Origin: a virus
Lineage: Duplodnaviria; Caudoviricetes
DNA: 34,043 nt
Virus record (IMG/VR): IMGVR_UViG_3300032269_000057
Span: 1-34,043 of that record
Reading direction: 5' to 3' (one strand)
Part shown: positions 1-34,043 of the stretch, one piece after another
Layout of the letters: each line of letters starts with the position of its first letter
Position numbering within the stretch: position 1 is the first letter of the stretch
Notes under the pieces: model-generated
What the model was told of the DNA's origin: nothing
The model's input: the letters and a program-made list of their open reading frames with translations, nothing else
Database searches by the model: none
Program-made: the position numbers and the translations under genes

Positions 1-123
1 GATGACCTTATTTGCCATGTAAATAGGGACTACCTTGTAAGCAATGGAATTAAATTTGCGCCAGAAGAATTAGCAAGGTATTTTTCTTATGAAAGAGAAA
101 TGTCAAACTTGCAAACCTTTGGC
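1..123. repeat. Terminal direct repeat, identical to 33921-34043 (circular assembly overlap)
   Basis: Exact 123-nt identity with the window end; a coding frame runs through the join. Confidence 0.97.
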
Positions 124-159
124 TTTCATGGGGAATTCCACATGGGCAAATACTTGTAG
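1..159 (+). CDS. 3' part of DUF5672-like (glycosyltransferase-like) protein wrapping the origin from 33525
   Basis: Frame 1 reads DDLICHVNRDYLVSNGIKFAPEELARYFSYEREMSNLQTFGFHGEFHMGKYL*, in frame with the ORF starting at 33525. Confidence 0.85.
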   Translation, partial: DDLICHVNRDYLVSNGIKFAPEELARYFSYEREMSNLQTFGFHGEFHMGKYL

Positions 160-165
160 TAAACT
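136..165 (+). promoter_or_regulatory. Possible sigma70-like promoter for the downstream structured region
   Basis: TTCCAC (136-141), 18 nt, TAAACT (160-165); would start transcription near 171, where the first stem begins. Confidence 0.35.
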
Positions 166-170
166 AACTG

Positions 171-370
171 TCCTATTTCGAGGCTCTAACGACATACCAG
201 GGAATAGGGAATTACAGCGCTACTGGGGGTAATGGTTGAAACAGCGCAAACATAGGTGGCGAAGATAGTGCCTATACCATGCAAGACTGTCGGGTGATGC
301 GACTCCTCAATGGAAGAACATTTGAAGGCAAACCTAGGTAGGCTAGGTGTGCTCAAACCTCTTGGAAGTG
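171..370 (+). ncRNA. Candidate structured non-coding RNA
   Basis: Stems 171-179/201-209, 217-221/243-247, 252-256/271-275, 289-292/300-303 and an extended hairpin 321-357; no plausible ORF; largest gene-free gap in the rightward operon. Confidence 0.55.
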
Positions 371-468
371 GTTTAAATACAACTAAGGGTTTTGGATAGT
401 AGACATTAGCCATAGAAGTAAAGAAACTAGAAATACTCAATAACGAGTAAACATTTAAGGGGATTTAA

Positions 469-786
469 ATGAAAGACTTTTTAGGTAGTTGTTTATTAGG
501 TGCATTGCTAGGTTGTATGTTTGCATACGGAGTACCAGCAAAAGCACAAGCTTTATATGGCCCAGCAGGGCAATATTTAGGCAACATTCAACAGTCTGGC
601 AATACTGCCAATTACTACGGCCCAGCAGGGCAATACCAAGGTAGCGCACAAACAAATGGTAATCAAGTAAACTTTTACGGTGCTGCTGGTCAATACCAAG
701 GCACTTACCAAGCGCCACAACCTACGCAATACACACCATACATACCGCCACAACCTGCACAACCTATACGCCCTTGGGGATATTAA
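469..786 (+). CDS. Putative exported protein with three YG(P/A)AGQY repeats and a Pro-rich tail
   Basis: AAGGGGA RBS; hydrophobic N-terminus ending AKA|Q; 20-aa repeat period. Confidence 0.8.
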   Translation: MKDFLGSCLLGALLGCMFAYGVPAKAQALYGPAGQYLGNIQQSGNTANYYGPAGQYQGSAQTNGNQVNFYGAAGQYQGTYQAPQPTQYTPYIPPQPAQPIRPWGY

Positions 787-959
787 TGACTACATTTACT
801 ACTGAAGATAGATTAGACGCTGAAAAACTAACGCAAGCTACCATTGTGATTACCGCCAAAGACAATGAAGTTGATGTTCATACCGAAGGTGAAGGTCAGG
901 CTTTGTTTATAGCTAACCTTATGGTGCAACTTGTAGACGAAAAGGTAAAAGGTAATTGA
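786..959 (+). CDS. Hypothetical protein (MTTFTTEDR...)
   Basis: ATG overlaps the upstream TAA (TAATG coupling). Confidence 0.7.
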   Translation: MTTFTTEDRLDAEKLTQATIVITAKDNEVDVHTEGEGQALFIANLMVQLVDEKVKGN

Positions 960-1075
960 GTTTTACCATTTATACGCATGATGGCATGAAAGTAATTCAA
1001 TGGTTTTTTAGTGTAGACGAGCTAATTAATAGCATGATTAATAACCCACTAGACAGGTATCACCGAAATGTTTGA
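956..1075 (+). CDS. Small hypothetical protein (39 aa, MSFTIYTHDGMKVIQWFF...)
   Basis: TTGA overlap with the upstream stop; fills the gap exactly and overlaps the next start; not in the ORF track. Confidence 0.5.
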   Translation: MSFTIYTHDGMKVIQWFFSVDELINSMINNPLDRYHRNV

Positions 1076-1439
1076 CGAATTTTGGGCGTTATATCCACGC
1101 AAAGTAGCCAAAGCTGTAGCCAGAAAAGCATTTGCTAGGCTTACTGAGCAACAGCAATTAGACGCTTGCAAAGCATTAGACGACCATATTATTTATTGGG
1201 ATATAAAAGAGATTGAGTTAGAATTTATACCCCACCCAGCTACTTGGCTAAACCAAGAGCGCTGGGAAGATGAATTGGTTATAGAACCTAAAAAGAAAAA
1301 AGAGTCTAAAGAATGGATGTTTAGTAATGAAGGTATTGAAGCTAAAGCAAGAGAATTGGGTATACCTAGTAACGGTTATGACACCTATGCAAGCCTTAAA
1401 GCCAAATGTATGAGCAAGCTAGGTTTGAGTGTGCTGTAA
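1068..1439 (+). CDS. Protein resembling the C-terminal domain of phage replication initiators/organisers
   Basis: FDEFWALYPRKVAK...A.KAF and FIPHPATWLNQERWEDE motifs typical of lambdoid replication-protein C-termini. Confidence 0.7.
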   Translation: MFDEFWALYPRKVAKAVARKAFARLTEQQQLDACKALDDHIIYWDIKEIELEFIPHPATWLNQERWEDELVIEPKKKKESKEWMFSNEGIEAKARELGIPSNGYDTYASLKAKCMSKLGLSVL

Positions 1440-1579
1440 GAGAGCTTTGTAGGCTTAGAAAAAACATGGGTTTAGCTAAATTTCGTGTTTACATAAGCAA
1501 GTCGCCAAATTTACACCAATTTTTAAACAGTTTTGTTGACCAGTATTCAAAGGGAAATAGGGGAACAGGGTGGAAATAG
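1406..1579 (+). CDS. Small hypothetical protein (57 aa, MYEQARFECAVRELCRLR...KGNRGTGWK)
   Basis: Open frame bridging 1439-1570; not in the ORF track. Confidence 0.65.
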   Translation: MYEQARFECAVRELCRLRKNMGLAKFRVYISKSPNLHQFLNSFVDQYSKGNRGTGWK

Positions 1580-1719
1580 AAAAAATTATTGTTGCTGCTA
1601 CTGGGTTAGGGTATTTGGTTGTAGGTATAACTCAATATTTTAAAGGTTCATTGTCTAACGGTTTAATTTGGGTTGGTTACGCTGCGGCCCAAATAGGGTT
1701 ATGGATGAACCTTAAATGA
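1570..1719 (+). CDS. Small membrane protein (49 aa, two hydrophobic segments)
   Basis: GTG start after AGGGGA; MEIEKIIVAATGLGYLVVG...GLIWVGYAAAQIGLWMNLK; ATGA overlap with the next gene. Confidence 0.7.
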   Translation: MEIEKIIVAATGLGYLVVGITQYFKGSLSNGLIWVGYAAAQIGLWMNLK

Positions 1720-2045
1720 AAGACTATGACCCTAATGATGCCATCGACTTTATCTTTAAAACTGCGCCTTTATATGCGAAAGCCAAAGGTCAACTCTCGG
1801 AATTGGAAACTTTTAAAAGTTCTCTTAAGGCGATTAAAATGGCGCAAACAGACGAACAAAGTTTGGGCGCTCAAGAACGAGAGGCTTATCGTAGCCAAGA
1901 GTACCAAGATTTATGCAAGGCAATTGGAACGGCTACAGAACAGACGGAAGCGTTGCGCTGGCAATTAGAGGCAGCCAAAATGCGTTTTGAAGCGTGGCGC
2001 ACAACTGAAGCAAGTAACCGTAATATTGAAAGATTAACTAAATGA
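1716..2045 (+). CDS. Coiled-coil hypothetical phage protein
   Basis: 109-aa ORF coupled on both sides; helical, AQEREAY and WRT.EA motifs. Confidence 0.8.
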   Translation: MKDYDPNDAIDFIFKTAPLYAKAKGQLSELETFKSSLKAIKMAQTDEQSLGAQEREAYRSQEYQDLCKAIGTATEQTEALRWQLEAAKMRFEAWRTTEASNRNIERLTK

Positions 2046-2266
2046 ACGCATTAGAATTGGCTAATGAATTAGAAAAAGACATTAATTGGATACAAGATGG
2101 ACTTGCTAGAAAATGGATTGTAGATATGTTACGCAAACAACAAATTGAAATTGAAGTGTTAAAAGCACAAATATTAGCGTGGGAAAACGCAGAAGTGCCA
2201 GTAGAAGTAATGGCTGACATTATTGTTGAATTAGAAAAGCGTGGGTTTATTGAAAAGGTACAATAA
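2042..2266 (+). CDS. Hypothetical protein
   Basis: ATGA overlap; 74 aa. Confidence 0.7.
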   Translation: MNALELANELEKDINWIQDGLARKWIVDMLRKQQIEIEVLKAQILAWENAEVPVEVMADIIVELEKRGFIEKVQ

Positions 2267-2268
2267 AA

Positions 2269-2445
2269 ATGACAGACTATTCTGAAAACTATTTGCGTAT
2301 ACAAAGACTATTAAGGTGCTACCACAACGCTACCCTTAAAAAACAATATGAAAAAGCTACATTAATAGCTAATGACTTAGCAGAAGAAACCATAAAATTA
2401 GAGTTTTCTACTTATGACCAAGTAAGGAAACAATGGCTAGGCTAA
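2269..2445 (+). CDS. Small hypothetical protein (58 aa, MTDYSENYLRIQRLL...)
   Basis: Fills the gap between 2266 and 2433; not in the ORF track. Confidence 0.65.
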   Translation: MTDYSENYLRIQRLLRCYHNATLKKQYEKATLIANDLAEETIKLEFSTYDQVRKQWLG

Positions 2446-2807
2446 TGCGTGACTCTAGCCCAACCCACATTGATTATGGGGATTTTGTAGGGTTAGTTAA
2501 TGCACCAGGGTTTACCCCTAGTAATGTAGACGGCATTGCAGAAACAAAAGGGCATTTTTTAATAATGGAATGGAAGCGCCCAAAAGAAAGCGTAAGTAAA
2601 GGCCAACAGTATATGTTGGAAGCATTAGCTAAAAAGCCCGACTTTAATGTTGTAATTATTCGTGGCGACACCGACAATGGTGTAAACATACAAAAATTTT
2701 ATGAAGTATTACCTACAGGCGGTTGTGAATTAATAGGTAATGGTTGGGAAGAATTTAAACAATATTACATAGGTTGGTTTAACACATTTAATGGCAACCA
2801 AAAATGA
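2433..2807 (+). CDS. Hypothetical protein with a PD-(D/E)XK-like motif
   Basis: NVDGIAE...FLIMEWK...SKGQ resembles a restriction-endonuclease-fold active site; AAGGA RBS. Confidence 0.65.
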   Translation: MARLMRDSSPTHIDYGDFVGLVNAPGFTPSNVDGIAETKGHFLIMEWKRPKESVSKGQQYMLEALAKKPDFNVVIIRGDTDNGVNIQKFYEVLPTGGCELIGNGWEEFKQYYIGWFNTFNGNQK

Positions 2808-3084
2808 AAAGAACGCTCTCAATAAGATTGCAAAACTCGGATGTATTTTATGTTCCGAACTCCTTGGGATTGAAGGCGGTTCGCCAGCAGAAATCCATCA
2901 TGTGCGGAGATATGGTGCTGTCAGGTCTACATCCCCTGTCTTGCCGTTATGCCCAGAACACCATAGGGGAAATAGTGGGGTTCACGGATTGGGTACAAAG
3001 GGCTTTGAAAATAAATGGGGCGTTACCTATGCGTGGCTCTTGGAGCGAGTTGACCAAAGACTTGGAAAAAGAATTAAGGAATGA
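2791..3084 (+). CDS. Ref-like (RecA-dependent, HNH-type) nuclease
   Basis: GCILC...AEIHH...LPLCPEHHRG...GVH Zn/His motifs. Confidence 0.75.
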   Translation: MATKNEKNALNKIAKLGCILCSELLGIEGGSPAEIHHVRRYGAVRSTSPVLPLCPEHHRGNSGVHGLGTKGFENKWGVTYAWLLERVDQRLGKRIKE

Positions 3085-3432
3085 CTAAAGCTCAAGAGGG
3101 TCAAAACCCAATTCAGACGAAATACGGAGCGCTCTATTACGAAACTCCTTATCGTGGTGAGTCCACTTGCTTGATTTGTGACGGCTCATGTGAATACATT
3201 CGTGGCACAAAACACGAATTACCGTGTCCAAGTGACCACAGCGAGCAGAAGAAATAGTCACAGTATGCTCATGCTTGTCACCGTCATCATATAAATAAGT
3301 ACCCATAGTATTAGGGTCTTTGTCTACAATAAAATGCACTTGCTCTGGTAGCGGCATATTCCAACGGTCAAACGGTTTCATACAGTAAATAGCGCTGTAT
3401 AAATTACGAAGAATGGCTGGTGTAAGTTTCAT
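3085..3432 (-). CDS. SprT-like zinc metallopeptidase domain protein
   Basis: VLCHECIH (HExxH) plus a downstream H..EF motif; ATGA overlap with the upstream gene. Confidence 0.7.
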   Translation of the reverse strand: MKLTPAILRNLYSAIYCMKPFDRWNMPLPEQVHFIVDKDPNTMGTYLYDDGDKHEHTVTISSARCGHLDTVIRVLCHECIHMSRHKSSKWTHHDKEFRNRALRISSELGFDPLEL

Positions 3433-4388
3433 ACTTGATGTATTTTGCCTCTAAATTCCACTTCATCCTCGCCCCATACCCTAATCATTTCAGGTTGTAA
3501 TAATTTGCTGCGCTCAAATGACAACATTACAAACCCTGAATTCCAATCTTTAGGAGTGTCCTCTGTATAGGCAAATTGTTGCCCATTGGGGTCACATAGC
3601 GTACCTGTTTGTACACCCCAACGAATACCGTTATAGTCGTTTACAGGCATAACTGACAAATGATGAGTATGTCCAGTAATCATATTAACGCCAGAATTAA
3701 GAGCATTTGCACGACCAGCGCCAAAACCACCTTTCCAACGATGTTTAATACAAGTGTCTTCATTAACCCAAAATGACCAACATGGTAGCCAAGCGGGAAA
3801 ATACTCTTTAAGGGTAGTGCCTCTCATACCTTCAAACGCGGGTAAGTTTTCAACAATTTTGCCTTCTAGCCTAGCGTCATGGTTTCCCAATGGAAAAAAC
3901 AATTTAGCACCTTTAGCAACCGCTTCAATTTCACCTAAGTAATATTGACAAGCCTCTAATTCTTCTTTAACTGTAGGCAGTTTATTCCAATCCATGCGTG
4001 GAAAGCGGCTAATAGAAGCACCGTCTAAAGCGTCACCGTTACAGACTATGGCTGTAGGTTTAAACTCTTTAATCATTTCAAGAAGGGCCTTAAATGCGGT
4101 AGTAGTATGGTCAGGCCAAAAATGAGCGTCAGAAAACACCATGACACGCCCTTTTTCTATGTCCATGCCTCTACGAGTGTTGCCTACGGTTTGCTCAGTT
4201 TTTCTATATTCGTTAAACCGCTTGTCGTCAAAAGAAAGTAATTCAACTTTAAGTCTTTGCTCAATAGAACGCCTACGGTTGTATACTGACCTTTCGGACA
4301 TTGCGTGGATTTTGGCAAAAGTTAATGGAGAACCAATGCGCTTCCATTCTGTAATGAATTCTTCATCTGTTAAATGATAAGCGCCCAT
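3429..4388 (-). CDS. Calcineurin-like metallophosphoesterase with an N-terminal HTH-like region
   Basis: SDAH, NGDALD, GNHD, GHTH motifs; AAGGGG RBS. Confidence 0.85.
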   Translation of the reverse strand: MGAYHLTDEEFITEWKRIGSPLTFAKIHAMSERSVYNRRRSIEQRLKVELLSFDDKRFNEYRKTEQTVGNTRRGMDIEKGRVMVFSDAHFWPDHTTTAFKALLEMIKEFKPTAIVCNGDALDGASISRFPRMDWNKLPTVKEELEACQYYLGEIEAVAKGAKLFFPLGNHDARLEGKIVENLPAFEGMRGTTLKEYFPAWLPCWSFWVNEDTCIKHRWKGGFGAGRANALNSGVNMITGHTHHLSVMPVNDYNGIRWGVQTGTLCDPNGQQFAYTEDTPKDWNSGFVMLSFERSKLLQPEMIRVWGEDEVEFRGKIHQV

Positions 4389-4434
4389 TGGCGACCCCTT
4401 ATACTTGTTAAGTTACTGAATACTAACCTAAAAT

Positions 4435-4734
4435 ATGGCATACGCTAAAAAAGTTGATAAAAACCAAGGTGATGTTGTTAAAGCACTACGAAGCATGGGT
4501 GCTGATGTATTTCTTTTGCACATGGTCGGTGGCGGTATACCAGACCTCATGGTTGCCTATGCTGGACACACTATTCTAATTGAAATTAAAGACGGTGAAG
4601 ATAAGAAATTGACCCCACAACAATTAACATTATTTGCTAATTGGAAGGGCGGACACCTAGCAAGGGTAAATTCCGTGCAAGAAGCTGAAGAACTGCTAAA
4701 ATGGATAGAAGATAATGAGGATTGCTATGACTGA
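4435..4734 (+). CDS. VRR-NUC-like endonuclease / resolvase
   Basis: GIPDLMV...LIEIK...LTPQQ motif. Confidence 0.8.
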   Translation: MAYAKKVDKNQGDVVKALRSMGADVFLLHMVGGGIPDLMVAYAGHTILIEIKDGEDKKLTPQQLTLFANWKGGHLARVNSVQEAEELLKWIEDNEDCYD

Positions 4735-5086
4735 TAATGTTGCTATGTTTGCTGCCACTTTGTTGCACTCAGCGACAAATACTCATTTTTTCCATTGGTC
4801 TACCAATTCCTATTCCCAACATAAAGCCCTAGGCAAATATTATGACGAAATTGTTGAATTGGTTGATGACTATGTTGAAGCCTACATGGGCTGTTACGAA
4901 CAAATTAAAAAGTTTCCTAGCGTATATCACCAGCCTAAAGAGCCGCTTGCTTACTTGGTTTCATTAAAGAATTTTGTCCAAGACGCTAACGCTGATTTGC
5001 CCCAAAAACAAGAATTGGTCAATATTGTTGCCGAAATCCAACAACTTATTGACTCAACCATTTATAAACTTAAATACCTAAAGTAA
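4727..5086 (+). CDS. Ferritin/Dps-like four-helix protein (DUF5856-like)
   Basis: HFFHWST.SYSQHKAL..YYD...D.YVE and terminal YKLKYL; GAGGA RBS favours the ATG at 4727. Confidence 0.75.
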   Translation: MTDNVAMFAATLLHSATNTHFFHWSTNSYSQHKALGKYYDEIVELVDDYVEAYMGCYEQIKKFPSVYHQPKEPLAYLVSLKNFVQDANADLPQKQELVNIVAEIQQLIDSTIYKLKYLK

Positions 5087-5095
5087 GGGTTTACC

Positions 5096-5278
5096 ATGCC
5101 ATTAGATAAATCAGGCAGCGCCCAAAGCGTAGGCAAAAACATTAAAACTGAGGTGGCAGCAGGTCGACCTAAGCGTCAGGCCGTAGCAATCGCTTTATCT
5201 GAAGAACGCAGTCACGCCAAAGGCAAGCGTAAAGCCAAACTTGAAGAACATTACGCTAAATACATAGAGTCAAAATGA
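5096..5278 (+). CDS. Small basic hypothetical protein
   Basis: MPLDKSGS...NIKTE...KRQAVAIALS; coupled to the next gene. Confidence 0.75.
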   Translation: MPLDKSGSAQSVGKNIKTEVAAGRPKRQAVAIALSEERSHAKGKRKAKLEEHYAKYIESK

Positions 5279-5457
5279 AAAACGGTCTTTATGCAAACAT
5301 TCATGCAAAGCAAGAACGCATTAAGCATGGGTCTAAAGAGCGCATGAGAAAGCCTGGCAGTAAAGGTGCGCCCACCACAGAAGCATTTAAAGAGTCTGCT
5401 AAGACTGCCAAGCCCACAAGAAAAGAAATGATTGCCTCAAAGATGAAGGATATGTAA
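5275..5457 (+). CDS. Small basic hypothetical protein
   Basis: GLYANIHAKQERI...MRKPGSKGAPT; ATGA overlap. Confidence 0.75.
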   Translation: MKNGLYANIHAKQERIKHGSKERMRKPGSKGAPTTEAFKESAKTAKPTRKEMIASKMKDM

Positions 5458-5678
5458 TGGAACACATGACACGCAAATACAAAAAAGAAGATGCTATGTT
5501 GCGCCCGCACAAAGAGTCAACGCTTGAGAAACAACAAAAGAAGCGTCAAGACCACAACCCTCCACTGGAATTAGATGAAAGCGGTATTCTCAATAAGAAA
5601 GCCAATGAGAGAATGAAGCGTAAAGAAGCATTGTCTAAGGCAATGAACAAATACCACGACCCTGATATTGTTGGATAA
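5457..5678 (+). CDS. Small basic hypothetical protein
   Basis: TAATG overlap, AAGGA RBS. Confidence 0.7.
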   Translation: MEHMTRKYKKEDAMLRPHKESTLEKQQKKRQDHNPPLELDESGILNKKANERMKRKEALSKAMNKYHDPDIVG

Positions 5679-5723
5679 TCTGTAGTAGAATTAAACCCTT
5701 ACAAATCAATTACTTGAGAATGT

Positions 5724-6053
5724 ATGGATAATAAACTGTCGAAGTCTGTAGAAAAGAACTTAAATAGGGCTGGAAGAAAGCCAGGAGTGCCTAATAAAGC
5801 CACTCAAGAGGCTCGTGAAGCCGTTAAAGCTATTCTTGATAGCAACCTACCATTTATTCAATCATGGATACAGCAGACCGCTGATGGCATATTTGACGAC
5901 CAAGCTGGCAAATGGATTGTTCAGCCTAACCCAGCCAAAGCTTGTGAGATTGTCCAAAACCTAGTTGAATACTCTGTACCTAAACTTGCAAGGACTGAAG
6001 TTGTAGGTGATGAGAAAGCCCCACAAAGAATGGTTATCTCTTGGAAAAAATAG
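5724..6053 (+). CDS. terS: Probable terminase small subunit
   Basis: GRKPGVPNK N-terminal motif, PKLARTE C-terminal motif, position upstream of terL. Confidence 0.7.
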   Translation: MDNKLSKSVEKNLNRAGRKPGVPNKATQEAREAVKAILDSNLPFIQSWIQQTADGIFDDQAGKWIVQPNPAKACEIVQNLVEYSVPKLARTEVVGDEKAPQRMVISWKK

Positions 6054-6805
6054 ACCTTAGACTAGGGGATTGTCTTGAGGTTATGAAGTCTTTGCCAAGC
6101 CAAAGCATTGATTTAACTGTTACAAGCCCTCCATACGATAATCTACGCACCTACAACGGATATTCGTTTGACTTTGAAGGCATAGCTAAAGAGTTATATC
6201 GAGTCACCAAAGATGGTGGAGTGGTTGTTTGGGTGGTAGGTGATGCCACAATCAATGGTTCAGAAACAGGCACATCATTCAAACAAGCCTTATATTTCAA
6301 AGAAATAGGATTTAATTTGCATGACACTATGATTTGGAATAAAGGTACATTTACTGCGGTTGGTGCGCTTACTAGTCGCTATGCGCCTGTATTTGAGTAT
6401 ATGTTTGTATTATCCAAAGGTCAGCCAAAAACATTTAACCCTATAAAAGACCGTCAAAACAAAACATTTGGAAGAAAAAATTACGGAACAATAAGGCAAA
6501 TAGACGGAACTACAAAACCCATGTCTAACATTGGAAAACCTGTTGCTGAGTATGGTCAAAGACATAATGTATGGGAATTAACACCTGAAAAAAGTAATTC
6601 AAATAGATTACATCCTGCTATGTTTCCAGAGTCATTGGCACATGACCACATTGTTTCTTGGTCAAATGAAGGTGACACAGTATTAGATTGCTTTCTTGGT
6701 AGTGGTACTACAGGCAAAGTAGCCAAGCAATTAAATCGTAAATTTATAGGCATTGAAATAAGCCCTGAATACCTAGAAATAGCCTCAAAACGCATATATG
6801 GATGA
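6041..6805 (+). CDS. Orphan N4-cytosine/N6-adenine DNA methyltransferase (beta class)
   Basis: TSPPY catalytic motif N-terminal, HPAMFP, and VLDCFLGSGTT SAM-binding motif C-terminal. Confidence 0.92.
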   Translation: MEKIDLRLGDCLEVMKSLPSQSIDLTVTSPPYDNLRTYNGYSFDFEGIAKELYRVTKDGGVVVWVVGDATINGSETGTSFKQALYFKEIGFNLHDTMIWNKGTFTAVGALTSRYAPVFEYMFVLSKGQPKTFNPIKDRQNKTFGRKNYGTIRQIDGTTKPMSNIGKPVAEYGQRHNVWELTPEKSNSNRLHPAMFPESLAHDHIVSWSNEGDTVLDCFLGSGTTGKVAKQLNRKFIGIEISPEYLEIASKRIYG

Positions 6806-8141
6806 AATAAAGATTGAACTGGACTATAAGCCAAGGGATGTATTTATAGATTTCCACGAAAGAGAACAACGCTGGGCAGTCATTGTGGCGCATAGACGCT
6901 GTGGCAAAACTGTTGCTTGCATTAATGACCTTATTTATAGAGCTATTAATGAAGGCAAAGAAAATGCTCAATACGCATACATCGCCCCCTATTACTCCCA
7001 AAGTAAATCAGTTGCTTGGTCATATTTAAAGCGCTTTTCTGAGCCTTTAATGGTTAAAGCTAATGAGTCTGAGTTATGGGTAGAGCTTATTAATGGAGCA
7101 AAAATTAGGTTGTTTGGTGGGGATAACCCTGATGCGCTCCGTGGAAACTACCTTGATGGCTGCGTGATTGACGAAACTGGTGACACTCGCCCAAGACTAT
7201 GGGGAGAGGTGGTCAGGCCACTTTTGAGCGACAGAAAAGGGTGGTGCGTGTTTATTGGGACACCCAAAGGACATAACGGTTTTTATGAATTATATAAAAA
7301 TGCTACCCAAGACTCTGATTGGTATGTAAAGGTACTTAGAGCTAGTAATACAGGCGTTATTCCTATGGAAGAATTGCTCGACGCTAAGAAAACCATGACA
7401 GACGGTCAGTTTAGAGCAGAATTTGAGTGCGACTTTGAAGCTGAAATACTTGGCGCTATATACGGTGTCGAAATGCGTATGATTACCGACAACGGCAACA
7501 TTACGCCTATAGAATTTGACCCTATGTACCCCCTGTTTTCAAGTTGGGATTTGGGTTTTTCAGACGATACAAGCATTTGGACTTGGCAGGTATGTCATGG
7601 AGAGGTACGCTTTCTTGACTACCATTCAAGCAACGGTAAGTCCGTGCCATTCTATACAGCTTATATTGCACAGAAAGAAGCTGAATATGGAGTCAAATAT
7701 ACAACGCATTTTTTACCCCATGACGCTAGAGCAAAAACACTAGCAAGTGGTGGAAAGTCTATAATTGAGCAACTTTCTTTGAAAATTCCGTTAAAATGTA
7801 TGAAGATTGTGCCAAGTTTGTCACTTCAAGATGGAATTCAAGCAACTCGCATGATGTTATTGCGTAGTTGGTTTGACCCTAGATGTGAAGAAGGCATTGA
7901 ATGTTTGCGTCAATATCAGCGTGAGTATGACGAGGATAAGAAGATATTTAGAGATAAACCAAAACATGACTGGACATCTCATGGTGCAGATAGCGCTAGG
8001 ATGGCAGCTATAGCTTGGAGCGAAGAAGCAAGAATTCCCCAGAAAGATGACTCGATTAAGGGGCTAAGTGTAGGACAAACAGAGGTTTCGTTGAATGACT
8101 TGTGGAAAAGTAATCCCAAGCCAACAACAGGGAGAATTTGA
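6798..8141 (+). CDS. terL: Terminase large subunit
   Basis: Walker A HRRCGKT, Walker B CVIDE, GTPKG, nuclease WDLG..D and SHGADS. Confidence 0.95.
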   Translation: MDEIKIELDYKPRDVFIDFHEREQRWAVIVAHRRCGKTVACINDLIYRAINEGKENAQYAYIAPYYSQSKSVAWSYLKRFSEPLMVKANESELWVELINGAKIRLFGGDNPDALRGNYLDGCVIDETGDTRPRLWGEVVRPLLSDRKGWCVFIGTPKGHNGFYELYKNATQDSDWYVKVLRASNTGVIPMEELLDAKKTMTDGQFRAEFECDFEAEILGAIYGVEMRMITDNGNITPIEFDPMYPLFSSWDLGFSDDTSIWTWQVCHGEVRFLDYHSSNGKSVPFYTAYIAQKEAEYGVKYTTHFLPHDARAKTLASGGKSIIEQLSLKIPLKCMKIVPSLSLQDGIQATRMMLLRSWFDPRCEEGIECLRQYQREYDEDKKIFRDKPKHDWTSHGADSARMAAIAWSEEARIPQKDDSIKGLSVGQTEVSLNDLWKSNPKPTTGRI

Positions 8142-10435
8142 TGGCGAATGACAAAGGCACGGTAAATACCTCATACGAGGATTGGTATAACTGCATTATG
8201 GGTTACGAAAGAACCTATAAGCGTTGGGAAGCCAGAGTAGACCGTATTGTTAAAAAATACAAAGACGATAGCCGTTATGACCGCAACCCTAACGCCAGGT
8301 TTAATATCCTTTGGTCTAATGTCCAAACCATTACGCCAGCTATATTTGCAAGACTTCCAAGACCTGATGTAAGCCGCAGATTTAGAGATAACGACCCTAT
8401 TGGGCGTGTAGCCTCAATGATGCTTGAGCGTGCTTTAGAGTTTGAAATTGAACACTATGGTGACTACAAAGCTGCTATGAACAACAGCGTGTTAGACCGT
8501 TTGCTTGGTGGGCGTGGTGTTAGTTGGGTACGCTATGAGCCACACATTGTTGGCGAAATGGAAGATGAAGCCGATGGTGCACCTGATGATGGTTACCAAG
8601 TTACCGAAGATACAGATGAAGCTGAAACCGAAGGCGGTATTGAGAATGAAAACCCAGAGCGCATTGAGTATGAGTGCTGCCCTGTAGATTATGTCCATTG
8701 GAAAGACTTTGGACATACCGTTGCTAGAACTTGGGAAGAAGTAACTGCCGTATGGCGTAAAGTTTATATGACTCGCCCAGCATTGGTTGAGCGTTTTGGC
8801 GAAGATTTAGGTTATAAAATACCATTAGACACAAAGCCTGATGATTTAAAACAGTCTTACAAGTCTAACGATGGTGTTTACGAGGCGGTCATTTATGAAA
8901 TCTGGGACAAAGAAACAGGAAAAGTATGCTGGTTATCTAAGTCCCTCGGAAAGATATTGGATGAGCGTGATGACCCATTGGGCCTTGAAAACTTCTGGCC
9001 TTGTCCAAAGCCTTTATATTCAACCATTACTACTGACTCCCTTGAGCCTATTCCTGACTTTGTTATATACCAAGACCAGGCAAGAGAATTAGACGCATTA
9101 TGTGACCGCATTGATGGATTGATTAACGCCCTTAAAGTGCGTGGTGTATATGATGCCTCGGCTTCTGAACTACAGCGCTTATTCTCAGAAGGCGAAAACA
9201 ACACCTTAATTCCAGTACATAATTGGATGGCTTTTGCTGAGAAGCAAGGCATGAAAGGCGCTATTGACCTTGTAGACATTACCCCATTTGCCCAAGCATT
9301 ACAGCAATGCTATCAAGCAATGGAACAAGTTAAGGGTCAAATCTATGAATTGATGGGAATTGCCGATATTCAGCGTGGTCAAACAGACCCTAATGAAACA
9401 TTGGGCGCACAAATCATTAAATCTAACAATGCTGCTGGTCGCCTAAAGACTATGCAACACGCAGTTGTAGACTTTGCTACCTCTTTATTGTCAATTAAAG
9501 CGCAAATTATCTGTAACCACTTTACTGATGACACGCTAATTAAGATTTCTGGCGCAATGCAGTTATCTGACAATGATAAACAGCTAATTCCACAGGCTAT
9601 TGCCTTATTGCGTGATGAAGCAAGCAAGAATTTCCGCATAGAAGTAACCTCTGACTCGATGATTTACCAAGATGAACAGCAAGAAAAGGCTGATAGAACC
9701 GCTTTCTTAGCTGCAATTGGTCAATTTACACAAATGGCTATGCCAGCAGCGCAACAAGCACCTGAATTAGTGCCTATGCTCATGGAAATGCTCAAGTTTG
9801 GCGTAACAGCGTTTAAAGCTGGTAAGCAATTAGAAGGAATTATTGACGAAACTGCTGATAAATTCCGTGAACAGGCTAAAGCTGCTGAAGGTCAACCTAA
9901 ACAGCCACCTTTAGAAATTCAGAAGGTACAAATGGAGCAACAAGCCGAAATGCAAAAGCTACAAATGCAGTCACAGCTTGAACAGCAGAAGATGGCTTCT
10001 ACAATGGAGCTAGAAAAGGCTAAACAAGAGTACCAAGCGCAAGAAAATCAACTTAAATTCCAGTTGGAAGAACAGCGTAACCGTGCGCAAATTGAGTCAC
10101 AAATGCAATTAGAGCAAATGAAGATGGACTCTGAGAATAACAAGGAATTGTTGCTGGCTTACCTTAACAATGCGGCTAAAATAGAAACTACCCGTATTTC
10201 TTCTGGTTTAGATAGCGGTGAAATTGCCTACCAAGACAATGTCAACATGGCTAACATTTTGCAAGACGCTTTAGGATATTCAAATATGAAAAACCACCCA
10301 TTACAACCTGCCATTGAAAATATGCAGACTTCTAACCAACAATTAGCTGAATTGTTAGCTATGTTGCTAGACAAGTTGAATAAGCCAAAAACAGTTATTC
10401 GTGATGAAAACGGCAAAATTGTAGGGGTACATTAA
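8141..10435 (+). CDS. Portal protein
   Basis: 764 aa directly after terL; Gln-rich coiled-coil C-terminus as in P22-like portals. Confidence 0.85.
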   Translation: MANDKGTVNTSYEDWYNCIMGYERTYKRWEARVDRIVKKYKDDSRYDRNPNARFNILWSNVQTITPAIFARLPRPDVSRRFRDNDPIGRVASMMLERALEFEIEHYGDYKAAMNNSVLDRLLGGRGVSWVRYEPHIVGEMEDEADGAPDDGYQVTEDTDEAETEGGIENENPERIEYECCPVDYVHWKDFGHTVARTWEEVTAVWRKVYMTRPALVERFGEDLGYKIPLDTKPDDLKQSYKSNDGVYEAVIYEIWDKETGKVCWLSKSLGKILDERDDPLGLENFWPCPKPLYSTITTDSLEPIPDFVIYQDQARELDALCDRIDGLINALKVRGVYDASASELQRLFSEGENNTLIPVHNWMAFAEKQGMKGAIDLVDITPFAQALQQCYQAMEQVKGQIYELMGIADIQRGQTDPNETLGAQIIKSNNAAGRLKTMQHAVVDFATSLLSIKAQIICNHFTDDTLIKISGAMQLSDNDKQLIPQAIALLRDEASKNFRIEVTSDSMIYQDEQQEKADRTAFLAAIGQFTQMAMPAAQQAPELVPMLMEMLKFGVTAFKAGKQLEGIIDETADKFREQAKAAEGQPKQPPLEIQKVQMEQQAEMQKLQMQSQLEQQKMASTMELEKAKQEYQAQENQLKFQLEEQRNRAQIESQMQLEQMKMDSENNKELLLAYLNNAAKIETTRISSGLDSGEIAYQDNVNMANILQDALGYSNMKNHPLQPAIENMQTSNQQLAELLAMLLDKLNKPKTVIRDENGKIVGVH

Positions 10436-12762
10436 TGGCTATTACCGTAAAACACAGTAAGGTATCAACAATACCTGACGATGCAGACACATCGTTAGTA
10501 CGCCCAAGTGATTGGAATGCAGACCACACGCTAACTGGTACAGTCCCAGTAGCTAACGGTGGTACTGGCGCAGCTACCCTTACTGGTTATGTATATGGCA
10601 ATGGTACGGCAGCGATGACTGCTAGTACGACTATTCCTAGTGGTGATGTTTCTGGCCTTGGCACAATGGCAACGCAAAACGCCAATGCTGTAGCGGTTAC
10701 AGGTGGAAGCATTAATGGTACAACCGTAGGAGCAACAACAGCTTCTAGCGGTGCTTTTACTTATGCTTCTACTAGCTCGTCAACTAACACTACTCCAGTA
10801 CTAAGTTATAACGCTTCAAACTGTAACTTTTCTTTAGGCGGCACAACAGCAAGCACTTATTTACAAGCAGTAATGCAAAACAAAAGCGGTACTGCTGGTG
10901 CTTCTACAAACTTTGCAGTAAGTAACGACTTAGGTACAGACTCAACCTATTACGGTGAGTTTGGTATGAATTCCTCAGTATTTAGTACTGGGACACCTGC
11001 TGACTTCTTTAGCCTTAATAATGGTATTTATTATTCTGGACATGACGGTGATATTACTTATGGGTCTGGTAATGGTTATAAGACCTTTTTAGCTTGGGGT
11101 ACTACTGGACAGTCTGCCCATGTGATTAATGCTTCAGGCGCTATTGGTTTAAATACCAACATTACAGGCACAACTAACTTTGGTACATCAGGTCAAGTAT
11201 TAACTTCTGCTGGTTCTTCAGCAACTCCTACATGGACTACACCAACTACAGGTTCTGTTACTAGCGTAGCCCAATCATTTACAGGTGGCATTATTTCTGT
11301 TGGTGGCTCACCTATTACTACTTCAGGAACATTAGCCTTAACTGTAGCTGGTACTTCAGGTGGTATACCTTACTTTTCAAGCAACACTACTTGGGCTACT
11401 TCTGCTGCATTAACCGCTAATGCTTTAATGATAGGTGGTGGCGCTGGTGTTGCCCCTTCTACTATTACTACAGGCACAGGTGTAAACACTGCTCTTGGTG
11501 TAAATACTGGTTCTGCTGGCGCATTTGTAGTAAATGGTGGCTCATTAGGTACTCCGTCTAGCGGAACAGTAACTAACTTAACTGGTACAGCGTCAATTAA
11601 TATTAATGGTACTGTAGGCGCTACTACAGCCAACACAGGTGCATTTACTACATTATCAGCAAGCAGCCAACTCACACTTACCAATGCAAGTGACTATAAC
11701 TTGTATGCTAGTGGTGCTGGTGCTAACTATATGGCTGGCGCTTTGGGAATTGGAAGCACTACGCTTACACAATATGGTTTGAGAATTGGAAAAACAATTA
11801 CTGGTGCAACAACTTCATTTGGCGCTCGAATTGATGGAATAATTCAATCAGATGTTACAGCAAATGCTACATTTTTTTCTACTAATGCAGTTACAGCCGC
11901 AGCTTCATTTACTTGTGGTTTGCTTTACCATTTTCAAGCTACTCAAGGTACGCTTGGTGCTGGTTCTGCGGTTACTACTCAAGTAGGATATTTTGCAAGC
12001 TCAAACTTATTAAGTGCTACCAATAACTACGCTTTTCAAGGAGCTACAGCAGCAGCCACAGGCGCTTATAACCTTTATATGTCAGGCACAGCCGACAATT
12101 ACATTGCTGGTAATTTAGGTATTGGTAGCGTTTCAGGGCTTTCTACAGCCACTATATTACTTTCCAAAGCAGTTACAGGCGGTACTGTTGCGTATTCACA
12201 ATTAATTAACCCTACTGTTTTGTCTGATGTAACATCAACGGCATCAGGTGTAAGAACTTCAATATCAACTGCAGCATCAGCATTTACTTTAGCAACTTTA
12301 TTGCATTTTAGGGCTTCACAAGCAACTATAGGTTCTGGTTCAGCAGTAACTACTCAAGCTGGATTTTTAGCTGACTCTACAATAATAGGCGCTACTAATA
12401 ACTATGGGTTTAGAGGTCAAATAGCAGCAGCCACAGGTCGCTATAACCTTTATATGGATGGTACTGCTGCCAATTACTTTGGTGGCGATATGCAGTTTAA
12501 TAAAACTGTTACCGCAGCAGGTACTACTGGCGCACAAACCATTAGTAAAAATGCTGGTACTGTAAACTTTGCTGCTGCTGCTACCTCTTTAGTAGTAACT
12601 AATACCCTTGTTACAGCTAACAGTATTATTATCTGCACAGTAGGTACAAACGACACTACTATGAAATCTGTAAGCGCTGTAGCTGCGGCTGGTTCATTTA
12701 CCATCTACAGTAACGCTGCGGCAACCGCAGAAACCCGTGTCAACTTTATTGTGATTAATTAA
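10435..12762 (+). CDS. Tail fibre / virion appendage protein
   Basis: T/G/A/S-rich; VRPSDWNADH N-terminus; VANGGTGA motif; internal ~124-aa repeats. Confidence 0.75.
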   Translation: MAITVKHSKVSTIPDDADTSLVRPSDWNADHTLTGTVPVANGGTGAATLTGYVYGNGTAAMTASTTIPSGDVSGLGTMATQNANAVAVTGGSINGTTVGATTASSGAFTYASTSSSTNTTPVLSYNASNCNFSLGGTTASTYLQAVMQNKSGTAGASTNFAVSNDLGTDSTYYGEFGMNSSVFSTGTPADFFSLNNGIYYSGHDGDITYGSGNGYKTFLAWGTTGQSAHVINASGAIGLNTNITGTTNFGTSGQVLTSAGSSATPTWTTPTTGSVTSVAQSFTGGIISVGGSPITTSGTLALTVAGTSGGIPYFSSNTTWATSAALTANALMIGGGAGVAPSTITTGTGVNTALGVNTGSAGAFVVNGGSLGTPSSGTVTNLTGTASININGTVGATTANTGAFTTLSASSQLTLTNASDYNLYASGAGANYMAGALGIGSTTLTQYGLRIGKTITGATTSFGARIDGIIQSDVTANATFFSTNAVTAAASFTCGLLYHFQATQGTLGAGSAVTTQVGYFASSNLLSATNNYAFQGATAAATGAYNLYMSGTADNYIAGNLGIGSVSGLSTATILLSKAVTGGTVAYSQLINPTVLSDVTSTASGVRTSISTAASAFTLATLLHFRASQATIGSGSAVTTQAGFLADSTIIGATNNYGFRGQIAAATGRYNLYMDGTAANYFGGDMQFNKTVTAAGTTGAQTISKNAGTVNFAAAATSLVVTNTLVTANSIIICTVGTNDTTMKSVSAVAAAGSFTIYSNAAATAETRVNFIVIN

Positions 12763-12763
12763 T

Positions 12764-12991
12764 ATGCTGACATACTTAGATAATATATTTCGTGCCTTTA
12801 CACAGGCTATAAATACCATTATTTTCTTTGGCGACAGTCAAGAGTCTTTGTCTGCCCGTTGCTGGAGAAACCAATGGGCAATAGGTATTAAAATCATAAA
12901 TACCTTGTTTTTTTGGCAAAATAACCATTGCCGAGGCGCTTATTCTAAGGATTTAGAGTGGGCAAAGAAATACATTAACCAAGGAAATTAA
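12764..12991 (+). CDS. Hypothetical protein (fibre-associated)
   Basis: ESLSARCWR...FFWQNNHC; directly follows the fibre gene. Confidence 0.7.
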   Translation: MLTYLDNIFRAFTQAINTIIFFGDSQESLSARCWRNQWAIGIKIINTLFFWQNNHCRGAYSKDLEWAKKYINQGN

Positions 12992-13291
12992 ATGAATACT
13001 TATGTTTATGCAGTAACCAATATGCAGCGTGATTTGGCTACTGGTATTGTAGTTTCAGCAGAATTTACCGTAACAGCTTCAAACGGTACTGCCAGCTTTA
13101 CTACCAATAACCAAACCGCTTTCCCATACCCAAAAGCTGACCCTACTCCTTATGACGAATTGACTGAAGCTGATGTCATTATTTGGATTAAAGAGCTAGT
13201 TGGCACACAGTCTGAAGAACAAGCTGACGCAGAATTAGAGGCTTATATTATTCGTTCAGCCAATGTTGTAGTAAGTGGTGTACCTTGGTAA
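12992..13291 (+). CDS. Hypothetical protein, possible fibre chaperone
   Basis: AAGGA RBS; PYDELTEADVIIWI and terminal GVPW motifs. Confidence 0.7.
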   Translation: MNTYVYAVTNMQRDLATGIVVSAEFTVTASNGTASFTTNNQTAFPYPKADPTPYDELTEADVIIWIKELVGTQSEEQADAELEAYIIRSANVVVSGVPW

Positions 13292-13380
13292 TAACCCTAA
13301 TTGTTATTTTGTTATGCGTCCTTACCTATATGGTGCATGACTTTATAAACAATTCTTTTGAATAACTAACTAGGTAAATA

Positions 13381-13536
13381 ATGGAAAAAACTATCATTAA
13401 ACTTGAATTAACGGCTGAAGAAGTAAATGCGGTATTAAATGTTTTAGGCGAATTACCAACTAAAACTGGGGCATTTCCATTGGTTGTCAAGATTAAAGAA
13501 CAGGCAGACCCTCAACTTCCTAAAAAAGAAGATTAA
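13381..13536 (+). CDS. Small hypothetical protein (51 aa, MEKTIIKLELTAEEVN...LGELPTKTGAFPL)
   Basis: AGGT RBS; fills the gap; not in the ORF track. Confidence 0.75.
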   Translation: MEKTIIKLELTAEEVNAVLNVLGELPTKTGAFPLVVKIKEQADPQLPKKED

Positions 13537-13537
13537 C

Positions 13538-13867
13538 ATGACATATTTTGCTAAATGCGTACAAACTGCTGAAGCTGGCATATTTGATGTAACAGAGGTC
13601 ATTCGTGCAGACCAAGAGTTTGTTGACACACAACCTGGCTTTTGGGTATTGACTGATTACAACACTTATGGAAATGTGCATTACGCACCTTCCCCTCCAG
13701 CAGAGCCACATACGCCTGATGGTTTACCCCCTGTGCGTGGAAACTACGCTGGCATTGGCTTTACTTATGACTCTGTAAATGATGTGTTTTATGCTCCTAA
13801 ACCTACAGAACCAGGTAATTGGGTATTAAATACTTCAACTTGGCTTTGGGAAGATTTGCCAGCCTAA
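13538..13867 (+). CDS. Hypothetical virion-associated protein
   Basis: MTYFAK start; RGNYAGIGFTYD...DVFYAPKP...W.LN..TWLWE motif. Confidence 0.8.
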   Translation: MTYFAKCVQTAEAGIFDVTEVIRADQEFVDTQPGFWVLTDYNTYGNVHYAPSPPAEPHTPDGLPPVRGNYAGIGFTYDSVNDVFYAPKPTEPGNWVLNTSTWLWEDLPA

Positions 13868-14340
13868 TGTTTCAAACTGCTTTCCAGCGCAATGCGTTTC
13901 AAAATAACGCATTTCAAATCACCATTAACCCTACAAAGGTTGGTGGTGATGATGCGCCTTGGACTAGGGAAGAACTAAAGCGTCTTAAAGCAATACAAAA
14001 GAAACTGCGCCAAGCAGAAGAAAAGCGTATTGCTGCATTAAAGACTTTTGGAGAAAACCGTAAACAAGCCATTGCTGATTTAGTTGACCCACAACCAAAA
14101 GTAAGCAAACGCAAACAAAAAGAATTACAATCTAATCAAGCAGTTAGCGCTGATACACCGTCACAGCTAGCAAATATAGACAGGTACATCGCTAATCTTG
14201 TTAAACAGCAACAAGACTTGCAAACCGCAGTAGCTATGAAGGGCGCTAAATTCCGCTTAGAGCAAGAATTAGCAGTCTTAGAAGCTAAACGGCAAGCAGA
14301 ATTAGACGATGAGGAAGCATTATTAGCACTAATAACTTAA
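13867..14340 (+). CDS. Hypothetical protein with N-terminal AFQ repeats and an acidic DDEEALL C-terminus
   Basis: TAATG overlap gives the start MFQTAFQRNAFQNNAFQI. Confidence 0.75.
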   Translation: MFQTAFQRNAFQNNAFQITINPTKVGGDDAPWTREELKRLKAIQKKLRQAEEKRIAALKTFGENRKQAIADLVDPQPKVSKRKQKELQSNQAVSADTPSQLANIDRYIANLVKQQQDLQTAVAMKGAKFRLEQELAVLEAKRQAELDDEEALLALIT

Positions 14341-15233
14341 ACCCACACGCAGAATATAAAAAGGCTTACGAACACCTACACGCTGGGCGTTATGACGCTG
14401 GTTTTAGGCTATTTGAATACCGTTGGCATCCTGAAATACTTGCCAACCAAGTAAGTCCTTATACCCAAAAGCCTAAAGGCCCTGTTGTTTGGCGTGGCGA
14501 GTCCCTTTTAAACAAGTCTATTGTTATTCAAATGGAGCAAGGCTTTGGCGACATATTTATGTTTGCTAGGTTTTTACCATTTTTAAAGGTAATGGGCGCA
14601 AAAAAGGTAGTTTTACTTACGCATGGCTCATTGCTTAGTCTTTTAGGGCAATTTGAGTGTATAGATGTGCTGACAAACCAGCCAGAATGTCCTGATGTGG
14701 TCGAATGTGACTACTGGTTAGGCAATATGAGCCTTCCTTACTATATTGCTTGCTCTAACAAGTATGCAAAGTCATTATTCCCCATTACAACCAAGAAAAT
14801 AGTAGGCTCTGAAGGGTATATGGATGCTAAACCTTCCAATATTGAACCCAAAATAGGCGTTAATTGGGGCGCTAGTCGCAACATTCTATTTCATATTAAG
14901 TCTATTCCTGACCACCAAATGTACAAGCTAGTAGGGGATAACGCTTATAGTCTTTCACCAGAGCATGACGGCTTTTTTCACCCTTTGCCTGACGATGGCT
15001 GGAAAACAGATTGGGCGGTCACAGCAAGCCATATGAAGGCTATGAAAGGCATAATCACAGTTGACACAGGAACGGCTCACCTTGCAGGCGCATTGGGCGT
15101 TAAAACCATAGTCTTGTTACCTCAAGAAGAATACATTTGTTGGCGTTGGAAAAATGGTAGTTGGTACGACTCAGTTATTGCACTGCGTCAAGAAGAATAT
15201 GAGCGTGTACCCGATTTGATAAGGAGAATGTAA
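14322..15233 (+). CDS. GT-B fold glycosyltransferase (GT9-like); true start upstream of the ATG at 14532 and non-canonical
   Basis: EQGFGD, ITVDTGTAHLAGALG and WRW..WYDS motifs; the frame is open from 14313 and encodes family-typical GF.LFEYRW...WRGESL; start coordinate uncertain. Confidence 0.8.
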   Translation: MSTNNLNPHAEYKKAYEHLHAGRYDAGFRLFEYRWHPEILANQVSPYTQKPKGPVVWRGESLLNKSIVIQMEQGFGDIFMFARFLPFLKVMGAKKVVLLTHGSLLSLLGQFECIDVLTNQPECPDVVECDYWLGNMSLPYYIACSNKYAKSLFPITTKKIVGSEGYMDAKPSNIEPKIGVNWGASRNILFHIKSIPDHQMYKLVGDNAYSLSPEHDGFFHPLPDDGWKTDWAVTASHMKAMKGIITVDTGTAHLAGALGVKTIVLLPQEEYICWRWKNGSWYDSVIALRQEEYERVPDLIRRM

Positions 15234-15610
15234 TGATTTGCCCTAAATGCGGTTATTCAGAAGGTAACTATATAGAAGTTAAGCAGTCAGATGAGGACTT
15301 TTTTATTGAATGGTGGACTCCTACTATTGGCGAAGAAGCGGCTAAAGCCTCCTGGTTAGACAAAGTTGCTATGAAAACTAGGGCTGCCCCTACTGTTATT
15401 TCTGACATACCTGGTCATATTTCAATGGCTGATGGCACATGGGTAGATAGTCGGTCAAAGCATAGAGAAAACCTAAAGCGTAATGGTTGCGTAGAATTAG
15501 GTAACGATGTACCAATGCAGCGCCCAGAAGCAACTATTAGCACAAAGTCCCAAGAAGCAAGAAAGCGTCAAATTGCGGAACTGGCTTATGCAAAACTTAA
15601 CTACCGATAA
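15233..15610 (+). CDS. Hypothetical protein with an N-terminal CxxC
   Basis: AGGAG RBS; CPKC; DGTWVDSRSKHRENLKRNGCVELGND. Confidence 0.8.
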   Translation: MICPKCGYSEGNYIEVKQSDEDFFIEWWTPTIGEEAAKASWLDKVAMKTRAAPTVISDIPGHISMADGTWVDSRSKHRENLKRNGCVELGNDVPMQRPEATISTKSQEARKRQIAELAYAKLNYR

Positions 15611-15622
15611 CTTGGAGAAATT

Positions 15623-16699
15623 ATGTCAGATGAACAACTAGACCGCAGAGAGCAATTAATGGCAGCAATGGAAGCTGCTGAAGAAGGCACTTTAGAAGCC
15701 CCAAAGGAGGTAGAAATTGACCAAGAACCCTTGGAAGCAAAAGCGTTTGTGGAAACAGATAATGCCGAACAGTCCATTAAAACGCAAACTAGCAATGCAG
15801 ATGACGAAAGAATTGCCGAAGATATTTCAACTGATGAATATACGGAGTCGGATGAAGAACCGCAGGAAAAGCTTGTAACACGCCCTTCTACATGGAAAAA
15901 AGAATATGTCCAAATTTGGGACAAAATGGAAGCTGGCGAGCAAATTAGCAAAGAAGATTTTACTAAGTTTGCCGAATATGCTAACCAGCGTGAGTCAGAA
16001 TATAAGAAAGGCGTAAGCACTTATAAGGCTGAAGCTGACCGTGCTAGAGGCTATGAAGAAGCCATTGCACCTTTTATTCCTGAGTTACAAGCACAGAATA
16101 TTAGCCCTGCCGCATGGATTAATAACCTTGGCAGAGCGCACATGGTTTTGTCAAAAGCACCGTATGAGCAAAAAGTTGAGATGTTTCAAAGACTTGCACA
16201 AGATTATGGAATACAATTAAATGGTGAGAGTTTAGGAGTACAACAAACTGACCCCTATACTCAACAGTTAATGAACCAGTTAAATATGGTAAACCAAGAG
16301 GTTTCCACTATTAAAAACAGGTTTGCACAAGAAGAACAATCTCGATTAATGTCTGAGATTGAACGAGTAAGAAGTGATGTGGAGAAGTTTCCGCATTTTG
16401 ATGTGGTTAGGGAAGAAATGGCTCAATTACTTGAGTTAGGGAAAGCCCCAGACTTGGAAACGGCCTACAAGAAAGCCGTGCGTATGAATGATGATGTATG
16501 GGCATTAGAGCAAGAACGACTCCTTGCTAGCGCCAGACAAACATCAAGCAAAGCACAGCAAGTAGCGAAGGCTAAGACTGTTGCAGTCAGTCCGAAGTCC
16601 TCTACTCCTAGAGGAAATGTGACAAACACAACAGAGAAAAAGGACAGGCGGTCTTTAATTGCTGACCAATTAGGTGAGGCAATGAGCCGCAGGGTTTAA
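15623..16699 (+). CDS. Capsid scaffolding protein
   Basis: Acidic N-terminus, helical, immediately upstream of the capsid gene. Confidence 0.75.
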   Translation: MSDEQLDRREQLMAAMEAAEEGTLEAPKEVEIDQEPLEAKAFVETDNAEQSIKTQTSNADDERIAEDISTDEYTESDEEPQEKLVTRPSTWKKEYVQIWDKMEAGEQISKEDFTKFAEYANQRESEYKKGVSTYKAEADRARGYEEAIAPFIPELQAQNISPAAWINNLGRAHMVLSKAPYEQKVEMFQRLAQDYGIQLNGESLGVQQTDPYTQQLMNQLNMVNQEVSTIKNRFAQEEQSRLMSEIERVRSDVEKFPHFDVVREEMAQLLELGKAPDLETAYKKAVRMNDDVWALEQERLLASARQTSSKAQQVAKAKTVAVSPKSSTPRGNVTNTTEKKDRRSLIADQLGEAMSRRV

Positions 16700-16721
16700 C
16701 TTAATTTAAAGGAAATTTATC

Positions 16722-17702
16722 ATGGCATTTGCTAATAGCGCAATTACCGATATTATCGCCACGACTATTCAAAGCCGTAGCGGTGAATTGGCAGACAATT
16801 TAACACAAAACAACGCAATTCTTCAGCGCTTGAACCAGAAGGGCAATGTACGCCCATTCTCAGGCGGTAATGTGATTTTGGAAGAAATCATGTATGACGA
16901 TAGCGCTACAAACAACGCTAACTCTTATAGCGGATATGAAGTATTGAACATTGCTCCAGATAGCCCTATTTCTGCTGCTCAGTTCAAAATCGCTCAGTAT
17001 GCAGACTCAGTAACAATGTCTGGTCTTGAAATGTTACAAAACAGCAGCAAAGAAGCAATCATCGACTTGTTAGATGGTCGTATGCAAGTTTCTGAAGCTC
17101 GTTTGTTAAACCGCATTTCTGGTGACTTGTACGGTGATGGTACTGGTAACGGTGGTAAGAACTTGGATGGTTTGGGCGCTGCTGTTGCAGCCGTACCTAC
17201 ATCTGGTACTTACGGTGGTATTAACCGTGCTACTTGGACTTTCTGGCAGAACCAAATTACTTCTGGTGCTACTTCTTCATCAACCATTCTTGGCGCAATG
17301 ACTACGGCTGCTATTAAGCAGATTCGTGGTACTGACAAGGCTGACTTGATTGTTGCTGGTAACACTTTGTATTCCTATTATGTAGGCGCATTGCAAGCTA
17401 TTCAGCGTATTGCTGCTGAAGAGTCTGGCGCTGCTGGTTTCGCTTCATTGAAATTCTACGGTGGCGGTACTTCTGCCGATGTGGTATTGGGTGGTGGTTA
17501 TGGCGCACAAGAAACAGCAACATATATGTATTTCTTGAACACCAATTACATCTTCCTACGCCCACACAAAGAGCGTAATTTTGTACCTATTGGTGGTGAG
17601 CGTCAGTCTATTAACCAAGACGCAATCGTGAAGTTATACGGTTGGGCTGGTAACTTGACTACTTCTAACTCATTCCTACAAGGCTTGTTGACAGGTAGTT
17701 AA
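16722..17702 (+). CDS. Major capsid protein
   Basis: 326 aa, AAGGA RBS, strongly biased codon usage, GDGTGNGGKNLDGL motif, position after the scaffold. Confidence 0.88.
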   Translation: MAFANSAITDIIATTIQSRSGELADNLTQNNAILQRLNQKGNVRPFSGGNVILEEIMYDDSATNNANSYSGYEVLNIAPDSPISAAQFKIAQYADSVTMSGLEMLQNSSKEAIIDLLDGRMQVSEARLLNRISGDLYGDGTGNGGKNLDGLGAAVAAVPTSGTYGGINRATWTFWQNQITSGATSSSTILGAMTTAAIKQIRGTDKADLIVAGNTLYSYYVGALQAIQRIAAEESGAAGFASLKFYGGGTSADVVLGGGYGAQETATYMYFLNTNYIFLRPHKERNFVPIGGERQSINQDAIVKLYGWAGNLTTSNSFLQGLLTGS

Positions 17703-17728
17703 TAGGTAGGGGGAAACCCCTATTTATT
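17701..17728 (+). terminator. GAAA-loop hairpin after the capsid gene (terminator or stabiliser)
   Basis: GTAGGGG-GAAA-CCCCTAT followed by TTATT. Confidence 0.6.
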
Positions 17729-17761
17729 AACTGTCTAATTAATTAATAAAGGAAATAAATC

Positions 17762-18055
17762 ATGGCATTTACAACTCTCCCCATCGCAGGTATAGACCTC
17801 GTTGATATTCAAACTGTTGCAGAACAAGCTACTACTAATGGCGTAACATTTGGCCCATTAGGTGTACAAACTTTTGCTAATGATGGTTTGCGTTATGTTT
17901 GGGCAAAAGCTGGTGAGGCTATTACAGCTTCTACAGCAACTTGCTCTATTAACACAACCACTTTTGTAGCTACCGCTTCTGCTGGTACTTACAAAGCTCC
18001 AGTAACCACAATGGCTTCTGGTGACTATGGCTGGTTTAGCAAGGCTTCAGTCTAA
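17762..18055 (+). CDS. Probable capsid decoration protein
   Basis: 97 aa, beta-rich, follows the capsid gene, AAGGA RBS. Confidence 0.65.
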   Translation: MAFTTLPIAGIDLVDIQTVAEQATTNGVTFGPLGVQTFANDGLRYVWAKAGEAITASTATCSINTTTFVATASAGTYKAPVTTMASGDYGWFSKASV

Positions 18056-18078
18056 AAATTGAAGATGTAGTAAAAACT

Positions 18079-18117
18079 GGGACTTCCTCACAAGGGGAGT
18101 CCCTTTTATTTTTTTTA
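18079..18117 (+). terminator. Rho-independent terminator
   Basis: GGGACTTCCT-CACAA-GGGGAGTCCC followed by a long T tract. Confidence 0.85.
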
Positions 18118-18147
18118 TAAACCCCTAACCACTTAGGAGCATTAAAA

Positions 18148-18771
18148 ATGGCAATAGATAGCGATACTCAAGGTGCAGATGCACGACTAGCAGTCCAATT
18201 CTATAAAAAAAGCGTTAAGCAAGACATAGCTTCAGACGAAGCTGGTAGACCGATTTTTAAAGAATTTGATTTTGTCCGTATTATGATACCTGGCGACAAT
18301 TTGACAGAAATTGACACATACGCCCAAGAGTCCCATAAACAGCGTTTTCCACGCCAATGGGCGCATTATCAAAACCAAGTAGCAAGCCACGAAGATATTG
18401 TAGGTACACCGCTAGAGCAATGGCCTCAAGTTACTCGTAGTCAAGCAGAAGAATTGCGTGGACTTAAATTCCACACAGTAGAGTCTATTGCTGACTGCTC
18501 TGACCAGCAATTACAGCGTATTGGTATGGTTGCAGGTATGTCACCATATAATTTCCGTGAAAAAGCCAAAGCTTTCTTAAATTTAGCCACAAAATCTGCT
18601 GATGTAGCACAAAGAGAAGCGGAAATGCAAGCACTACGCTTGGAAAATGATAAAATCAAGGCTGAAACAGATGCGAAGCTTGCCAAAATGCAGGAACAAA
18701 TGGAAGCGTTACTTGCGGCTGTTGCGGAAAAATCTCCAAAATCTCGCAAACCGAAAGTAGTAGAGGCCTAA
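18148..18771 (+). CDS. Hypothetical morphogenesis-region protein with a coiled-coil C-terminus
   Basis: AGGAG RBS; 207 aa. Confidence 0.8.
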   Translation: MAIDSDTQGADARLAVQFYKKSVKQDIASDEAGRPIFKEFDFVRIMIPGDNLTEIDTYAQESHKQRFPRQWAHYQNQVASHEDIVGTPLEQWPQVTRSQAEELRGLKFHTVESIADCSDQQLQRIGMVAGMSPYNFREKAKAFLNLATKSADVAQREAEMQALRLENDKIKAETDAKLAKMQEQMEALLAAVAEKSPKSRKPKVVEA

Positions 18772-18772
18772 T

Positions 18773-19684
18773 ATGTCCCAAACGATGTTGCAACTTGTCC
18801 AGCAAGTCACCGCAGAACTTAACCTTGCCGTACCTACCTATGTAGCTGGTAATCAGTCCCAAGATGTGCAACAAATCTTGGCTTTGATGAATGGCGCAGG
18901 GTATGAATTGGTTAAAGAATACGATTGGCAAGCTTTACAAGTGCAATATCGTTTCTACACACAGGCTATTACTTGCAATGCAACAAGCGTCAATGGCTCT
19001 ACATTATTAACTTTACCAACCGTTACAGACATTAGCGCTGTTACAAGCCAATGGCAAATTACTGGTTATAACATTAACCAAGACACCAATGTAGTAACTG
19101 CTAATAACTCAACTCAGCAAATTGTGATGAGTCAAATGGCTTCTGGGACAGGCACAGGAAGCATTGTTTTAGGACAAACCGCTTATGATTTGCCACTTGA
19201 CTTTGAAACCATTACAGACCGTACTCAATGGGATAAATCGAAACATTGGGAAAGTTTAGGGCCTGAAAGCCCACAACAATGGCAATGGTTAAAGTCTGGT
19301 TATATTTCAACTGGCCCTCGTATTCGTTGGCGTATTTTGGACAATCAATTCCAAATTTGGCCTGTAATGAATACAAACGAATACCTTGGTTGGGAATACC
19401 GTAGTAAAGGTTGGGCAAGGTCGTCTACTGGCGCTGTTAAAAACAGTTTTACTGTTGACTCAGACACTACCGTATTTGATGACCGTTTAATGGTTTTGTA
19501 TACAAAACTTAAATATTTTCAAGTGAAGTCTTTTGACACAACTGCGTTAAACCAAGACTATATGCGATATTTAAGCGTTATTAAAGCTAATGACAAAGGT
19601 GCGCCAAACCTGTCATTTGCTCCATACCCAAGCAAAGTGCTTATTGGTTATGCCAATATTCCTGATACTGGTTATGGAAGCTAA
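18773..19684 (+). CDS. Head-tail adaptor (P22 gp4 / tail tubular A-like)
   Basis: Position; AYDLPLDF motif; 303 aa. Confidence 0.65.
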   Translation: MSQTMLQLVQQVTAELNLAVPTYVAGNQSQDVQQILALMNGAGYELVKEYDWQALQVQYRFYTQAITCNATSVNGSTLLTLPTVTDISAVTSQWQITGYNINQDTNVVTANNSTQQIVMSQMASGTGTGSIVLGQTAYDLPLDFETITDRTQWDKSKHWESLGPESPQQWQWLKSGYISTGPRIRWRILDNQFQIWPVMNTNEYLGWEYRSKGWARSSTGAVKNSFTVDSDTTVFDDRLMVLYTKLKYFQVKSFDTTALNQDYMRYLSVIKANDKGAPNLSFAPYPSKVLIGYANIPDTGYGS

Positions 19685-19686
19685 TC

Positions 19687-22368
19687 ATGGCGCAACCTAA
19701 AGGTCGTACCGCAGTAACAGCCTCGGTTTCTAGCCCTATTGGGGGTTGGAATGCTAGGGACTCTATTGCTGAAATGCCACCGCTAGACGCTGTGGTATTA
19801 AACAATATGTTTCCTACTCCTACTGATGTGCAATTGCGCCTTGGCTATACCAAAGCTAGTGTTTTAACCACAACAACTGGTGTAAGAACTATCTCTAGTA
19901 TTACTATTTCTGGAATTACTGCAACCCTTACTACCGCAACTGCACATGGGCTGTCTACTGGAGCTACAGTTTCAATTACTGGGGCTACTCCTTCTGGATA
20001 TAACGGTGTTTACACAATAACTGTAGTAAATTCAACGACTTTTACTTATAAACCTATTGCTGTCCCTACAGGGAGTGCTTCAGTAGTTGGCGTTTATGCA
20101 ATAGGAATAACAACTCCAATTAATTCTTTAATGAATTATGCTGGGCCTAGCACGCAAGACTTATTTGCTGCTGCTGGCACTAGCATTTATGATGTTTCTG
20201 GCAATGTTGGCGTAGCCGTCAAGACTATTTCTAATGACAAAATGCAGCATGTTAATGTAACAACTGCTGGCGGTCATTTTTTAGTAGCTTGTAATGGTAC
20301 AGACGCTACAACCTTTTATGACGGCACAAATTGGATTAGCAACGCCCCTACAAGCACAGCGCAACAAGTAAACAGCATTACCCATGTGGGTACTTTAGCT
20401 ACTGTTACTACCAATGTGGCTCATGGTTTGGTTACAGGCAACCAAATTGTAATGTCAGGGGTTACACCTGCTGCATATAACGGTACTTTTATTATTACTG
20501 TTACAGACGCAACACATTTTACTTATGTGATGGCTACAACGCCAGCAACTAACTCTACAGCTAACGGTACTGCGTTTGCAATTACCTCTATTACCAATAC
20601 AGGCACAGGCGCTTTAGTTACTACGGCTGCTGCCCATAATTTGTACACAGGCAACATTATTACGGTTGCTGGTGCTACACCAAGTCAATATAACGGTACT
20701 TTTGCTATTACACGCCAAAGTGCTACGACTTTTACTTATGCCTTAATAAGCAACCCAGGTGGTAATGCTTCTGTTGTAGGTACTTATAGCGTAGCAGTTG
20801 CGGCGCTTAGTACTATTAGCAATACAGGCACTACAGCTAATGCAGTTACAGCCACAAATCATGGTTTATTTACTGGTAATCAAATAACCATTACTGGTTG
20901 CACGCCTTCCGACTACAACGGTACTTTTATTATTACAAAGTTAAGTGATACTCAATTTAGCTATGTAATGGCCACAACACCAGCAACAGTAGCTACCGTT
21001 GTTGGTTCTTATGTAGTAGTTGCCCAAACCATTAGCAGTAATGTGCAAACAGGTATTGTTGCCAAGCTGCAAGCTGCTGCAAACCATGATTTAGAAACAG
21101 GTGATGTAGTTACCATTTCTGGCGCTGTGCCTTCTGCATATAACGGCACATACAATGTTATTGTTATTAGTGCTAGTCAATTTAGTTACATTATGGCTTC
21201 ATCGCCTGTTACTGGCGCTACAACCACAGGAACTTATGCTACTTACCAAGGTACTTATAGTATTAATTTTGCTATTACTGGCGTAAATTCAAACAGGTTT
21301 ATTAATGTAAATTTGTTTAAAAACCGTTTATATTTCACTGAAGAACAAACCATGAAGGTGTGGTATTTACCAGTAAATTCTATTGCTGGTGAAGCGCAAC
21401 CCCTTGATTTTGGTGGAATTGCTCGTAATGGTGGTTTTATTCAAGGTATGGCTACTTGGACTATTGACGCTGGACAAGGTGCTGACGATTACGCTGTTTT
21501 TGTTACCAATATGGGTGAGGTTATTGTTTATAACGGTACAGACCCTAGCACCGCAGCTACATGGGCTTTAAAAGGTGTATGGCAATTAGGTTATGTATTT
21601 AGCCGTAGATGCTTTTATAAGTTTGCTGGCGACATTTTATTACTTACCCAAGATGGTTTAGTGCCTTTGGCTTCTGCATTGCAGTCAAGCCGCCTAGACC
21701 CTAGGGTAAACCTTACCGATAAGATTTACTACGCTATTTCTCAAGCTGCTACGCTATATTCAATTAATTTTGGATGGCAAATTGCTTATTATGCAAGCCA
21801 AAATATGTTAATTATTAATGTGCCAATTAGCTCTGGTACTCAGCAATTTGTAATGAATACCATTTCTAAGGCATGGGCAAGCTTTAGTGGCTTTAACGCT
21901 CAATGTTGGGAATTGTCTAATGACCAAATGTACTTTGGTGCAACAGGCTATATAGGACACTTTTGGAACGCTTATTCAGATAATGGTAGCAATATTAATG
22001 CTGATATACAGCAAGCTTATAGTTACTTTGACGCTAGAGGCCAGTTAAAGCGTTTTACTATGATTAGGCCTATATTCCAGACAGACAATGGAATACCTGG
22101 CGTATTGGCTGGTATAAATGTGGACTTTGCTACCCAAAATGACCTTGGTACTGTGTCATTTAACGCACAAAACGCTGCTATTGGCTCATGGGATAACGCT
22201 ATTTGGGATGAGTCCCAATGGGGTGGTGCTTTGTCTATTACTAAGTCATGGCAAGGCGTTACAGGTTTAGGCTATTCAGGTGGCGTGGTTATGAAAATAG
22301 CCTCCCAAGGTATTGATGTGCATTGGGCTTCTACAGATTATGTAATGGAGCGCGGAGGGGTTCTTTGA
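19687..22368 (+). CDS. Tail nozzle / DNA stabilisation protein (P22 gp10-like) with five inserted repeat domains
   Basis: PIGGWNARD N-terminus, beta-propeller-like body (FKNRLYF, GEVIVYNGTDP), position after the adaptor. Confidence 0.75.
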   Translation: MAQPKGRTAVTASVSSPIGGWNARDSIAEMPPLDAVVLNNMFPTPTDVQLRLGYTKASVLTTTTGVRTISSITISGITATLTTATAHGLSTGATVSITGATPSGYNGVYTITVVNSTTFTYKPIAVPTGSASVVGVYAIGITTPINSLMNYAGPSTQDLFAAAGTSIYDVSGNVGVAVKTISNDKMQHVNVTTAGGHFLVACNGTDATTFYDGTNWISNAPTSTAQQVNSITHVGTLATVTTNVAHGLVTGNQIVMSGVTPAAYNGTFIITVTDATHFTYVMATTPATNSTANGTAFAITSITNTGTGALVTTAAAHNLYTGNIITVAGATPSQYNGTFAITRQSATTFTYALISNPGGNASVVGTYSVAVAALSTISNTGTTANAVTATNHGLFTGNQITITGCTPSDYNGTFIITKLSDTQFSYVMATTPATVATVVGSYVVVAQTISSNVQTGIVAKLQAAANHDLETGDVVTISGAVPSAYNGTYNVIVISASQFSYIMASSPVTGATTTGTYATYQGTYSINFAITGVNSNRFINVNLFKNRLYFTEEQTMKVWYLPVNSIAGEAQPLDFGGIARNGGFIQGMATWTIDAGQGADDYAVFVTNMGEVIVYNGTDPSTAATWALKGVWQLGYVFSRRCFYKFAGDILLLTQDGLVPLASALQSSRLDPRVNLTDKIYYAISQAATLYSINFGWQIAYYASQNMLIINVPISSGTQQFVMNTISKAWASFSGFNAQCWELSNDQMYFGATGYIGHFWNAYSDNGSNINADIQQAYSYFDARGQLKRFTMIRPIFQTDNGIPGVLAGINVDFATQNDLGTVSFNAQNAAIGSWDNAIWDESQWGGALSITKSWQGVTGLGYSGGVVMKIASQGIDVHWASTDYVMERGGVL

Positions 22369-22796
22369 GGCAAGTTGTTACTGCTGACCAAGACTATATG
22401 CGGTCTTGGCTTAGTAATAAATTGGGTGAGAAATTGCCAGAAAATACTACCTGTATTGGGCAAGAAAAAGACGGTAATTTAATAGCAGTAATTGGGTATT
22501 GTGGTTTTAGGGCTAAATCGTGTTTAATGCACGTGGCAGCCATAGATGAAAATTGGATTAGTAAAGACTTGTTATGGGCAACCTTTGATTATCCCTTTAA
22601 TAAACTAGGAGTTAGCGTTATACTTGCAACAGTTTCCTCTAATAATAAGGAAGCGTTAAAGTTAGACCGACACCTTGGTTTTGTAGATAAAGCGTATATC
22701 GAAGATGCCCACGAAGATGGGGATTTGGTGATATTAGCAATGAGGCGTGAAAATTGTCGATGGCTCGACATTAAAACGACTCTAAAAGGAGCATGA
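22365..22796 (+). CDS. GNAT-fold acetyltransferase-like protein
   Basis: GGAGG RBS then TTG at 22365; FDYPFNKLG and N.EALKL.RHLGF motifs. Confidence 0.75.
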   Translation: MRQVVTADQDYMRSWLSNKLGEKLPENTTCIGQEKDGNLIAVIGYCGFRAKSCLMHVAAIDENWISKDLLWATFDYPFNKLGVSVILATVSSNNKEALKLDRHLGFVDKAYIEDAHEDGDLVILAMRRENCRWLDIKTTLKGA

Positions 22797-22797
22797 T

Positions 22798-23895
22798 ATG
22801 GGTGGCGGTGGAGGAATATTAGGTGGTATTACAAATGCGTTGTTTGGCAGTCCTCAGACTGTAGCAACGCCTGACTATACAGGTGCAGCGCAACAAACTG
22901 CTGCGGCTAATGCGGCTAATAACCGTATTAATCAAAATACTCCTTATGGTGGCTCACAATACCAACAAACTGGTACTGACCAGTATGGTAACCCTACTTA
23001 TACAATAAATACAACTGCTGCGCCATTTGTGCAAAATGCTATTAATGCCCAAGGTGGGCAATTAATGTCTTATGGAAACCCATTCCAATCTCCTACATTT
23101 AATAGCGCTGGCGATATGCCAAATATGAACTATTACGGTTCACGCTTAAATCAACAACAATTTAACCCTGCAACACAGCTTTTGCCTTTACCTGCATACG
23201 ATGTCAATACCAAAATTGACCAATCTCAATTGCCGACTTATGGAATTAACCCTGGTCAAAGCTATAGCGATGCCATTATGCAACGCTTACAGCCACAACA
23301 AGCACAAGACCAACAATCAATGCAAGCGCAATTAGCTAATCAAGGAGTTGTTCCTGGTACAGAAGCTTACAGCAATGCAATGCGTGTGTTTAATCAAGGT
23401 CAAAATGACGCAAGAACTAGCGCTATTGTTGGTGGTATGCAAACTGGCTTACAAGCTAATCAACAAGCTTACGGTCAGCAAGTTGGTCAAATTGGACTTA
23501 ACCTTCAAGGTAACGAACAAGCATTTACTCAACCATTGCGTACCAATGTGCAAAACATGGGTGCTAATGAACTTGCATATAACCAACAATACCAAAACCA
23601 AGGTCTTGGTATGCAAGCGCAAAATCAAGCATTTAATCAAGCTATGGCTAAATATTTGTTGCCATTACAAGTTGCTGGTGGTTTAAAAGGATTGTCTGCT
23701 CCTACTTATGCACCTACAAATACGGTTGCTGGTACTGATTATTTAAGCGCTATGGGACTTACACAACAAGGTAATGTAGCTTCTGCTAATGCTAATAATG
23801 CTTACAATAATTCACTAATGGGCGGATTGTTTACATTAGGGGCTGGTGCATTAGCTTCACCTGCTGGCACACTTAGCAAAATATTTAAGTTTTAA
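22798..23895 (+). CDS. Internal virion / ejection protein
   Basis: Q/N/G/A-rich; PDYTGAA and NQNTPYG motifs; position. Confidence 0.65.
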   Translation: MGGGGGILGGITNALFGSPQTVATPDYTGAAQQTAAANAANNRINQNTPYGGSQYQQTGTDQYGNPTYTINTTAAPFVQNAINAQGGQLMSYGNPFQSPTFNSAGDMPNMNYYGSRLNQQQFNPATQLLPLPAYDVNTKIDQSQLPTYGINPGQSYSDAIMQRLQPQQAQDQQSMQAQLANQGVVPGTEAYSNAMRVFNQGQNDARTSAIVGGMQTGLQANQQAYGQQVGQIGLNLQGNEQAFTQPLRTNVQNMGANELAYNQQYQNQGLGMQAQNQAFNQAMAKYLLPLQVAGGLKGLSAPTYAPTNTVAGTDYLSAMGLTQQGNVASANANNAYNNSLMGGLFTLGAGALASPAGTLSKIFKF

Positions 23896-23903
23896 GGATT
23901 AAC

Positions 23904-25502
23904 ATGGCAAACGATATTTCGCAATTATTAGCTAACCCAGAAATGTTGGGTTATGAGCGTCAACGCCAAATGGCTCAAGCGCTTCTTAAACAAGGAATGA
24001 CAACACCACAAGCACAAATTGTTGGTGACCGTTATGTGCCTGTAAATCCAATGCAATATCTTGGAAATTTGTTTAATGTATATGCAGGTCAAAAAGGTTT
24101 AGAGTCTGCTGACGAACAAGAATTGGCATTGGCAAAAGCATTGCGTCAAAAAGATTTAGAAGATTTGCAAGCTGGTATGCAAACTTACCAAGGTACACCA
24201 CAAAGAACAACAGAATTAGCTGGCCCTGCTTACCAAGGTATTGCTCCTACTGCTGTTATGCCAGCACAAGAACCTAACCGTCAAGCTGCTATGGCTCAAT
24301 TACTTGCTTCCACAGGGCCAAAATCTTCTGCTTTGGGCGCTAAATTGTATGAGCAAATGTTTAAAGAGCCTAAATGGGAAAAATCTGAATTACCAGACGC
24401 TAATGGCAATGTAAAAATTGGTTGGGTTAATGTTAATTCTCCAAACCCACTTTCTACATTTATATTGGGTGGCACAAAACCTGATGTTGAACAAGCTAAA
24501 GGACAATATGAAGGTTATTTACCTCAAGGTAATGCTTTTGGTTCTAATTCAATAGCTGGTAATAGTTCATTTGCCCCTGCAATGGCTAAAGTATTAAGAT
24601 TTGAAGGTGATGCTTTTGTAGAAAAAGATGGTTTGTCTGGCGCACCTGCTAAGTTTGGTATTAACCAAAAATACAACCCAGACATTGATGTTAAAAACCT
24701 TACAAAACCACAAGCTGAAGCTATTTATAAAACACGCTATTGGGATGCTATTGGTGGTGATAATTTACCTCCTAAAACTGCTGAAATTGCATTTGACGCA
24801 GCCGTTAACCAAGGCCCAGCATACGCTAAAGACCTTATTGCTAAAACTGGTGGCGACCCTGCAAAAATGCTTGCTCAAAGAGCGCAAGACTATGCAGCTA
24901 TTGTGCAAAATAACCCAGCACAAGCTAAATATTTACCTAGCTGGATGAACCGTGTAAACACTTTGGCACAAGATGTCAATGCAGGTAATACACCTTCTGC
25001 ACAAGCATTAAATACGGCTAATTTGTCACCAAAAGCATTGGCTCAAATTGCTCAAGAAACAGCCAAAACACAAATGGAAACAGAGCAAACCAATGTTAAA
25101 AGCGCTAAAGATGTATTTAGCGTAACTAAAGAAATAGCAACATTGTTACCACAAGCTCATGGAAGTGGAATTGGTAATTTAATAGGTGGTGCAGCCAATT
25201 TTGTTGGTCTTGAAACAGAAGCAAATAAAGCTGACGCACAGTTAAAAGTGCTCGGCTCTAAGATTTTAATGAATACTCCACGCTTTCAAGGCCCTCAATC
25301 TGACAAAGATGTGGCGGTTTATAAAGAAGCAGCAGGACAAATTGGTGACCCAAGTATTCCAGCAGGTGTGCGAATGGCAGCATTAAGCACTATTGTTGAT
25401 ATAAACAAAAAGTATGCCCCTAATTTGGATTGGGACTCTGTTTTGCCAAAATCAAAAACTGGAAAACCTAGTAAAGTTGTTAACTTTAACGATTTGCCAT
25501 AA
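23904..25502 (+). CDS. Internal virion / ejection protein with an embedded GH108 muramidase domain
   Basis: LRFEG...KFGI...LT...AEAIYKTRYW...FDAAVNQG...WMNRV at about 24582-24956. Confidence 0.8.
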   Translation: MANDISQLLANPEMLGYERQRQMAQALLKQGMTTPQAQIVGDRYVPVNPMQYLGNLFNVYAGQKGLESADEQELALAKALRQKDLEDLQAGMQTYQGTPQRTTELAGPAYQGIAPTAVMPAQEPNRQAAMAQLLASTGPKSSALGAKLYEQMFKEPKWEKSELPDANGNVKIGWVNVNSPNPLSTFILGGTKPDVEQAKGQYEGYLPQGNAFGSNSIAGNSSFAPAMAKVLRFEGDAFVEKDGLSGAPAKFGINQKYNPDIDVKNLTKPQAEAIYKTRYWDAIGGDNLPPKTAEIAFDAAVNQGPAYAKDLIAKTGGDPAKMLAQRAQDYAAIVQNNPAQAKYLPSWMNRVNTLAQDVNAGNTPSAQALNTANLSPKALAQIAQETAKTQMETEQTNVKSAKDVFSVTKEIATLLPQAHGSGIGNLIGGAANFVGLETEANKADAQLKVLGSKILMNTPRFQGPQSDKDVAVYKEAAGQIGDPSIPAGVRMAALSTIVDINKKYAPNLDWDSVLPKSKTGKPSKVVNFNDLP

Positions 25503-25510
25503 GGACTATT

Positions 25511-26989
25511 ATGGATGTATTAATGCCAGATGGCACTCTTGTTAAAGATGTACCTGAAGGAATAACTAAAGCTCAATTACAAGCTAAGTTATCAGGCGTT
25601 TCTGCACCTGGAAACGGTAACATTATTAATACTGATGTGCCTACAGTTGTTGGTGAACGCCCTAATGCTGTAAACCCACAACCAATGCAACAACCATCAA
25701 CTATGATGGAAAAAGTTAAAGCTTTGTATGAAGTCCCAACAACTATTGTTAGTGAAGCTATTAGACAACCTATGGCGCAAGCCTATGGTATTGCTAGAAG
25801 TATTCCTGAAGCTATTGCTACAGGTCAAGAACCAGCACAATTAGGTCAAAAATACACACAACAAGCATTGCAAAATATTCCACAATATCAACCTACTTCC
25901 CCTGTTACTCAAGAAGCTTTAGGTGCTATTGGTGGTGCTATAGAAACAGCTAAATTACCTTCTTATATTGGTAATATTGGCGCTATTCCTTCATTTACAC
26001 AAGCAGCGCAAGGTGGCAGACCTGTAGTTAATAGCATGGCTAACGCATTACGCAATGAAGCTGGAATGATTGGCGAGGCAGTACAGCCAGCCATTAATAA
26101 AGTTTCTGAATTTGCAAAACCAGCAGTTAATAAAGTTGCAGAAGCATTGCGTAGTGAACCTAGAATTGACATTGCTGGAATTGGTAAGGCAGCCCCTTCA
26201 GCAGAAGAATTAGCGGCTCAATCAAGCAATTTGTTTAAAGTAGCAAAAGAGTCTGGCGTTGAATTAAATGCTAAAGATTTTTCTACTAACATGGCTGGCA
26301 TAGGTAAAGAATTGCGTAATGAAGGTTATGACCCTAGGTTATACCCTAAATTGGCAGTAGCTTTAGACGAAATGACTCAAGTTGGAATACCAAAAGACTT
26401 TAATGAATTGAGCACTTTGCGTAAATTTATACAAAGCGCACAAAAAAGTGTTGACCCTAATGAAAAGCGTTTGGCAACTATTCTTAAAGATGAGTTTGAC
26501 ACCTATGTTTCAACTATTCCTGCTTCATCCGTTGTTAGTGGAAGCAAAGAAGGTTTAGACGCTTGGAAAAAAGCTAGAGATACTTATGCAAAAATGAGTA
26601 AATCTGAAATATTTACAGATATGCTTGAAATAGCTGATTTAGAAAAAACACAATTTAGTGCCTCTGGCGCAGAAAATTCATTGTCAAAACAATTACGCAA
26701 CTTAGCTAAAAATGAAAAGAAAATGCGTTTGTTTACTGCTGATGAACAAGCCGCAATTAAACAAGCTGCTAAAGGCACTAGCACACAAAATATGTTGCGT
26801 ATTTTTGGTAAATTTGCCCCCACAAGTTCTGTAAGTACAATCTTACCTTTGTTAGCTACTTCTGTAAGTGGCCCTGCTGGTCTTGCTATGACTGCTGGCG
26901 CTATGGGTTCAAGAATAGCGGCAACAAAAATGAGAAAAACTGACATTAACCAATTAGCAGCAATGATGAGAGCAGGAAAAGGACAATAA
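25511..26989 (+). CDS. Internal virion / DNA transfer protein
   Basis: Ala-rich and helical, hydrophobic C-terminus, AAGGA RBS, position. Confidence 0.65.
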   Translation: MDVLMPDGTLVKDVPEGITKAQLQAKLSGVSAPGNGNIINTDVPTVVGERPNAVNPQPMQQPSTMMEKVKALYEVPTTIVSEAIRQPMAQAYGIARSIPEAIATGQEPAQLGQKYTQQALQNIPQYQPTSPVTQEALGAIGGAIETAKLPSYIGNIGAIPSFTQAAQGGRPVVNSMANALRNEAGMIGEAVQPAINKVSEFAKPAVNKVAEALRSEPRIDIAGIGKAAPSAEELAAQSSNLFKVAKESGVELNAKDFSTNMAGIGKELRNEGYDPRLYPKLAVALDEMTQVGIPKDFNELSTLRKFIQSAQKSVDPNEKRLATILKDEFDTYVSTIPASSVVSGSKEGLDAWKKARDTYAKMSKSEIFTDMLEIADLEKTQFSASGAENSLSKQLRNLAKNEKKMRLFTADEQAAIKQAAKGTSTQNMLRIFGKFAPTSSVSTILPLLATSVSGPAGLAMTAGAMGSRIAATKMRKTDINQLAAMMRAGKGQ

Positions 26990-26990
26990 A

Positions 26991-28223
26991 ATGAGCAGAA
27001 ACGGTAGCGGTACTTATTCATTGCCAGTAGGCAACCCTGTAATAACAGGTACAACTATTAGCTCTACATGGGCTAATAACACTCTTACAGACATTGCTAA
27101 CGCATTGACAGGTTCATTAGCGGCAGACGGTCAAACAACCGCTTCTGGCAACCTTAATATGGGTACTAACAAGATTATTAACCTTGCTGACCCTACAAAT
27201 GCTCAAGACGGTGCTACTAAATACTATGTAGACCAACTTATTGCTGCTTTAGGGACAATGGCTTACCAAAATGCCAACTTAGTAGCCATTACTGGTGGTG
27301 CTATTTCCAATGTGGATTTAAATTTAAGCGCAAAAACCAATGAAGTTTATTTGCCAAAAGGCCCTACATCATTGCGTACCGCTTCACCTGTTACTGGTAT
27401 ATTGCGCTACAACACTACAGAAAGCTATTACGAAGGCTATACAGGTGGAGTTTGGGTTAGGTTTCAAACTTACCCACAAGGTGCATATACTTTCACTTAC
27501 CTTATCATAGCTGGCGGTGGCGCTGGTGGTTATGTTAATAGTTTTGGCGGTGGTGGCGGTGGCGGTGGATTTATTAATAGTTCATTGTCAGTTAACGCAG
27601 GCACTACTTACACAATGGTAGTTGGTGGAGGTGGTACTGGTATTGGTGGTGCAGGTACTAATTCTTCTATTACAGGCGTTGCTATAGCTTCTGGCGGTGG
27701 CGCAGGTGGTCAAGCTGGTAGCTATGTTAGCGGTGGTAATGGCTATGCAGGGGCTTCTGGCGGTGGCGGTGGTTCTGCTGATGGCGCTTCACCTGGCGCA
27801 GGTGGCGCAGGTGTTTCAGGACAAGGAAATACTGGTGGTAATGGCGCAACATTCTCAGGCGGTGGCGGAGGCGGAGGCGGGGCAACTGGTGGCAACGCAG
27901 CAGGAAATGCGGGTGGTGCTGGTGGTATTGGTCATTTAAATACCATAACTGGTAGCGCTGCCTATTATGGCGGTGGCGGTGGTGGTGGCGGTAGTACGGC
28001 TGGTACTGGTGGCTCTGGAGGTGGTGGTAACTACTTATCAAACGGCAGCATTAATACTGGCGGTGGCGCAGGTGCTGGCGTTACTAATGGTGGTTCAGGC
28101 GTAATTATTTTGTCTGTCCCTACTGTTAACTATAGTGGTACTGTTACTGGTGGCCCAACTGTTACTGTTTCTGGCGCAAACACTATTCTTAAATTTACAT
28201 CTTCTGGTACTTATACGGCTTAA
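26991..28223 (+). CDS. Tail fibre/spike protein with a Gly-rich domain
   Basis: MSRNGSGTYSLP head-binding-type N-terminus; LIIAGGGAGG...GGSGVIIL Gly-rich module. Confidence 0.8.
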   Translation: MSRNGSGTYSLPVGNPVITGTTISSTWANNTLTDIANALTGSLAADGQTTASGNLNMGTNKIINLADPTNAQDGATKYYVDQLIAALGTMAYQNANLVAITGGAISNVDLNLSAKTNEVYLPKGPTSLRTASPVTGILRYNTTESYYEGYTGGVWVRFQTYPQGAYTFTYLIIAGGGAGGYVNSFGGGGGGGGFINSSLSVNAGTTYTMVVGGGGTGIGGAGTNSSITGVAIASGGGAGGQAGSYVSGGNGYAGASGGGGGSADGASPGAGGAGVSGQGNTGGNGATFSGGGGGGGGATGGNAAGNAGGAGGIGHLNTITGSAAYYGGGGGGGGSTAGTGGSGGGGNYLSNGSINTGGGAGAGVTNGGSGVIILSVPTVNYSGTVTGGPTVTVSGANTILKFTSSGTYTA

Positions 28224-28232
28224 AGGAATACT

Positions 28233-28385
28233 ATGTTTATTGTTACTTGGTTATTTGACAAAATGGGCTATATTCCCAAAATTACTGTAGATACTGCATG
28301 GTCTTTTCCTATTGCCAAAAAAGCTACAACTATTGCTAAAAAGCCAACAGTAAAAAAAACAACAGTTCGCAAAAAGAAAGCATAG
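28233..28385 (+). CDS. Small Lys-rich protein (50 aa)
   Basis: AAGGA RBS; MFIVTWLFDKMGYIPK...KKPTVKKTTVRKKKA; not in the ORF track. Confidence 0.7.
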   Translation: MFIVTWLFDKMGYIPKITVDTAWSFPIAKKATTIAKKPTVKKTTVRKKKA

Positions 28386-28386
28386 T

Positions 28387-28602
28387 ATGGCTGACCTCGA
28401 AAATTTTGATATGTTTAAATTTGGTGGTCTGGTTAATCAGGTTGAAAATTTGCAAGCAAAAGTAGACTCTATGGATAGGGACATTAAAGAATTACTTGAA
28501 TTGGCTAATAAGTCAAAAGGTTCTTTGTGGGCTTTAATGGGTGTAGCTTCATTAGTTGGTGGTTTTGTTGCTTATATAACAAATTTGTTATTTCATAAAT
28601 GA
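28387..28602 (+). CDS. Coiled-coil protein with a C-terminal TM (lysis cassette; holin/antiholin-like)
   Basis: Coiled coil followed by KGSLWALMGVASLVGGFVAYI. Confidence 0.7.
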   Translation: MADLENFDMFKFGGLVNQVENLQAKVDSMDRDIKELLELANKSKGSLWALMGVASLVGGFVAYITNLLFHK

Positions 28603-28802
28603 GGCGAACAACTAGGGGTGTTATGCACTCCAAGACAATGTGGTTTTCCCTTGCATTAGTAGTGCTAGGAGTGGTTTATGATAATTTTAGTTATGTTGAA
28701 AATATTATTGACCCTCGTTTGTATGGCGTACTTCTTATTTTTATTGGTATTGTTGTTGCTGTGCTTAGATTTGTAACCACACTTCCATTGGATGAAAAAT
28801 AA
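28599..28802 (+). CDS. Putative holin (two TM segments)
   Basis: SKTMWFSLALVVLGVV and GVLLIFIGIVVAVLRF; lysis-cassette position. Confidence 0.7.
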   Translation: MRRTTRGVMHSKTMWFSLALVVLGVVYDNFSYVENIIDPRLYGVLLIFIGIVVAVLRFVTTLPLDEK

Positions 28803-29215
28803 TGTTTCCATTACCTTTTAGTGCTTATATTTACATTGCTTTAACTGTTGCCGCAATAGGCGGTATAGGCTATGGTAAATATGAGTCTGTAAAATATGAT
28901 AGTTATGTAGCTAAAGCAGAATTAGCCGCAAAAGAACAAGAAATGAAAAATGTGGCGAAAGCCAAAGAAGCTAACCAAGTAACTGAAAAGGTCAAAAATG
29001 ATTACGAAAACAAGCTTGCTCTTATTAAGCATACTTATGGTGGGATGCGCCTCTCCAGTAGCGGTGAAACAGGCTCAATTTCCTACTCCACCAGCGCAAC
29101 TGATGGCACAGCCTCCGACCCTAAATTTATTGAAAAATGTGCAATAACCACACAACAACTTGTTTCATTGCAAGCATGGTTAAATGAACAAATAGGCATT
29201 TTTAATGCAAGGTAA
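28802..29215 (+). CDS. i-spanin (Rz-like)
   Basis: N-terminal TM, coiled coil, embedded lipoprotein gene. Confidence 0.8.
   Translation: MFPLPFSAYIYIALTVAAIGGIGYGKYESVKYDSYVAKAELAAKEQEMKNVAKAKEANQVTEKVKNDYENKLALIKHTYGGMRLSSSGETGSISYSTSATDGTASDPKFIEKCAITTQQLVSLQAWLNEQIGIFNAR
28998..29147 (+). CDS. o-spanin (Rz1-like lipoprotein) nested in the +1 frame
   Basis: MITKTSLLLLSILMVG|C lipobox and Pro-rich mature part ASPVAVKQAQFPTPPAQLMAQPP; not in the ORF track. Confidence 0.85.
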   Translation: MITKTSLLLLSILMVGCASPVAVKQAQFPTPPAQLMAQPPTLNLLKNVQ

Positions 29216-29717
29216 TTTTAAAGAGTGTTTGGAGTTAGTTTTAAAGTCCGAAGGTGGTTGGGTTAATAATCTTAAAGACCCTGGCGGTGAAACCAATTTA
29301 GGCGTTACTAAGGCTGTTTGGGAAGAATGGGTAGGTCACCCTGTAGAGTCCCTTAAAAAGCTTACCAAAGACGATGTAGCACCTTTATATGAACAAAAAT
29401 ATTGGAGGCCTTGCTATGGAGAAGTATTACCTAGGGGACTCGACTTTATTGTGTTTTCAATGGGAGTTAACGCAGGGCCAGGCAGAAGTATTAAATTGCT
29501 TCAATCAGCTATTGGATGTGTACCTGACGGAATTATTGGCCCAACAACAAGAGGACTTATTTCCTCCAGTAATATTGCAACTCTTATCGCAAAATTCTCA
29601 GAAACTAGGCGAGAATATTACCGTACATTAAAAACCTTCCCCATATTTGGGAAAGGTTGGCTTAATAGAGTAGACAGAGAAGAATTAGAAGCTATTGAAA
29701 TGACTAAGCACTCTTGA
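29205..29717 (+). CDS. Endolysin, glycoside hydrolase family 108 with a PG-binding domain
   Basis: SEGGWVN..DPGGETNLGVT, DGIIGP.T, FGKGWLNRV. Confidence 0.93.
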   Translation: MQGNFKECLELVLKSEGGWVNNLKDPGGETNLGVTKAVWEEWVGHPVESLKKLTKDDVAPLYEQKYWRPCYGEVLPRGLDFIVFSMGVNAGPGRSIKLLQSAIGCVPDGIIGPTTRGLISSSNIATLIAKFSETRREYYRTLKTFPIFGKGWLNRVDREELEAIEMTKHS

Positions 29718-29915
29718 GCCTTTATTAAGCTGTCCTAAAGGCGTTTCTAGGCGTTTTACACGGTTGTCTGGGTGACATACCCATTTATTTCCCATGCGCT
29801 TTATCATAGCCTTAGAATTGGCTGCATTTTGCTTTATTAATAATTCATACATTGGATAGCTAAAGCGCCCAGCTTCAATCATTTGTTTTAATAAACTCTT
29901 GTCGTTCTTTGTCAT
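29685..29915 (-). CDS. Hypothetical protein
   Basis: AGGGGAAAACC-ATG RBS; MGNKWVCHPDN. Confidence 0.7.
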   Translation of the reverse strand: MTKNDKSLLKQMIEAGRFSYPMYELLIKQNAANSKAMIKRMGNKWVCHPDNRVKRLETPLGQLNKGSRVLSHFNSF

Positions 29916-30000
29916 GGTTTTCCCCTATAGTAATTTCACCACCATTAACATTAATAGTGTATGACCCATCTTTTTCTTTAATTATTACAAAATCATTCAT
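29875..30000 (-). CDS. Small hypothetical protein (41 aa, MNDFVIIKEKDGSYTINV...)
   Basis: ATGA overlap with the upstream gene; not in the ORF track. Confidence 0.45.
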   Translation of the reverse strand: MNDFVIIKEKDGSYTINVNGGEITIGENHDKERQEFIKTND

Positions 30001-30179
30001 CCGCAAGTCCTTATCCATATACCGCTTGCTTTTTGCATAACGCAACCGCCAACCATTTGGTTTTGCTCATACGGCTCTTTTACACATTCTTTTATTTCAG
30101 CAACAGGCTGTGGCGTAGGCATACTTAAAGACACAATTAAACCAACAGCTAATAGCACTATTACAATATTTTTAATCAT
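29997..30179 (-). CDS. Small membrane-anchored/exported protein
   Basis: Hydrophobic N-terminus; three Cys; AAGGGA RBS. Confidence 0.7.
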   Translation of the reverse strand: MIKNIVIVLLAVGLIVSLSMPTPQPVAEIKECVKEPYEQNQMVGGCVMQKASGIWIRTCG

Positions 30180-30340
30180 TTTTTTCCCTTTTTTTGATTT
30201 TTATTTTGCTCAATATACTCACGCAAAATGCTAATAATCCCAGCTTCTACCAATATTCCAAGTCCTTCAGCGTCAAAATGCACTAATGCGTCTGCGCTGC
30301 CGTCTTTATGCTCTTTAATTATCTCTACTTGAATGTTCAT
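30176..30340 (-). CDS. Small hypothetical protein (54 aa, MNIQVEIIKEHKDGSADALVHFD...)
   Basis: ATGA overlaps at both ends; not in the ORF track. Confidence 0.7.
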   Translation of the reverse strand: MNIQVEIIKEHKDGSADALVHFDAEGLGILVEAGIISILREYIEQNKNQKKGKK

Positions 30341-30561
30341 TTCTCTTGTGCCTTTCTTAGTATTGCTCTAGCAAAAACTCTAGCATCGTATTCTTCGCTG
30401 TATGTTTCTTCAATGTTTCCCCAAACTTCAATGATTTCCTCATCTGTTAGTGTCTTTGCTGGATGGGTGTAGAGTGGTGTGCCAACCTTTAAAACAGTAC
30501 CAACCAATACAGGGTCAAATTGTCTTACGCCTGTTACAAAAGCTACTGGTTCATTATTCAT
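30337..30561 (-). CDS. Hypothetical protein (EPVA...PLYTHP...LTDEEI...FARAI)
   Basis: GGGGAAA RBS; ATGA overlaps. Confidence 0.75.
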   Translation of the reverse strand: MNNEPVAFVTGVRQFDPVLVGTVLKVGTPLYTHPAKTLTDEEIIEVWGNIEETYSEEYDARVFARAILRKAQEK

Positions 30562-30791
30562 AATTTCCCCATTTCTTCTTTCATTTTCATAGATTTAAGG
30601 TAATTTCTTAAAGCCTTGTCATCTTCATTAAATATTTTGTTGTAAAGCTGACCAGTAGGAATTCTAGGAATGTCTGGTTTAAAAGTGCCGTGCAACATAA
30701 AAGAAGAAAAGGCCCTACAAGCTAATTCGTATTGTTTGCACCTTTGCGCCCATTCACAGTCGTCACATGGGCTTATTTCATTTAATTCCAT
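30558..30791 (-). CDS. Cys-rich hypothetical protein
   Basis: PCDDC...C...LAC..F; start chosen at MELNE after AAGGG. Confidence 0.7.
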   Translation of the reverse strand: MELNEISPCDDCEWAQRCKQYELACRAFSSFMLHGTFKPDIPRIPTGQLYNKIFNEDDKALRNYLKSMKMKEEMGKL

Positions 30792-30969
30792 TACGCCCTT
30801 TTTGTGCGTAAAGTTCTTCGTCAAATTTATGCCAAAAGTCTAATTCATTAACCATTTCGGTTATGTCGTGGTCGCCAATGTAAGCGTATTCAATGTGACC
30901 GTTATAACCACGCAATTCAATGGTGGTGTTGCCAAAAACTACATTACCAACTAAATGTCCGTCTTTCAT
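30778..30969 (-). CDS. Hypothetical protein
   Basis: AAGGGGAAA RBS; 63 aa. Confidence 0.7.
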   Translation of the reverse strand: MKDGHLVGNVVFGNTTIELRGYNGHIEYAYIGDHDITEMVNELDFWHKFDEELYAQKGRNGIK

Positions 30970-31055
30970 ATTTTTCCCCTTTTGAAAAGTTTAATTTATT
31001 AAAAATTCATGCAGTTTGTTATAAGTGTTTACCCTAGCTTTTGCACAAATACGAC

Positions 31056-31106
31056 AACTTTACAATAAACACAAAAAACTTTACATTAAACCCAAAAAAC
31101 TTTACA
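31056..31106. repeat. 21-bp tandem direct repeat (about 2.4 copies), iteron-like
   Basis: AACTTTACA cores at 31056, 31077 and 31098; unit AACTTTACA(A/T)TAAAC(A/C)CAAAA. Confidence 0.8.
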
Positions 31107-31111
31107 AAAAT

Positions 31112-31197
31112 GGGCTGTATTTGGCAGTTATTACGAATGGGCGAGAAAGCCGTAAAATTACCCAATTACTGCATCCTACATTGACGGCTTAACGCCC
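31112..31197 (-). ncRNA. Candidate pseudoknotted structured RNA
   Basis: Four nested stems plus a 7-bp loop pairing AAGCCGT/ACGGCTT. Confidence 0.6.
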
Positions 31198-31210
31198 TAA
31201 AAAATAAGGT

Positions 31211-31266
31211 GGGGGCGGTCTGCACGGACAGACTTGGTAGATGGAAGGGGAAACCATCTCGCCCCC
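31211..31266. ncRNA. Three-way-junction RNA element with an RBS-complementary loop
   Basis: Perfect stems 31211-17/31260-66, 31218-22/31229-33, 31239-44/31254-59; strand unresolved. Confidence 0.65.
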
Positions 31267-31270
31267 GTTG

Positions 31271-32020
31271 TTAGTTTAAACCATTCTTTAGTTTGTATAT
31301 TTTAAGAAGGGCCAAAAACATTTCATAGCCATCTCTAAGGTCTTGCTCGCTATGCTCATATATTGCTACTTCCCCAGTAGTGCCATTTATGTATACATTG
31401 GCGCACCGTGCAGAGGGCGCTAAAACTTCTCTATAGGCTGCAAGCTGTAGTGTATGCTCTAGGTAGGGTGTTTGTTCACCAGGGGATTTTTCCGTGGTCT
31501 TAAAGTCAATTACTACCCCAGAAAAGTCATGGCGTGGTTTACAGTACAAATCGCACTTACCACCATAGCCTTCTTGGGCGTTGACCAAACTTTGTTCGGG
31601 TATCCAGAATTGAGCGCCAAAATGGGCCGTTATAGCCTTGTCTACAGTAATTACATAGGAAGGTGACTCAGGTATAAATTCGTTGTTATAGAAGCTCTCT
31701 ATCCAATCATGAATAGCAGTGCCTCTGTCCATTGCTTCTCTAGATTTAGACTTAGAAAGCTCTAATATTCTGGCAATGTAGTCCTTTTCTTCTTCCCCAT
31801 CTTGTTTAGGGTTTTCAGCAGCAGCTTTAATGGCCTCTGTTTGAAACCATGTATTTAATCCATTTTTAGCTAATTGCCCATTTATGGTGGACACAGAAGG
31901 GACTAAAGTACCTGGTGCTGATTTAGCGTCACGCAAAGTAGTGTTGCGTTCTTTACCATTTTTACCAATGGTGGTATACCTTGGTTCGCCTGTTTTGGCG
32001 CAATACCAATGCTCACTCAT
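31271..32020 (-). CDS. PD-(D/E)XK exonuclease (Cas4/RecB-like fold)
   Basis: PSVSTI, RGTAIH, E..L, YGGKCDL, IDFKT, QLAAY motifs. Confidence 0.85.
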   Translation of the reverse strand: MSEHWYCAKTGEPRYTTIGKNGKERNTTLRDAKSAPGTLVPSVSTINGQLAKNGLNTWFQTEAIKAAAENPKQDGEEEKDYIARILELSKSKSREAMDRGTAIHDWIESFYNNEFIPESPSYVITVDKAITAHFGAQFWIPEQSLVNAQEGYGGKCDLYCKPRHDFSGVVIDFKTTEKSPGEQTPYLEHTLQLAAYREVLAPSARCANVYINGTTGEVAIYEHSEQDLRDGYEMFLALLKIYKLKNGLN

Positions 32021-32039
32021 ATTTTCCCCTTTTACTGCA

Positions 32040-32243
32040 TTAATTAAGTAATTCTAGTATAGCTTCTCTGTCTATTGGTGTAGCACAACAATCCGCACAA
32101 GTTTGAATGACCTCACGAATAACAGCAGCTAAGTCATTTACTTCAAATGCTATTAATTGTCTTTCTTCATCAACCCCAAAAGGTTCAGTAGAAATTATAG
32201 CTTTATCACCAATAACATCTCGTATTTGACTTAGCATAGTCAT
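32040..32243 (-). CDS. Hypothetical protein
   Basis: AGGAG RBS; 67 aa. Confidence 0.7.
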   Translation of the reverse strand: MTMLSQIRDVIGDKAIISTEPFGVDEERQLIAFEVNDLAAVIREVIQTCADCCATPIDREAILELLN

Positions 32244-32246
32244 CTC

Positions 32247-32504
32247 CTAAAAAGGTACATTGTCATCAATAAAGTTATTTTTAGGTAACTCATCGCTACC
32301 AGCTTCTTTAAAACCTAAAGGTGTTTTTTCTTTGCCGATTGAAATGCTAAAAAACTTGCCTTTTTTGCCTTCTTTAACCCAACCCGAAAGCCAATGCTCT
32401 TTACCATTAACCATAACTGTACCCGTGTAATCAGGGTGGTTTTCAGTCGTCTTACGGTCATTTTTAAATAGTGAACCGCTACCTTCTTTTGGTATGTAAG
32501 CCAT
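32247..32504 (-). CDS. Small ssDNA-binding-like protein
   Basis: GSLFKN...HPDYTG...WLSGW OB-like core; acidic DDNVPF tail; next to ERF. Confidence 0.7.
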
Positions 32505-32514
32505 GTCATTTCCT

Positions 32515-32955
32515 TTAAATGTCTATTGATTTAACTACTGGTTTATTTACTGGTTTATTTGTTGCGGCTACAGAATTATTGCCGTCATCATCTGCTTGCA
32601 CAATTCCGCAAAATCCAGCTAAAGAAATTCTTCGCATATAAGTCACCGCAGAGGCACAACCATGACTGTCTGCTTTAGTTACAGGCAAAGACATTTCTTG
32701 CTCAATCCATTCACCAGAGTTATGGCACAAGCGTGTTATTAACCACATGCGGCCCTCGAAAAAGTTTCCAGGCATTTGTATAACACTAAGACCGTTTGCA
32801 GCCAATAAACTGCGACAAGCACCCCAAACAGACTCCAAATCAGCGTAAGTAGATTTGAAGAAAGGATTTGCCGAGTCTTTTTTAGCATAAGTGAGCTCCC
32901 CTTGAACTTTAGACAATGCAGTTGCTAATTCTTTAATAGAGTCAGATTGAGGCAT
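32515..32955 (-). CDS. erf: ERF-family ssDNA-annealing recombinase
   Basis: [31 protein letters not shown]...GI...DDDGN; GGAGG RBS before the ATG at 32955. Confidence 0.9.
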
Positions 32956-33151
32956 TTGAACCTCCAAAGACATTACCAAAGTCGTTAAAAACTTCTTGCA
33001 ACAAAACATTGTGTTTGTTGTTGGGTTTACCGCAAGCTGCACGAATTACATCTATATCATCCTGTGATATATCTGTACCAAACTCCATGTTGTTTAACGC
33101 TATTTCTAAGCGTTCTTCCATTTCCATCATTACTTGTGCCATTTCATCCAT
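32942..33151 (-). CDS. Hypothetical protein, first gene of the leftward operon
   Basis: AAGGGAG RBS before the ATG at 33151. Confidence 0.75.
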   Translation of the reverse strand: MDEMAQVMMEMEERLEIALNNMEFGTDISQDDIDVIRAACGKPNNKHNVLLQEVFNDFGNVFGGSNASI

Positions 33152-33171
33152 GTTATTTCTCCCTTTGGCGC

Positions 33172-33187
33172 ATAGCAAAATTGCTAT
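33172..33187. promoter_or_regulatory. Perfect inverted repeat, candidate operator or leader hairpin
   Basis: ATAGCAA-AA-TTGCTAT at the predicted leftward transcription start. Confidence 0.5.
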
Positions 33188-33193
33188 ATAAAT

Positions 33194-33223
33194 ACTTTAA
33201 CACAAGTAAATATAAAAAGTAAA
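33194..33223 (-). promoter_or_regulatory. Leftward early promoter (pL-like)
   Basis: TTTACT, 18 nt, TAAAGT with an extended -10 TG. Confidence 0.5.
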
Positions 33224-33227
33224 GTCT

Positions 33228-33256
33228 ATGCAAATAAACAACAATTAGGTTAAACT
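33228..33256 (+). promoter_or_regulatory. Rightward early promoter (pR-like) giving a leaderless cro-like mRNA
   Basis: ATGCAA, 17 nt, TAAACT, then 6 nt to the ATG. Confidence 0.55.
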
Positions 33257-33262
33257 GCGTTA

Positions 33263-33538
33263 ATGGACACTAAATTAAAACTAACCGACACCGCTATTAT
33301 TGACCTACTAGGTGGTACAGCAAAGGTAGCAAGAATGTGCAAAATAGACCCAGCAGCCGTTTCTAATTGGCGCATTAGGGGAATACCAGCCGATAAATAT
33401 ATGTTTTTGGGCGCAAGAATAGAAAAAGAAAGTCATGGTTTAGTAACTAGGCAAGACTTATTTCCTACTAGCTTTTGGCTAATATGGCCTGAGTTGCTTA
33501 AAAACAACGCATTTGGCAAACAAAATGAAACTGAGTAA
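33263..33538 (+). CDS. Cro/YdaS-like HTH transcriptional regulator
   Basis: IIDLLGGTAKVARMCKIDPAAVSNWR..GIP HTH; TRQDLFP...IWPEL C-terminus. Confidence 0.85.
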   Translation: MDTKLKLTDTAIIDLLGGTAKVARMCKIDPAAVSNWRIRGIPADKYMFLGARIEKESHGLVTRQDLFPTSFWLIWPELLKNNAFGKQNETE

Positions 33539-34043
33539 TGTAACTATTTGCGCTATAGACTCAGCACAACCTGAATTAGCTAAAAAAGCCATAGAAAGAA
33601 GCAAACGACACATTAAATTTGGTGGTGAATTGTTTATTGACCACATGAGTATTAATAGCAAACAAGCCTATAGCAAATTTATGCTTCAAGAGTTGCATAA
33701 ATACATCCATACGGAGTTTGTTTTGGTAGTGCAATGGGATGGGTGGGTAATTGACGCAAGCGCTTGGCAACCCCAATTTTTAGATTATGACTACATAGGC
33801 GCAGTATGGCCTTGGCATCCTGAAGGGTTGCGTGTTGGCAATGGAGGGTTTTCCCTTAGAAGTAAACGACTTTTAGAGTTGACTGCAGAACCAAAGTTTG
33901 TATATAAAGACTTAAATGAAGATGACCTTATTTGCCATGTAAATAGGGACTACCTTGTAAGCAATGGAATTAAATTTGCGCCAGAAGAATTAGCAAGGTA
34001 TTTTTCTTATGAAAGAGAAATGTCAAACTTGCAAACCTTTGGC
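33525..34043 (+). CDS. DUF5672-like (glycosyltransferase-like) protein, 184 aa, continues to position 159
   Basis: QWDG, YDYIGAVW, VGNGGFSLRS, NEDD, FAP..LA..FS.E, FGFHG motifs; missed by the ORF track because it wraps. Confidence 0.85.
   Translation, partial: MKLSNVTICAIDSAQPELAKKAIERSKRHIKFGGELFIDHMSINSKQAYSKFMLQELHKYIHTEFVLVVQWDGWVIDASAWQPQFLDYDYIGAVWPWHPEGLRVGNGGFSLRSKRLLELTAEPKFVYKDLNEDDLICHVNRDYLVSNGIKFAPEELARYFSYEREMSNLQTFG
33921..34043. repeat. Terminal direct repeat, identical to 1-123
   Basis: Exact sequence identity. Confidence 0.97.

Follow-up and report, generated by a model that had tools for sequence, protein, structure and literature searches.

Can a phage that carries no cI-type repressor control its early genes with a small folded RNA? 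The question is raised by a short stretch next to an exonuclease gene, for which the original prediction proposed a multi-stem RNA whose loop is antisense to a ribosome binding site (RBS) shared by early genes. The window analyzed here is the whole of a complete phage record of 34,043 bases with direct terminal repeats. Its late block encodes terminase, portal, capsid, tail and lysin. The early region is divergent, with Erf, SSB and a PD-(D/E)XK exonuclease reading leftward and a Cro/YdaS-like gene and a replication initiator reading rightward. Domain searches of the window and 15 near-complete relatives found a tyrosine integrase in 0 of 16 genomes, an S24 repressor domain in 0 of 16 and HTH_3 in one (controls positive in 14, 9 and 14 of 14 genomes), which bears out the description of the phage as cI-less. 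Neither a partition gene nor an antirepressor was among the listed PHROG matches of the window's 54 scanned proteins.

The phage belongs to a large, uncultured group (1390 homologous nucleases). No close prophage was found in the species-genome collection, which yielded only two short MAG contigs and one weak match of 32%; capsid matches reached at most 51% identity, and a tRNA search gave no host signal. A betaproteobacterial host is only hinted at by a match to the Rfam Betaproteobacteria-1 RNA at 170-295 on the plus strand (87.8 bits), upstream of the predicted target gene 469 and also present in 8 of the 13 relatives scanned. Genes for a Dps-like protein (4715-5086), a DNA methyltransferase (6041-6805) and a glycosyltransferase-9-like protein (14532-15233) were also seen, and a DUF5672 gene runs from 33507 across the record end. 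Three 13-nt direct repeats with a spacing of 21 nt (31056-31110) and an imperfect inverted repeat near 31036, which recurs in relatives upstream of an internal promoter-like site, are possible operator or origin sites.

Structure, conservation and predicted processing of the element

Read leftward, the element begins 4 nt past the exonuclease stop codon and consists of a 7-bp outer stem, a 6-bp hairpin with the loop UUUCCCCUU, a 5-nt linker and a 5-bp hairpin, followed by an unpaired ACC (Table 1). The three stems and all RBS positions of the original prediction are present in the sequence. Its reading of the loop also stands, but not that of the tail: the triplet after the outer stem is ACC in 78 and GCC in 1 of 79 close relatives (ACCU 72, ACCC 6 and GCCU 1 when four bases are counted), and a U-rich run comes only after it.

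Table 1. Positions in the window of the predicted RNA, its parts, its neighbors and its predicted targets
Feature	Positions	Strand	Remarks
Predicted small RNA, 59 nt	31208..31266	-	Outer stem, anti-RBS hairpin, linker, small hairpin, unpaired 3' end
Exposed loop UUUCCCCUU, complement of AAGGGGAAA	31245..31253	-	CCCCUU in 79/79 close relatives; covaries with RBS in distant lineages
Second hairpin, UCCGUG loop	31218..31233	-	Shrunk to a 7-8 nt bulge in other lineages
Unpaired ACC after outer stem (RCC)	31208..31210	-	Predicted RNase P determinant
Pseudoknotted RNA-like element	31112..31197	-	Separate and optional; same array; not required by the anti-RBS RNA
PD-(D/E)XK exonuclease gene	31271..32020	-	Host cistron of the RNA and predicted target; AGGGG in 38/38 distinct upstream sequences
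Predicted target RBS of exonuclease gene, AAGGGGAAA	32023..32031	-	Loop complement
Predicted target RBS, AAGGGGAAA, first gene after RNA array (30969-30778)	30973..30981	-	AGGGG in 12/13 of family
Predicted target RBS GGGGAAA, gene 30561-30337	30564..30570	-	Not conserved in family: AGGGG in 1, GGGGA in 4 of 24
Predicted target RBS AGGGGAAAACCAU, gene 29915-29685	29914..29926	-	AGGGG in 3/9
Predicted target RBS of rightward early gene 469-786	457..463	+	AGGGG in 16/19 of family
Predicted target RBS of small membrane-protein-like gene (about 1570-1719)	1559..1564	+	AGGGG in 24/26 of family
RBS of first early-left gene (start 33151)	33157..33165	-	Imperfect match AAGGGAGAA here; AGGGG in 20/21 distinct relatives

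The minus-strand fold (-27.4 kcal/mol, z -4.98) was equaled in stability by 0 of 200 shuffles and the plus-strand fold (z -2.62) by 4 of 200. The minus strand was the more stable one in 59 of 67 distinct elements, and G-U variants within the stems fall on it. The exonuclease has 216 relatives in the viral collection, of which the best 80 were kept, one of them (L001) identical to the window. In 79 of these 80 the element lies 4-6 nt after the stop codon, and these copies comprise 37 distinct sequences; the remaining locus is truncated. When the 10 variants closest to the window were aligned without a model, 99.4% of cells were paired and 5 pairs showed two-sided changes. A covariance model built on these variants recovered the element from 46 of 63 sources, each time at the same site. 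In the 44-row alignment fitted to it, two-sided variation was seen at all 18 pairs, although fitted alignments lean to the model. Most of lineage B, where the third stem is only a bulge, was missed by this model; RNAalifold returned no pairs from the raw 37-row MAFFT alignment because stem lengths differ. Among 113 distant loci, 64 carry the element and 49, including truncated loci and those of the loop-E type described below, were scored without it. We conclude that this is a genuine element of the minus strand. Contigs of mixed relatives from one metatranscriptome run (7% of words) show summed depth rising over 31171-31238 and a contig end at 31206, which says nothing on level, strand or ends of a transcript.

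The element overlaps the last nuclease codons in 14 of the 67 variants. In lineage B (L098-L143, nuclease 3' end) it is the outer stem that does so, and 5' processing would therefore cut the nuclease mRNA before its stop codon. Expanded variants with extra hairpins occur in L120 and L122; an added loop in L120 complements an AAGGCGG site that precedes a gene of the same phage.

An NCC end is present in 64 of 67 distinct elements across lineages, counted with the terminal U-A pair opened. An acceptor-like helix with RCC is described as the recognition feature of bacterial RNase P, the RCC pairing with GGU in L15 of the enzyme (PMC4919922), and C4 and CI are both given as RNase P substrates (PMC5499578). 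The RCC end and the G-rich +1 position of the element would fit a 5' end made by RNase P. By this analogy the element appears to have the shape of an RNase P substrate, and its cleavage from the early transcript by the host enzyme is likely.

ACC-ended small RNAs form a modular array after the nuclease gene. It can include a tRNA: in L002 and L154 a tRNA gene starts only a few bases from the ACC end, an arrangement like that of a processed RNA array. In 27 of 74 close relatives (L007, L009, L020 and others) the element is directly followed by an optional hairpin, which ends in ACC, contains a variable insert and has a GAA/AGUA motif resembling loop E. A different ACC-ended RNA lies just after the nuclease stop codon in L087, L090-L095, L149, L152, L163, L166 and L171. 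It has a loop-E stem and a long C-rich loop, and the early genes of these loci often carry AGGUG, which the loop does not match. The loop of L163 matches GAAGGAGA sites of its own genes, and a target search for the RNA of the AGGUG lineage gave scattered, unconvincing sites.

Maturation with the help of an adjacent pseudoknot, as first suggested, did not hold up. This conserved neighbor spans about 86 nt and has many invariant unpaired bases and five helices, of which four show two-sided changes; it covaries by itself at 10 pairs (12 rows) and had no match in Rfam. It is present in 59 of 74 close relatives and in L151, absent from the other 15 and from all 64 distant loci that bear the anti-RBS element, and found in two loci that lack the latter. 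Since it is missing from so many element-bearing loci, it is not needed for maturation of the anti-RBS RNA. One possibility is that it is a ribozyme or a ligand-binding RNA.

Loop-matching ribosome binding sites and their joint change with the loop

The six start regions of the window that pair best with the loop belong to four early-left and two early-right genes. The complementary RBS had been described as common to the leftward early genes and confined to them. Its four leftward sites stand, but SSB, Erf and the 67-aa gene use AAGGA, GGAGG and AGGAG in the window, and the confinement has to be given up because the rightward early genes 469 and about 1570 use a matching RBS too. Counted by family in close relatives, AGGGG is rare before SSB (4/19), Erf (5/54) and the 67-aa gene (0/40). 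As proposed, pairing in the window does extend into the start codon for gene 29915; it involves a variable stem and a patchily distributed gene, and we do not take it as conserved. The statement that structural genes mostly use AAGGA or AGGAG holds in so far as AGGA/GGAG precedes 13 of the window's 25 late genes; GGGGA precedes none.

Across nine genomes, 45 of 307 early-region genes versus 1 of 248 late genes are preceded by a site that matches the phage's own loop over 7 nt or more. The early share was the larger in all nine, with matches on both strands. Genes were called by a simple script, the set was formed without G013 (late block mis-anchored) and G014 (other RNA type), and Fisher p values from it are overstated because related genomes are not independent. 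In the window the frequency of the motifs is only mildly raised (AAGGGGA 5 versus 3.0 expected; AAGGGGAAA 2 versus 0.37): it is motif placement at start codons, not motif abundance, that is above chance. Targets often come first after an intergenic gap: 30 of 49 have an upstream gap of 40 nt or more, versus 50 of 196 other early genes. Blocking them could thus also have polar effects on the genes that follow.

Pairing is only 7-9 nt long, from a 9-nt loop. No second antisense segment was found, and only the C-run loop gave a consistent antisense peak in all three variants. The linker matches the His-Trp-Tyr codons of the exonuclease, but this match is imposed by the protein, and other variants have no linker. 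Sites for the second loop (UCCGUG and CACGG variants) showed no enrichment.

The original prediction expected loop and RBS to vary together across related phages. They do so in distant lineages, switching jointly from 4C/4G to 3C/3G, CCCCUA/UAGGGG and 5C/5G with few exceptions. The nucleases of these lineages share about 42-50% identity where computed, and part of the set is the best 80 of 428. A nested C-run loop was present in 151 of 205 loci with a start; these gave 84 distinct pairs of loop and RBS, including 5 that were loop-E-type or false picks. Eight of the 9 distinct pairs with a three-C loop have a three-G RBS, the exception being L150, whose nuclease has no G-run RBS. CCCCUA goes with UAGGGG in both loci that have it (L147, L155), and L164 joins a five-C loop to GGGGG sites. 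Of 68 pairs with UU after the C-run, 67 have AA ahead of the G-run, the L150 case among them being spurious; in lineage C, whose loop has no UU, 6 of 9 RBSs are not AA. On a quick tree (72 rows, with lineage A thinned to every third row and loop-E and false picks left out) the 3C loops form one subclade. L126, inside it, has four C and four G, probably through recombination. The covariation comprises about four lineage-level changes on this tree, L126 among them.

The same switch is seen genome-wide. In the two 3C phages, AAAGGGA precedes 5 and 4 early genes and AAGGGGA 0 and 1; in the eight phages with 4-5C loops, AAGGGGA precedes 3-8 early genes and AAAGGGA 0-2 (0-1 in seven of them, 2 in the window). 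Late genes keep AGGA/GGAG in 3G and 4G phages alike (12-14 genes each). The RBS of a rightward gene on the opposite strand switches with the loop as well, so pairing would not be only in cis and action in trans would be needed. For six lineage types the cognate assignment of loops to RBSs ranks first of 720, and the 79 distinct pairs match over 8.39 nt versus at most 7.89 in 2000 shuffles, which ignore kinship. Some observations run counter to this pattern. Lineage C RBSs fit the lineage A loop better than their own (7.1 versus 5.6 nt), B4 RBSs do so slightly (9.2 versus 8.8), and L122 and L145, missed by the script, combine a 4C loop with a 3G nuclease RBS. Inside lineage A, no fine-scale covariation was found (p 0.17). 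As far as sequence comparison goes, the conserved loop, its covariation with the RBS and the early-gene identity of the targets nevertheless support the core idea of a multi-target anti-RBS RNA.

Proposed function and alternative explanations

Our preferred reading, which we put at a probability of roughly 60%, is that the element is a stable antisense RNA that acts in trans to shut off translation of the tagged early genes, a delayed negative feedback ending the early phase. Host RNase P would release the small RNA from the early-left transcript, and the RNA would accumulate until its loop occupies tagged RBSs. Synthesis of the nuclease would then stop, as would that of genes that often head transcription units. 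As a side effect, superinfecting kin whose RBSs carry the same tag would be excluded. Transcription and processing of the RNA (by analogy with C4 and CI), pairing in vivo, a repressive outcome and the feedback role are our inferences. A broader and more tentative proposal is that cI has been replaced by an RNA address system, in which a private Shine-Dalgarno tag marks an early regulon on both strands, a mini-RNA made by RNase P reads it, and one-base shifts of tag and loop (4G/4C, 3G/3C, UAGGGG/CCCCUA) define groups of control and exclusion. We regard this as possible and distinctly less probable than the feedback role.

The main rival keeps the same RNA and the same pairing but makes immunity its main job: in a silent, non-integrated carrier state, superinfecting kin would be blocked, 3G and 4G phages would form heteroimmune groups, and the RNA would stand in for cI. 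A lambdoid-like divergent early region with only a Cro/YdaS-like gene would suit such a role, as would the lack of S24 domains, the near lack of HTH_3 and the example of C4, which is reported to give P1 and P7 their heteroimmunity by such pairing (PMC12197685, PMC5320573). It is nevertheless unlikely given the lack of a tyrosine integrase in the 16 genomes, of a partition gene among the scanned proteins and of a close prophage in the collection. Moreover, immunity determinants would tend to diversify, whereas this loop is invariant among close relatives.

Alternatively, the loop might be a generic anti-Shine-Dalgarno mimic directed at host mRNAs or a ribosomal factor, with loop and phage RBSs both tracking the RBS preference of the host. 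The 16S tail is pyrimidine-rich, as is the loop, and in another lineage the loop-E-type RNA that occupies this place has a long C-rich loop mismatched to the AGGUG sites of its own early genes. Yet only selected early genes switch with the loop while late genes stay AGGA/GGAG, and a host-directed RNA would be expected to select against perfect matches in the phage's own genes, which makes host targeting improbable.

We rate a role only in cis just as low: here the element would serve the processing, stability or termination of the exonuclease mRNA and perhaps fold back onto the RBS of that gene. Its fixed place at the stop codon, the overlap with the last codons in some variants and a U-rich run after ACC in 24 of 46 variants are what such a role would predict; the switching of opposite-strand RBSs with the loop is not, and the tRNAs and other RNA modules directly downstream need read-through. 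An intrinsic terminator was rejected as a candidate: a U-run follows the stem at once in only 2 of 46 variants, and a terminator scan did not call the element. A functional plus-strand transcript, serving as an RBS mimic or GGA-type protein decoy, is very improbable, for although that strand also folds it is usually the less stable one, the stem G-U variants occur on the minus strand, the conserved RCC sits at the minus-strand 3' end, and the three extra G-U pairs once cited in its favor can form in only 12 of 41 variants.

On our preferred reading, an antisense RNA that would end the early phase, it appears that a whole group of early genes is addressed by one 59-nt element by way of an RBS variant reserved for them, in phages without tyrosine integrase or cI-type repressor. 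If this is true, it would provide a protein-free way to end the early phase or exclude kin, explain why some phage genes keep a non-consensus RBS, and put natural orthogonal RNA-RBS pairs on offer. No description of this RNA was found in the full-text literature, where a bare listing in the alignments of Fremin et al. (PMC10690425) or in the Weinberg 2017 supplement (PMC5737381) is possible.

Comparison with C4, CI and tRNA-like RNAs

The element matched no Rfam family. A match to C4-type families, a check that the original prediction had proposed, was not obtained at any scanned locus: C4 (RF01695), c4-2 and c4-a1b1 gave no match in the window (E up to 5), at 13 loci (gathering cut-off), at 4700-5050 of L021 (E up to 10) or at 12 distant loci (E up to 1). 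With tRNA acceptor/T-arm mimics such as the tRNA-like domain of tmRNA it shares an acceptor-like stem, a coaxial short hairpin and a discriminator-CC, and a weak match to the tmRNA end was obtained (18.9 bits versus a cut-off of 47). Unlike tRNA and tmRNA, however, it ends in CCU or CCC instead of CCA and has neither G3-U70 nor a canonical T-loop, and ARAGORN called 0 genes.

The element would work like C4 of P1 and CI of P4 but is not a member of the C4 family. C4 of P1 and P7 is described as processed by RNase P and as pairing through a loop over an RBS (PMC5320573, PMC12197685), and its 3' end is mostly CACC in the alignment of Weinberg 2010 (PMC2864571). Like C4 (RF01695), the element is a small multi-stem RNA, here a predicted one, with a G-rich 5' end, and it has a three-stem junction in the window variant and in lineage C, the third stem being weak or a bulge in other variants. 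Differences are nevertheless considerable. At 55-66 nt it is shorter than C4 (about 77-90 nt), and its antisense hairpin comes first, with no leading tetraloop hairpin, whereas C4 has a short-loop hairpin first and the antisense loop second. C4 has two antisense segments (a', b') and bipartite targets, which may be another difference, as one segment was found in the element. The target of C4 is an antirepressor operon in a temperate phage, but the element has about 3-10 scattered predicted targets on both strands, in phages without tyrosine integrase or cI-type repressor and with no antirepressor among the listed matches of the 54 proteins.

CI of P4 is described as an RNase P substrate processed from the very transcript that it controls, and as control by RNA without a repressor protein (PMC4825925, PMC5499578). 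The element resembles it in the proposed RNA-only control and in its predicted processing by RNase P, a likeness drawn from published descriptions. CI acts through premature termination at two sites that flank it in one leader. The antisense matches of the element were located at RBSs some 230 and 760 nt distant, with others on different transcripts. In the literature compared, the control exerted by C4, CI, Sar and OOP concerns in each case a single gene or operon of a temperate phage; the complement of this element is instead an RBS tag shared by several genes in several operons.
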